Positions 1 through 64,000 of a stretch of 64,000 nucleotides of DNA are shown piece after piece. This DNA is from Monocercomonoides exilis PA203 (taxonomy: Eukaryota; Protista; Preaxostyla). Each line of letters opens with the position of its first letter. The first letter of the stretch is position 1. The notes beneath the pieces are model-generated. The model was not told the DNA's origin and ran no database searches. It worked only from the letters and a program-made list of their open reading frames with translations. The stretch lies in contig LSRY02000001.1 in the NCBI GenBank assembly GCA_001643675.2, positions 496,001 to 560,000 on the forward strand. The letters are read 5' to 3'. Made by a program: the position numbers and the translations under genes.

Positions 1-190
1 AACTAGTCATACAACACTAAAAAATCTTAAATTCAGAGCTTGTTTAAGAAAAGAAATAACATAAATTTAAATATAATGGGCGTGATCAAAATAGGTGTCG
101 ATTGATTCCACTTTAACCAATTATTGTAACATCCGTAACTCCAAAAAAGTTATCAATACATTAATGAAAAAGACAATAAAATACAGACAA

Positions 191-2678
191 TTAAAGTGTT
201 GTAATTCTAAAAAACTCTATCACATTTTTAACATCGACAGCTTCATTTTCAAATGAAAGAGGATAATAAACCATTGAAAGCAAATAATCTTGGAATCCAA
301 TTTCTTCACAATTTTCACTCATCTCTTTTTGTACAACAAAAGCAGTTGGTATGTTTTTCTTTTTCGCTTCTTCCCTAATTCTTTGTTCGTTTTTAAGTTC
401 AGGCACCAATGATAATATTTCATGGTTAACTTTGATAATATCATATCCTAAATCTTCAGTCAATCCATCATAATAAACTTCCAAATTATCGAATTCCTCT
501 TCAACATTGAAAATATAATTCTTTTTTTGGAAATTAAGATAATTATCCATTCGAGCTTTTATCTTGCTGATTATATTTTGTAATATCCACATTGCTTCTG
601 ATTTGATTGATGTGCAACTTTCATTTGTTGAATTCAGATACAGCAACAATTCACGAAAGCCACCTCCAGCGACAAAACAATTAACATTTCTGCCTGTTTC
701 AATTGTTGTCAGAAGATTCAGTGTGCTCATAGCATTTGTTCGCGATGCCAATGACACATCTTGCTTCGTCACTGCGTCCTGTCTTAGAAAATAAAGCACA
801 AGAGACAAAAGCGAAGGAAGAGGGGATTCAACAGAAGACAGACAATCATTTTCACTTGGCGAAGACGGTGCTAATAAGGATGATGAACCGGTCGAATCAT
901 TTGCTGCTTTGGAGTCTTCTATCTGCGATTGATAAGTCAAAACGAAAATGCTGAAATATGGATTCAGATGCTGAGTGAGATTGCAAATCAGCTCAGACAT
1001 GTGCTCCCAGCAGAGAATTCTATCGTTCATCTCTTCCCCTTTTTCTATCTTTTGTACTGTTGCAGAAACAGAAGGAAGAGGCGGGCACAGGCAAGTACAG
1101 TTGTGTGTTAAAGAAGGAAGGGTCTCATGAAATTGCTTCTCAATCGTTTTTTTAACATCAATCATATTGTCTTCTTTTTCCTCCTCCATTTCATCATCTT
1201 TAATTCCATTTTCATCACAATCATCTTCGCCCTCTTCTTCCTCTTCTTTTGTATCGCGATGATTTTTAAATGCTTGCGGTTTCATTCCCTGGTTATGAAT
1301 AAGTGCTTTGACTTGATTGAACTGTTGCTTTGTCGCAACTGTTGCAAAGGGAATGTCATTGCTGGGAACAAACTGGTCGCTTGACTGTTTAAAATCCAGT
1401 TTTCTATTTTTTTCAATCTTCTTCTCGACATTTCCCTCTTTACAGAGTTGCGAATCACTTTCAACTGGGTCTATTTCTTTTCTGAGTTGAATAAAAACCT
1501 TATTTAACAATTTGCAAAGAAGAACAAAAGGAAGCACTTTCTTCTTCACCCCAAACAACACATCCTTCAATGAGTATTCACGAATAATGATGCTCCGTGC
1601 ACAAGCAATATCAAAAGCCTTCAAAGCATAAAAAATCGTTGTCGAAGAAAAGTTCTGCACTGATGGTTGTGAAAGCAATGAAGACATGAAAGATGCAAGA
1701 AATGTCATTGACAAAGGTGTAATCTTCGTAATTATCCCTTCTTCAGAGAGATGATAAGCCACTTCGCCTAAAAGATAAAATAAACATATTCGAAACAAAA
1801 GCGATAAAAAAAAATTTGTAGAAATTGTTGAAAATTGTTAAGCAATTTGCAAGTGACCATGAAAGCATAATAAAAATTATAATGCAAACACCATTTATAA
1901 GACTTCGATAGAATGAAAAAGCATTTTTTGACCAATTGTTCCCATTCTGATGATTCCGCTTTTTGACTCAATATTTTGTGAATTGCCACAAAAGTATTTT
2001 CTTCCACTTGGCGATGCTCAATAGCGCCTGGGAAACACTTAAAATATGTGTAAGCTCCTTCAAGCGTAATCTCATATCCATTTCTTACTCTCTCTCGATT
2101 TTGCAAAACAAAAGAGCGAAGGTAGCTTCCAATTCTCCGAAACCTGAATGACAAGTCATCGTTAAATAAACATGCTTTATCTGCAAGAGTTTGAAGGATT
2201 CGAAACATTACAAAAGTGCTTTTTGTCGAAAGCTGAACTTGCTGAAATAAACGCGAGAAAAGTGTCATGAAATCCTCTGTTATTTCATTGCGAAAATTCT
2301 CAGGGGTTAGTTGATTGACATATTCCCAAAGAGCCAATAAAAGAAATAATTGCTCTTCACTTCTCTGATTTAATGCAATATCCAACCATTCTTTCAAAGA
2401 AACAAGTTATAAAACAGAAAAAACTCAATCATACGTTCCAGTTTTTGCTGAGGTGGCACATGTGGACTTGAATTTACTGGTTTTTCAGTTGAATCCATTT
2501 CTGCAACATAGTTATAAGGAAATAATCCAACTTTTCCATTATATCTTCCTTTCCACATCCCACTTTCATGACGTTGAATTTCTGTGATAACTGCTCCCGG
2601 AGAAAACGAAAGCTCATCTGCAAAGCGCGCCTCAAATTTGTACAATGCGCGATAAACAATTTCATCATTTAATTCCAT
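191..2678 (-). CDS. SH3-domain protein, ~773 aa, 3 exons (2678-2435, 2390-1890, 1767-191)
   Basis: The N-terminus ALYKFEARFADELSFSPGAVITEIQRHESGMWKGRYNGKVGLFPYNYV is a canonical SH3 domain. Phase-compatible introns GTATG..AAAG (2434-2391) and GTTTG..TTTAG (1889-1768) join the three ORFs. The remainder looks helical, possibly ARM-like. Confidence 0.8.
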
Positions 2679-2819
2679 GAAAATAAAAAAAAATTATGCA
2701 ACACAAACTTGACTTTTTCAAAATTTATCATTACCTGAAAAAAAGTGATTTTTATTCACTTCTTAATTGAAAATATTTTATTGAACCATATTTATTTATT
2801 TTCAATCATTTATGCAAAG

Positions 2820-5800
2820 ATGAATCTTGTCCTTTGTCATTATTTTTATGTTTTGCTTATGAGCTGTTGCTTTAAAAATTTCTTTGTTGTGTGCTGTGAC
2901 AGAGTTGATAGCGAGATTCTTCCTCTGAATCTTGGGCAGGTTTTTAATATCAGTTGCATTGTAACTCGGGGAAGTTCTTTTAAAGATTTTCAAAAAGATT
3001 GCTTATTCAACATTTTCAATACCAGCTTGATTATAAATGCTGTATCATTGAGAGTGACTTCACCATCGCAATTATGTTTCATTCATTCATCATCAAATAT
3101 TTGTTTGACTTCTATGACCATTTCAGTCGAAACTAGTCTATATCCTGTTGTTTCTGTAGAGAGTGGAAAATGCATTTATAATAATATTTCCTTCGTTTCC
3201 ATAAAACCTTTTGAAGCTCTTCCTTCACTCGCAATTGGTTGTAAGGAAAGTTGTCAGATTATTCTAAATGAATTAAACGTTCAGAACACTATTACATATC
3301 GGCTCGCACCTTTAGTAAAGTCTTCTTCATTTTCTTCTTCTTTAATAAATAATTGCCTTTTCTCGAATATTTCTGACGGAAGAATAATTGATGATTTTGA
3401 GCAAAAAGATTTTCAAAAAACCAATTTTGTTTCGAAAGGATGCTTATTTTTTTCAACTACATCACCTTTTTTATCAAGCATGTTTTCATGCAGTCCTGGA
3501 ACAGAATGCTATTGGATCAATTCTTCTTTTGTAAATGAAGTGAGCAATTATAATGTAATCTCACAAAGAATTGAATCTACATCAGACCAACATTTTAGTG
3601 ATTGTCTGTTTCAAAATTGCTTTTGCTCTAGTGGGAACTCTGGAGGAGCTTTGTTTATTAGGAACTGCTCAACATTATTTATCGAAAAATGCAAGTTTGA
3701 GAACTGCTCAGCTCAAAATGATAATGAATCTATTGAAAATGGCAAAACAAAAATAAGAAATCAGAATGCTGCATTCAATAGAGGAGGATGTGCATGCTTG
3801 GATAAAGTTGTTACTGTTCAAATTACAGAAACGACTGTACATGAATGTTCTGCTTCTTCTTTTGGAGGATTTGCTTTTATCGCAAATTCCATTGAAATTA
3901 CAATTTCAAATTTATCTTCAAATATGAGTTATTCATCGAGAGATTGTGGTGGTTGCTTGTGTTGTGTTAATGCGAATTCTATGAAAATTTATTCATCTTT
4001 CTTTTACGCATGCTCTGCACAAGATGGAGGCGGAGCAATTTTCGTGGAGAATGCGGCTTCTTTTGATTGCAGAAATTCTCAATTCGGAAGTTGCCACATA
4101 AGTAACGAAAGCGTTGGTGGAGCTGTGCTGATTTCTGAATGGAAAGGTCTTGCCTGCAATACAGAAACGAAATATTCAAGATATAATTATTCATTTTTAG
4201 AATGCTATTTTTTCTTAAACGACGCAGGAAAAGGTGTTGACATAAGTATTGATGACAGTAAATATGAACAACCACAATTCATTACAAATTGTACATTTAC
4301 CAAAAGTAAAAACAGAGTGATGTTCAACAATAATTCGTTGGATAATTTCACTTCAATAACAGTGCATGTCAGAGGAGGAACGACTTATAATGAAAGTGCT
4401 GATTATGACTATGATTCCTCTGATTGTGGAATTAAGGCAGATCCGTGCCATCATATTGCCAAAATATTGTCTAATAGTTGTGCGAGTTCCATATTCGTGA
4501 TGGCAATGCCAAGTATGTTTGTGGAAACCTCAATGCATATTATAAATACATCTGTATACTTGTTAAATGCGCATTCGAATGCTTCCATTGAAACTTCGGA
4601 ATATGTTTCAATTAAAACAGATTGCCCCCAAAAATCCAATGGTTTTAATGATCACTCTGCGACAAATGATGTTCGAAATAATATTAATACATCATTTTGT
4701 TCTGTGCTGAATGGCATTTTTCAGATGGAGAAAATTCAGCTTTTATTTTCGTGTATTAAACTATCTTCGTACCAGTATCTGATACATGGATCTTTGGGTT
4801 CGGCAATAAATCTCACGTCATGCTCCATTTCTTATTCAAATGACAATCTCGGAGATTCAGCTCCGCTCAAAGAGGATAGCTCATTGCTGTATGTTGAGAA
4901 TACAACTGTATATATTGCCAACACTGTGATTAATGGAATTCTATTGTCTTCAAATAAGAACCCTTTATCCGACAATTCGCTTAACACTTTGTCGCAATCT
5001 TTGCCACGATATCTTTCAAACACTGCATTCAATAACGAATCAGTTAAGTCTTTTTGCTTGGGCAATTTCTGTTTCTCTTTATTGCAATTTGTCAACTCAT
5101 CAGCAGTTCTAGAAAACTGCAGAATAAACAATTCGCTAACGAGAGCAATATATCAATCGAGCGGAAAAGTTTCTTTGGTGAATGTCTCGTTTTCTTATGA
5201 AAATTTCTTTTCTGGAGAAGGTGATGATGAAGAGATTAAGAGCATGAATAAAAATTATCCGACTTATAAGCGTGTTTATTATTGTGAAGGTGACGGAAAT
5301 TTATCTACAGAAAAAATAGTTTTAAACAATGGAACCGAGAAAAGTAATTCCAGTTTTGAGAATTTCTTTTTTCAAATTGAAACTTGCAATTGCGAAGGGC
5401 AGATATTTAATAAGGCTATTCTTTCAAACTCCACAGAAGATGACTACGTTCTGTCTTCATATTTCACTCCTTCTGTTTCTGGAGTCACATTTAATCAAAG
5501 TTCCCAAGAGCATTTGACGTTTTATGCATATGGGCATTCCCTTTTCCCTTGCGATACGACTTTCGTCCTGAATGTGAACAACAGGAGCTCTGAATCATTG
5601 GGCAGTGTGATATTTTCAAGAGAAGTTTCATTGGATACTTCTTCAAACGAAACCTGTGCCAAAGCCACGTTCCATATTTCGAGTGATTTAATCGATCAAA
5701 TAATCCTTTCTCAGAATATCGAAGCAATGGCAGCTGTACAGTATCCACTTCCAAACAAAAAGAAAGCAAAAACGCCTTCGATAACAGCTGTTTGCTCAGG

Positions 5801-6830
5801 AAACAGCAGCAATAACAAGACAGTTGATGGCAGAACGGAATCGAATCTTTCTGAAGGCGGATCAAATGCAGTTTATTATACAATCATTATTGTTGTGGCT
5901 TGTGTAATTTTTACGGTTTTCGTTACTGTGATTATCGTTGTTATTTTTGCGAAGAGAAGGAGAAAGAATCGGACGAATGGGAACAGAAAATCATTCCAAG
6001 GACAACCTCCATTACTGCAAGAAGATTCAGAACAGAGCTCTATTCATTATCAAGAGCAAAGAAATGAAGAATATGAACAAGGGAATTCAGTTCAACATTT
6101 AAACTATGCCGACATAGAAAACAGAGAACAAAACACTGAAACGCATTCATCGCTTGGCAGGAGGTTCTTTCATTCTCGAAACAGAGCTGAGAGAAGAGAA
6201 GAAGACGAAGAAAATGATCGGACCGAAGCAAGAAACATTGCTGAATTTTACACACTGCATCCATCTTCTTCTCCATTCGACGAAGACACATCGGCCATTT
6301 TAAACAGTTCAACGCTCGTGCTAAATTCATCTGGCTATCTGTCGCCTCCGCCTCCGCCTTCATATCCGATAGATCAATTAACGGCTAGCTGGGTCCAGGC
6401 AAGGCCAACGTCTACTGCTCCGCTCTCAGACACTCAAATCATTTCTTCACTTCATTCAACACAAAATACTTTGCACAACAACGCTGAAGGTGGAATGCGT
6501 CAGTCCTCGCTTTTAACTTCTTCAGTCTTTCATCATCCTTTGGGCACAGCTCAGGGAATGTATGCGGATTCTCAGCTATTTATATTTGCGAATTCTGGTG
6601 AGAATCAGAGAAATGCAGAAAGAATGAGACAGTTTGGAGGAGACGTAGGATTTTCAGGTGAAGAATTGCATTCACAGCTTACAGCATCTCAAATGGATTC
6701 CAGCAATAATAATCAAAGCTGGCCTGAATCATCAATTTCTTTAGAACAGCCAATGAATAATTCTTCGTTTATTGTTCAGCCCGGAAATTTTCCCGTTTCT
6801 GAAAATTCTCCGATGTTATTAATTGAATAA
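2820..6830 (+). CDS. Type I membrane/surface protein with Cys/Ser/Asn-rich right-handed beta-helix (pectin-lyase/Pmp-like) repeats
   Basis: Single long ORF, first ATG at 2820. It has a hydrophobic N-terminus, GGA/GGC-type repeats (SGGALFI, RGGCACL, GGGAIFV, VGGAVLI), a TM helix YYTIIIVVACVIFTVFVTVIIVVIFA followed by KRRRK, and a cytoplasmic tail containing PPPPPSY. Confidence 0.75.
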   Translation: MNLVLCHYFYVLLMSCCFKNFFVVCCDRVDSEILPLNLGQVFNISCIVTRGSSFKDFQKDCLFNIFNTSLIINAVSLRVTSPSQLCFIHSSSNICLTSMTISVETSLYPVVSVESGKCIYNNISFVSIKPFEALPSLAIGCKESCQIILNELNVQNTITYRLAPLVKSSSFSSSLINNCLFSNISDGRIIDDFEQKDFQKTNFVSKGCLFFSTTSPFLSSMFSCSPGTECYWINSSFVNEVSNYNVISQRIESTSDQHFSDCLFQNCFCSSGNSGGALFIRNCSTLFIEKCKFENCSAQNDNESIENGKTKIRNQNAAFNRGGCACLDKVVTVQITETTVHECSASSFGGFAFIANSIEITISNLSSNMSYSSRDCGGCLCCVNANSMKIYSSFFYACSAQDGGGAIFVENAASFDCRNSQFGSCHISNESVGGAVLISEWKGLACNTETKYSRYNYSFLECYFFLNDAGKGVDISIDDSKYEQPQFITNCTFTKSKNRVMFNNNSLDNFTSITVHVRGGTTYNESADYDYDSSDCGIKADPCHHIAKILSNSCASSIFVMAMPSMFVETSMHIINTSVYLLNAHSNASIETSEYVSIKTDCPQKSNGFNDHSATNDVRNNINTSFCSVLNGIFQMEKIQLLFSCIKLSSYQYLIHGSLGSAINLTSCSISYSNDNLGDSAPLKEDSSLLYVENTTVYIANTVINGILLSSNKNPLSDNSLNTLSQSLPRYLSNTAFNNESVKSFCLGNFCFSLLQFVNSSAVLENCRINNSLTRAIYQSSGKVSLVNVSFSYENFFSGEGDDEEIKSMNKNYPTYKRVYYCEGDGNLSTEKIVLNNGTEKSNSSFENFFFQIETCNCEGQIFNKAILSNSTEDDYVLSSYFTPSVSGVTFNQSSQEHLTFYAYGHSLFPCDTTFVLNVNNRSSESLGSVIFSREVSLDTSSNETCAKATFHISSDLIDQIILSQNIEAMAAVQYPLPNKKKAKTPSITAVCSGNSSNNKTVDGRTESNLSEGGSNAVYYTIIIVVACVIFTVFVTVIIVVIFAKRRRKNRTNGNRKSFQGQPPLLQEDSEQSSIHYQEQRNEEYEQGNSVQHLNYADIENREQNTETHSSLGRRFFHSRNRAERREEDEENDRTEARNIAEFYTLHPSSSPFDEDTSAILNSSTLVLNSSGYLSPPPPPSYPIDQLTASWVQARPTSTAPLSDTQIISSLHSTQNTLHNNAEGGMRQSSLLTSSVFHHPLGTAQGMYADSQLFIFANSGENQRNAERMRQFGGDVGFSGEELHSQLTASQMDSSNNNQSWPESSISLEQPMNNSSFIVQPGNFPVSENSPMLLIE

Positions 6831-7707
6831 ATATGAAAATTTGTAGTTTATGTGTAATTGTATGCAAATATATGTATTATTAAACCAGTATTTTTCACTT
6901 CATTGAATTTTTTTGATTTCGAGTGTACTCTTGTGTGATTTATTGTTTTTCGTTGTTTTTTTAAGTCTGATTGCATGAGAGAATATTATTGCGATTGACT
7001 GATATGTACAAAAATGAAATTTTTTTTTTAATTCCAAGATAAAACTATTATTTTCTTTTATTTTTAGCAATAAAAAAAATAAAGAATTTTTAAGATTTAA
7101 CCTTTGAAAAGCCATTCTTATATTATAACTGGCAGTAAAGCTGAAATGCATACAAACATAACAAAACAAAAAGATTAAAAATTTAATCAAAAAATAATAA
7201 GTGTTTTATCAGCGCTTTTTGAAAAGAAAAAGTTAAATACAAAGGTGAAAAAATGCTAACAGCTTCATCACCTGATTGTAATAAATACTGCATTGAACAA
7301 AACATACTCTCGTCAACAAACAAACAAACAAAAAAAAATTAATGAATATAAAAAATATTTGTAATAAATATGTCAAACATAAAATACTAAATGCCTCGAG
7401 TTGTAAATAAAGGTGTTGAACATCAATGAAAACAAGAAATTTCATGTTTGATAAATACAGCGCTGCATTTATAGAAACACTTTCCAATAAAAATAGAAAA
7501 TAGAAAATAAAAAATAGAAAATAAAAATAAAAATAAAAAGAACTTGTGAAATTAAGAAAGCAAAAAACATACACAAAAGGCAATTTCAAATAAAACAATT
7601 TTGCCCACATAAGAAACAAAATTATAAAATTATAATTGCACAGTTTATTCACGTTTTTTCCTATTAATAAAAAAGCATCGGCTCAATAATAAAAACAAAT
7701 CCCTGCT

Positions 7708-10700
7708 TCACTTATGCTCACGCTGGTCAAAAGCAGCGATCGTTCTAAATCTTATCGGAGGTCTCACGTCGTTCCCAAGCAAATTGAAAGAAAACATCGT
7801 GTGGCAGTCAGGAACACCAGTCGTCTGAGTCAAATGCGTCTCGTCGTGCACCATCGCGCAGATTCCAGGCAGCGGGGCAAAGAGGCTGGACACTGTCATC
7901 GGCACGATAGACGCCTGGATGGACTGCAGATACTGTTCGTCCAGGGTGTCGCCGTTGAGCAGGTGCAGCTGCCCAACCCTGTCGCGGACAGCCACACAAA
8001 TGCGCAGGAACGGCAGATCGCACGTGGGTAGCGTCAGCGGGTTGTTCATCGGAGGCAGATAGTCTCCATAGTCTGCAATGTTGTACGAATACATGATTTT
8101 CGCGAAGTGAGGATTGCAGTAGTCAAACGAGCGGTGTGTCACGGGCGTGAAAAGAGGGGCGAGCGACGGCGGGATGCGCGACTGCAGAGGAGTCTGCGGC
8201 TGCACATGGATGTTGGCATGGGATGAAGTGATGCGCTCCAACGGCCTCAGGCGAGATGCGGATGTGTAAGAAGACTTGGCATAATGAGGAGGAGGGATTC
8301 CAGATGTGTATGAAGAGGATAGTGAATTGGAAGATGTCTGTGCCGAGGCAGAAAACTGCGCCGAAGACGGAGAATTGCTCTGATCAGCAACGAGGCGCAG
8401 GTTGCGCTGGTCGAACGACACACCAGCAGGAGTGAAGATGCGCAGATTGGCAAAGAACTGGGAGAGGGTGGAACGAAGGTGAATCGACGGAACAAGTGTT
8501 GGGTCAATATCAGGAATAGTGCGGCAATTCGTGGGGACAAAGATAAGCACAATGTCAGCCATAGAAACAGCCGGAATGCGGCGGTATGTTGACTGCAGTG
8601 AAGAAAGCCCAGAATGCCGTTTATGTGATGCGCTCTCTGCTGCAGCAGAAGCAATGTGGATCTCCTTCTGCAGCCGCTCATTGAAAGTGTGATCGCCGTT
8701 GCGGGCGAGCTTCGTGAGATATCCATCTCGTTTGTCTTCAGCCGTCTGCCGCGGTGAAGTCATCGAAAACATTCCGAAAATCGAGCGGCTGCTGTTTGAT
8801 TGATGGTCTCTGCCTCCATCTCGCACTCTTCCGCTGCTGCTGCGCCGGAACAGCTGAGACGAATGACGGGACATTTTGTGCTCTGGTCTGTAAAGTATGA
8901 GCGATGGCTCATCAAACCCTGCATTTGAAGAGCGCCTCCACCTCTGCGAATGCAAGCGACTGTCAGAGAAAGCAGACAAATGAGAGGACGCATTTGAAAG
9001 CTGCCTCGATGATGCTCTCCTTTGAAACGCCTGCTGACTGCCTTTGCCAGAAACATCGTCCATATCAATCAGAGGATGCGGAATGTTTGACATATTTGAT
9101 GAATAAGGGGCAATAGCAGCTTGTGAATTGGGGGCATATGAAGAAGAGGAACGCGAAGACGCAATGACAGCAAGAGATCTGTTGATAATTTTGCATATTT
9201 CGCTTTTGATTGCTATGAGATAAGAGATGAAGCATGCAGTCGATGCTGGAAGCGACACAAACGGGGCACGAAGGGCAGCATCTCCTTTTGCGAGGAGCGA
9301 AGCTGTTGACATCGGAATTGTAGTGAAGCCCAACATTCTGTGCTCAATCGGCACGAACGAAAAGAACGCATGCAGCTGCTGGATGACCCCGATGCTTCCG
9401 TTCAGGTACTGCAGATAAAATGCCGGAGAGTGCCTGTCGAGAATGTTGTTCTGCTTCTCCAGATTCTTCGACTCCTGCGACGACCAGTCCAGCGACACCT
9501 CCCCGCGGCAGACATGGATCCACGTGTCGATGAACGAGTAGGAATACGGATTGGACTGGATGCTCATCTCCGAATGGAACGGAGACGGAGTTATGAACTC
9601 AAACTCATCGTCGCTCTGGAGGGTGCTGTCGCTCATCTGGAAGTTGCCTGAGCCCGGCTGCTTGCTTTGAGACTGGCCAGTTCCCGACTGCTCGAGCGAT
9701 TCTGAGTTGGTGTAGTTGGACTCTCCGTGTGTTGGTGTGAGGAATGTGGGGACAGACGCAATAAACCCGTGGATTTTTGAGGAGATTGAATTGACCATGT
9801 TGGCTTCGCGGAGCATGGCAATTACTGTGGCAGGGATGTTGTGCTCGGACAGGCACACGGCACTTGCAGCCTGTGTAAGCGAGTCGATGCTGAACAAATG
9901 AGGAGGGATGGTGCAAGAGTACTCGTGGCACATCCTGATGACAATCGCAGGATGAAACGCAGGAGACGCCATCGTAATCAGAGTGGACTTCTTTGTCAGC
10001 TGGGTGATGGCTGAGTCTGGCGAGCAGAAGGACTTTATAAGCTGCAGGCACGTGCCCATGTCCCATTCCGTGCTGAGGCCGACCTGCTGTGTGTCGAACA
10101 CCCGCTCAGACGGAATCTCAATCAGAGGCGGAAGGCGCGGGGTGTTGCCGACAATAAGATGAAGGCACACCTCCACCAGCGACTGGACAGACGAATAGGA
10201 GTCATCGTTGCCCATCGGAGAGATCATGTAGCCGCCCTGATACGAATTGGCCAGCCCGCGATTGCGCGATCCGGCTCTGAGAACAGCATGTACGTATTGT
10301 GGAAGGCCTGTGAAGAATGTCTCCTGTGTTGGATTTGGGACTGATGGGTAGACAGGTCTGGGGCTGTCGGCAGCAAAGGAGTTCGGGTGGATCATGATTG
10401 AGCACAAGAGATCAAATACGCTTTTCAAAAATACTCCATTCAAACTTGGGAATATTCTATCGTACAAGTTTGAGTGGAGGCGCGACCAGATCCAGTTCTC
10501 GATGAATGCGCCACGCTGCCTCTTCTGATTTGCCTTCTTTGTGAAGAGGGACATTGTGAGCGGGGGAACATCAACAATCATACGGATGATTTTCAGGTGT
10601 GTACCGTATGGAATCTTGAATCTGGGGCAGTTCATCGCTTTCGACTTTACACAGAAGTATTCCACAATGAGTGAATAAAACGACAGAAGCACAAACAGAA

Positions 10701-13700
10701 GATGGATGATTTGGCGGAAGATAACCGAGTCTGCGTTGACTGCTGGGTCATAGCGCTTTGCCGTCTTGATCAGCTTCTCCGCAGGCACTTTGTGGATGCA
10801 GTCGATGATGCTGCTGCTGAGCACGCCTCGGAATGTTACAGGTGTGCGGAGCATAATCGTCTGCGCCAGTCCGGCAACGCCATCACTGATGTGATTCAAT
10901 GACGAAGTTGGCTTCTTAAAGTTGTGCTCTGGAAGCAGAAGCCACAGAATCCTGTGATAGTTCTCTTTGTCCTTCTTTTCTTTTGTCTCGTTTTGAACGG
11001 GTTTGCGCAATGAGCCGAATTTGTTCTCAATCCAACTCGAGAACAACTGCACAAACAAGGGAGATGCCAAATACAGCCCTTCCACTACAATCCATCCACC
11101 AGCATCAAAATGCTTGTCGAGATATTTCTCCGCTGCCTCCCACGCTGCTGCCCACAGTTCTGAGTGCACCTTCGCTTTCTTCGACGGCAGCTCCAGGCTC
11201 AGCTTCGCGTCTCGATAGAGCTCTGACACATGCACAGAAGTGACAGACACTTTGAGCTGCCTCCCCAGTTTGCATATGTCCCGCACCAGCCGCTGCTCCT
11301 CCACAGGCCCCAAGAAGTTGCTTGAGCGTGTCGCCAGCATAATCACACGGCCAGACGGAGATTGTGTGGCATTGAACAGTTTGATGGTGTGCAATGCAAT
11401 GGAATCAGACGGGTTCACAATCTCTTCCAAAGTCGGAACGCCGCAGTAGAAATAGCCGCTGGGTGTCATCTGCAGATGGTGGTCAGATGCCCTCAGCTTG
11501 TCCCCGATGCGCGGAGAAGGAAGCGACGTTGTGTTGAATGCACGCTCCACTCCAATCAGTGGCTGAGAAGAGATTGCCAGCAGTGCTGCATCGCGGAAGC
11601 GGCCCGGGTTGACGACAGCAATCAGCAAGAGGCGCTGGAAGATGTTGAGTGACTGCATCTGCTGGTTGGGGAACTCAGTTGTCTCCGGGTTGCTGTCAAG
11701 AAACCACTCTGCCCAGCGCTTTTGAGTGTTGGACATGAACACAGGATTCTGAGAAATATTCGCAGAGGATGTTGTTCGTGTCTTTCCAGTCCAGTTCTGC
11801 TGGGTTGATTGGAAAGATGACATCATGTTGAGCAGGTTCTGTGCTGCCTGCGCTGAAAAATCATTGAAGAACATATCTCCGCTGTTGTGTGCCACGTTCG
11901 TGTTCTCGTATTCTGTCAGGTTTCCAAAAAGCCTGCTGAATTTTGTGATCAGCTGCGAATCCGCCTGCTGCTGCTGTTGTTGTTGTGTTGTCCCGCCCAG
12001 CTTCTGTGACAGCCCGCTGCTGCTCTGCTGGGCATATGCTGTAGAGAGCGACGTGGGTGTGGTGAAGGTGAGCTCCTTTGTGAGTTCTGTCTGGATGAAC
12101 AAGAAACGAGACAGCACGTCTTCATCCACATCGAGTGGCTTCACTGTGTGCTGGCGCTGCGGAAACAGCTTCGCGAAGATCCGCTGATCGACAATCGACT
12201 TCGATGAAGCATGAGCAAATGGCTGGTACAGCGGCTGCACATTCTGGATGATGTTTGAAGGGGAAAAAGGGTTGGATGAGAGAGACAAGGCAGTTGGGGT
12301 GAACTCAGATGAAGCTGCGTGATTAGTCGGAGAGAACGGCAGCAGCTGCATCCGCTTGTTGCGCATCTGCATCGGAGTAAGCTGCTTCTTCAGGGGGCTG
12401 TTCCTCAGCACTGTCAGAAGCACCGAGCTCTTCACGTTCCTATCCACAGGCAGCTGGTCGATGATGGAGAAGACGCTGTGTGAGTGTGGATCGAGATCAT
12501 ACACAAACGGGCGGTAGGCCGGGCACAGCGCCGCCAGCACGAACAGGTCCTTCCACGTCATCCCAGGCAGCCACGAAGGGACAGGATTCACCGGAATTAA
12601 TCCCGATGACTGGAGAACAGCCGACTCGATGGGGAAGTGGAGCTGGACGACTTCGCAGAAGAGGAGTTTGCGCGTCTCGAAGTGGTGGGCGTCGGTGCGG
12701 GTGGCGACGGGAGTGCGGGGCAGGTCGTGGAGGGTGAGCACCTGGGGAAACAGGAGAGCGTCCATCTCAATGTCAGACAGCCCCTCTTGCTTCTCGTTCG
12801 CCAGCTGCAGGGCAATGAACAGGAAGAACGTGAGGCAGTCGTTCTCTGAGCTGCACATGGACATGAACTTGCGGAAGATGCAGCGTGTGACAATGTCCAA
12901 GATTCTCCCTCTTTGTTGTTGGGTGATGCCAATGGGGGAGGTGTTTGGGTCGCTGTGCTGGTGCAGCTTGATCAAAGCACGGCGCTGCTCAAGTTGCACT
13001 TCGGCTCGTCTTTGTGCGTTGAATGTGAAGAGGAGACCGCTGGTGGAGGAGATGACTGCAGAAGAAGCAGAGGAAGAGGCAGAGGAGGAAGGGGAGGAGG
13101 AGGAAGGGGATGTGCCAATTATCTTCATTTTGCCAACGAGATCTGAAATGGAGTCTGTTTGCTTGCCGAATGCTTGCATTGAGGCAGATACACCAGATGA
13201 GGAAGAGGAAGAAGATGAGGAGGAAGATGATGAACCAAGACTGAGTCTGCGTCGTGAGTGATACTGTTCAGATAGAGATGGGCTGTATGAAGGTGACTCA
13301 ACAGGTGAAGAAGGAGACAGCAGTGTGGATGTGGAATACAGTTCATGTTGCATTGATCGGGGTGAACTGAGGAAACCAGACGCAGAAGCAGAAGAAGAAG
13401 CAGAAGAGGAGGAGGAGGAAGAAGAAGAAGGCAGTACATCCCTTGATGCAGTATTGTTCACCCCTCCCATTCCATCCTCAAACAAAGGCACGAACTCGTC
13501 AGTCGCAATCATCGACTTCCTGTTCTCCGTCTCCATCACGCTCTTCACCAGCGTAACAAGCCCTTCCACAATGGCGTGAAACCTGGGCGACCCCCACACC
13601 TCTGGCGCCTTCATCCCAAACGGCCTTCCAGTCACTCTGAGCCACGCGTGGCTGATCATTGCGAGCGGGTCAGCCACTGGCCGCACATGATTGGCCTCCC

Positions 13701-14626
13701 ACGAGAAGCAAAAATTGAGCCATTCGAGCGAGTTGTGTGCGATCAGCTCCTTCACTTTCCACTCGTTGCAAGAAGTGCGGATGGAGCGGCAGTTCAAGTA
13801 GAACTGGGACTCGTCGTCGTAGCTGCCGTTCATCAGCATCACAAGCAGCGCTCCGCCTTCGCGCGCTGTGCTGGTGAAGGCAGAGGAGATGTCGAGGGAT
13901 TTCTTGGGGCGGGAGACAGATGAAGAGGAAGTAGAGGAAGAAGAGGAAGAAGAAGAAGATGACGAAGATGACGAAGATGATGGCTGAATTGAAGGAGAAT
14001 CAAAATCAGAATCAGAAGAAGAAGACGGAGAAGAAGAAGAAGGAGAAGTCGGTTTATGTGCAAGAAGAGGAACTGTATGCCTCTCTTTCAGTTGAGGATT
14101 GCCTTGTTCATTGTCACCAGAGGAGGATGAGGTTGTTGAAGATGCTGTTGTTTTGGTCATTGTTGCTGTGACATTCGAAGTTGGAGATGAAGAATCAGAT
14201 GCTGTTGCTATTGAAGCAGTATTAGAAGGAGAAGAAGAGGAAGAAGAGGAAGAAGAGGAAGAAGAGGAAGAAGAGGAAGAAGAGGAAGAGGAAGAGGAAG
14301 ATGATGATGATAAAATTGTTCCTGTATTAGGTGAAGCAGGAGAAGAAGATGGGTACAATGGAGATAACCCCGAGGAAGGCAGAGGAGCAGGAGAAGACGA
14401 GTTCGAAGGGGCAGACGAGGAAGGCGGGGTGACTGTGAGGAAAGAAGAAGGGCCAGGAGAGCTTCTGGCAGAGGAAGAGACGCTGGAGCAGGCATTTTCT
14501 TCTTTTTGAGTTAATTTTGGATGAATGTTGCTTCTTTTTGAGTGTGTTTCATGGGATGAGGTGGTATTTCGAATAGATTTGGGTTTGGCTTTGGGAGTAG
14601 TGGTTGATGTGAGACGAGGATGGGTC

Positions 14627-14663
<37 letters not shown>

Positions 14664-17600
14664 TTGAAGAAAATGTTTTTCTTGTTGAAGATAATGCGTA
14701 TTTTGCTGCTGTTGTTGTTGAAGAAGAAGCAACAGATTTCGGTTTACCTGCTTTTGAAGAAGGAGAATGTGATGAAGAAGAAGAGGAGGAAGAAGAGGAG
14801 GAAAAGGCAGATGAAGACGAAGAAGCAGAGGAAGAAGGAGAAGATGTTGCTGCAGTTGTTGATAAAGGTGTAGCAGCCATAGCAGTAGCAGCATTTGATT
14901 GAGCAGCATGGAGAATTCCAGTGTGTGTGATGCTGTTTGGCGAAGAGTTTGGTGAAGCAGCAAGCACAGCTGTTGCATTTGTGGCTGAGGAAAGGCCAGC
15001 AAAAGGAAACATGGAGGAAGAATTGTTGCTTTGAGGAAGGGCATTGGATGAGATGGGGATGGGGAGGGGGATGTCATCTTCTGAAGAAGAAGAAGAAGAG
15101 GAAGAGGAAGAGGAAGAGGAAGAAGAAATGAAGGAGGAAGAAGATGATGAGGAGGAAGATGAAATTGTTGATATAAACAACGATGCTTGTGCAGCAGCAG
15201 AGGAAATAGAAGAAGGAAGAGAAGAAGGCAGAGGAGGAGGCGATGTTGATGAATAAGAAGATGAATATGAAGAAGAAGAGGAACAATATGAAGATGATGA
15301 AATAGAGGAAGCAGCAAAAGCACCAGCATGCGGAGAAGAAGGAGCCAGCAGCATCTGCTGCTGAGGTGAAGCATCAACCGAATACAGCTGAGCCGATGCT
15401 TCGTTGAACGCTGTCTGCCCAGCCGATGAATATGACACACTCTGTAATGTGTTCCTCTCAAAAGGGGTGATGTTGAAAGTGAGGTTGAAGTCCACGGCTA
15501 AGTCTCCGTTCTCCAGCGGCATTGAGACCAGAGGGTTTTGTGCCAAAAGGTCGTTCACTTTTTCAATCAGCTTGCTTCTGACGATGATTCGGTCCAACTC
15601 CTTCGCATATGCACTCGAGATCGACGGGAACAGGTCAGTCACAGACGAGTTCTTCAGATCTGACACGGTGTCTGACTTCAGCTGGGACGATATAATCTTT
15701 CCTATTTCCGGTGCGATGCTCATCCTCAGCAGCTGCTCAGACGGGCAGATGTTGATTGGGTACGTCAGCTCTGTCCAGCGGCACGAGAACGCCTCGTCTG
15801 CCTCGATCTTCGCAATGAGGATGATGTCGAGGTCACCTGGGAGCGTGAGGGCAGGCATGAACTGCGGCTCGTTCACTTCAAACCCTTCTTCGATCGGCAG
15901 GTGCAGCTGGAACGGGATCTGGTCAATCACAACAATGTTTGCCTGTCCACCTCTTCTGACAGACTGCAGTGTGCTCAGCATCCTTGCTTTGTTTGCGGGG
16001 CATTTCGCGAAGCAGAACTGAGTTAAGATGGAAAGCAAACGGCTTTCCACTGTGCCATCATTCACATCTCTTATGATGATGCATTTTCTGCTGTTAGCCT
16101 GCTCTTTAAGGGCAGACTTGTCGTGCTTCTGAGGCACAAACAAGCTGTATGGTTGATCACAGTTATTGTATGACGTATTATTATTACTACTGTTGGTGCT
16201 ATTATTAGATGAGGTATTGCTTCCATTTGAACCGCCATTCTCAACTGCCAATGAAGAAGATGATGATGACAGCAATGACGCTCGCTGAGCTGATCTCGAC
16301 ATTTCATTTTTCTCTTCTGCATTATTCCTTTCACTCATCCTCACCCGTGGCGACGTCTGCTTAAACTCTGGGAACACACCGGATGACGCATTTGAAGAAA
16401 GATTAGAGGAGAAAAACGAGCAAGTTCCATTGCTATTGTTGTTGTTATTGTTATACTCCAGTGAATGAAGCTGAAACGCATGGACAATCTTGCTATACGC
16501 GTCTGTATCATCAAGTGAGATGCAGAAGGGAGATGAAAGTGGGTCAGCGATGTTGTACAGATGGTACACGTTGTTGCTTCGCGACGAAACGCTCCAGCGC
16601 GACAAAGGAGTAACCACCTGAAAGCGGTCGAAGATGAGCGGGCAGCGAGCATGGGATATGAACGATTGAGGCGTAGACACAGGGAAATAATCGCCGAACA
16701 TGTTGATTTCGCTCAGATAGTCGAATCTCAGCGTCGAGTGGAAGTAACCAGAAGCAAACAGGATGCAGCTGAAGAGCTCGGTGATGAAGCGGTTGTTCCC
16801 GCTGAAGGTGAGATACGAGGATTGGCTCTCGGCTTCACTGGAAGGCTGCACAAAAGAGTGCCTTGGAGGTGCTCCACGGGATTGGGACGCTGAAACGCTG
16901 GATGCAGATGAAGAAGAGGAAGAAGAAGAAGATGCTGATGAAGTTGGAGCAGAAGAGGAAGACTGGGAAGATAACGACGATGATGATGAGACTGAAGAAG
17001 AAGCAGAGCCAGAAGCACCCGAAGAACCAGAAGAAGAAGAACCAGAACCAGAAGCAGAGGAAGTGACAGCCGAAGAAGAAGCATTCGACGATGATGCCGA
17101 GCGATCAGCAGGGTTGCCAAAGGGATCAGAAGAGACAGACAAGCTGTTCTGCACGGAATATTGACTAGCCGCGCCTGCAAGAGATGTCTTTCGAGGCATT
17201 TCAGACACATAAAACAGCTTCTGGCTGGGTGAGGCGTAGTCGTAATCATAAGACAAGCTGTTAGATGTGATGCGCTCAGAGAAGTTGCTGGAGGCTGAAA
17301 GATTCGCACTGGATTGCGAATAACCTGATCCACTACCACTACCACTTCCACCACCACCACCTCCTCCTCCTCCTCTCTCGTTGTTCAAGATCTCGTTTGT
17401 GGAGCGTGCATAGATGGTTGGGTGTCCATCGTAGCAGTCGATGAAGCGCTTCAATGCAGGTGTAGATTCTTCTACAAGAGGTGCAGACAAAGTTAAAGCA
17501 ACCAGCTTCTGCTGATGGATGATGCTCATAAAGGAACGCAGCTGGTAGATGAAACGAGAAGAGGCAGCTGCTGCTGTGGAGTGGGTGTCGCAGAAGTGAG

Positions 17601-20236
17601 AAGAAGATGAAGAGGAGGAAGAAGAGGAGGAGGAGGAAGGAGACGAGGAGGAAGATGAATATGACTGTGGAGGGATCACAATTTCAGATGTCTGGCTGCT
17701 GGTGGTGGTGATGCTGGGAGAGCGGGTGATGGCTGGTGAGTGAGAAGAAGAAGCCAGCTGCATAGAAGCTGTTGCTGCTGCCGCTGCCGTGGCTGCTGCT
17801 GTAGATGATGCTGATATTGAGACTGATGCTGTATCTGACAGCTGCTTCGCAGACGACGTGCTTTCCAGGCGCAGCGCAGTTTCTGCATCGATTTCGAAGC
17901 TTTTTTCACTAATAGCATCCACCTCGTGTTCTCTCTCCAGCTCTGGGATCAGCCTCAGCGTCGACATTCCGTGTCTTTCTGCCATTGGGTTCGCAAATGA
18001 GTCACTTTTGATGGAGTACGTGTGGTCGAATGAAGAAGTGACGATGAATGTGAGCGGGTCCGGGTGTCTGGAGAGTGGAATGTGATTCTTTCTGATCTCG
18101 CGGATGACGTAGTCCCTCAGAAACAGCGTCTTCGTCTGCAGGTTGAAGCGGTTGGTGAGCAGATACACACAACACGTGAACATTGCATCCCCCAGCACTG
18201 TGCGCATCTGGTGGTTGAGTGAAGACAAGTCTGCAAAAAGGCTCTCGAGAAGCTTGTTCAGAGAGAACGACAGCTCTTCGGCACGAATGAGCAGCGTCTT
18301 TCCCCTCTGCACTGCCTCTTCTGTCGCATACTTGCTCTTCGCGATGGTTGCGATGTGCCTCCGGATTTGCGCCCTTTCGTTCTCCATCTGCGCAATCAGA
18401 TCAGCATACTTCTCCCTCCTGCTCTCTTTGATCACAAGTGTGTATGACAGTTCATACTGCCTCCTGTCCACCTCGTCAAACGTCGCTGAGTTGATCACCA
18501 CGAAGCACAAATTCTTCAGCCAGCGGAACAGCAGCCGCGCGGTTGACGGCAGCTCGGGGAGTTCGTGATAGCACACCTCAGTGTCCAGCCGCATGTTCAC
18601 CTCCTTCGCCGTCGCCAGGGAGACAGACAGAAGATCCACATTCCACATCATGTGGATCATCTCCACTGTTGGAATGTCCCGAAACTGCTCAATGAGAATG
18701 CGGTCGCGTATCACAAACAGGATGCACAGGTTGCTCAGCCGCTCCACATACATGTTGCGTGGAACCGACGCACGGAACGTGGTGGTGATGGTGGGGATGA
18801 CAGGTTGAAGTGTATCCATCGACTGCTTCACTGTGCCAATGAGCAGCTGCACCTCCATCGACGGCTGGCCAAGTGACTCTAAATGCAACATCTCCTCAAT
18901 CCTCTCCAGCTCTACACTCAGCACATCCATCTGCCTCTGTGTTGTCTCAATCGTCCTTTTGATCAACGAATCTCTCTGTTCTAAGAGATCAATCGCATTC
19001 TGGTTCTGCAGTAAAGTCTGAGTCTGGGACATGCGCTGCTGGAGGAGGTTTGTGTGTGTCTGGAGCTGCTCAATGATCAAAATTGTGGACTCGCACGATG
19101 CAATCTGCTGCTGCATCGCCCGGATGCTGTACACCAGCGCCCTGCCGTAGTAGTCTACGAACTCCACAAACTCTGAGTGTGAGTAGTTCTCTATGAAGTA
19201 TGAGCCAGATATCGTGTCTCTTCCTGTGAACCCCCACGTCGTGCTCTTTGAACTGTGTGTCTGTGACAAGTTCACTGCTTGTCGGTAGATGTTTGCCAGC
19301 GCATTCACAATCGCCTGCCTGATCGATTTCGTCTTTGCACACTGAACCTGTGCAGAATCAGGCATTGACCCAGAAGAAGCGAGGTGATCGGGAACATTTA
19401 TCTGCCCAGCTGCACAGGAAAACGGAAAAGTCTGACCAAATGAAGACGGAAGTGGAGATGAGGCAGGCAAGACAGTTGTGCCATACCCACCACCACTTCC
19501 TCCACCGCCACTGCTGCCACTGCAGCTTATGCTGCTGCTGCTGCCTTTTTCACTGTCTGTGCCATTTGCCTGTGCAGATGCCGTCGTTGCCAGCTGATGA
19601 ATCGCATCCTCCTGCACAAGTGTGGGGATGATCATCGAGAAAAACGGGTTGAGCAAGTTCAACGAAATCTGTGTGAGAATCTCCTGGTTCATCTGTTGCG
19701 TGTAGATCACATTCGCTTTGCGTCTGAACAGCGACAGCTGGCTGTACATGCGTGTGTAGTCTTCCTTGTTGATGTTGATGACCAGCCTTGTTGTCTTGTG
19801 CATTCTTTCCACCAGTGTGTCTATATCTGTCCCATAAACAGTATCCATCCCCTTCTTTTGCAAGATCCATGCTATCCTTCCCAAAAGATACATTGTGCAG
19901 TCTTGAGAGTCCACCAATTGGTATTCTTTTGCTTGCGCAAAGGAAATAGGCTCAATCTTCTGGAAAAGCAGACCCCGCTTCGGCTGCTCCTCGCAGAAGA
20001 ACATGTTCAGCAGTGATATGCAGTGCTGTGTCAGTTCTGACGTGTTGCTGAAGGAAACAACAAGAAAGCCTTCTAAATTGGGTGGATAGACAGCTGAGTG
20101 AGGGCGATACGAGATACGTGCACGAGATGGTGCTATTTGTGTTTGTGGCGTGCGGTGGTTGTTGAGTGCCCTCGGTGATTTCTGTGACTGGGCGAGCTTT
20201 CGTTGTGCTGATTGGTCATCTGATGAAGAGGAAGAG

Positions 20237-20268
<32 letters not shown>

Positions 20269-23200
20269 AGTTGAATTATTCCCTTGCTGACTGCCCATCG
20301 TTGATGCAATGAATGACTCTGTCATGCCGTGCTGGATGACATAATATGCAATCGAGTCCAGAAACTCCTTCAGAAAGTGCTCGTTGTACGGAAACTGGAG
20401 CTCGCACACAAACACAGACAGCAATTTTGAGGCAGCGCGGATGAGGAGGAGGTTGTTAGCCCCTTCAGTATCAACAGTAATGAGTGGGAAATTCGATTCG
20501 TGGAGTGTCTCCATGAATTTCAGGAAGAATTCAGCATAGCTGGGCGATAAACACAGCTTCGCAACGCGGTGGTAGGAGAAAGTTTCCCACTTGTTCTCTT
20601 CCTGTTCAGACTCTGTCAGCAGGCTGCACAGCGTCTTTGACACACTCCGTGCTGTTGTGTCCATCGGGGTAGGGCAGTGCTTGGACTCCTGTGTGAAGAT
20701 CTCAAAGCATCTCTTAGTAACTGGCGTGTCGATGTTCTGCATCTGCCTCATTTCTGCCATTTGGAAGCGCTCGTCTGAAAAGAATGCAGCTTCCGCGTCG
20801 TCAATCACTTTGTTCACAAAACTGACCAGACGTGTCGTCCGCTGCTGGAGCACATACACACGCTCGCACTCCCACCGCCACAGGGCAGCCATCGAGTCGA
20901 AGCTCTTGAAGGCAGAGAGAGACGCATTGCAGATGGCGCGGAAGACAGAAATGTACATCCCGATGATCGGCGTGGGCTGCCCGTGCTTCTCGTTAATCAG
21001 CCGCAGGTGGATGTAGATGGTGGCGGGAAGAATGTTCCCAAACAAAATGCGCTTCTTCTCCTTGTACGAGCCATCCTGTATCGGCGGGCCATCTTCGGGT
21101 GAATTGTCAGAGCCAGTGTGTGATAAGGGGAGGCGGTACGAACTCCAAATAGAACTTGAGTTCCAGATTGCTTGTGCTAACTCCACGTAATCGATGAAGG
21201 ATGGCTTCAAGAATCCGAAAATAGCATGATCAACAACAGATTGGTTGTTGTTATCAAACGCAAAGAACGCGTCTTCAGGCACAACGATAATAAGAGGGTT
21301 AGTTTTAACTAGCTTCCGCATCATGAACGACTCATCCAAAACACCCTTCTGCTGCGAGAAGGATTCAAACGCATCGACAACAGCACCTGAAATAGGTGGA
21401 CAGTCTGCTTGACTGGCTGTGTCTCTATCATCCAGGAAATAAAGCATGATTGATCTGAGTGGACAATAATTGGCAGCGAAGCGAGGGGCGATGTGGTCGA
21501 ATTCTGAGGCATATTCGAGAAGATACGTCTGGTCTGAGGAGGAATAAGGCACATAGCAGGTGTATGGCCAGTGCTCGTGGTAGCCACAGCGCGCAGCCCA
21601 AGCAGATGAAGTGCTCAGAGTCTCCTCAAAGATAGACGGCATCATACACCCAATCACATAGGCAAGTGATATTTCATCAATGTACTCGTCTTCCAGTAGA
21701 ACTGTCGTCCCGCCGCCAAACACGACAAGGGCAACTGCACGCACCATCATCAGATATGGTGTATATCGCGCTACCAGTGGCGATAAATCTTCACACGATG
21801 GCAAAAAGCCCAAAACACAATGAGATGGAGGGAGCCTCCAATTGACAACCATCTTCTTCTCTATCGAATCAGGGAAATAATCAAAAACTGTGCCAACTTT
21901 GCCAAACTCCACTTCCTTCTCAAACGCTGTCCGAAACCACTTGTCGAACAAGTGCGCATTCATCGCCTCTTCCCCCGGTGTCACCGTGTGCACATTTGGA
22001 ACATTCGTCGAGATTGTGTTGATGTCTGATGGCTCGCTTTTTGCTGCTGAATTCTGATCATTGCTCAGCGGAATCAGCGCCGGATCCACTTCACTCAGCT
22101 TCTTCAGTGGGGAACGGGCAGATGAGTCCACATACACATCAGATGACTGCCTCGACCGCACATAAGGTGGATTGTCCACCTGCCATTTCTCATACCACTG
22201 GGCAAAGTCGCGTATTGAGCAGTGCGGAGATATAAGCTGCCCTGCTGTGCCCCAAACAACTGCGTAGATGATATACAGCCTCAAGAGATCCATGTCAAGG
22301 CGAGTGCGGATGTGCCGGTTGTGCAGCGTGATGAGGGAGCCCAGAATCACCGTAGTTGTCTGCGCAAGCCCAGTGACGGTCAAGCGGGCATATGAGGAGT
22401 GCATACAGGTATATCCAGATAGTTTAAGGAAATTGATGCATTTCTGGAATGTTAGACGTAAAATAAGCACACTTGCCTCAAGATAATCTGTGGGAACCTC
22501 GTCTGTGAAGGATTTCGACCATGACTCAAACATCCAGTTGACCATTGTTAGAGAAGGAAACTGCACAGGAACAACTGGGCTGGAGAGGCTGAAGGCGATG
22601 GGGAGCTTGGTGAGGGCAGCGCGGGACTCGAAGATGATCTTGGAATGCGGAGGGAGGAAGAAGCGCTCGGCATGTGAGAAGTTGATTTCAATGGAAGGGC
22701 CTTCCTCTTTCATCGTGCAGCAGAAGCAGGTTTCTAAGAGAGATGTGAAGTTTGGCATCAGCAGCGGCTCTGTCACGCTGATCACAATCCAAATCGGCCG
22801 CTCGTTCGAAACATCCCCCAAAGACGTTCGCCCCAAACTCGAGTTCCACGTCTTGTTCTGAATATTCTGCAAGTTCTGTGCGTTTTGCGTGTTCTGATTA
22901 GTGCCACTCATAGATAGCAAGTCTCTTGAAGACCCGCTGCCGTCTCTGACAACACGCGAATTCTGTGCAGACAATGTCTGCTGCTGCTTCCCCGAGTAGT
23001 TGTATGATCTGAACTGGTTGTTCCACAGGGCTTGTCTGACAGTCTCTATCATTATTCGCAGCACTTGTTCTTCTCCTCCTTTCTTTTGAGATGACAGCAG
23101 GCGCAGGAGATACGGGTGCAGCTTCAAAATGGCAGGCTTCAGTTTGTATTTGTGTCCGAACAGCCGCCGCACCACTTTCACACACGAACTCTTTCCTGAA

Positions 23201-26200
23201 CCAGGTGGCCCACTCAATACCACTGACCAGTTCCTGTCAATTGTACAAAACACCTCCCAACACTTTGTGATGAAGCTGGCGTCGGCAGATAAGTTCAAGT
23301 CAGCTAAGATGGTGCGGATGATGGGGCTGGCTGAGAGCATCGTGACGGCGACGGTGGAGACAGATGGAGCGCCAGGCACAAAAGCAGAGGTGGTTATGTG
23401 GCTGCCATAGCTGGCGGGGGATATATAGTGTATCGACTGCAAATACGATGCTGAGTTCTCGTAGAGGAAGAATGTGGGCGAGATGGAAGGGAAGATGTCG
23501 TCGAGGGAGTGGTAGTACGTCTCAATGAGCGGAGGAAGCGAAGATTTCACTTCCTCTGTCATTGGGATGGATGTGAACACAGGATCCACCAGGGAAAGAG
23601 GGATTAGCTCTTCAAACTTGTACTCGATGAACTTCCTCAGCACGATGTACACTGCCTGCTCCTCCAGCTGCAGCTCCATCGCCTCCAGCTCGCCCGACGG
23701 CTGCGACGGGAACTGGCCAAGGGTCCCTTGCATTGTGCGCGGTCGCTGGCTGCTCTGCGCAGCTGTCTGGATGAGGTCGCGGAGGACAGTGCCGGCTGAG
23801 TAAGACAAACGAGCCAGAAACTCGAAGTCGTTCAGGGCAAACGTGATCTGCCGGTCGGTCTCGAGAAACTCGTAATAGCCAAGATCCACAAATGTGCTCA
23901 GAAACGAGCCGATTTTGTTCTTCAGGTCAGAAAAATGCACAAACCCGTTCGCACACAGAAAGAAAGGAAGGTAATCACGTGCAGTCAAATAAGGAAGCGT
24001 AATCACCCGAAAGATGCTGTCGAGGCTTTCCGGCACAAACCCTTCGAACGAGCTGTTGTCGCTGTATATCCCCGAAATCACCCAGTCTGACAGCGGCAGC
24101 GTGATCGACGTCTTCAGCCCTTCCAAATTGAGTGTCGTTGATCCGCTGAGGGAAGTGATGTATTCGTTCCGCCACTTCCTCAGCTGCGTGAGCAGGTCGA
24201 TGAGCGAGCGCCGCACAATCGGCTTCAGCAGCTCCAGGCCGTGGAAGAGCACCCAGTGGAAGTCCACCGCTGTTGCCACGAGGAACTTCTTGATGTGGTT
24301 CAAGTCGACATTCGGGGTGCACTCAAACACATACAAGTTCTTTCCGCTCGCATGCGCAATGTCGCTGATCAGCTTCTTCGCGAACAGCGTGTGTGCTTCG
24401 TGGATAACCAGCAGGGGGCCACAGATGTGCGCATTCGGCAGGTTCGCATCGATCACGCTCAGCATAAGCTCCTGGATGAGGTGCGGCGAGAAGCTGTTGA
24501 ACGGCAGAGAAGGCAGCGAGGCAAAGGAAGGGATCCACTCATACCCATAACCCAACTTCTTCACATCTTCGATCTGGTCGAGGGAGGTGTCTGCCTGGTA
24601 GTGGTTGAGTGCTGACTGTGTTTTTTCATCCACTGACATCACTGCTGCCTCCTCTATCCGCAGCTGCAGTGAACGCGTGTTCAGCAAGCCATGAAACTTC
24701 AAGTCGAGCAAATCTGCCGACGCTGATGCAGTTGTCGACATCACCTCTGGATCAACAAGTTGGTGAAGAGCAACTAACTCTTGAAGAATGCCCCCGACTC
24801 TCTGCAGCAGTGCCAGGCGGTGGGCGTCGAGATGGGCGAAATTGTAGAAGCAGACAATCAGACGAGACACAAACTCCCTGAACGGCGCTACAATCTCCTC
24901 GCTGTCTAAACTGAGCGCTTCTTCGCTCGTCCCATCCCTCGCCTCCAAAAAGCGGTCAAGCAAATCGTCTCCTTCCTCTGACGATGCTGCTGCTGCCCCG
25001 TCATAAAGTGAGCCTTCGTCGTAGTTGTCTTCGTCTTCGTAGTCGTAATCATCATCGTCGTATTCATTGCTCATCTGCTCTGAGAACCACTCATCCGCAC
25101 TGTCATCGATGCTGTCTGTGTCTGAGGCATCATCCATTGTGAACACGCTTCTCGAGCGAGATGCGTCTCTCAAGTCAGAATACGCTGAATGGCCTGTCAG
25201 CTTCTCCATCCCTGTCCCCAGCGCCCATCCTCTCCTTGTTCCGTTCCTCTCTTTCTCTCTTGTCGCTTCTATTTGGTCCTTCTCATCATCTTCTCCGTCA
25301 ATTCCTAAACCTCCTCTGCCTCCTCCGATTGCTCCTCCTCCTTTCATCCACTCGTATTTGGAGTATCGTGTGTGCCTGTTGTTGTTTTTGCCTTTGCTGA
25401 TCTCAGAAAACAGACGCAGCGAAGAAGAGCCAGAGGCACGCAGAGTTGAAGAAGGAGAGCCAAATGCGGATGAACCACGTGAATCAGATGAATTTCCAGA
25501 GAGCGAAGATAAAGAAGAAGAAGAAGAAGAAGAAGAAGCCGATGATAGTGGCGGTGGTAACGAAGATGATGATAAACCTGATGAGGAAGAAGCAGAAGAT
25601 GATCCAGAAGAACCTGATGAACCAGATGCTGAAACAGAACCTGCAGATTGCTGATTCGCTGTCAATGAAGAAGAAGAAGAAGAAGTTTGTTGCCCAGTTG
25701 CACCAGAACCTTCACCTGCCTGTGCTGCGTTTGCATTGTTCTTGTTGAATCCGAGCGTCTCCTTCAGCTTCTTGTGCTGCCTATTCATCATCTGCTTCAC
25801 CATCTTCCGGTTCCGCCCGATCGGATACTTGATCCTCTGTATCGACATCAGCAGCGACAAACAATGGAACACGTTATTCTGCAGCAGTATCACCAGTTTT
25901 GTGACTGTTTCGTAGTCCTCCTTCACCAGCGCCTCTGATATCTCCATCACTGTGCTTGAATACCATATGCGGATGACAGCATAGAACACCTGGATCTGCA
26001 GTGGGTAGCGCTCGGGGATGTCGTACTGGAGGAGTAAGTAGCAGAACCACTGGAAGAACGTCTCAAACTCGCTTATGGACTCCAGCCCAGACAAAACCTG
26101 TTTTTTCAGGATAAGAGCATTTGTCTTGTACATTAAGGCAGGAAGCGACCACACATCAGAGCCAATAGACAATCGGTCTTCGAAATAGGTGATTCTTTCA

Positions 26201-28744
26201 CCCCCTGCGCCTATGAGCATTGTCGCGCTCAGCATCTGCCCGTCGTTCGTGGCTTCGAACACAATGCGTTGTGCTCCCGGAAGAAACCTTCCCAAAATCA
26301 TCGGAGAAATCTCGAATGTCTCTGCGCTGGTGATGAATGACGAGGCAAAGTCGATCAGCTCATATGTGGTGAGGATCAAGAAGCGCGGTTTCTCCGGTGC
26401 GATCACTTTCATCTGGAGGTTAGGGGAATCTGCAGTGATGGTGTGTGCATCGGTGATGGTGGTGTCGAGCATGGCAGACACGTCGTAGATGAGCTGTGTG
26501 TCCATCATGTTGGCCATCTGAGATATGACTGCCCCTGCCTGCACAATCTGCTGGAGTATCTTGCTGGTTGAGTGGTCGAAGGGGATGATGCCGTGGGTGA
26601 GCGCAGCGTGCAGCCGGTCCATCACATTCTGCACGCGGAATAGAGAATACAACAGCTCCATCACTCCAGACAGCATCATCATCAGCGCATCGATCTTCTC
26701 TTTGAAAACAGACGTGAAGTCTGCGCACATCACATCCAGCAGCACAGCCAAGTCTAACTGTGCTCTGTGGATCAGGTATTGGCAGTGAGCTGTATCAACA
26801 GCAGGGAGTGGGGGGATCTCAGCCTCCTTTGAGCGCGAATGGATGGACGATCGCTTCCGCTTCTTCTGCTTTGCAGAAGCAGCTGAGCTTGAGGAGTTCT
26901 GCTGAGAAGAGCCCTGTGAATCGTCTGTGGACTGCTTTGAAACAAACTGGTTTGCTTTCTCAGCTGTGAAGTCCTTGTCGAATATCACAGGCGGGGGCAT
27001 CCCTTGCCAATACACAGCGATCGCATCCATCTTCTTCTTCAGCTCCGCCTGCACTTTGCATTTCTCCAGCACCACCTCTATCGCCCCCTGGCAGTCTTCG
27101 GTGATGATGTCAAACAAAACTGAAAGGATCAGCTTCCCTTCCTTCGCCAGGGACAAGTACTCTTCAAACAGCTGCGGAGGCGTCCGCATCCTTCTCAGCA
27201 GCTCCTCCCAGTGCATCTCCTGCACAGGCGCCTGCTTGATGAGGTTGATGATCTTCCACGCCTTCGAGTAGTTCGTGAACAGCAGGCTGAACGAGGTGTA
27301 CACAGGGAAATTCGTTACTGGCTCCTTCATTGAACTTAGCGTTTTCTCTGCTTTTTCAAAGAAAGACAAAGGAATATCTTCCAAGAGAAACTGCGACCAG
27401 GTGAGCTTAAACAGCCAGTCGTGGAGGATGGTCTGTGTCTGCTGGATGAGAATCCACAGGTTCGTCAGCCGGCTCACGATCTCGTCGCAGTCGTCCAGAT
27501 GCAGCAGAGGAGCATCGTCTGTGTGCGAAAAATCGTGCCGAAGCTGCAAAATCTCATCCCCGTGCATCTCCAGCACATCCAAGTCTTGTGTGTACCGCTT
27601 CATCACGCTCAGCGCCTCTCCCGCGGGGATGTCAAAGGAAAGAGGCGTTTTGGAAGGCGAAAGCAGGTTTCGGTAGAAGTCTGTGCTGTGCTTGTTGTAT
27701 TCTTTCTCCAGCTCTGTTATCTCCATCATCACTGCCCTCTCCATTATCTGTATCTGGTCCACAAACTGCTTGATCTGGTTCTTCTTGAACGCCTTCCAGC
27801 ACCTTTCAAACGTCAGCGCTTCCACAATCGCTTCGTATGGTGTGAATGAGAATGTCTGGCCAACGTGATTCAGCCTCCCCTGCACTTTGCTCAGAAACGA
27901 GTCCACCAGCCCCACATCCTTCAGCGCTTGCCTTGCGGTGTTGATGATGTCGATCTTCTGTTTTGTGGTGATGTGCGTGAACGAAGGGTCAAACTGCTGC
28001 ACAATCGCCGTCAGCGTCGCTGTCCCACGCGCACACGCACTGGAGAGCCGAGAGTTCATAAAGTTCAAAAAGGGCAGACTCCATTTGGCTGCTAAGGAGA
28101 ACAAATCCTGCTTGAAAGTGATGGTGTCGATACACACCCAACCCAGCGCTGCCCATTGCGGAAGCTCAGAAATGTTCTTTTGCCATTGGGAGATCATAAC
28201 AGTGTTGCGGAGCCATTCTTTGAATGGGGGGTTGGCTGTTTGCCGGAGGAGAGAAGAAGAGGAAGAAGAGGAAAAGGAAGAGGAAGAGGAAGAGGAAGAG
28301 GAAGAGGAAGAGGAAGAGGAAGATGATAATGATGAATGAGGGGGAGGTGAAGGAGAAGGAGATGAAGAGAATGAAGAAGAGGAAGAAGAAGGATGGGGAT
28401 GATGCTGAAGCTGATGAGGAGGGTTGTAAGTGAGGCGGTGGGATAATGTGCGGGAGAGGGTGACATCAGGAGAGAAAGAAGAGGAAGATGAAGAAGAAGA
28501 TGAGGAGGAGGAAGAAGAGGAAGAAGAAGAAGAAGCTGAAACAGAAGCAGAAGCAGATGTTGTGTTAACCTGCTGTGAAATCAAATGCATTTTTGAGGAG
28601 AAAGAGGCGCGGCGAGAAAAAAGAGAAGAAGCAGACTTGCCTTTGGCTCCGAAGACAGTCAAAGAAGCAGGATTGGTAAAGTTGAATGGAGCGTCAGTGG
28701 CAACTGATGAAGAATTGTTGGATGAGGAACGATTTGAGGAAGAA

Positions 28745-28776
<32 letters not shown>

Positions 28777-29685
28777 AGAAGATATAGAGGAAGCGGTAGA
28801 TGGACAGGCAGCAGAAGGAGCAGAACCAAGAGTACGAATGTGAGGAGAAGATGAAGAAGAAGCAGAAGAAGATGATGATGAAACAGATGAAGACGATAAA
28901 GTCGGCGATCCAACTGATGTTGCGAGATAAGCCGAAGATGCCAGCGCCACTGCAGCTGATGAAGGGAGGTAATAATTATCACCCGAAAGAGGAAAATTCG
29001 CTGCCTGCTGTTGAGCCTGGGCCTGTGATTGGATCTGTGACTGTATTTGTGACTGTATTTGTGATTGGATCTCCACCTCAGCCATCGCCAGCGCCTCCCC
29101 CTGCCTCAGCTGTGCGTGCCACTCCATCTTCTCCTTGTTCAGCTTCTCGCTGATCTCTGCTAATCTTGTGAAGGACGCTGGAAAGAGTGGAATCGTTGGC
29201 TCTCCAAATGAACCATCGCCATCCTCGTTGTACTCGTTGTATTCATTTCCTTCTTCTCTGTTACTGCCTTCATTGAAATTTTTCCCTTCTTTTCTTTCTT
29301 TTCCTCCTTTTCCTTCTTTTCTTCCACTTCTTCCATTGTCTTCATCATTTCTTCCATTGTTTCCTCCATTTCCTCCATTTTTATTGTCCGAAGCAAGAAA
29401 TATCTCAAACGTTTCCTCGGGTGACTGCATCCACAGCGGCGAAAACGACATCATTTCGCTTCGAAAGGCAAAGCAGCGTTTTTCTGTCTCAAACAGCTCT
29501 GTCGACAGCTGGGCAGCAATATCGCCCATGTCTGTTAGGTCGTCCAAGTTCACCATGTCTGAGAGCTTCTCCATTGTTGTGTCGAGCAGGCCGATGAGGT
29601 TGATGTCATCAGACTGGTAGATGTCGGGGGAGAGGGAGGGGGAAAGAGAGGGAGAAGGGGAGGGAGAAGGAGGAGGGTTGGAAGG

Positions 29686-29718
<33 letters not shown>

Positions 29719-32700
29719 AGAAGAGAGGGGAAGGTGAGGGCTGTGAGGGCTGTGGGGTTTGTGATGAATGGGAAGATTAGCATTGGAATTGTTATTGGTG
29801 TTGTTGATGATGGTATTTGTAAGTGTGTTCGTGTTCGTGCGCAGTTGAGGCAAAGGTGATTTTGGGCTGATTGGAGGAGAAGCAGATAAAGTGGATGAGA
29901 TGGCAGGAGAGATAGAAGAGGAAGAAGAAGAAGAAGAAGATGATGATGATGATGATGACAAAGAAGAAGAAGAAGGAGGAGGTGCAGGATATGTGGATGA
30001 TGTTGGATATGTTGCTGTTAAATGAGCTGTTCTTTCTTGAATGCGCTGGAGTTGGGTCTGGTTGGAAGAGTTTTGCAAGGAAGAAGAATAAGAAGAAGAA
30101 GAAGCTGAAGAAGCAGCAGAAGAAGAAGATGAAACAGAAGGAGAAGAAACAGAAGAGATGGAAGATAACTGTCCACTCCCAGGTGATCCTAACATTGCTG
30201 CTTTGTCATATACACCAGCTGAAGACGCAGAAGAAGATATCGAAAGTGAAGTCGAAGAAGAAGAAGAAGAAGAAGAAGAAGAAGAATTAGCTGATGTTAT
30301 TGTTGAGCCATTTCCAGAAGACAAACTCGATGGCAAGCTAATCTTCATCCCAAACCTCAGCCTCTTCTCCACAATCACCAGGGGAACTTGAATAAGCGGC
30401 TGGTGCGACCTTATCCTCAGGAGGAAGTTTGTCAGTGTCACGTTCACGATCTCCCTCTCGGCGTTCTTCAGTTTTTCGTTCAGCTTCGCAAAGAAAGCCG
30501 AAATAGCGTCTTCGTCTGTCTCTTCCCTCACAAGCATCGCATGCACGTTCTGTTTGATCTGCTCCATCCGCTGCACAAACAGCCGACGCTCGTCGATCAT
30601 CTTCGCCATCGTCGCCTTCAGATACGACTGGAACGCATCTTCTGTCTGCAGTGCGGCAGGCAGTTGCAGTGCCAGTGCTTTCTTCATTCCATTTAGTTCA
30701 TTCTTGAACGATGCTTTGCTCGCCTTCAGCATGTTTAGCTTCTTCACCAGCGCCTCAAACGTCTCCAGACACAGTGAAACGAACGAGCCGATGGAAGTGT
30801 CGCGCCACACGACAGAAGAAAGCCCTTTGCTCACACAAATCTCCACTGCCTCCACTTTTGCCCCCAAGCAGCGCTGCACAAGCGGCTTCACTGTCTGGTG
30901 GAAGTGGCGATACTGCGACAAGAAGAAGTCCAGCTTCTGTCTGTATTCGAGCAGCGTGCTCATTGCTTTGGCATTGGTCTCTGCATGTTGAGACACCTGT
31001 GTGTTGAACGACTTGGCCACTTGAAATTGGATGACCAATGAAACATACTCGTGAAGAAGCACGACTGTTGTGTCTGGGCGGTTTGGCACAAGGCGGGTGA
31101 AGACAGGCGCGCCGAACTGGTCTTGGCGGAAGATCTCGAAGCGGGAGAGCCACAAGGCAAGGCGCTTGTTGAAAGTATGTGTGATTGTTGAGTGGAGCTG
31201 GGCGCAGCGGCGGTGGAAGGCGATGAGGGTGTCGATGAAGAAGACGAAACGGGCGAGGGATTCGTCAGAGACGAGGGTGAGGGGGTCTTGTGTGGAAGAG
31301 GAGGAGGAAGAGGAAGAAGAAGGAGTTTGGGGAGAAGAAGAGGAAAAAGAAGATGATGTGGAGTAGGTTGTGAGTGCAGTAACAGAAATAGGAGGGGAGT
31401 GATTTTCAACGAAAGATGAAACAGATGAAGAGGAAGAAGAAGATGATGATGATGAGGCAGAAGAGTAAGCAGAAGAAGGAGAAGTTAAATGATTGTGCTC
31501 TGAAAGGATGTTATTATATGAGGAATGATCAATCATGTCACTGGACAGTGGAAAAGGAATTTGCGACGCTGTAGAAGAAGAAGAAGATGATGATGATGAT
31601 GATGATGATGATGGGTTCGAATAAAAAACTGCTTCGTTTGAAACTCCGAAGGGAGCAATGAATGACTCTGAAGTGGAAGCAGAGAAAGAAGAGGTTGGCG
31701 TGGCTGGGATGCTGCTCATGGGCAGCGCCGCAGACGAGAAGGAAGGTGTCAGCTGCTGCAGTTTGTTAGAAGAGCTTGTGGAATATGCAGAAGTGGGTGT
31801 TGTTGTTGCCACTGGGGCTGAACTGAAACAAACTTCTTTTCTCTTCTGCTGCGCCTGCTGCTGTCCATCGTGGCGTATTTCTCCGTCCTTTTTACTCTTT
31901 TGCGCAGTAGAATTTCTCCGAAGCACCGTCTGCATGTAGTGCTTCATGTACACCTGCGGGTAGCGTATGGACTCCAGCACATTAAGCACAGACTCGATCT
32001 TCTCGATTATCACCACGAAGAAGCGCATCGCAATGATCTGCGAAAAGTCCGCGGAGAAATGCGGAATGACAGGCACCTCATACAAAATGAAGCGGTAGTC
32101 TGCGAGCACTCTGCGGTACACCCTGTTCATCAGCTGCATGATGATGTGCTGCCTCCTCAGCACACACGTCAGCACTGCTGGGTCGCTCAGGAGAAATCCC
32201 AATGCACATATTGTCCGTGCCAGCTGGAAGAGAGTGGAAGTCGACTCCACTGCAATCAGGAAGATGAACGACAGGCTCTGCGCTGTGTCGCTTAGGCCAG
32301 ACGCAATCACTGCCCCGCTCTGCTTCGTCAGGCAGCTGTCGAACAGGTCGTGGCCGCGGGTCATCTGAAGAGCAGAAGAGGAAGAAATGGCATTGATGTT
32401 GTTATTGTTGCTATTGTTGTTCCCACTTCCATTGCCACTTCCAGGAGGGCGATTAATGTGCAGAGTGTTGTTCATTTCGTCCCGGCTTCTTTGAATGTCC
32501 GGTTGCTTCTCTTCTTTTCCTCTTCTCTCATCTCTTCCTTTTCTTCTTTCTCTTTCTTCTCTTCTTTCTCCACTTTCTCTTCCTTCTCTGCTGTTCCCGC
32601 TTCTTCTCCCTTTTCTTTTATCTGCTCCATCTCCCGCATTCACATTACTCTGTCGTGAACTGCCACTGCTTCTCCCACGATTACCAGAAGCACCAGAACC

Positions 32701-35411
32701 AGAGCCAAAAGAAGACGACATCGCTGCATTCACCCTACCACCAGCCCCCGCCCCAACTCCTGAAAAAGAAGAAGAAGAAGAAGATCCTCTTCCCCGTGTG
32801 TGGAACGACTTGTGAGGTGTCCATCTGAATGATCGCACCTGGTGATAGAATTCGCTGTGCAGGTGCGACAGCTGCAGCGTGGCACGCACGCCTGCCTCAC
32901 CAGGCAACGACACATCGCCAAAGGCAGAGGCAAGGCTGATGCAGTCGAGCAGCCGAAACACAATCGCACACTGCCTTTCAAACACCGAAAAGGGCGCAAG
33001 AACGGTTGGGATGTCGGCGCTGTAGTGGCTCGGCACATGCACAGGGAGTGTGGTTGCGAAGGAGAGCTGGCTGAGCAAGGCATCGAAGTTGTGGTGGCTG
33101 CTGCTGAGGCTGCGGTTGTGGCTGTGATTGTGGTGGTTGTTGTGAGTGTTGATGCTGTTGATGCTGTTAATACTGCTGCGACTGCTATTGCCTCCACTAC
33201 CACTACTACTTCCACTGCCACTGCTGCTGTTTTCATAGGCAGAAAGCAGAGGATGACTCAGTTGTGGATTGGAAAGAGTCTGAGAATGAGAAGAAAGAAC
33301 AGAATTGAGTGAGTGAAGAGACTGCTGTGTCTGTTGTGTCTGCTGTGTCTGCTGTGTCTGCTGTGGTGATGATATCTGAGATTGTGACACCTGTGGCTGC
33401 AATTGAGAGTGTAACTGTTGTGTTTGTGATTGAAGCGGCTGTTGTTGCTGCTGTTGTTGTTGTTGTGGTTGTGGTTGTTGTGGCTGCTGCAAACGCACTG
33501 TGAAGTATGAGCTCGGGTTCAAATGCATAGTGCTCCCTTGCTCCTGCGGCGTCTCCGGGATGGTGCTGACAGTCTGGCTGCGGAAGAGCGAAGGGGTCGA
33601 AGGCGGAGAAGTGGCTGGCACAGACAGGTCGGAGTCCATCAGCTGGATCTGCAGGTTGTGCAGCAGCGGTTGTTGATACGACTGTTGATGCTGTTGATGC
33701 TGCTGCTGCTGATGTTGAAGCTGAAGCTGAAACTGTTGCAATTGTTGGTGTTGTAACTGTTGTTGTTGTTGTTGTTGAAACGTTCCCTGTGTGAATTGCA
33801 TGTGGGCCGCATCACCTCTGTTCAATGCAGCGTCTGCTGATGTTGTCTGGCGCTGCAGCTGGATGAGGATGGTCTGCTTGAACAGCCGCATCGCTTCGAG
33901 CGCGCCGTGCACGCGGAACGCCATTTGCGGGTCTTCGAAGACGGAGCGGCGGGCGTGGGGGTTCTGTTTGGATAAGGACGGGGCAGAAGAAAGGGGAGGA
34001 GGTGCGTGCTTGGATGATGATGATGATGATGATGCAGATGCAGATGATGACGAAGATGGTGCAATTGGAGAAGTTATTATGTTTTGCTGTTGTTGTCTGC
34101 TTTTCAGCTGGCTTTGTGGTTCGCTGGTTATAGCAGGCAAACCTGTAATATCTGCAGAAGAAGAGGATGAAGAAGAAGAAGAAGAAGTGTTCGAAGATGA
34201 AGCATTATTTCCTTCTCTGCCTTCTGCCTGCTCGCCAGGAAGCTCTCCCATGATGTGGTCTTTTGCCTTATTGAGATACTCGTCGATGAAGATTTCCAGC
34301 ATCGGATGGATGCTGACGGAGCTGCCGATAAATGCACAGATGGAGAAATACAGCCGCACAAACAAATGTGCATCCTTTTGGGACTCTGGAAACTTTGATA
34401 CGGGAGCATCCAAAAATCGGTAGAGAAAGACAGACACAACTTTCAGAGCTTCGCTGTTCGCTTTAGAAATTTCGTAGGATTGAATCACTTTTCGCATTAA
34501 TTTTTGTATTCGATTTGATCTGTCTTCGTCAAGTTTATCAATTGGAAAATGTTGTAAATTTCTAAGTGTTTCCTTTAAAACAGAAGTTCTTCGAATCCAG
34601 TAATTAACATATTCTCGTGCCTCATTTAATTCTCTTAGCTCTTTCAAAGAAGGAGGAGTAATTAAACGCTCCAACAAAGCAATCTGTTCATCAATTCTTT
34701 GAAAGGGATGAGGAGATAACAAAAGCCCATGCTTGAAGAGAACAATCATTTTTCCCTAAATAAAAGCAAACATTCAAAAAAACATTTAATTTTAACACAA
34801 AGTTCGAAAAACAAAAGAATCATTAAAACCTTTGATAAATCCTCCTCATCTTCTAAATCAATAATCAGGCGTTCCGTTTCTGAGACAAGTTGGGAATGTG
34901 TTGCATTATAAAATTTTGCAGTTGACTTTGATAGTGCGGAAGAATCTTCTTGAAGCATTCGTTCATGAAAAAATTGTTGTTCCTTGAATGAAGGAAGGGC
35001 AATATTTGCCAAGAAATGCTTTAAATAAGCTGCAGGTTTTTCAGAATGAAAGGAAATTTGTGTTCTCTCGAGTAGTGTGTCTTTTGACAAAGTAGACGCT
35101 TCTAGTTTCATGAAAGAAAGAATATATTCTTTATCTGAATTTGGATAAAGTCGATGAACTTCAAGGGGTGGTGGATCATTTGCAATAAATATCTTTGTCT
35201 GACTTTGTTGTCTAACAAAAAATAAAGATCTGCAAAGCGGGTCGTCAATAAATAAATCAACCGGATCACTATCATTAAGATTTGGAGCAATATCAAATAT
35301 AAAATCTGTAGGAATTTGAAATAATTTGGTCGCAATCATATTAATTTCCGCCCTAGTCGCATGATGTTTTTTTATCTCTGCTTCTGTAGCACGTAAAACA
35401 GAGATTGACAT
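7708..35411 (-). CDS. Giant divergent dynein heavy chain-like protein (~9,209 aa; exon 1 35411-34830, intron 34829-34756, exon 2 34755-7708)
   Basis: Dynein-like motifs occur in the expected order: N2 (LIKQAPVQEMHWEEL), YGYEW, AAA1 core (DIAHASGKNLYVFEC..HWVLF), AAA2 P-loop GPPGSGKS, YAVVWGTAG, LWRWECERVY, stalk (STARLLFRW, VLGDAMF), RCPLIFD, NPVPSWLP..W, FQRLLLIAVVNPGR and GGWIVVEGLYLA. A phase-0 GT..AG intron of 74 nt joins the two ORFs. Confidence 0.85.
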
Positions 35412-38048
35412 TTGGGCTTGATCTGGACCATCCTATCTATTTGGGACAAATGTTTTTTTTTAATTTCCGATTTTGTTTATTGGGGAAATGTTTTAATGTT
35501 TAGCGTCATTAAAATTGAAATACTTTTTAGTTTTTAAATAGAAAATTATTTGAATTATTTGAATTATCACTACTGTTATTATTTTATGCAACTTTTTCTT
35601 TTTTATTAAATTTTTTTGCGTTATTTGAATGTTGTTACAAATGTGATTGGAACTATAAATTGAAAAATGTTTCTTTTAGGAAAGATTATATTTTCATTTG
35701 TCGCATATGAACATATATGTTGTTTCTAAAAGAATTTAACAAATTAAAAATTTGGTTTTTTGAATCAAAAATTTTTCCTCAATATCGTGAGCAATTTTTC
35801 CTTTATTCGTTTTCTATTTGGAAATTCTTTAAAAAGATATTCTTCTTGTTGGTCAAATTAATTCAACTTTTTAAATATGTTGTGAAAACAGTTGTGATAC
35901 GAAATTTTTTTGTTTGAATCTTGTTGTTTGAAATAAGAAATTTTGTGAAATTGCAATGCTTTACCATGGCCTCTAATGAATAATCTTTTCTTGAAGGAGT
36001 TATTGGAGAATAATCATCATCTTTCAATATTACTAATATTGAAAAGGCTAAAAACGAATTGAATTCAATTAGAAAAGCAAATTTGTAATTGATCGTATCG
36101 TTACTTTTTTGAGTACTTGCATGAGTGAAAATTGTGTCAGAAATGTAGATTAATAACGATAAAGAAGAATTTGTTTGAGTGGTAATGAAATTATGTGACT
36201 CATCTTCAGTAAATGAACCATATGAGCCTTCGCATCGCACTGTTTTAGAACGTATTGCGATATCATTTGCGCTTCATTATGGCTACCTTTCTTATTATTC
36301 AATGGGTGCAGCAATAGTGAAGGAACATGAAATTGATGAAATCAATCCTGAATATTCAAATGAGAAGAGGAATTGCAGGTATCCATTACTGCTATTATCA
36401 ATATTTGATGGTTAGGAAAGCAGCTTGAAGATATTTATGAAATGGAAAGCTCATGAATGGTTGAAATAAGCAAATAGTCACACAACAAAGAAGACAGTTG
36501 GGTTTTGGTCCATGATGATGTGGTGATGTTCGAAGCAATGTGTATCTCATTTTGCGGGAATATTCTTCACCAGTTGCCAGTTATTCCTTTTAAAAGTATA
36601 AAGGACTCATATGAAATTATTTCATTTACGGACTTGAAGAGAGAGAAAATGATACAAGAAATATCTATGAAACGATAAGCATTTTGATTGTTTTGAGATT
36701 AGATAAGGTAAGAGCAGAAGATAGGGGTACCTAAAAATCTTAAACCTAATCATTCATCCTGCATAATAATCAAGCCACATGCTATTTATAAGATAAATAA
36801 TAACAATTTTTTAGGTTTGGAGAAAAATTAGAGTGTATCAATGAATAAATCATGAAAAAAAGAAACCCAAAATATTAGCAAAAAAAATAATTTTGTAGCA
36901 TCATGGTTATCCACAACTTCAAAATCTTCTTTAAATGCAACACCATTGAAAAGCATGATATTACGTCCTGTTTCTAGGTATTTGACAGTAATAATTTAAT
37001 TTTTCCTTTTCATATCAATATTATTAAATGGAACAAAATATAAAAAAACTTGAAAATAAATCGGAATATGAAATGTTTGTGCCATTTTTCCTTCATAATT
37101 TTCTTATTTGATATGTAACTTATATGAAACACATGAATAAATGTGAATATCATTTTTATTACAAAATATTGCAAAACAATGAAAAAACTTTGGTACCACT
37201 ATTTTCTGCATTTACCTTCGATAATAATAAAATAATGGAATCAATATGCATTAACTTTTTAATTCATTTCATACTTAATGGCGTTAAACCATAATGCCGA
37301 ATAGCAACTGGAAAAAACAGACTATTGATATCCTCTTTTCTCAGGATGAAATGAATGGAGTAATACATAAGTATTAGAAACATATGCAAATATTTTTGAA
37401 ACTTGTTTTATACATCATTTGCTTAGAAATTGTTTATCAAATAAAATCTACAAATATTTAATGATACAAGAAAATATATCGTTTATTCTCCCACAAATCA
37501 CAATAAATTCGTTATTTTCATGCGCATCGTTAAATCTTATTGATATCTTCACTCTTCCACAAGTTTCACTTTTTCTTCAAATCCACATGATCTCTCATTT
37601 CTTCAATTCATAAATGCTTCTCTCATTAATTACTGCTCAGATGCAATCTATTCTTTCAAATTTCTTTCATTGAAAAAGTAATTTGTCAAAAGTTTCATGG
37701 AATATCGAAAAATAAATTGATTTTGAGATAATGATAGTGAGATCCATTTTGATTATGAAAACTGTAACAATAGACCTTGTTCTTCATGAACTTTCGCATC
37801 ATCAAAATTCATCGATAAAAAATATTAATCAATTGGAAAACTATTTATTCTGACGATGAAGCTTAAAGATCGATTTAACAAAATTATCATAATAACTTAC
37901 AAGATATTTGTTTTCTTCTTAAATTTTTCACTCTGTTCTACCAAAATCAAACAATAATTCACAATGATTTCGCAGTATTTACCAAATTAATATCTTTTTC
38001 ATTTAAAGACCTTTTCAATCAAAAAGAAAAAATTGATTATTTGCATGG

Positions 38049-38053
38049 AAAAA
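38049..38053 (-). terminator. Pol III oligo-T terminator of tRNA-Thr
   Basis: TTTTT on the minus strand, 3 nt after the discriminator base. Confidence 0.7.
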
Positions 38054-38056
38054 GGA

Positions 38057-38129
38057 AGCCTCAACGGAGAATCGAACTCCGGACCTCTTGCTTACTAGGC
38101 AAGCGCTCTGCCAACTAAGCCATTGAGGC
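38057..38129 (-). tRNA. trnT-AGT: tRNA-Thr (anticodon AGT)
   Basis: The minus strand reads GCCTCAATGGCTTAGTTGGCAGAGCGCTTGCCTAGTAAGCAAGAGGTCCGGAGTTCGATTCTCCGTTGAGGCT. This gives a 7-bp acceptor stem, anticodon arm CTTGC-CTAGTAA-GCAAG and T-loop GTTCGATTC. Confidence 0.97.
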
Positions 38130-38139
38130 TTTCGTCAGT

Positions 38140-40483
38140 TGACCTTTTCTGAATTTATCTGGTCAATTCGTATTGTTATTGCAAATTCGTATTTAATCAA
38201 TTATTTCCGTTTCGACTCAATCAAAACGGTTTTATGTCTATCTTTTTTGATCTTTAGAAAATTTTTAATATGTTTTTCATCTGATCATAATTTATCATAT
38301 CTTTATTATTTCTTATGAAATACAATGATCAAAGTATTGAAACGCTGGAATCAGTAATTATAATATATTAGCGACACATTTATGAAGTGTTTGATTATCA
38401 TCTTTCACTCTGATTCTGTGACATTTTTATCTCTAATGTTTACGTTTTTTGAAGATGTGAGAGTTTTATAATTTAAAAACGGAGTGAATATGTTTTCCCC
38501 ATATAACTCTGGAGCTTTCCATTTATTGTTAATTGCGATTTTTGTGTTTTTCACAAATAAATTTACATATCAATAATGTTTGTTAAGCTTTTTTATGAAA
38601 ACAACAAAACAAGAGTTTTTTCAATGACGAAATTTATTGTTTTTTTATTTTTAACAAGAAAAAAAATGAAAATTTTCAAAACTGTTCATTGTTATATGAT
38701 TTTTTGAGGTGTCTGAACAATACAGGAAAAATAATAATAATAAACAGTTCTAATGTTGACAATTCAGTAAAAACTGAAGGGGTGTTTGATTAGGTTTTCT
38801 GGTTGAATTTTGTGTTGAAGATGACGAAGCGGATGAGGAAGATGATGGAAGTGAAGGAAACTGTTGTGAGGAAGGTGGAAAAAGTGTGCTAACAGATTTC
38901 CATTGATTTGGGATAAACCATGACAAAGAATTATCGGAATTTTGAAGCTGAATGTTGTGCTCGTCCCTTCCCCTACTCAGTAAATCTGATCTCTGCTGCT
39001 CTCTTTGGATCATTACTTTCTCTTGTTCATTTTCTCTTCTTTCTTTGGCTTTTGACATTGCGTATGTCTCATCTGAGCTATCTAAAATAAAATAAAACAT
39101 AAATATGGGTAACGAGAAGGAAAAAAAAGTCAATAAATCAGAAAATAAATGCAATATGGGTATTTAAGTGTTCAAAAAACTTGTTGATTCTGCAGTTAAA
39201 GACGTAATTGTGGGAGTTAATGAATCTTTTGGATTAAGTTTATTTCTTAATCTGGCAAGGTATCTTTCATTTGCAAGGCTCTTTGCTTCCTGTTTTCGAA
39301 GATAATCGCTTATCATTCCATCCAAAAATCTTGAATTTGCTTGTGAGTCAATCGCAGTGAGTGGATTATGAAGAATATGAAAATTAGTTAGGCAGCAAGC
39401 CACATTGAAATAGTCAGCAATTCGATCAATTTCGAATATCCATGGTTTGCGAAAGATGGAGAAGAGTGTTTTCATCCTTCCAAAGAACCTTTCAACTATT
39501 ACACGATGGGAAGCAAGCTCCTGTGTGCCAACGGGCTTTGTTATGATAGCGTCAAGGTCTGGTCTGGCACCAATATATGCAGAATCAGCTAGAATTTTGG
39601 ATCCCTCCAGTTTTGATTCAAACAATGGATAATGCTCTTTGAATATAACATAGTCATGCGTGGAGCCTGAGTAAATAGCGCTAATGGTGCTTGCTGTGCC
39701 AACCTTTGGGTTAACGCCCACTTCTGCCTTGACACAGTAAATATGGTGTTTTCCACTAAAGAACTTTTTTCCATATTCCAATCGACCACCTGGTCGGTTA
39801 GTCGGAATCACAGTGCAATCAAGCACTATTCCAACATCCTTCATGCTCTCTATTCTGTCTTTGCGGAACGACAGAAAAAGATCGGCCAAAGGCGCTCGAA
39901 GCCGAGACACAATGGAATGAAGCAGTCTTACAGTCGCACTTTGAGAGTCGAGTTTTTTTGATGCAAGTATGTTTGTGAGGGTGCAAGAGCCGTGATGGAG
40001 AACATTCAAAAGCAAAAATAATTGCTCTTCCAGTGTGTTAATTGCTTTTGCCTTTCCCCGATGAGGAAGTGAATCATCTGGAAGCAGTCTTAGTAACATG
40101 TCAAATTCTGATCGCACAAAGCCCGTGAGTCGAAAGAATGCACGAGATGGGTCCTTCACATCTTTGCATGCACATTCGATAAGTGATAGGTTTTCTTTTC
40201 TTTTCGTTGATTCAAAATGTTCAGGTATTGCGTTTCTTCTTTCAACACATTCCAAAACATCCAAAAGTGGAGATTGTGACATCAAAAAATTTTTCAACAA
40301 TAAAAAAATTGATCAAACCCATATTTTTGAAAATATCTGAAGAAAGATCACAAACCCAGAATTTGTTAAATTGGTCGTGACTTAATCAAATCGGTTTTGA
40401 GTCGATCTTTTTGGTATTATGAACCACTTTTTGGTCTTAGTCGAAGCTAATACCGCATTACTTAATAATTTCGTTTTAGTTCT
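38140..40483 (-). mobile_element. Element E1 (2344 bp), putatively autonomous, nearest the tRNA
   Basis: Flanked by AGT/AGT, with imperfect TIRs, shared subterminal GACTCAATCAAA motifs and an intact transposase gene. Confidence 0.88.
38750..40282 (-). CDS. DDE_Tnp_4-type transposase of E1 (exons 40282-39181, 39081-38750), intact
   Basis: HTH_Tnp_4-like FFRLTGF..EFD, then LDCT..NRP, FSGKHH, GSTHD, LADSAYIG and RVIVERFFGRMK (D-D-E triad). A 99-nt phase-1 GT-AG intron precedes the C-terminal exon. Confidence 0.9.
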
Positions 40484-40486
40484 AGT

Positions 40487-41455
40487 AGAACTTGATTGAT
40501 TTGACTGAGTCGCGAAAATGTGACTCAGTCAAATCGATTTATGTCTGGTTTATTGAATTTCTCTATTTTTTATCGAATTTCCCTCAATCTTAAGAAGGGC
40601 GAAAATGTGATTTTTATGATCACAAAACGTGATCGAGCATTTTTTTGTTTTGTTTATATTTTGACCTGTAAAATCATGTTGATGTTTATTTTTTGATATG
40701 TTGCTATTTAATTTGTGTTTATTCAATATTTATCTCATTTTTTGGTGTTTTAAAAGTTTGATTCAGCTTTTTGATAATTTCACATTTTTGTTATTGCGAC
40801 TTTGTTATCAACTTTTTTGATTGAAATCGATACAAAACTTTTTGTATTTAATATGATAAACGTTTGCACATACGATTTATTTGAGTTTTTTTTGTTTATG
40901 AAAATATTTTTAACATTTTGTTTTTTTAAATGTGCATCATGTTTTGAACTGAATTGTTTTATGTTGTTTTGATTACTTGTTTAACAAATAAAAAAAGAAA
41001 GATGTTGCAAGCATTGTTCTTTTGAAATTTCATTCATTTCAAATTTTTTGAAAAGTTATAATAAAAACAAAATATTTTTGTTAAGAGTAATTCTTAGTTC
41101 GCGATAATCACATAAATAGTTTTTATTTAATGTGACAATACTTTCTGATAATTTCAAATTTATTAAAAAGGTTAAACTCAAAATTATTTATGTTTTTTTG
41201 AAACTTTTATAAAAATTTCATATAATTTTTTATAAAAACAATTATAAATGAATTTTATTCAGCTTTCTGAAAGAAAAAACAAAGTTTTAACAAGAAATAT
41301 TTTTTGTTTAAATTAGGATCAGGAGACCCAGAATTGAAAACATCGGATGCGACTGAGTCACATCCAATTTGACTGCATCTTAATGGCATTAGATCGATCT
41401 TATTGGATGTTGACCGATCTAATGCCACTTGACGCAGTCAAATCAATCAAGTTCT
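40487..41455. mobile_element. Non-autonomous element M1 (969 bp)
   Basis: Perfect 21-bp TIR AGAACTTGATTGATTTGACTG...CAGTCAAATCAATCAAGTTCT, AGT flanks, no significant ORF. Confidence 0.9.
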
Positions 41456-41458
41456 AGT

Positions 41459-43796
41459 AGAACTTGTTCGAATTTTCCCTGCCGCACCGAATTGATCCTG
41501 TTAATTCGAATTATTTGTGACTTTTTGAATGTTTCTCGCTCAATTCGGTATTTTCTCAATCTTTTTCCAGGCAACTCGAGGATTTTCAAATTTTTTTTGT
41601 TTTGTGACTTGTGATCTTAACTTTTTTTGTTTATTAAATTACTTCACCATTATTTTGAGTTAGGTTTTAACTTTTTGTTTGTATGTTTATTATATGTAAT
41701 TAAAACTTTTTATGATCGGTTTTTGGTGTTTTGATTATTTTTTGAACAGTGCATTTATATCATGTTTTTATGCAATTTTAACGAGTATAAATAACTTTTA
41801 ACCATTTTTAACTATATTTTTTATATGTTTAGTATAAATATGAAAGTTCTTAATGTTTTAATTATATTTTTTTAATAAATTCAGACATTTCACATTTTTA
41901 TTTTTTGTTTTGAGTATTAACAATGAAATAAAGTTATTCGATAAAAATTTCTTGTATTCTTATGTATGTTTTATGTTAAATTAAACAAAAAAACTTATCA
42001 ATAATAAAATCATATTGTATTAAGATAAAAAGGTAACAAAGGTGAATTGAAAAATATAAAATTGCAAAGAAACTCAGTGTTTTGCGTTCAATAAGCTCTG
42101 CAAAGGAGTTTCGCTGACTCTTTTTTCTTTTATTGAAGCACTAGAGGAAGAAGCAGATGGAAAGGAAGACGATGATGAGGGTTGCTGAAGGCGAAGAGAC
42201 CTCCACTGATTTGGTAAAAACCAACTTGATGATTCATCACTGTTTCTTTCTCTTTCTTCATCTTCATCTCTTTCGTTAATAATTATTTCATCTCTCCTTT
42301 CCTTTTCTTCAACTGTTTTCTTTTCTTTCTTCTCCTTTTCATCTTTTCTTTCTTTTTCTCTTTGATCTTCACCAGTTCGCTGCTCTTGGGCTTCAGAATT
42401 GCCTGAAAAACATAGTTATGGTAATGTAAATATAAAAACAAGTAAAATAAACGATATAAACATAAATATGGGTAAAAATAAAAAAGTCTAACTATCTTCC
42501 GAATAAAACAGAGTTGTGATTGATGATGGTGTAGGAGCTTCAGGATTCAATCTTTTCTTCATATTGACTCGATAGCGTTCATTAGCGATTCGCTTTGCTT
42601 CCACTTTCTTCTCATGTGACTGCATCAGATATCCAATGAATCGAGAATTTGCATCTGAGTCGACTGCAGTCAGTGGGTTTTTCAGGATGTGAAAATTCGT
42701 TAAACAGCATGCAATTGTAAAATACTCCGCCACTCTTTCCACTTCAAATGGCCATGGACGCCTGAAAACTGCAAAAAGAGTCTTCAACCTCCCAAAAAAT
42801 CGCTCGACAATTACTCTTTTGCATGCCAATTCGGGTGTTCCGACAGGTTTTGAGATTATTGCACCCAATTCTGGCCTTGCTCCAATGTATGCTGAGTCAG
42901 CAAGTATCTTTGCTCCTCCCAATTGACTCTCAAATTGAGGTAAATGATCTTTGAAAAGGACAAAATCATGTGTTGACCCAGTTTGAACGTGGCTAATTGT
43001 ACAAGCAGTACCAATTCGAGGATTAACACCAACTTCCACCTTCACACAGTAAATATGATGCTTTCCACTATAAAATTTCTTTCCATATTCCAACCTCCCA
43101 CCTGGTCGATTTGTTGGAATTACAGTACAATCCAAAACAAGACCCACCTCCTTCATTCCTTCTAGACGATCTGGGCGAAAAGTGAGAAATAAATCAGTCA
43201 AGGGCACTCTGATGTCTGCAGCAATTCTGTGAAGAAGTCGAATTGTTGCATTTTGAGTGTCATAAAAAGAAGAAGAAAGCATAAATGTTAGTGTGGTGGA
43301 TCCATGATGAAGAAAAGTGAGTAATAGAAAAAGTTGATCAGAAAAATTGTTCATTGCTTTATCTTATCCTTGGTGAGGAGATATTTCTTTTTGAAGAAGT
43401 TGAAGTAATAAATCGAACTCAAATCGGGCGAAGCCCGTAAAGCGAAAAAAAGCAGTTGGTGTGTTGTCCAAAATATTCAAAGCTCTTTCGATGATTGAAG
43501 TGGTTTTTTTTGTTTCTTTGATAGCAGGAGAAGCAGGCATTTTATTTCTTTCTTCTACTCTCTCCAATACACTCAAAAGTGAAGATTCAGACATTGATCG
43601 AAACAGTCAAAAAATGATAACAACAAACACACCCTTTATATGTAAATATTTTTGTGATCAAAAAGGACCCATGATAAAAAACAATGGATGTGATTAAATC
43701 ACATTGGAACTTAGTCGATCTTTTTGGAATGATATCAAACTCATACCAAAAAGAAAATATTAATACGATATAACTAAATAAATTCGAATAAGTTCT
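41459..43796 (-). mobile_element. Element E2 (2338 bp)
   Basis: TIR AGAACTTGTTCGAATTT / AAATTCGAATAAGTTCT (16/17 match), AGT flanks. Confidence 0.9.
42074..43594 (-). pseudogene. E2 transposase with one in-frame nonsense codon (TAA at 43366-43364); intron 42492-42403
   Basis: PHQG*DKAMNN aligns to E1 PHRGKAKAINT. DDE motifs are intact. Exon 2 contains SWFLPNQWRS and ends TPLQSLLNAKH*. Confidence 0.85.
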
Positions 43797-43799
43797 AGT

Positions 43800-46170
43800 T
43801 GAGCTTTTTCGAATTGAGTGCATAATTTTGATTTGACTCAATCAACTTGCATTTAGTCAATCTTATTTGATTTGACTTTATCAAATCTGATTTGAATAAA
43901 TCATTTTTTGATCTTTTTTGAAAACAATTATGAGTCAATTACGATCAAGATATTGATTTAATTTTTCAAACTCTCTTCCTTGTTGGTAGATCTTAATAAT
44001 ACAACAAGTTTGTGAATTCTCTTTTTGATTGTTTTTAGTATTTATTGTTTATTTTCAACATCTCTTCTTCTGATTCGGATCATAATGAACAATTTGATAC
44101 TTACATTTTTAACACGAGCAAGAGATGATCAACAGTTGAAATTTAATTTATATCTGTATTTCAGAAAAACAAAAAGCTCTTTCGATCCAATTTTGTTTTC
44201 TTTTTTGTTTTTGTTAGGTTTTTTTTTCATTTCATTTTTAATAATGTATTTTGAATATAAAACAAACAAATATTTAGAAATTTTATAAATAAATGCAATT
44301 TTTGTTTTTCATTCAAAAAAATAAATTCTGAATTGGAAATATTAATTATTAAAGATTATAAAAAAGATGAGATGGTTGCTAAAAGAAGTTAAAGAAAAAT
44401 TAAATGATAATCACTTTTTATTCAGCAACGATTGAAGAACAGATGGGGGTTTATTTTGTTTTGAACCAACAGAAGAGGAAGAAGAAGCAGTTGATGAAGA
44501 TGATGATGAAAAGGAAGTAGAAGGTTGTGATTGTGAAAATGAAGGAAAAGGTTGAGTTGAAAATGGAGAAAAAATACTTATCGACTTCCATTGCTGCGGA
44601 AGGTGCCAAGCTTGTGAATTATCACAATTTTGATTTTCATCAAAATCATTTCTTTCTTTTTCCAAAACCTGTTCCCTTTGCTCGCTTCTTTGTACTAAAA
44701 CTTCGCTATTCGCTCTTTCTCTTCTTTCTTTAGCTTTTTCTGCTTCGTACGCCGTTTGATCATCATCAGAAGCATCTAAAATAAAAAAATATGGTAAAAT
44801 GATGTTTATAAAAATGAAAAAATTGTAATAAAATATAAAAAATAATGGTAAAAAAGTGAAAGATAAGCCTCCAATTTCTGCCAAAATTGTAGTTATTGTG
44901 GGTGTCAGTGTATTTTCTGGATTGAGTTTATTTTTCATTTTGGCGAAATATCGAGCATTAGCCACCTTCTTTGAATCAACTTTTCTCAAGTAATTCGAAT
45001 ATAACTCCTCCAAAAACAATGAATTTGCTTCAAAATCCTTATTTGTGAGTGGATTGTGCAAGATATGAAAGTTTGTGATGCAGCAAGCCACTGAAAAATA
45101 GTCCCCAACACGCTCCATTTCAAAAACCCACGGATGACGGAAGACAGAAAAGAGAGTTTTGAGCCTTCCAAAGAATCTTTCAACAATAACACGATGAGAT
45201 GCAAGCTCAGGAGTTCCAACGGGCTTTGTAATAATCGCCCCAAGCTCTGGTTTCGCTCCCATGTTAGCGGAATCGGCCAAAATCTTAACTCCTCCAAGCT
45301 TTTGAACAAATGTGGAGTAATGTTCTTTGAAAAAAGTGAAATCGTGAGTTGACCCAGAGTAAATAGAACTGATTGTACTTGCTGTCCCCACCTTGTGGTT
45401 CACTCCCACATCCGCCTTAACGCAATAGATGTGATGCTTCCCTGAGTAGTATTTTTTTCCAAACTCCAACCTCCCTCCAGGCCTGTTTGTAGGTATTACT
45501 GTGCAGTCAAGCACAATTCCCACCTCCTTCATTTGCTCTAATCGATCTGGACGAAATGAAAGAAAAAGATTTGCAAGTTGAGGTTTTAAATTTGATGCTG
45601 TTGAATGAAGAAGTCGAACAGTTGATGTTTGAGATTCGTGTTTTGATTGAGATATGACGTGAGTTAAAGAAATGGAGCCGTGGTGAAGAAAAACTAACAA
45701 AAGAAAAAGTTGTTCATCCAAAGATTCGATTGATTTTGCCCTTCCACGATGAGGTTGGGCTGAAGATGAGAGAAGACGAAGAAGCAAGTCGAATTCATGA
45801 CGAACAAACCCAGTCAGTCGGTGAAAACCGAAAGATGGGTCAGAAAATTTTTTACAAAATTTATCGATGATTGATTGCTGATCATCATCAGATTTAATCT
45901 CGACATGAGATGGCATCACATTTCTTTTCTCCACGCTCTTCAAAATATCGAAAAATGGAGATTGAGACATGAATGATGAAGTTTCAAAAAAGTTAAATAC
46001 AAAAACACCCATTAATAACAATTATTATCGATCATATTCGCACCCACAATTATAGTAATTTGCATTGACTCAATCAAATCGATTTGTCTCGATCTAATTT
46101 GCATTATATTTAACTTATCTGCTTTAGCAAAGGCAAATAATATATGACCAGTTCAAATCGCATAAGTTCT
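43800..46170 (-). mobile_element. Element E3 (2371 bp)
   Basis: AGT flanks, ends TGAGCTTTTTCGAATTGA / TCAAATCGCATAAGTTCT, shared subterminal motifs. Confidence 0.87.
44411..45970 (-). CDS. DDE_Tnp_4-type transposase of E3, open frame; probable 93-nt GC-AG intron 44868-44776
   Basis: Starts MSQSPFFD and contains LDCT, YSGKHH, LADSANMG and RVIVERFFGRLK. The C-terminal exon has AWHLPQQWKS and ends VLQSLLNKK. Confidence 0.88.
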   Translation of the reverse strand: MSQSPFFDILKSVEKRNVMPSHVEIKSDDDQQSIIDKFCKKFSDPSFGFHRLTGFVRHEFDLLLRLLSSSAQPHRGRAKSIESLDEQLFLLLVFLHHGSISLTHVISQSKHESQTSTVRLLHSTASNLKPQLANLFLSFRPDRLEQMKEVGIVLDCTVIPTNRPGGRLEFGKKYYSGKHHIYCVKADVGVNHKVGTASTISSIYSGSTHDFTFFKEHYSTFVQKLGGVKILADSANMGAKPELGAIITKPVGTPELASHRVIVERFFGRLKTLFSVFRHPWVFEMERVGDYFSVACCITNFHILHNPLTNKDFEANSLFLEELYSNYLRKVDSKKVANARYFAKMKNKLNPENTLTPTITTILAEIGGLSFTFLPLFFIFYYNFFIFINIILPYFFILDASDDDQTAYEAEKAKERRERANSEVLVQRSEQREQVLEKERNDFDENQNCDNSQAWHLPQQWKSISIFSPFSTQPFPSFSQSQPSTSFSSSSSSTASSSSSVGSKQNKPPSVLQSLLNKK

Positions 46171-46173
46171 AGT

Positions 46174-47140
46174 AGAACTTGATTAATTTGACTGAGTCGC
46201 GAAAATGTGACTCAGTCAAATCGATTTTTGTCTGGTTTATCGAATTTCTCTATTTTTAATCGAATTTCTCTCAATCTCAACAAGGGCGAAATTGTAATTT
46301 TTATGATCACAAATTGTGATCGAACATTTTTTTGTTTTGTTAATTTTTTTATTATTACAAGTTCACAAACGTTGAATTTTCAATATATTATTGTTTAAAA
46401 TACTTTTTTTAATATTCGTTAGATTTTTTGTTGTTCACTTTGTTTGATTCTGGTTTTTTGAAACCTTAAAATTTCGCAATTGTGGCTCAATTGTTTACTT
46501 TTATTGTTGAAATTGAACCAAATTTGTTTATATTTTGTACAACAAACATTTTTATATCTTTTTTTTTGTTAATTTTTAATATTTACAAAAAATTAAACTT
46601 TTTTGTGTTTTCTTAACTGTTGTGTGTTTATTAATCAATCATTGTTTGATATTTTTTCATTTCGAATAAAAATTGAAAAGAAGATATGATTCTAAAGCTT
46701 CTTTTTTTGTATTTTTTCTTTTTTCTGAAAATTATTGAGAAACGCAAAAAACAAATGAAACTTGTTCTAAAGATTGAAAAATGAAATGAAATTTACATGT
46801 ATCATTATAATTAATCACCAATAATTATTATCAAACAAAAACAATTTGAATTCCCAGGATATTCCGTTTAATACCAATAATTTTTAAAAACTTAAAGAAT
46901 AAGAAACTATTTTGAATGAAAAATCATTAAATTCTATCAAAATGTTATAAAATTGAACGCAATTTATTAATTTAAATTATAATTTTTAATAAAAATTCTT
47001 TGATCATGAAACCCAGAATTGAAAGCATCGAATGTGACTCAGTCACATCCAATTTGACTGCGTCTTAATGGCATTAGATCGATCTTATTGGATGTTGACC
47101 GATCTGATGCCACTTGATGCAGTCAAATCAATCAAGTTCT
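46174..47140. mobile_element. Non-autonomous element M2 (967 bp), same family as M1
   Basis: TIR AGAACTTGATTAATTTGACTG / CAGTCAAATCAATCAAGTTCT, AGT flanks. The ~150-bp ends are nearly identical to M1. Confidence 0.9.
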
Positions 47141-47143
47141 AGT

Positions 47144-49470
47144 AGACGTTTTTCGAATCTTGGACAAAAAATTAATTTGAATAAATAACATAGATGTCAA
47201 CCTCTTTTTTTGGTATTGATTCAATCAAATTGGAACTTTCTCAATCTCACTTGGTTTAAAATAGGAATTACGAAATGTTTGAAAAACTGATCTTATTATT
47301 TTTTTGTTTCTTCTTTTATTTGATTCTTTCGTTTCGATTATTCACAAAACTTTGATTTAATGTGCATCAATATTAAATTCATGGTGTTTTGATCTGTTTT
47401 CAGCAAATTTTGAGTTTTTAAAAAGTTCAAAAGGTTTGCAATAATTTTAAATTCTTACACATGATAAACTTACGATTGAACATTTTAACGAATTCTTATG
47501 ATTATTTTCACATGTTATAAGCTATCAACAGCTGCGCCGTTTTATTTTAAATCAGGATCATTAATAACACTTTTTCAACGTTTATTTCAAATAAAACTCA
47601 AGGGAAAACAACGATTTTTGTTTCATTTTAATATTTTCCATTAATATTTCATGATATACGAACAATAAATTATATTTTTATTCGCTTTTATTATTTTTTA
47701 TTAAAAAAGGTGAATGATTGAAAAATAGAAAAAAGAAAAGAAAAAAACTAATTTCTTTGTTCCAAAAGAAGCCTCAAAGGACTTGGCGTAATTCTTTTCA
47801 CCTTTTCTGGTTCTGATGAACGTGATGTTGAAGGAAAAGGAGATGAAGAAGATGCAGAAGAAGGTTGGATTGATTTCCACTGACCTGGTAAATACCAGGC
47901 CATAGAATTATTATCTTCGTCATTATCATTTTCTTTCAAATCAATCCTTTTCGTTTCATTTCTATCTTTATCTTCTTTTTCTTCTTTTTCTTCGATTTTT
48001 TGCTTTTCTTTCTTTTCTTCTTCACAATTCTTTTTCAGTGCGCCTTCCTTTTCATTCTGTGAAATATCTGAATAAAAAAAATGAGAAAATATAATGGTTG
48101 AAAGAGTAATCAAAAAAATCAAATAAAAGATAATGAATATAAATATGGGTAAAGAAATGAATAACAAACTGTCTATTTGTGTGCATAAAGTAGTTATCGT
48201 GAGTGTAATTGACAAGCTCGGATTCAAATTATTATTCTATTTTATTCGATATCTCTCATTCGCTATTTGTCTTGCTTTTTGTTTTTGTAAATGCTCCGTT
48301 CACAAGTTGTCCAAAATACGCTGATTTGCTTCCCCATCTGCCCTTGTCAACGGATTTCGTAATATCTGAATATTTGTCGAACGACAAGCCACACAGAAAT
48401 AATCTCCAACCCTTTCAACTTCAAATGGCAACTGTCTTCGAAAAACTGAAAAGAGGGTCTTCAGACGATCGAAAAAACGTTCCACGATGACTCGATGAGT
48501 AGCTAGCTCTGGAGTTCCCACTGGTTTGGTGATGATTGCAGCCATATCAGGTCTCGCACCTATGTAAGCTGAATCAGCCAGTATTTTTGCCCCTCCCAAA
48601 CGATCCAAAAATTGAGGATAATGATCTTTAAAAATTGAAAAGTTATGAGTGGAGCCAGAATGAATTGCACTGATAGTACTCGCTGTCCCAACTTTGGGAT
48701 TGACTCCGACCTCTGCTTTCACACAATATGTGTGATGTTTCCCGCTAAAAAACTTCTTCCCGAAGTCTTATCTACCTCCAGGTCTGTTGATGGGAATGAT
48801 TGTGTAGTCCAAAATAATTCCAATCTCCTTCATCACTTCAATCCTGTCAGGGCGAAATGTCAAAAACATATCTGCTAATGGAGCTCTGATATGAGAAACG
48901 ATACTTAGAAGAAGTCGGACAAGAGCGTTTTGAATTTCATAGAAAGGTGAGGATAAAATAGGTGTGAGTGTTGTTGAACCGTGATGAAGAAAAGTGAGCA
49001 GCAAGAATAACTGTTCATCAAAATTATTGATTGCATTTTGTTTCTCTCGACGATGAGGAACTTCCATTTGAAGAATGTGAATGAGAAAATCAAATTCTTC
49101 TTTTGTAAATCCAGTGAGTCGAAAAAAAGAAAAAACAGGATCATCAAAATAATCACAAGCTTTTTTGATGATGGAAATCTTTTCTTCTTTTTGAAGTGAT
49201 TCATTCCGTTGCGGAATAATATTTCTCCTCTCCACACTCTTCAAAACGTCCAAAAAATTTGAATGTGACATTTAAAAAAATAAGAACAACTTTCGTTTGA
49301 TCACAACCAAATATTGAAATTCTGTTAATAACGATCACGAAACCAACATTTGTGAATATGAATGTTATTGAATCAAATCAAATAAGTTTGATTCTTTTCG
49401 GTCTTTAATCCATATAATAAAGTGTGAACATATCTTTTGCGGATACATCAAATAAAATACAAAAGGTTCT
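47144..49470 (-). mobile_element. Element E4 (2327 bp), decayed
   Basis: Left flank AGT, right flank ATT. Ends AGACGTTTTTCGAA / AAAAGGTTCT. Confidence 0.85.
47748..49271 (-). pseudogene. E4 transposase pseudogene (several stops plus a frameshift); intron 48169-48068
   Basis: GGR*DFGKKF is followed by a 1-nt frameshift into SGKHHTYCVK, with further stops at DNL* and RIK*. Exon 2 has AWYLPGQWKS and ends PLRLLLEQRN. Confidence 0.85.
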
Positions 49471-49473
49471 ATT

Positions 49474-50268
49474 AGAACTTTAACGAATTGAGCTGGTCAA
49501 TACGAATTGATAAAATCAAAACATTTTAAGTTTTTTTATTAGTTTTGACTCAATCAATTCGGTTTTCCCTCTATCTTTTTTGTGATCAAAAAATCAAAAA
49601 TTATGTATCAATTTTTATCGAAATTCTTAGAAGTTTTTTGTGTTTTCTGAAACAGAGCAGTTTGTATTTATAAATTTTTTGATATGTTGATTATTTCTTA
49701 ATTTATTATTTGTATGTTGTTCATTTTTTTCTGAACAATGTATGAAATTGAACGATTTTATTCATTTTTGAGTAATTATTCGAAGAGATGTGTTTTCAAT
49801 GAATAATTTTGTTGTTTAAGTCATTTGAATCTATGTTTTTCTTTTCTTTTTAATTCAATTTATTATAACCTTGTTCTATTTTGATCATTTTATTTGAACA
49901 CTTCAAATCAATAAATTATAATTAAAAGAATAATAAACACTTTTTATTTTTTGAATTCATTCTATTTTGACAGATAGAAAATTGAACAAAGGATTTTTAA
50001 AAGTGTGAAAACTTTAAAACTCCATTTTTTTCAAGAAGAAACATGAACTTAATAATTTTTATGAAATAGACTTCATTTATTGATGAAAAATTGACAAAAA
50101 CAAAACTCTTTATTTTGTTGATTTTCAAATAATCGTATACCCAGAATTGAATCAATCGGTCTTGACTCAATCAAAACGGTTTTGAGTCTTCCTTTTTGGT
50201 TTTATGAACTACTAGTTGGACTTAGACTGAACTAACGGGTATTGATTTGATAATTTCGTTTAAGGTCT
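49474..50268. mobile_element. Non-autonomous element E5 (795 bp) with E1-like ends, most distal from the tRNA
   Basis: ATT/ATT flanks. The last ~130 bp align with the E1 right end (CCCAGAATT..GACTCAATCAAAACGGTTTTGAGTC..ATAATTTCGTTTAAGGTCT), and the left end resembles the E1 left end (CTGGTCAAT.CG.ATTG). Confidence 0.85.
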
Positions 50269-50392
50269 ATTTGGTTATTTATATTGCTAGAAGTTAATAC
50301 ATATTTCATACAAATTAAAGATTTTAATTCTTTAACTTTAAAGTTTTGAAAATATTTTTTTTTTTTTTGTTATTTTTGAAGATACCAAAATA

Positions 50393-50634
50393 TGGCTAAT
50401 TTTTTTTTAAAACTTCCTTTTGTTTAATTTCCAAAAAAATATAAATTTCTAATTTTTCATCTATTTTCTGTTCCCACTCACGTTTCTTTTCTCAAAAGGA
50501 AATAATAACATTGTTTAGGTTCTATTTCCATTTCAGTGAAGTTTTGTCAGTGGGAACTGAGATATGATTTAAATATGAAATTTTTTTTATTGGAAAATAA
50601 AACAAAAGGAAATTTTCAAAAAAAAATAAAGACA
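50393..50634. mobile_element. ~242-bp palindromic MITE, copy A (TA flanks)
   Basis: Long imperfect inverted repeat (TTCCTTTTGTTT..TGTTCCCACT / AGTGGGAACT..AAACAAAAGGAA), homologous to the copies at 52144 and 57172. Confidence 0.7.
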
Positions 50635-50720
50635 TATCACTTTTAATTGTTTGTTTATGATGAAATGAGAATATTCATTAAAGATTTGAAAATATTGAAA
50701 TTCTTTTGGAATAACTTATA

Positions 50721-51327
50721 CACCAATAATTATTCAAAGTCGAAAAACTTTCAATCGAAATCGAAATTTTAAATATAAAAAATATGTTTCCTAAAGAAAA
50801 TTTAATCGAAGAAAAATATTATTCTTTTGTTTTTGAGAATATTATTGGAAATGTTTGTGTTGTTGTTTTCTGCAAATTTTGAAGATTTCGAACCAAAATA
50901 AACTCTGAAACAAACTCCAAACAAAACTTGAGACATTTGTTTCTTTCAATAAGAAATGAGTTTTTTGTTATGAAAAAACACAAAATAAGAGAGCCAACAC
51001 TGTATTCATCATTCTTTTCAAAATTAGTTATGTGAACAATTTTTTTCTATGGCATATTTTTATTGAAGAAGAGTGCTTTCATTTGAAAAGAGATAAAAAT
51101 TTGTTTGAATACCTCTCATGTTTTGAATTTGCAACTGTTCAAAAAGAATAACAAAAATATAACGGAAAAGGGATGAAAAATCATTTTAATAACAAATATC
51201 ATTGATATTTCAACAATTTAATTGTTTTTTTGACTTTTATTGATTTTTGTCAACTTTTTAAAATTTTGAAGTTTTTCGAATTTTCGACTTTGCTTGAAAG
51301 TTTTTCGATTTTGAATTATTTTTGGTG
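50721..51327. mobile_element. 607-bp MITE with ~50-bp TIRs and TA target duplication (Tc1/mariner-type)
   Basis: TA|CACCAATAATTATTCAAAGTCGAAAAACTTTCAA ... TTGAAAGTTTTTCGATTTTGAATTATTTTTGGTG|TA. Confidence 0.75.
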
Positions 51328-51472
51328 TATTTCTCAAAATTACTAGATTAAAGATATTTTCCCCATACATCATTAATTATTCAAAAATAATAAAAATGAA
51401 GATTTTTCAAAATATGTTTTTTATAATAAATTGGTTTTTGGCCAATTGTTTGTAATTGATAAAAATATAATT

Positions 51473-51830
51473 CAGATAGCGCAAAAAATGCCTGACAAGA
51501 TCGATTACTCAACAACTGCATGAGGAAAAATTTTGTTTATTTTCCTCAAAATTAATCTCATTAATACAAACTCATTTGATACACAAAACTTTCAAAACTT
51601 CCTCGATTATGCTCAGAAAAAGTAATTTTAAACATTTCGGAGAAACTCAAAATTATATTTCTCTAAGATTTCGATATATATTTTTTCTGAGCTCAAACGA
51701 GGCTATTTTGAAAGTTTTGAATATCAACTGAGTTTGTATTAATGAGATTTATTTTAAGGAAATTTATCAGAATTTTTCCTCTTGCAGTTGTTGAGTAATC
51801 TATCTTGTCAGGCATTTTTTGCACAATCTG
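51473..51830. mobile_element. 358-bp foldback MITE
   Basis: Arms of ~150 bp: GCAAAAAATGCCTGACAAGATCGATTACTCAACAACTGCA.. versus ..TGCAGTTGTTGAGTAATCTATCTTGTCAGGCATTTTTTGC. Termini are CAG..CTG. Confidence 0.8.
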
Positions 51831-51834
51831 TATT

Positions 51835-52822
51835 CAGTAAATATTCGAAACACAGATGAGAAATTGAACCTCTATTATTATTATATGTCGAAAAACATAA
51901 AAAAATGCACGTTTACAGAAAAAAAAACATTTTTATAAAAATCTGTGAATACTCAAATGAATTCATCTCATTATGTCAAATTATTCATAATTCAATCAAG
52001 AAAAGTTATTTGAATCACTTTTTTCAAACTGAATTCAGTTATTTTTCGTAACTGATTAAAATCATGAATGCACTTTCAGAATTCTTTAATTGTTTTTTAT
52101 TGTTCATCGGAATTTATAAAAATATGGATGATCGTTTTTGAAATGTCTAAATTTTTTTGAAAAGTTCCATTTGTTTAATTTACAAAAAATTAAAAATTTC
52201 ATATTTCTTTCAAATTACTGTTTCCACTTACCAAATTTTGCTGTCATTGAAACAAATCCTTGTCAAAGTTATTTTATCCGTTTGGGTGTGATTTCGTGAG
52301 TGAAAACAGAAATTTGAAAGAAATATGAAATTTTTAATTTTTTGTAAATTAAACAAATGGAACTTTTCAAAAAAATTTTGACAAATGGGTGTTTATTTTT
52401 GAAATCATAACTTTTTTCGGAGTGTGGATTCATCAAAGGTTTTGTTTCTTTGGAGAGGAATTAATCGTTTAAAAGAAAAATGCATTGAAATTGTCTAAAA
52501 AAAAATTCTTCAAATAATATTCTAGAAATAAAATTCAAAAAATAGAAATAACTTTTCAACGTTCAAATTTTTTTCAATATTCAAAGAGAAATCTCAAACC
52601 GAAAATTTTGATGGAAAAAATATGATTTGAAAAATAATCACCGATATAAATAACCTTTCTTGATCGGATTATGTGTTATCAAAACGAGATGAATTCATTG
52701 AAAAATCTACAGATATCAACGATGATGATTTTTTTCATTAAATGTGAATTTTTTAAAATTGTTTTTAGACTAATAATAATCTTAGAAATTCAATTATTCA
52801 ACCATTTATTAAATATTGACAG
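51835..52822. mobile_element. ~1-kb element with long (~190 bp) diverged TIRs, containing a nested palindromic MITE
   Basis: AATGAATTCATCTC..CATAATTCAATCAAGAAAAGTTATTT (~51956-52011) is inverted at 52648-52700, and similarity extends outward to both ends. Confidence 0.55.
52144..52383. mobile_element. ~240-bp palindromic MITE, copy B
   Basis: Near-perfect ~70-bp arms TTTTTTTGAAAAGTTCCATTTGTTTAATTTACAAAAAATTAAAAATTTCATATTTCTTTCAAAT and its reverse complement. Termini are TGTC..GACA. Confidence 0.8.
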
Positions 52823-53126
52823 AAATTAAATATTTTCATCATTTTCAAACATTCAGTTAAAAATTAATTTTTACAAAAAAAACTATTTCGAAAATACTCA
52901 ATTTGATTAATTTTGAATAAGAAGTTCATCAATTATGAATAATAATTTAAACCACTTTAAATAATATGTTTACGAAATTTTAAGAATAAATTGCGAATTG
53001 ATCTTTTAATTTAATTTGATGCATCTTGAAAATCCACAATTACAAATAATTTATCCCAAAATCAAAACTGAAAAACATATTATCGCTTTCGGATTCAAAA
53101 CAAGTGACAGATTTTATTCAATATTA

Positions 53127-53287
53127 CCTTTTCCTTTTCCTTTTCCTTTTCCTTTTCCTTTTCCTTTTCCTTTTCCTTTTCCTTTTCCTTTTCCTTTTCC
53201 TTTTCCTTTTCCTTTTCCTTTTCCTTTTCCTTTTCCTTTTCCTTTTCCTTTTCCTTTTCCTTTTCCTTTTCCTTTTCCTTTTCCTTT

Positions 53288-53346
<59 letters not shown>

Positions 53347-53348
53347 TT
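53127..53348 (+). repeat. Compound microsatellite (CCTTTT)27 followed by (TATT)~15
   Basis: Directly visible perfect tandem repeats. Confidence 0.97.
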
Positions 53349-55974
53349 TTGTGGAACATAATTATAATTTTATTTGAAAAAATCTTAAAATTGTTATTAC
53401 AGGAAATAATTCTCCTTTTCATTTTTTTTTTGTTTGATGAGTTAATTCAATGCAACTTGTGAACAAGTGAAAATTTGATTTTTGTTACAAAAAATCAATG
53501 AATAACGAAGATATTAGAGTTCCATGTTTTCTGCATTCGCACACATAGGCTTTGTTCAATTGTATTTTATTGTAATTAGATGATGTTCAAAAAATAAATT
53601 TAAAATATTATTTCCATGATGATTTATATATGGTCACAGATTAAAATGTTGGATGCTCATCTTTTCTATCAGTTTCATATGGAAAAGCCTTGATGTATCA
53701 GCTTACAGGAAAAGAAGTTGAAATTATTCAAAAGAATGAAAATAAAGGTTCTGTTGAGAATCAACGGTTGCAATGGATGAATCTGAGTAAAGAAATTGAT
53801 GGACTTGTGAACAAGGTTTGACAAGGGTAATTTATTTGTGAAATTTAATCTTTTTTGGTTAATGTCCCAAATATGAAGGAAATAGCAAAAAAGCTTTAAG
53901 CGCAAAATCAAGTTAGCTGAAGAGGTGGGCGATTATTTTTGTTATAACTTCTTTTTTCGGTGAGTTAGATATTAAATTGTTTTATCACTATTGAGAGAAA
54001 TTATCCATTTGAAAGAAAAATACTGAGAAATTTGTTTCAAATAACGATATGTGGAAAAATGTTTTGTTTCAGGCATTTTCGTTGAAAAATTATTCACTTT
54101 TCAGTGACTTTTTGAGAACATAAAACATGATAAAAGTGGGTCGATTTTTTGCAATTCGTGAAATAACACAATAGTTTATGTTTAGATTTTTTTTTGATGC
54201 TTGTTTACGTATATGAAATTCAAATTGATTTTGAAATCTAAGAAAGTGAAATAAAGTCATGAGAGAAGCAATTTTTCAATGCCTTGTGGAAAAAAAGCTT
54301 GAAAGTCAGTATTTCCCTACATATTTCAGATTATATATAGGAATATATTATTAATGAAAGGAGTTGGGAACTTATCAGTATATAAATATAAATTTATCAG
54401 TAGAATTCAAAAACCGATAATTTTGATAGATAAAATATGATTTCGAAAATAATCACACAGATTTGAAAAATGATTGAAGTTATTTTGAAGGAACGTTGAA
54501 ATTGTTAAAACAAACTTTTAAAAAAAAGGCATTATTTCTTTTTCACTTCATTTTTGAAGATGATGAGGCAAACTTCATTCGCACAGTTTTGAGATTAATC
54601 TCAATCGGTTCTATATAGCAACATGAAAATATTCTTAAAATATTGATTTCTCAATTAACTGTCAAAAACAATTTGGTAATAAGCATTGTTGTTTTCAACA
54701 TTGAAAAGAAAAGTCAAAAGACAAATTCAAAGAGAAACTTGCTTGGCAAATTTAAAGTGAGTACAGTCAAAACCGGATATAATCACATCGGTTTTTGCAC
54801 AACTTTATGTGATTATATCCGATAGTGATTATATCCGATAGATGAAAATCGCGTCTATATAAAAATGAATCAATCAAAGTTTTAATTGCAGAATTATTTG
54901 TTTTTTCAAAGGATTGCAATAAATGTTTTTTTAAGCATTTTTTTTTATTTCAAAAAAATATCATTTTTCATTTTATTTAAATAAATTTTGAAAATCATAA
55001 ATAATATAATTTGAGATCAAAGATCAACTTAAAATAATAAATACAAAGTTGTTTTAGATAGGAGGCATATAAACGTATATTAATGACAAATTCAAATCAT
55101 CCATGTTAATGAAGAATGAACATCAATCTTTTAAAGAATAATTCAACTTATACGAGTTCATTTTCTCGTAAATAATATTTTAATATGTTTTTGAAAGAAG
55201 ACAGTTCTTTCTGTGTTATTGTAAGCATTCTTTAATTGTTAAATATTTCTTTAAAACAGAAGATTGTTGTTATTGTTTTTTTTTTGTCAACTCGTTTGTT
55301 TAACAAAGTAATTCATCAATTTTTGACAAATTTTCGCACGTCAAAGTTTCATTGGGATATAAAATTTCTTGGAAGCTTGCTCAAGAATGAATGTTCTTAT
55401 AAACAATTTCTTTGTGTGATATGTTATTTAATCATTATTGTTATATGTTTTTCATATTAAAAAATTATGTTTGTAGTTATTGTTACGAAAAAAAAGTTTC
55501 TAATATTTGTGAAACGCAAAATTAATCAATAAATTTAAAAATTACAATATTCGAATGTTTTTATCAATTTTTGAAGAATTCTTTATTCGTTTCTTTCATT
55601 TTCTCATTCATTCTCCACAAACAAAAAAACCAAATTCCCATGAATAATAAAAAGCATTTCAAGTTGGAGAAAAGAAAGAATATCTCGAGATACTCAGTTT
55701 TTGGATGAGAATATCATGAACGATATGAAAGAAAAGTATAATTAAAGAAAAATGGATAGACAAGAGATATAAAAAAAGAACAGTTTTTTTATTGAAAATT
55801 GAATGAGATCATGCAGACAAAAAGGAAAACGATTCAATATGTTTAATAAATAAAGAAATACATATTCACGTTAAAACAAAGTGGAAAAAAAGGTGCAAAA
55901 GTGAATTAAAAAAAAAATCTTATAAAAAATAATCAATTAAATATTATGAAAAAATTTTCATCATATTGCCAACT

Positions 55975-56900
55975 GAATCCAAGCTGTGAAGCACACGCAT
56001 GCTGATGATGATCTGGTAAGTGAATCGTCGGAAGCTGTTGCTGAAGATAGAATCAGTTTGTCAGTTAGCGAAGTTCTTTCGCTTTCTCAAAAACGAAAAA
56101 ATACACTTTGTTATGAACAACTTGCCTTTTCGTCATTGTGTACAACGCACACTGCACAAAACTATTGGTTCGTAACATTGAACAGCTTTGTCGATGATGA
56201 AGAAAGAGAATTCGTACCAATCACACTCACTGCCTTAACTATCGCCACAACAGAAATTTTTTCCACGACAATGATCGTCTCCCCTTCTCTCACATGCATT
56301 CCACTCAGCACAGTTATTGTCGAACTCAGCTGCACCATGCTCAACTGCACTGCATGCCCCAGTGTATTGCACAGCGTTGTCTCGCTCATCTCAAACAGAC
56401 TGTTCGAATCATCTCCACTCACCCCAACATACCGATCCTTCATCCCTTCCTTCAGCCAATCCTTCTTTTCTGAGTGTTGAGTCACCCAACTGCTTCCATT
56501 ATGATATTGGCGGCACACTCTCTTATCATTAGTATTTGTTGTGTACGATTCATAGAACGGGTTATTCGATGAAAAAAGATTGTAATTGTCTTGAAAAAAC
56601 ATATCATGACCATATGGAGTGGAAGTGGTTGTGCATCTGCAATCGTGGAAGAAGAAGAAATAACAATAAAGGTTGTTGCTTGGGGCTGTTGATAGACTTG
56701 GAGCAAAACACAATCCTCCGTCAGTTGATGGTGCGTTGCACGAAATGAACTGGAGGCTCCTCATTTTGGTTGTAGATGGGACGTTATCGCAATACATCCC
56801 TCCGCCAAATCTATCTGTCAGTTAGCACGAAGTGAATGAGCACTCAAACACACACAAGCGCTCTCCCCTTTTCCACTTTCCGTTCCAATACATAAAGATC
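55975..56900 (-). pseudogene. Fragment of a host Cys/Ser/Thr-rich surface-protein (beta-helix) gene family inside the pogo element
   Basis: ORF 56162-56797 (FISCNAPSTDGGLCF..YGHDMFF..KKDWLKEGMKDRYVGVSGDDSN..CNTLGHAV) with broken coding-like flanks. It is GC-richer than its surroundings. Confidence 0.65.
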
Positions 56901-57171
56901 CAGAAACATTAAAAGAAGAAAGATGAAAAACTTATTTTTTTAAATAAACAACACATACTTTTTCGGTCAATTTTCCTTTTTGTTCTTTTCTATTGAAAAT
57001 TTCTTTGATTATTCTTTTTCTTATATCTTTTCATTTATTATGTTTTGTCTCAATATTTTGAAAAAAACCATTGCCTGCTCATGTCTTGGTATTGAAATTG
57101 TTTCTTATTGCCAAATTTCATTCCATTCGAAATATCAATAATCCTTTTGTTCGAAATGATGTACCGTTATA

Positions 57172-57414
57172 TGTCTAAATTTATTTGAAAAGTTCCTTTT
57201 GTTAAATTTTCAAATAAGATAAAGATTTCATATTTCGATCACATTTCTGTTCCCACTCTCCAAATTTCACTGAAATGGAAAAATAAAATATTATCAAGAT
57301 TTTGTTTTCACGACAGTGAAATTTGATCTATGAGAACAGAAAATTGATCAAAATATGAAATTTTAATTTTATTTGAAGGTTGAACAAAAGGAACTTTACA
57401 AAAAAATTTTGACA
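57172..57414. mobile_element. ~243-bp palindromic MITE, copy C, nested in the pogo element (TA flanks)
   Basis: TA|TGTCTAAATTTATTTGAAAAGTTCCTTTTGTT...AACAAAAGGAACTTTACAAAAAAATTTTGACA|TA. Confidence 0.8.
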
Positions 57415-58640
57415 TATTAGAAAATTTTAACCATAACTGTTTTTGAAAAAAACCGAAATATATTTCTTGTTATCATTAAATATGCTTTTGTGTTGCTGCT
57501 TTTTGATATTTTTCGAAATTTTTGAGTGAAAAAAATAAGAAAAAATAAAGTTGAGGGTTGAACTTGTAAAAATATTTTTCTTTCAGAAAAATATTGAGGT
57601 TGCAAAGAAATAAAATCTCCAAAAATAAATAGATGTAGTGTGTATTTATAGAATGTCATTTCATTAATATTCAAAATTTTGAAAGTGTTATCATTCGCAT
57701 TGTCACAATAACTTTAACTTTTGAATTGCCATAGCTATTGTTTATCAATGCATGATAACAAAGACAAATGAAGCGAATTTTGAATTTCAAAACGTTTATT
57801 TGTAATTTTTTGTTCTAATTTGAAATTCATTCTGGATTTATCAGAATAATAATACATAAGAGAATCGCAGCGTTTAACAAAAATGAGCAAGTTGCATCTT
57901 CGAAATGTCCTTCATTTTTATGCATTCATGTGACCTATTCATATTTTATCTATTGTCAAGTGTTCAAAGAACCTTTAAAAAGGCAAGAAATAATCTTAAC
58001 CATTCAGCGAATCAGAAAAGGCATTTATAATTCATTGATTGTTTGATATTTCGCTTGAAATCAAATATTTAAAAAAGACTTAACATTTTTTTATTCGAAC
58101 TTGCTTAGAAAACAAAGAAGAAGGCTCATTATTACAAGTTTGTGAACATTTTTCCATTTTAGATTTTTCTTCGAATTACCAACTGTGAATTTGAATACAC
58201 GATCGTGTTGCAATCAAAGGCTATTTTGGTGACTCTATCGAAATTGTTAATAATAATGATTTAAACAATCAGTTAAATATCTATATTTCTCTTCAAAGAT
58301 TTCATAAACCTTCTGAGATGCTAAGCAAAAACACAAAGAAATTTGTATCTGTTTTTTCTTCAAATAATGAGTGAAATATGATAGGTTTTCATTTCTATAT
58401 CATCTTTAGCATCTCTTTGCAAAACAAAAGGAAATAATAAATATTCAAAAGCAAATATAAGTTTATAAATGTCTTTTTGGAATAACAAATGCTCATGATG
58501 TGATTTATGAATGTTTTGTTTCAAAAGGTTATAGGAAAGCTTTTCTGAATTGTTTTATAAAAAATATAAAGCAAAAAAAGAACAAATTCATATGAGATAT
58601 ATTTGTTCATTAAAGCAAAAAGATAACAAACCGATTTTAT

Positions 58641-60292
58641 TCAAACAATGTCTTTCTTTTCTTTTCCTGCACCACCTTTTTTTCCAACTGTGTTCTCATG
58701 TGAATCACGCTCATCTGTTGTTCCGAACATGTTGAAGTCTGTTAATGAAGGCTGAATCAGATTATTAATTGCAACTTTTTCCAGTAAATCTTCGACTTCG
58801 TTAATAACTATATGACTATCTTTGGGTGGTGACTTATCTTCGATGAACTCTTTGAACATGTTCCACATTATATTTGCCTCTCCAATTGTTTTAACTTTTC
58901 TTTTTCTTCCTTCTTCATCAACTTTCACCTTCAAGGCTATTTCATCTTCGGAAACATTCGACTTTGATATTATTGAATCAACAATCTCTTCTTCGGATAG
59001 AATTTCTCTTGTTATTTCGTGATCTTCAGCCGAGTAAAATTCTTCGGCAGTTATTTCATAAAGATCGCTGTCTCTTGTTTTCAATTTTTCAAACAGCATA
59101 TTATACTCGTTCATTTCATCTTCATCGATATTCACAATTTCTATTTCTTTTTCTTTAGCCGGATCCCATTCCGCATGCTTGAAACAATTTTCTATTGTTT
59201 CCTTTTGACTTTTTTCCTAGCTTTTTCCACCATGTTTAATACTTCAAGCATTGAAATCTTCGTTGCAACCCCGCATTCAACTTTTACCAGTTTTTTTCTA
59301 AGAAATTGACATTTATAGAAGTGTTTAAAGACTTTGATAATACCTGCGTCCATTCGTTGGATAATGGACGTTACATTAGGAGGTGAATAAAATAATGAAA
59401 CATGAGATAAATTGAATCGATCTACACTATGAGCTTCACAGTTGTCCATAATTAACGCAATTTTCCTATGTGAAATGGACTTTTTTTCGTTAAGTCTTTT
59501 GACGTAAACATTAAAAATGACTGCATTCATCCATCACTTTTTTGAATGATTATAAAGGGTTGGTAAGAATTTTCCTATTAAACATCTTGGCGATTTTGAT
59601 TTTCTAATCACTAGAGGGCATAGCTTTTCAACTGTCATGCTTGCTGCAAGAAGAACGGAAACCCTATCTTTCGATTGTTTGATTCCAGAAACAGAACAAC
59701 TGCCTTCGGTAAAAGTTTGTTTTGCTGATTGATTGTTAAATAAACCTAATTCATCCTCGTTGAATATGTTGCTCTCCCCAAATTGATTTATAATTGTAGG
59801 TAAAGAAAAATCTATCCATTTGTAGGCACTTTCCTTGTCTGCAGACAATGACTCTCCAACGATTTTCTTTGAAGTTATATTGTATCGCATTCTCCTTCGT
59901 TCTATCCAACTATACCAGTTGCGTTCTGAAGGATTTTTGTAGTGAAATTGATTGGCGAAATATTGTGTTTTCTCTAAAAGCATTCTTCCATCAATAGCCA
60001 TTTCAGGATTTGTTGACCTTATTTGTCGAAACCAAATAATCATTGCTTCATCTAACTCTGGATATATAGTTGGTCGAATTCGAAATGTGATATCAGGCTT
60101 TATTATAGATGAACTTTGTTTTAATATTGCTTCTTTGTTTTTATATATTTTTGAAATTGTTGAGAAATCAATATTAAAATCTTTTGCAATGATATTTTTA
60201 GATTGAGGAGGGTTCGAACTCAAATTGTTGATGATATCTAATTATTGAACAAAAGAAAGTTTTGTTCTTTTATTCACACCTGTTGTTTTCAT
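58641..60292 (-). pseudogene. pogo/Tigger transposase (psq/CENP-B HTH + DDE_1, DD31D) with two in-frame stops and a frameshift
   Basis: Reads MKTT..KRTKLSFVQ*LDII..IAKDFNIDFSTISKI, then YPELDEAMIIWF, FNEDELGL, SKDRVSVLL, SKK*WMN and LIMDNCEAH..PPNVTSIIQRMDAGII. Frameshift near 59200. Confidence 0.88.
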
Positions 60293-61040
60293 TTGAACTT
60301 TAAAGATTTCAAATTTCAATTTGAATAATATGGTTCAAAAACGTTTGAAATATTTCTTGAAAATTAACCATATTGATCAATATAAATTTCTTCCAAATAA
60401 TTAATAATAAATTAATTTATATTCGTTGGATATTATTAAAATTGAAAACAAAATATTTCTCACATAAAAAAATAAAATGTGATTATATATTTTCAGCTCT
60501 GTGATAATATGCGATGAAAAATGAATGAAAAAATGGAAAAAATGTTCGTGCTCATAAAAATGTGATTATAAACGAATGTGATAATATGCGATGTGATTAT
60601 ATCCGGTTTAGACTGTACTCGCAAATCTTGAAAATCTTTCTCATGCTCTCCTCAGCCTTCTTCATGTTTCTTCCACTTCTTTTTTTGCATTCTCTTGTTG
60701 GTGAAAAAGCTCCAATTGACTCTGTTCATTGCTCCTCAAAAATATTCAAGCGAGATCCCAACTCAGTTGCATCTTCACATATCCTGGAAAGCTCTTTGAT
60801 ATTCTCTTCATCCAATGTCACAACTTTATTCTCATTTTTTCAGATAATTTGCATCATTTGGAGTAAATTCACCCAGAAAATCTTCTTTGAATGAATAGTG
60901 AATATTTTCCGCGTTTGCAATGAACAAATCAACGGTATTGTGAAAAACAACAATGAATGTTTGCTTTCAATTTTGGAAAGCGATGCAAAAAGAATAATAT
61001 ATATCGCTTTGTGCTACAAAATAAATAACTTATCATTTCC

Positions 61041-62372
61041 TCAAACACTCACAAAATAATCCGAAATGTTCAATGACAAGTCCCAATAATGTCTTCTGTG
61101 AAGATTTTTTAATATTTTATGGAAGCTTGCTATAGCATCTTCATATCCTTCTTCTTCCATCTTTTCGAATATCTCCATTTTTATTGGTTTTCTTTTCATT
61201 TCTTTCATTTTATCGTCCTCCTCTTCATTCAATCTCCTTGAAACATCTGTAAAAAACGTCAAGCATTTGCATGCAATTATGTTATTCAATATTGGCTGCT
61301 GAATTTCCTATAAAATTAGACTAACGGCTCCTCCTTTCAACAAGTCTTTGATATTCACAACTCTATTTTTAGCTGCATTTCTCAAGGAACAAATGCACTT
61401 GAAACTAATTCCTCTGTAATTTTCCTTCGCTGATCGATATACCTGAACAATTTTTCTGAAAAGTCCAACAAATTCTTCATTCCACAATCTACATTTAGAA
61501 AAATAAAAGTTCAATGTTTCGAGCCATCTCAATGAAACAAGTTCTTCTTTTGTTTCTTTTCTTCTCGTTTCATTCTCTTCTTCTTTTCTCTTCCAATCCA
61601 CACATTTCGATAGTTCATCCAATTCTCTTTTTGCCTCTCTTGCAAAATGCAGCTCATTCACAACAACTTCTTCTATATTTGCATCCTCCTCAAATCTGAA
61701 CATCAAAAACTGCCAAGCAAACTGATAGGCAAGGAGGGTGAAATTGCGAAACTCTTGATGACACAGGATAATCTCTTTGATCTCTTCCATTTACTGTTCT
61801 TGCTCTAAAAACTAAAAAAAAAAAGAAAGAAAATAAGAAACAAATTCAACAGCATCAAAAAGGAAATATAAGAGTCCACACGTAAAATCTAACAGCTCTC
61901 AAAGACAGTAAAGCTGTTTCCACTTCTTTTTGAGTCTCCTCGCTTTCCTCTTTCTTCAATGCAACTTTCAGAAGACAGCGCACACACATTGAAATCAATT
62001 CAGATGAAAATCCGTTGCTGAGAGAAAGATAACATTCACAATTATCAACCAGCAGCTTTTCATCCTTTGCATCTTTCTTCCCATTTTCATCAATAATCAT
62101 CTTTTTGATTCTTTCTTCCATAGAAGAATTTTTAAAGCCATCAACACTCATATTTTTCAGCACATTGCAATATCCAATATGCTTCAGCATCGAAGTGGCA
62201 TTCCCCAATTGCAGTTTCTTTTCCTCAATCATTTTGTCTATTTTTTAAATAGCTCTGTCTTGGAAACAGATCTGAATTCATTTTCATTCATCTCTTCCAT
62301 CACTTCATTCATCTCTTCGATTTTTTCTTTTTGCTTTCTCTTCGTGCAGCGTTCAAGCTCAGAAAATAATAC
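61041..62372 (-). CDS. Multi-exon member of an expanded lineage-specific helical Glu/Lys-rich protein family, possibly a pseudogene
   Basis: Collinear ORFs (LFSELERCTKRKQKEKIEEM..; MEEIKEIILCHQEFRNFTLLAYQFAWQFL..; KMEEEGYED..) separated by intron-like T-rich gaps. The start codon and exact splice sites were not resolved. Confidence 0.55.
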
Positions 62373-64000
62373 TCAAAAAAAGAAAAGAAAGAAATGCAAT
62401 ATAGAAGAATTTTAATCCAAATACAATTGCAAACCAGTTAACCTTTTTGTGTTGTCAGTCTCCTGTATTTTTTAAAATTATTTCGTTCAAAAAACAACAC
62501 CATTTTTATCATTCACATTGAAAGAGTGTATGTTTGGATGAAAGACACAGATGAAAAATTAAAAACTCATAATAGAAATGGAAATAAATGCATTCACACC
62601 ATTCTTTTTCGTTTGGGCATTTTTTGACAAGGGATTGCAAAAAGAAATAACTCTTTATCCTTTTTTCTTTTTTTGTTGTTATGGATGTTGTGATCGAATA
62701 TATTTTTGTAACAAAATTATCCATTTGTTTAATGAAAGATATACTAATGAATATGTCATGCATATTAGGAATTATAATTTCAATAGATAGCAAAAGTCAT
62801 AGGCAGCAGTGCATAGAAGTGTCGAATTTTGTGTGAAAATTTTTTGAAATTGGATGACCCAGAATAATCCAATGTTTAGAATGCTTAATGTGAATTATTA
62901 ACTGCTTTTCCATTTAATGATCTTGCTCATTATGAATTTATTTCCATCTACAACATCCTCAAAACTCAATAATCAGGTAAATTATGTTAATTCAACATAA
63001 TTTTGCTTTTTTTTGGAGCAGAATTTCAGAAGAGAGCAATGTGCTAAGTTGTCAAAAACAAACAAACAAACATGAGACTTCTTTGCTATTTTTCTCAATC
63101 AGCTTGTACAGAAGATGAAAACAAATTTTATTGATAAAAAATTCATTGATAGGAAAAAAAAGAATGCAGGCAATTAGAGAACCTTCAGAATAATAAGCAA
63201 GGAGAACAGATAAAATGTTTTTGGGAAAAGTGAATATCTGGACATCGAGAATTGAATACTGGCTGCAAATTGCAACATGATCCCTTCAAAGCAACGAAAT
63301 AGGAGACAAGATAATTACTGATTGAACGATCATCTCATTTTCGTTTGGTGGGGCAGGTCCGATATTTGTTGACACTTTTATTTGTTAAGCATACATGCTT
63401 CTCATTTTTGGAATTGAAATAATAAACAATTGTTATCTACAGGTTTTTCACCGAAATGTGTTTTTGCTGGGATAACGAAATAATCAAAATGTTTTTGTCT
63501 TTTTCGATCTTCTATCGTTATGGAATTTGCTGTTATAGCAAATTTATCATTGGATGTTTTTTCTCGACTGTTTCATAAATCTTAGCGTGCCTTTAACAAT
63601 TTGAAATGATGTTGTTCATCTGTTCTTTCATCAGCATGTTCTTCACCTCTTCACATTACTCTGTCAACTTCTGAATTGAAATCAATTTTGTTGATTCATC
63701 CATTTGTTTCATGCTCACTTATGGAACGTTCAATGCATTTGTAAGTTATTTTGTTGTTTTATTCAATTACCATCTGCATTGTCATCTTCAATAGTTTATC
63801 TTTAATCAGCATCTGCTTCAGCAATTCAACCATCTATATTTTATTTTTTCCAGTCTCTTCTGCGAGTTGTTCTTCTGTAAGTACAGTTACTAATTTCATC
63901 ACCATTACCATCATCATGACATGAAACCCCTATTTTTCTTTTTGAATGATGGAATCTTCTTATTCGAATCCATGTTAACTGAATACCTCTTATTTCAATC

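Follow-up and report, generated by a model that had tools for sequence, protein, structure and literature searches.

DDE_Tnp_4 DNA transposons in stacked arrays upstream of tRNA genes in Monocercomonoides exilis: probable directed integration

The array upstream of tRNA-Thr(AGT)

In the genome of Monocercomonoides exilis, seven units bounded by terminal inverted repeats (TIRs) lie end to end beside a tRNA-Thr(AGT) gene. The window, that is, the whole 64,000-nucleotide stretch of DNA that was analysed, holds the following features, numbered from its first nucleotide.

38057..38129, minus strand: tRNA-Thr(AGT), anchor of the stack (ARAGORN; Rfam RF00005, 67.1 bits)
38130..38139, no strand: 10-nt gap from the tRNA 5' end to E1; its last 3 nt, AGT (38137-38139), are the proximal copy of the target-site duplication
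38140..40483, minus strand: E1, autonomous, 2344 bp (Pfam DDE_Tnp_4, E 4e-23; copy on C25)
40487..41455, minus strand: M1, non-autonomous, 969 bp, 24-bp TIR, left end toward the tRNA (printed ends, repeat comparison)
41459..43796, minus strand: E2, autonomous-type, 2338 bp, a single in-frame stop in exon 1 (DDE_Tnp_4, frames)
43800..46170, minus strand: E3, autonomous, 2371 bp (DDE_Tnp_4, frames; copies in L011 and L015)
46174..47140, minus strand: M2, non-autonomous, 967 bp, related to M1 (ends, repeat comparison)
47144..49470, minus strand: E4, degraded autonomous-type, 2327 bp, four stops across the match (DDE_Tnp_4, frames)
49474..50268, minus strand: E5, non-autonomous, 795 bp, ATT on both sides; the outermost unit, followed by host DNA (ends)
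50269..50271, no strand: ATT, distal copy of the 3-bp duplication (ends)

Shared junction repeats and the printed ends place exactly 3 nt between neighbouring units throughout the array (38140-50268). The spacer is AGT at 38137, 40484, 41456, 43797, 46171 and 47141, and ATT at 49471 and 50269. The proximal AGT (38137-38139) lies at -8 to -10 relative to the tRNA 5' end at 38129, and the four transposase open reading frames (ORFs) are all on the minus strand, as is the tRNA. The preliminary description was correct in each of these respects, as it was for the unit lengths of about 2.35, 0.97 and 0.8 kb. The architecture stands as first described, while two details of the elements call for correction: the autonomous units have short, imperfect TIRs, with E1 beginning TGACC and not AGAAC, and both E2 and E4 carry stop codons. 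Related copies are found elsewhere in the genome, including at least 40 relatives of M1, the copy of E1 on C25 (97.6% nucleotide identity) and those of E3 in L011 and L015 (96%). One contig from 2016 has a match that ends exactly at the tRNA 5' end.

One could consider the array to be an artefact of assembly or the product of segmental or tandem duplication. The assembly is nanopore-based, contigs from short reads are interrupted at the repeated ends, and some tRNA-plus-element units exist in other places as pairs of inverted duplicates (L051/52, L058/59). However, pairwise DNA identity among the four array transposase ORFs is only 63-72% by repeat comparison, and because adjacent autonomous units are this different, the array is neither a tandem duplication nor a collapsed repeat, in agreement with the diverged paralogues that had been claimed. 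The units also fall into three length classes, and arrays built in the same way are found at many loci, beside different tRNAs and with their units in different orders. In addition, a contig from the 2016 run (147 nt, 40369-40515) crosses the E1-M1 junction, its M1 side of 29 nt being just below the 31-nt bridging rule. An artefactual or duplicated origin is, on this evidence, extremely improbable. No empty allele, polymorphism or transposition event was seen in the public runs, which represent one sample and yield short contigs that do not bridge the stack.

The transposase gene and its family

Four ORFs in the array match the Pfam family DDE_Tnp_4 (PF13359), with E-values of 4e-23, 1e-21, 2e-15 and 1e-10, and inspection of the frames found the D, D and E motifs intact in the E1 and E3 transposases. 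The exon-1 ORF of E1 (39164-40282) encodes 372 aa with the DDE triad intact; its exon-2 tail is at 38753-39082, and an intron presumably separates the two. The open frame of E3 (44411-46021, 536 codons) runs through the in-frame intron. A Myb/SANT-like second ORF is absent, only the two transposase exons being conserved across all four 2.3-kb copies; the remaining open stretches of at least 45 aa in these units are, by frame comparison only, alternate frames or not common to the copies. Pfam gave no match in the N-terminal 150 aa of the transposase or in its C-terminal tail, and the NCBIfam IS5 transposase model (NF033581) gave 28 bits, far short of its cut-off of 140.

Genome-wide, there are at least 109 transposase matches, of which 45 are stop-free and many lie in same-strand clusters. 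The C-terminal tail is conserved across the paralogues, and a profile search with it gave 112 hits across the genome. Most of these adjoin a listed transposase match, and no clear host gene or other transposase family was recognized among the hits. About 20 of the 112 are not beside any listed match, and these may be copies of the family beyond the 109 scored.

The family resembles PIF/Harbinger elements in its DDE_Tnp_4 domain with a DDE triad, its short TIRs, its abundant non-autonomous derivatives and its 3-bp target-site duplication with a palindromic consensus. It differs from them in several ways. The classical PIF/Harbinger site is TWA (TAA/TTA), whereas the site here is A-N-T; the M. 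exilis family is single-gene, without the Myb-like second ORF, and has the extra conserved C-terminal tail; and its insertions are biased in position and orientation upstream of tRNA genes. The Spy group is unlike it as well, since those elements insert between AAA and TTT without a target-site duplication, whereas solo copies in M. exilis are flanked by 3-bp direct repeats.

Association with tRNA genes across the genome

At 17 independent loci, representing at least 15 tRNA species, an end of the family lies 5-12 nt upstream of the mature tRNA 5' end. The junction tRNAs are Thr-AGT, Asn, Leu-CAA, Tyr, Val-AAC, Gly, Ala, Phe (two loci), Arg-ACG, Leu-TAA, Gln-TTG, Thr-TGT, Glu-TTC (two loci) and two intron-bearing tRNAs. 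Among 60 transposase loci examined, a tRNA is directly at the element end in 12, and five further loci reach a same-strand tRNA through stacked elements (L092, L115, L118, L002 via L122, and L022 via L073); most stacks in these 60 loci were followed only partway, so the tRNA-anchored fraction is a lower bound. When coordinates were compared, a same-strand transposase match was located no more than 10 kb upstream of 10-11 of 63 tRNAs, where about 0.4 would be expected. The targeting upstream of tRNA genes that was claimed from this one array is thus borne out by distance and orientation across the genome.

Starting from the tRNA genes gives a similar picture. In an unbiased sample of 60, eight are occupied by the family, all in the canonical orientation, and seven have one of two other repeat families at the same upstream spot. 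The ORFs in the flanking pieces of these two other families have no Pfam match. All junctions are outside the tRNA genes, and the abutted tRNAs are intact and high-scoring. The idea that the tRNA is itself part of the element was rejected, since near-identical copies adjoin different tRNAs. For example, E1 is at Thr-AGT and its 97.6% copy is behind an M element at Leu-TAA.

The position and orientation proved less rigid than first proposed. The bias toward the region upstream of tRNA genes holds, but insertion is not confined to a single base; it occupies a window of -3 to -12 from the mature end, between a native A-run at -21 to -17 and the gene. Nor is the orientation absolute, as the same (left) element end is proximal to the tRNA at 16 of the 17 independent junctions, with L008 inverted. 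The association is also not exclusive: many copies form tRNA junctions, but at least one, L025, is inserted cleanly and alone where neither a tRNA nor an Rfam match is nearby.

The 3-bp site differs by locus, as had been predicted for position-specific targeting. AGT, ACT, AAT and ATT are found, rarely AGC or GTT, giving the consensus A-N-T. Matching flanks are seen at solo L025 and at E5 (ATT/ATT) and at L012 (AGC/AGC); the unusual AGC spacer is also present at the tRNA-Lys junction of the L012 array, 6.5 kb away. Among unoccupied tRNA genes, only 2 of 44 have A-N-T within -12 to -3, compared to 13.6 +/- 2.3 expected from column shuffles. Four of the six control trinucleotide classes were at expectation, and the other two, ANC and CNA, were about 2.5-3 sd above it; correlated promoter positions could be part of the cause of the A-N-T depletion. 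With A-N-T nearly missing at unoccupied tRNA genes, the usable sites look saturated. The 5S and U6 genes have A-N-T in the same window and no element, which speaks for specificity to tRNA genes.

Such a distribution might arise if insertion were essentially untargeted and only copies just upstream of tRNA genes survived purifying selection in a gene-dense genome. The genome is indeed compact, with a mean intergenic length of 870 bp and 153 tRNA genes (PMC6759080), and L025 is one solo copy off target. Selection, however, is unable to explain a window of about 8 bp, and it leaves the 16:1 orientation bias unexplained, along with the re-use of the 3-mer and the specific scarcity of A-N-T at empty tRNA genes. 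The 5S and U6 upstream regions should also be just as safe, yet they are element-free. Survival without targeting is accordingly an improbable account.

Self-nesting is about equally improbable. Here the elements would target existing element ends or junctions, and tRNA genes would be the chance landing place of the first copy. Most copies are flanked by other elements and not by a tRNA, the exact 3-bp spacing is compatible with insertion into any existing junction, and the stacks mix three repeat families. However, 17 independent first-position junctions at different tRNAs require that the tRNA gene be recognized. Moreover, spacers of at least 6 nt in the L006, L030 and L116 stacks keep tRNA-upstream DNA, and therefore it is the gene, not the previous end, that sets the site.

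The reading preferred here, with a probability of roughly 85%, is that the array elements are single-gene DDE_Tnp_4 (PIF/Harbinger-like) cut-and-paste DNA transposons and their non-autonomous derivatives, and that their integration is directed upstream of tRNA genes.

A possible mechanism and known target-specific elements

On the preferred reading, an element integrates at an A-N-T lying about 3 to 12 bp before the mature 5' end of the tRNA gene. The A-N-T becomes duplicated, and the tRNA is faced by the element end that is nearer the 3' end of the transposase gene. Such an insertion recreates the 3-mer beside the tRNA, so that later insertions re-use the same site and displace older elements outward. 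The outcome is gap-free head-to-tail stacks with one locus-specific spacer in common. Stacks would presumably grow solely on the tRNA-proximal side; stop-codon counts by distance from the tRNA in same-strand clusters show about 11 rises and 9 falls, with no steady increase.

Judged from its position, the insertion window probably corresponds to the Pol III start region. Recognition may take place through tethering of the transposase to Pol III factors specific to tRNA genes (TFIIIC/TFIIIB), possibly via the conserved C-terminal tail. A fuller version is tentative, and rather more likely to be wrong in some part than right in all: the tail motifs W..P.QW.S and a terminal L..LL would tether the transposase to the Pol III pre-initiation complex in a Ty3-like manner, integration would thereby be specific in position and orientation with A-N-T the only sequence needed, this family and the two other repeat families, which would do likewise, would between them have filled the usable tRNA genes, the stacks would record the order of insertion, and upstream regions would have been purged of A-N-T. 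The scarcity of A-N-T at empty tRNA genes hints at an arms race between host and element that is legible in the sequence.

Position-specific targeting of Pol III genes is a textbook property of retrotransposons. Ty3, Tj1, Tyl3 and NLTR-A insert only a few bp from where Pol III starts on tRNA genes, and the table of tRNA-adjacent elements in a review of the subject contains retrotransposons only, with no DNA transposon (PMC5911963). The M. exilis family shares with these four the narrow window upstream of many tRNA genes, whatever the identity of the tRNA, and the safe-haven logic of a compact genome. Unlike them, it moves by DDE cut-and-paste, not by the integrase or target-primed reverse transcription of a retroelement. 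The host factor for Ty3 is TFIIIB, and a contact with TFIIIC/TFIIIB may serve the M. exilis family.

In bacteria, Tn7 is a DDE transposon that inserts at attTn7 in one orientation, next to an essential conserved gene and not inside it, using TnsD, a dedicated DNA-binding target selector, at a single site per genome. Insertion beside a conserved gene in one orientation (only a strong bias in the M. exilis family) is common to both, but the M. exilis family is found at many tRNA genes.

Known target-specific DNA transposons are sequence-guided and insert inside their targets (PMC8869645). Dada elements, for example, are DNA transposons specialised on multicopy small-RNA genes, including tRNA genes; they insert inside the RNA gene and disrupt it, each lineage having one family-specific target sequence (PMC3706591, PMC8869645). 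The M. exilis family is likewise a DNA transposon specialised on tRNA genes, but it inserts beside the gene and not in it, does so at many tRNA species, and has a sequence requirement of only 3 nt. No earlier description of a tRNA-targeting DDE_Tnp_4 family was found in the literature searched. If the reading is true, this small single-protein DDE transposase, inserting a few nucleotides upstream of any tRNA gene in a fixed orientation, would be a new convergent case of a safe haven in a compact genome. It would also offer a tractable system for studying how a cut-and-paste transpososome reads a protein landmark, and possibly a starting point for safe-harbour gene insertion.

Outside M. exilis, the closest relatives of the transposase have 37% identity or less. 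The tail-like motif was not found in the six foreign contigs scanned for it. The one cross-species tRNA-adjacent example is L127, from another organism, where a 35%-identical relative with a similar TIR is separated by 4-5 nt from the 5' side of a tRNA-Asp. Among 11 further contigs with relatives, from metagenomes and including a 13-kb locus of an NCBI genome, L128 has the L127 protein on a contig that does not extend to the tRNA side, and the others show no tRNA.

The stack upstream of tRNA-Thr(AGT)

Seven consecutive units bounded by terminal inverted repeats (TIRs) start directly upstream of tRNA-Thr(AGT) and extend towards higher coordinates.

Features of the stack (positions in the window; tRNA from ARAGORN and Rfam, units from D7 junctions and element ends)
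38057-38129, minus strand: tRNA-Thr(AGT)
38140-40483: E1, DDE_Tnp_4 open reading frame (ORF) on the tRNA strand
40487-41455: M1, non-autonomous, ~970 bp
41459-43796: E2, DDE_Tnp_4 ORF on the tRNA strand
43800-46170: E3, DDE_Tnp_4 ORF on the tRNA strand
46174-47140: M2, non-autonomous, ~970 bp
47144-49470: E4, DDE_Tnp_4 ORF on the tRNA strand
49474-50268: E5, non-autonomous, 795 bp

All unit junctions, which form the repeat family D7, read ...AAGTTCT, three nucleotides, AGAACTT... in the printed ends. AGT accounts for the first six 3-mers and ATT for the two outermost, and the innermost AGT lies at -8 to -10 of the tRNA, so the preliminary description of an end-to-end stack of seven units with 3-bp spacers was accurate. 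It also placed all transposases on the tRNA strand and called them diverged paralogues; each of the four long units does carry such an ORF, and their DNA is only 63-72% identical. An assembly artefact is excluded, since neighbouring units are diverged and the same architecture recurs at other loci. A 267-nt contig of a 2016 run (window 37944-38129) matches the tRNA and its downstream flank; the match stops precisely at the tRNA 5' end, and the contig's other 81 nt differ. It could represent another allele, or a paralogue of the locus where a different element lies upstream.

The autonomous units (~2.35 kb) have one gene each, and a second, Myb-like ORF was not found among the open frames of the four. 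Exon 1 (~372 aa) has the catalytic D, D and E in their usual IS5/PIF context. It is followed by an AT-rich stretch of ~100 nt, a putative intron because it contains stops in E1, E2 and E4 and is in frame, by chance, in E3. Exon 2 (~105-120 aa) comprises a Lys/Glu-rich segment, an invariant W..P.QW.S, a Ser-rich segment and a terminal L..LL. This C-terminal tail has no Pfam match. It occurs at 112 places in the genome, mostly beside listed transposase matches, and accompanies even copies only ~50% identical in exon 1, which points to a conserved function. The non-autonomous M1, M2 and E5 share the ends of the autonomous units, and M1 and M2 have at least 40 relatives in the genome.

tRNA genes as insertion sites across the genome

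Across the M. exilis assembly (82.3 Mb in 101 contigs), this DDE_Tnp_4 family with 3-bp duplications sits in one orientation at -3 to -12 of many tRNA genes and forms stacks there. A six-frame search gave at least 109 transposase matches, 45 of them without stops and many in same-strand clusters. Among the 30 best loci, fetched with 1.5 kb on either side, seven have a tRNA directly at the element end (Thr-AGT, Asn, Leu-CAA, Tyr, Val-AAC, Gly and Phe). The left end, which lies 3' of the transposase gene, is nearest the tRNA in six of these seven; the Phe junction (L008) is inverted. For 30 further cluster-terminal copies, 2.2 kb were fetched beyond the ORF; five directly abut a tRNA (Ala, Phe, Arg-ACG and two intron-bearing tRNAs), and three others are linked to a tRNA on the same strand by intervening stacked elements. 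Most other transposase copies have the ends of further elements on their flanks in the fetched pieces. That the tRNA might belong to the element was considered and rejected: a copy on contig C25 that is 97.6% identical to E1 stands behind an M element abutting tRNA-Leu(TAA), so the tRNA lies outside the element.

The converse approach used the 63 best-scoring tRNA matches of a whole-genome Rfam search, listed blind to transposons. By coordinates alone, 10-11 of the 63 have a same-strand transposase match within 10 kb upstream, compared to ~0.4 expected. The upstream 140 nt were fetched for 60 of them and later for the remaining three. The family stands at 8 of the 60, which trace back to five independent events (Gln-TTG, Arg-ACG, Thr-TGT and Glu-TTC twice), and in every case the left end is proximal.

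Together, the two approaches yield 17 independent junctions involving 15 or more tRNA species; the gaps are 5-12 nt (median ~8), and 16 of the 17 share one orientation (binomial probability ~1e-4 under random orientation). The genome-wide targeting proposed earlier therefore stands, with qualifications: the position is a narrow zone rather than a fixed distance, L008 breaks the orientation, and a clean solo E3-type copy with an ATT/ATT duplication (L025, G000:C8:294178-298281) has no tRNA and no Rfam match nearby, so targeting is not absolute. The right flank of L025 starts TTCAACAA, similar to the final bases of the native motif upstream of tRNA genes, but no tRNA comes after it. Stacking surely owes something to re-use of the regenerated 3-mer, but the idea that elements target only the ends of existing elements leaves the 17 first-position junctions unexplained and is very improbable.

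Some tRNA genes, occupied or not, occur as pairs with identical upstream sequence (L051/L052, L058/L059, L087/L088, L063/L064, L044/L045 and L124/L125). Some of these pairs are inverted, with 0.7-20 kb between the two copies, a sign that tRNA loci have undergone local inverted duplication.

The target trinucleotide and the promoter

Solo or outermost copies are flanked by 3-bp direct repeats, ATT/ATT at L025 and E5 and AGC/AGC at L012. With AGT seen elsewhere, the duplicated site depends on the locus, as had been anticipated, and is nearly always A-N-T. In the stack on contig C21, the junction with tRNA-Lys has the unusual AGC spacer, and the same spacer surrounds an E1-type copy 6.5 kb farther from the gene, so the stack inherits its spacer from the upstream site of that gene. 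On such inheritance, the change from inner AGT to outer ATT in the window needs only one mutation. Stacks may grow inside-out, which fits the spacer patterns, but stop counts within clusters show no clear gradient. At L006, L013, L030, L022 and L019, some stack junctions hold 6-9 nt rather than 3 (ACTAAT, AATAAT and ACTAGAACT are examples), perhaps as two target sites side by side or as footprints of excision.

A common upstream pattern, made up of an A-run at -21 to -17, a T/C-rich stretch at -14 to -6 and AA(C/G)AA at -5 to -1, marks the 44 distinct unoccupied tRNA genes. Only two of these genes have A-N-T within -12 to -3, compared to 13.6 +/- 2.3 predicted from within-column shuffles. Among six control classes, TNA, ANA, TNT and CNT are at expectation, while ANC and CNA are ~2.5-3 sd above it. 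Roughly the expected A-N-T share is regained once the 15-17 occupied genes are added back. The simplest reading is that nearly all tRNA genes with A-N-T in the window of insertion have already been hit, though correlated promoter positions could contribute. Untargeted insertion, with only copies just upstream of tRNA genes persisting, would produce neither the 8-bp window nor the orientation bias nor the A-N-T signal, and hardly comes into consideration.

In other eukaryotes, Pol III starts between the position of the upstream A-run and the gene. As the insertions occupy that same interval, the landmark for targeted insertion is probably the TFIIIC/TFIIIB complex on A-box/B-box genes. The transposase would recognize this complex as Ty3 does on tRNA genes (PMC5911963). 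The orientation bias would require an asymmetric contact or selection after insertion. Integrases carry C-terminal targeting motifs, and by analogy the conserved tail is the best candidate tether.

The check suggested earlier also included 5S and U6 genes. Unlike tRNA genes, the sampled 5S genes (eight, including three dispersed ones) and the only U6 gene found have a TATAAAAGG box near -30. They offer A-N-T in the window of insertion, but none of the nine carries an element. Recognition thus seems to be specific to tRNA genes rather than to Pol III genes generally or to sequence alone, within a 5S sample that is small and drawn from a gene family whose tandem arrays homogenize. Some 45 5S rRNA genes form two facing tandem arrays with a period of 1.3-1.4 kb (G000:C15:1360580-1435538), and only one U6 gene was found in the genome.

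Relatives and neighboring repeats

The transposase scores far below the cut-off of the NCBIfam IS5 model. Its closest named proteins are all [quoted passage not shown] (up to 98% identity), and the best relatives outside M. exilis are 33-37% identical proteins on metagenomic contigs. One of these, on a 2-kb contig from another sample's public run (L127), is a 35%-identical DDE_Tnp_4 element 4-5 nt upstream of tRNA-Asp, with a terminal sequence and TIR like the M. exilis left ends and its gene pointing away from the tRNA. From this one case, tRNA targeting may be older than M. exilis. Another relative (L130) has AAT and ATT flanking its AGACC... TIRs, and no tRNA lies within 6 kb of a more distant relative from an NCBI genome.

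A 2018 review's table of tRNA-adjacent elements holds retrotransposons only (PMC5911963), and a 2022 paper names Pokey, CryptonV and Dada as target-specific eukaryotic DNA transposons (PMC8869645). Our literature search brought up no DNA transposon that targets sites upstream of tRNA genes, and the two M. exilis genome papers (PMC8767320 and PMC6759080) do not discuss these elements. We class the family as a PIF/Harbinger-like transposon, alike in type but differing by a new target rule, with a landing site like that of Ty3.

Two other repeat families occur at seven more tRNAs of the sample. Family 2 (L044, L045 and L057) ends in AGCGTGTCAAATACCCGGG and family 3 (L048, L069, L073, L084, L092 and L115) in CGGGGAGGAAACCCG or GAGGGATTTAACCCGG, in both cases 6-11 nt upstream of tRNA genes and followed by an A-N-T-like 3-mer. 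ORFs in the fetched pieces have no Pfam match, and both families form mixed stacks with the Harbinger-like one. Elsewhere in the window, an ORF of 9013 codons, with no Pfam domain at E 1e-5 or better in either half, runs uninterrupted on the minus strand (7708-34749), within a block of ~50% G+C with strong GC skew in a region of ~30% G+C.

Follow-up and report, generated by a model that had tools for sequence, protein, structure and literature searches.

Organization of the transposon stack

The window (the whole 64-kb stretch of Monocercomonoides exilis DNA that was analysed) contains a single tRNA gene, tRNA-Thr(AGT), with a stack of four transposon copies upstream of it, c1 to c4, each carrying a DDE_Tnp_4 (PIF/Harbinger-type) transposase gene on the minus strand. 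The positions of the genes, exons, introns and intervening elements are shown in Table 1. Copy c1 lies nearest the tRNA gene and is the only fully intact one, the others having the stops or the unusual splice donor listed in the table; c4, which also has a mutated LDCT, is the most decayed and lies furthest off. We conclude that the stack arose by repeated hits at the one tRNA-Thr gene.

Table 1. Features of the transposon stack and its tRNA gene, in window coordinates; L001, L002 and L003 are other M. exilis loci.
Feature	Position	Strand	Details
tRNA-Thr(AGT) gene	38054..38130	-	ARAGORN; Rfam RF00005, 67.1 bits; target of the stacked insertions
c1 unit	38140..40590	-	2451 bp common with L001; 97.2% identity over 2454 bp to L001 9691-12141
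c1 exon 2	38753-39081	-	stop codon 38750-38752; motif 1 38894-38923 SWFIPNQWKS; motif 2 38762-38785 TPLQFLLN
c1 intron	39082-39180	-	99 nt, phase 1, GT..AG; retention gives an in-frame stop; +19 word ACCCATAT
c1 exon 1	39181..40282	-	ORF, intact transposase core (DDE_Tnp_4); Pfam PF13359, E=4e-23
~1-kb non-autonomous TIR element	40486..41475	.	TIRs TAGAACTTGATTGATTTGACTG; inverted repeat I2; between c2 and c1
c2 unit	41459..43893	-	94.7% identity over 2452 bp to L002 7364-9815
c2 exon 2	42077-42402	-	motif 1 42197-42226 SWFLPNQWRS; motif 2 42086-42109 TPLQSLLN
c2 intron	42403-42492	-	90 nt, phase 1; early stop if retained
c2 core	42493-43594	-	PF13359, E=1e-21; one in-frame stop at 43364-43366
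c3 unit	43894..46172	-	~2.28 kb; core 44869-45970, PF13359, E=2e-15
c3 exon 2	44414-44775	-	motif 1 44582-44611 AWHLPQQWKS; motif 2 44420-44443 SVLQSLLN
c3 intron	44776-44868	-	93 nt, phase 1; donor GC not GT; open in frame
Second ~1-kb non-autonomous TIR element	46173..47141	.	82% to L001 12143-13113; inverted repeat I5; between c4 and c3
c4 unit	47142..49712	-	decayed; 79% identity to L003 9593-12305
c4 exon 2	47751-48067	-	motif 1 47871-47900 AWYLPGQWKS; motif 2 47760-47783 SPLRLLLE
c4 intron	48068-48169	-	102 nt, phase 1; no in-frame stop
c4 core	48170-49271	-	PF13359, E=1e-10; three in-frame stops

The units are mobile, and occur at other loci with different flanks at 95-97% identity. Their size, put at 2.3 kb in the initial annotation, is 2.34-2.45 kb when measured against copies elsewhere. 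The c1 element proper would span ~38141-40484 if its distal 106 bp are a remnant of a ~1-kb TIR element. The TIR element at 40486..41475 has partial homology to L001 12143-13113 (71% over window positions 40486-41071 and 92% over 41317-41475), and this L001 copy itself lies 8-9 nt upstream of a tRNA-Leu gene. The family's element ends read TAGAAC.../...GTTCTA, with a degenerate 3' end of the c1 type (AAAGGTC). As to the 3-bp TWA target-site duplication of PIF/Harbinger elements, the junctions ...GTTCTA-C-TAGAAC... and ...TTCA-T-TAGAAC...GTTCTA-T-TTCATTA fit either a TA duplication or none.

All four transposase cores match PF13359 (DDE_Tnp_4), and the residues D155, D233 and E264 are invariant in a transposase alignment. 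The cores of c1, c2 and c4 are 55-66% identical to that of c3, and the c1 core is 98% identical to the M. exilis protein P0001. DDE_Tnp_4 and DDE_Tnp_1 are the only Pfam matches in the units, in which no second ORF of at least 60 aa with a Pfam match was found outside the transposase gene, and neither a Myb/SANT nor a YqaJ gene. The family thus consists of single-ORF PIF/Harbinger-type (DDE_Tnp_4) cut-and-paste transposons of this oxymonad.

A C-terminal exon behind a conserved intron

Each of the four genes has a phase-1 intron of 90-102 nt followed by a second exon that encodes a C-terminal tail. The introns are 15-23% GC, and the M. exilis averages are 119 nt and 27.6% GC. Five public M. 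exilis gene models (P0002, P0003, P0005, P0006 and P0007) use the same intron and acceptor, the acceptor of P0002 being that of c4, and intron phase, position and acceptor are kept in all clades. The end coordinate 48067 given in the initial annotation coincides with the first base of c4 exon 2.

The tail exon could in principle be a separate small ORF or a gene-prediction artefact and not part of the transposase, as three further public models (P0001, P0004 and P0013) end inside the intron and the copies in the window are judged from sequence alone. This is very improbable given the conservation of the intron in all clades, an intron size and GC content close to the species mean, and the absence from exon 2 of any separate start codon in a conserved position. 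Moreover, tail dN/dS is well below 1 in the intact pairs (0.26 for c1 and the L001 copy, 0.11 for c2 and the L002 copy), and the tail is under purifying selection; the value of ~1.2 for c4 and the L003 copy reflects neutral decay. The homologous phase-1 intron, the five gene models and this selection bear out the proposal that all four transposases carry a C-terminal exon, which is probably spliced to the core.

Motifs and predicted structure of the tail

The tails are ~105-120 aa long, Ser-rich and charged, with 13-22% Ser (9-10% in the cores) and 21-44% K/R/E/D, and only 28-42% identical in pairwise comparisons of the four copies. Each contains a motif 1 of the form [SA]W[FHY][IL]P[NQG]QW[KR]S and a motif 2 of the form [ST][PV]L[QR]xLL[NE]. 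A six-frame regular-expression scan of the whole window found no match to either motif beyond the four tails, and every motif pair lies on the minus strand downstream of a DDE_Tnp_4 core. About 20 further paralogous tails are present at seven other M. exilis loci (L001-L007), in all of which the W, P, Q, W and S of motif 1 (W-x-x-P-x-Q-W-[KR]-S) are invariant; in an alignment of 11 tails motif 1 is invariant at five positions, with a mean column identity of 25%. Judged on these alignments, the two motifs are the only strongly conserved parts of the tail across the ~20 paralogs, in keeping with the earlier description of a charged, Ser-rich and otherwise poorly conserved segment. Motif 2, which had been called terminal, is near-terminal, lying three to six residues from the C-terminus, and is predicted to form a short amphipathic helix, [ST]PLQxLLN.

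An AlphaFold2 model of the c3 read-through ORF, built on a 13-row alignment and with a low overall mean pLDDT of 53, predicts a charged helix at residues 406-443 (pLDDT ~72), a disordered linker at 444-510 that includes motif 1 (pLDDT ~30), and a short helix at 511-518, coincident with motif 2. The tail had been described as disordered, and the model agrees with this, the charged and terminal helices excepted. We conclude that the tail is a genuine short-motif module.

Insertion upstream of tRNA genes

The end of c1 is ~10 nt upstream of the 5' end of tRNA-Thr, and this arrangement is general: in ~214 kb of M. exilis DNA, all seven tRNA genes called (Thr, Leu, Lys, two Gly, Pro and Phe) are preceded, at a distance of 7-17 nt, by the end of a family element. 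The proposed association with tRNA genes is therefore real. Transposase gene and tRNA always share direction, and the insertions all lie outside the tRNA genes on the upstream side, leaving them intact. Because the Pol III transcription start site lies ~10 bp upstream of mature tRNAs (PMC5911963), the insertions fall roughly at the start of transcription. A narrow upstream window combined with many tRNA identities is the criterion by which Pol III-gene-targeting elements such as Ty3, DGLT-A and TRE5-A are recognized, and the M. exilis family shows both.

Such a pattern could also arise if the transposase directly recognized DNA, either tRNA-gene sequence (the A box, +8 to +19) or existing element ends, with the tail irrelevant to targeting and perhaps regulatory or autoinhibitory through intron retention. 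There is a precedent in the Dada transposons, which insert inside the gene and read the tRNA sequence directly (PMC8869645). New insertions also enter the short gap between an older element end and the tRNA gene, intron retention would give a tail-less isoform of c1 and c2 through the early stop, and the intron word at +19 is conserved. We nevertheless consider direct recognition unlikely, since the six tRNA species hit have unrelated sequences upstream, and a gap that varies from 7 to 17 nt is a better fit to measuring from a bound complex than to one DNA word. The insertions are upstream of the gene, unlike those of Dada, and the c3 and c4 introns lack the in-frame stop that a truncated isoform would use.

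Tail-less relatives

The tail occurs in M. exilis proteins only among the 150 best matches of a profile search over 1.84 billion representatives, and the tail profile has no match in Blattamonas, at loci L010 and L011, or at metagenome loci. By these searches it is restricted to the M. exilis clade. The closest outgroup transposase, P0017 (locus L010), groups with the M. exilis elements in a supported clade (98/93) and lacks the tail exon, the motifs and a second ORF. Its element end and the 5' end of a tRNA-Asp gene are nonetheless 4 nt apart, the orientation relative to the tRNA being opposite to that of the M. exilis family. No tRNA gene lies within 10 kb of two Blattamonas copies that also lack the tail.

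The comparison thus comprises the two Blattamonas copies and a single informative copy from the outgroup, and because their outcomes differ it is mixed: the idea that relatives without the tail would also lack tRNA association agrees with the Blattamonas copies and fails for P0017. Since P0017 is tail-less, single-ORF and tRNA-adjacent, the tail is not strictly required for tRNA targeting, nor for doing without a Myb partner, and targeting may be determined by N-terminal or core parts that P0017 and the M. exilis elements share; the wider clade has in common the N-terminal word [LV]E+RN.IP. The suggestion that the tail stands in for a missing partner ORF is right about the absence of a Myb/SANT or YqaJ ORF, but P0017 lacks tail and ORF alike.

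Possible roles of the tail

The initial proposal of a tethering tail is partly supported, by the tail module itself and by the tRNA association. Our best explanation, put forward tentatively, is that the tail acts as a docking module of short linear motifs that would bind a host protein. The catalytic core is joined through the conserved phase-1 intron to an exon for a predicted charged helix, a Ser-rich linker and a terminal helix, and the leading candidate partner would be the Pol III pre-initiation machinery at tRNA genes (TFIIIB, TFIIIC or Pol III). The integrases of Ty1, Ty3 and Ty5 and ORF1 of TRE5-A suggest this candidate by analogy, and all characterised Pol III-targeting elements make protein contacts with TFIIIB, TFIIIC or Pol III (PMC5911963). 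Given the tail-less P0017 at a tRNA gene in opposite orientation, the tail would more likely refine, orient or strengthen target capture in M. exilis than create tRNA targeting anew. A more specific version is that the two motifs form a portable tether to TFIIIB, TFIIIC or Pol III that sets both position and orientation, on an exon gained in the Monocercomonoides lineage atop an older, looser tRNA preference; we regard this as doubtful.

Alternatively, the tail may bind host proteins, or the transposase itself, for purposes other than targeting (nuclear import through the K/R/E-rich helix, transpososome assembly or dimerisation, or recruitment of repair factors), replacing the Myb-like ORF1 protein of two-ORF Harbinger elements, with targeting residing in the N-terminal or core region common with the outgroup. 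The single-ORF structure of the units, the tRNA-adjacent position of the tail-less outgroup and the widely shared N-terminal word are in keeping with such a role, as is the prediction that the charged helix is the sole confidently folded part of the tail. We think it possible but not probable, as the outgroup dispenses with ORF1 without having a tail, the tails share no conserved canonical NLS pattern, and both invariant motifs lie outside the basic helix.

Comparison with known transposons

Nearly all work on position-specific integration beside Pol III genes concerns retrotransposons, the sole scope of two reviews (PMC5911963, PMC5006619). What the M. exilis family shows is a PIF/Harbinger-type element at approximately the Pol III start of many tRNA genes, a single orientation, and a lineage-limited, exon-encoded tail with motifs. 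As tailed and tail-less relatives are both found at tRNA genes, the family is a testable system whatever the role of the tail.

The M. exilis elements resemble PIF/Harbinger transposons (Harbinger3_DR, PIF and Ping/mPing) in their DDE_Tnp_4 domain with conserved D, D and E columns, short TIRs, subterminal repeats and MITE-like non-autonomous derivatives mobilised in trans. They differ in their single-ORF structure, which leaves out the Myb/SANT partner gene, in the spliced disordered C-terminal tail, and in their fixed position and orientation upstream of tRNA genes, whereas PIF/Harbinger elements occupy dispersed TWA sites. ISL2EU elements have a 2-bp TSD and, in some members, a YqaJ exonuclease ORF; no YqaJ ORF was found in the M. 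exilis units.

Dada DNA transposons (Kojima & Jurka 2013; Kojima 2022) are, like the M. exilis family, DNA transposons at Pol III-transcribed tRNA genes, being specific for Pol III-transcribed small RNA genes including these. No other group of DNA transposons is known to target tRNA genes. Dada elements belong to a different transposase superfamily, and each family is tied to one or a few tRNA species (PMC3706591, PMC8869645). They enter the gene itself, at a site defined by its sequence, whereas the M. exilis insertions lie upstream of intact tRNA genes of many identities.

The retrotransposons Ty3, DGLT-A and NLTR-A, which insert at or near the Pol III start, offer a closer positional parallel, lying from a few to ~17 nt upstream of where the mature tRNA begins, irrespective of tRNA identity and hitting the same gene repeatedly. 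The M. exilis enzyme differs in being a cut-and-paste DDE transposase and not a retroelement integrase, and in its strict orientation. The C-terminal targeting domain of the Ty1 integrase binds AC40, and that of the Ty5 integrase binds Sir4. The descriptive likeness to these is that a recombinase has a C-terminal extension, disordered and fast-evolving, with a short conserved motif in it, although the M. exilis tail has two motifs and a charged helix, and a tail-less relative is still found at a tRNA gene. Should the tail prove to be a tether, it would give a simple DDE transposase a targeting peptide that is compact and can be transferred, of interest for safe-harbour integration tools. It would then also be the first equivalent in a DNA transposon of the targeting domains of the Ty1, Ty3 and Ty5 integrases, and a clean example of convergence with the Ty elements.

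Transposase genes and their tail exons

Between 38 and 50 kb of the window, four minus-strand genes (copies c1 to c4) encode proteins with a match to the transposase domain of PIF/Harbinger-type elements, Pfam DDE_Tnp_4. Introns were located by reading the DNA and their junctions by script; each gene contains one phase-1 intron followed by a second exon of 105–120 codons and a stop. Only c1 is intact throughout; c2 has one in-frame stop, c4 has three, and c3 carries an unusual donor, its intron having a GC donor and remaining open in frame, so that c3 shows up as a single 536-aa ORF. This natural read-through ORF (window 44414–45970, minus) served as the contiguous core plus tail in our analyses; otherwise the exons were searched separately.

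Coordinates of the tRNA gene, transposon units and core-tail introns in the window
Feature	Position	Strand	Comment
tRNA-Thr(AGT)	38054-38130	minus	sole tRNA gene of window
c1 unit	38140-40590	minus	matches L001 9691-12141, 97%, 2454 bp
c1 intron	39082-39180	minus	99 nt, GT..AG
c2 unit	41442-43893	minus	matches L002 7364-9815, 94.7%
c2 intron	42403-42492	minus	90 nt, GT..AG
c3 intron	44776-44868	minus	93 nt, GC donor, open in frame
c4 unit	47001-49712	minus	resembles L003 9593-12305, 79%
c4 intron	48068-48169	minus	102 nt, GT..AG

The tails encoded by the second exons are rich in serine (13–22%) and charged residues (21–44%), and are only 28–42% identical to one another, compared with 55–66% for the cores relative to c3. 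A six-frame regular-expression scan of all 64 kb finds exactly four sites for motif 1 ([SA]W[FHY][IL]P[NQG]QW[KR]S) and four for the near-terminal motif 2 ([ST][PV]L[QR]xLL[NE]), every one downstream of a DDE_Tnp_4 core, and no further match to either. The initial annotation described the tails in these terms, as Ser-rich, charged and poorly conserved outside two motifs, and is borne out down to the spellings of the four motif pairs and the end coordinate 48067.

Its claim that the tail is a spliced second exon also holds up, in that four indirect lines of evidence agree that exon 2 appears to be joined to the transposase. The homologous intron or its acceptor is used in public gene models P0005, P0003, P0002, P0006 and P0007 (93–99 nt), the M. 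exilis annotation pipeline having used Augustus, EVM and PASA with ONT cDNA (PMC8767320). Intron position and phase are kept across all clades. Nei-Gojobori dN/dS values for the tail are 0.26 for c1 and its twin at paralog locus L001 (core, 0.29), 0.11 for c2 and L002, and 0.16 for c1 and c3, with ~1.2 reached in the decayed c4–L003 pair. The core-tail introns (90–102 nt, GC 15–23%) are of a size and composition to be compared with species means of 119 nt and 27.6% GC. That exon 2 is no part of the transposase protein is accordingly a most improbable alternative. A ciliate genetic code was also considered and ruled out, as the tails end at both TAG and TGA.

The word ACCCATAT occurs 19 nt past the donor in the core-tail introns of c1, c2 and c4, with ACCATTAT in c3. 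Its intron sites in the window are at 39103–39110, 39154–39161, 42466–42473 and 48143–48150, the window as a whole has five matches where 0.65 are expected, and related words are found in introns of distant paralogs (L002, L005 and L007). Its function may be to control splicing, given that c1 and c2 run into an early stop when the intron is retained. Pairing between the 5' UTR and the intron through this word was dropped because the c1 5' UTR word is not repeated in the other copies.

Paralogs in M. exilis

The top protein matches are seven M. exilis entries annotated as "putative DDE superfamily endonuclease", with P0001 98% identical to c1 exon 1. The seven paralog loci (L001–L007), taken from assembly GCA_001643675.2, contain ~20 additional tails with both motifs by regular-expression and ORF scans, including those of a divergent clade (P0004, P0006 and P0007) in which the tail reaches 279 aa. 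An alignment of 11 tails has a mean column identity of 25%, with five motif 1 residues (W, P, Q, W and S) invariant, and at E<0.001 a tail profile matches 19 ORF pieces, none outside the M. exilis loci. Public models of the divergent paralogs termed clade B (P0007 in L005, 11031–11882, and P0006 in L007) excise a second 'intron' of 107–108 nt that deletes motif 1; this is probably a mis-annotation, because the L005 tail ORF runs uninterrupted through the motif.

Structure of the tail

An AlphaFold2 model of the c3 read-through ORF, built on a 13-row alignment and of low overall confidence (mean pLDDT 53), places a helix at residues 406–443 (pLDDT ~72), the K/E/R-rich beginning of exon 2, followed by a segment at pLDDT ~30 (444–510) that includes motif 1, and a short helix (511–518) corresponding to motif 2. 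The model gives no sign of motif 1 packing against the core. Pfam searches of the tails return sub-threshold low-complexity matches only (e.g. DUF3824 and DUF4834) and no domain, a tail profile against PDB chains gives only noise (E>=0.77), and the transposase core has no PDB match. A disordered tail with short linear motifs, as initially proposed, is thus a fair description of what the model predicts. Motif 2 was also considered as a PCNA PIP-box (QxxLxxLL), which was ruled out because the Q is found only in c1 and P0005.

Insertion next to tRNA genes

Unit boundaries were set by comparing copies across loci. A gap of ~10 nt separates the end of the c1 element from the tRNA-Thr gene at its 5' end. 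Similar junctions are present at the paralog loci. At L001, a ~1-kb non-autonomous element with inverted ends (TAGAAC...) lies 8–9 nt before tRNA-Leu and is itself abutted by a c1-type copy; at L002, the end of the last copy is 9 nt from an intron-containing tRNA-Lys gene, called by ARAGORN only with the intron option; and at L004, 7 nt separate the element end from tRNA-Gly, in a junction that occurs twice within an inverted duplication. Clade-B 3' ends precede tRNA-Pro at L006 by 13–14 nt and tRNA-Phe at L007 by 16–17 nt. Across ~214 kb of M. exilis DNA, all seven called tRNA genes have a family element end 7–17 nt upstream in a constant orientation, counting only default-threshold ARAGORN calls, as the relaxed -ps85 setting gives dozens of spurious giant-intron tRNAs. 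Two arrays at L003 and one copy at L006 have no tRNA gene following, and around the copies without a called tRNA, Rfam at E<=1 adds no other Pol III gene. In yeast, the Pol III start site is ~10 bp upstream of mature tRNAs (PMC5911963), which is roughly where the M. exilis insertions lie.

We interpret the four copies in the window, together with two ~1-kb elements, as stacked insertions that arrived one after another at a single tRNA gene, with the intact copy adjoining tRNA-Thr and the most decayed furthest away. L005 also contains a tRNA-like sequence (12848–12940; B box GGTTCGA and a T-run) 12 nt past a clade-B element end, which is called by neither ARAGORN nor Rfam and is excluded from the count.

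Other features of the window and paralog loci

The ~1-kb non-autonomous elements (window 40486–41475 and 46173–47141; L001 12143–13113) have inverted ends of 22–45 nt (TAGAACTTGATTGATTTGACTG) and share end sequences with the autonomous copies. Partly palindromic subterminal words, GACTCAATCAAAACGGTTTTGAGTC and TGACTCAGTCA, recur between the genes in 10 copies from 38187 to 50205 (e.g. 40372–40420 and 50157–50205), and are probably transposase binding sites. Merlin-type (DDE_Tnp_IS1595) transposase genes are present in or beside the arrays at L007 (12135–12950), where the gene has a clade-B copy on one side and the clade-B end fragment nearest the tRNA gene on the other, and at L001 (2896–3741). 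A ~280-bp repeat is dispersed among the window (54041–54324), L002 (17193–17463) and L005 (12358–12639 and 20096–20367), with one L005 copy interrupting a clade-B element. Elsewhere in the window, a minus-strand ORF (59534–60223) encodes CENP-B N-terminal and Tc5 HTH domains and is probably the remnant of a pogo/Tc5-like transposase. An intronless minus-strand ORF of 9013 aa (7708–34749) is 17.5% serine with polyQ and polyS runs, has a GC content of ~50% against 25–35% in its neighborhood, and contains no Pfam domain at E<=1e-5.

Tail-less relatives and the role of the tail

A profile search with core plus tail against 1.84 billion representatives gives 980 matches, and among the best 150 of these the motifs are confined to M. 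exilis proteins. Searched by word index on its own, the c3 tail (residues 416–536 of the read-through ORF) gives nothing at E<=0.1, missing even the M. exilis paralogs, and is thus uninformative on relatives elsewhere. The nearest outsiders are metagenome or SRA-assembly proteins (P0017, P0018, P0021 and P0022) and proteins of the oxymonad Blattamonas nauphoetae, with those of Entamoeba invadens more distant. In a maximum-likelihood tree, midpoint-rooted for drawing only, the M. exilis copies form a monophyletic group (98/96) within a supported clade (98/93) shared with P0017, P0018, P0021, P0022 and Blattamonas. Judged by this placement and the distribution of the motifs, the tail is a derived character, specific to the M. 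exilis clade. An N-terminal word, [LV]E+RN.IP, occurs in c1–c4 as well as in the tail-less P0018 and P0022, and may represent an older functional determinant that both groups share.

The initial annotation proposed that the tail motifs tether the transpososome to TFIIIB, TFIIIC or Pol III in place of a Myb/SANT or YqaJ partner ORF, and comparison of tail with tRNA association cuts both ways. In two near-identical Blattamonas copies (L008 and L009) the tail exon is absent and no tRNA gene lies within 10 kb, which fits a tether. Against it stands the P0017 element, a 1.73-kb single-ORF unit without intron or tail at 104–1836 of a 2-kb contig (L010, from SRR21023576), with ends TAGAC...GTCTA. A gap of 4 nt separates the 5' end of this element from that of a tRNA-Asp(GTC) gene (28–99, other strand) called by both ARAGORN and Rfam (62 bits), the orientation being opposite to that of the M. 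exilis elements; a second P0017-type copy (L011) has a different flank. Such exact adjacency is very unlikely to arise by chance, which argues that the wider clade targets tRNA genes with neither tail nor Myb partner ORF, and weakens both halves of the proposal, the tether as well as the suggestion that the tail stands in for that partner. No tRNA gene accompanies thirteen further, more distant metagenome relatives, whose contigs are too short to be informative. A contig from a human-gut metagenome assembly (L023), possibly of human origin, was left out of all scans and comparisons.

Direct DNA recognition could do the targeting and the tail be regulatory, which we consider unlikely. The main alternative, somewhat doubtful in itself, is that the tail binds partners with no part in choosing targets, for example factors for import, assembly or repair. 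The reading we tentatively prefer, short of thinking it probable, is a docking module of two short motifs and a charged helix that would bind a host protein, and would have been acquired in the Monocercomonoides lineage by a transposase already favoring tRNA genes. Its most likely job would be to strengthen or orient the capture of Pol III-bound tRNA genes. Overall, the initial interpretation is partly supported.

Comparison with known systems

The genome paper for M. exilis reports 4.5% DNA transposons and nowhere mentions tRNA, and a limited literature search turned up no DNA transposon described as targeting the region upstream of tRNA genes. Domain and ends make the element PIF/Harbinger-type. 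The M. exilis units are without a Myb-like second ORF, and as to the TWA duplication of PIF/Harbinger, their junctions would fit either a TA duplication or none. In behavior the M. exilis element is unlike Dada DNA transposons, which use sequence to insert within tRNA genes (PMC3706591, PMC8869645), and similar to Ty3, DGLT-A and NLTR-A, whose insertions fall at the Pol III start or just upstream of it.
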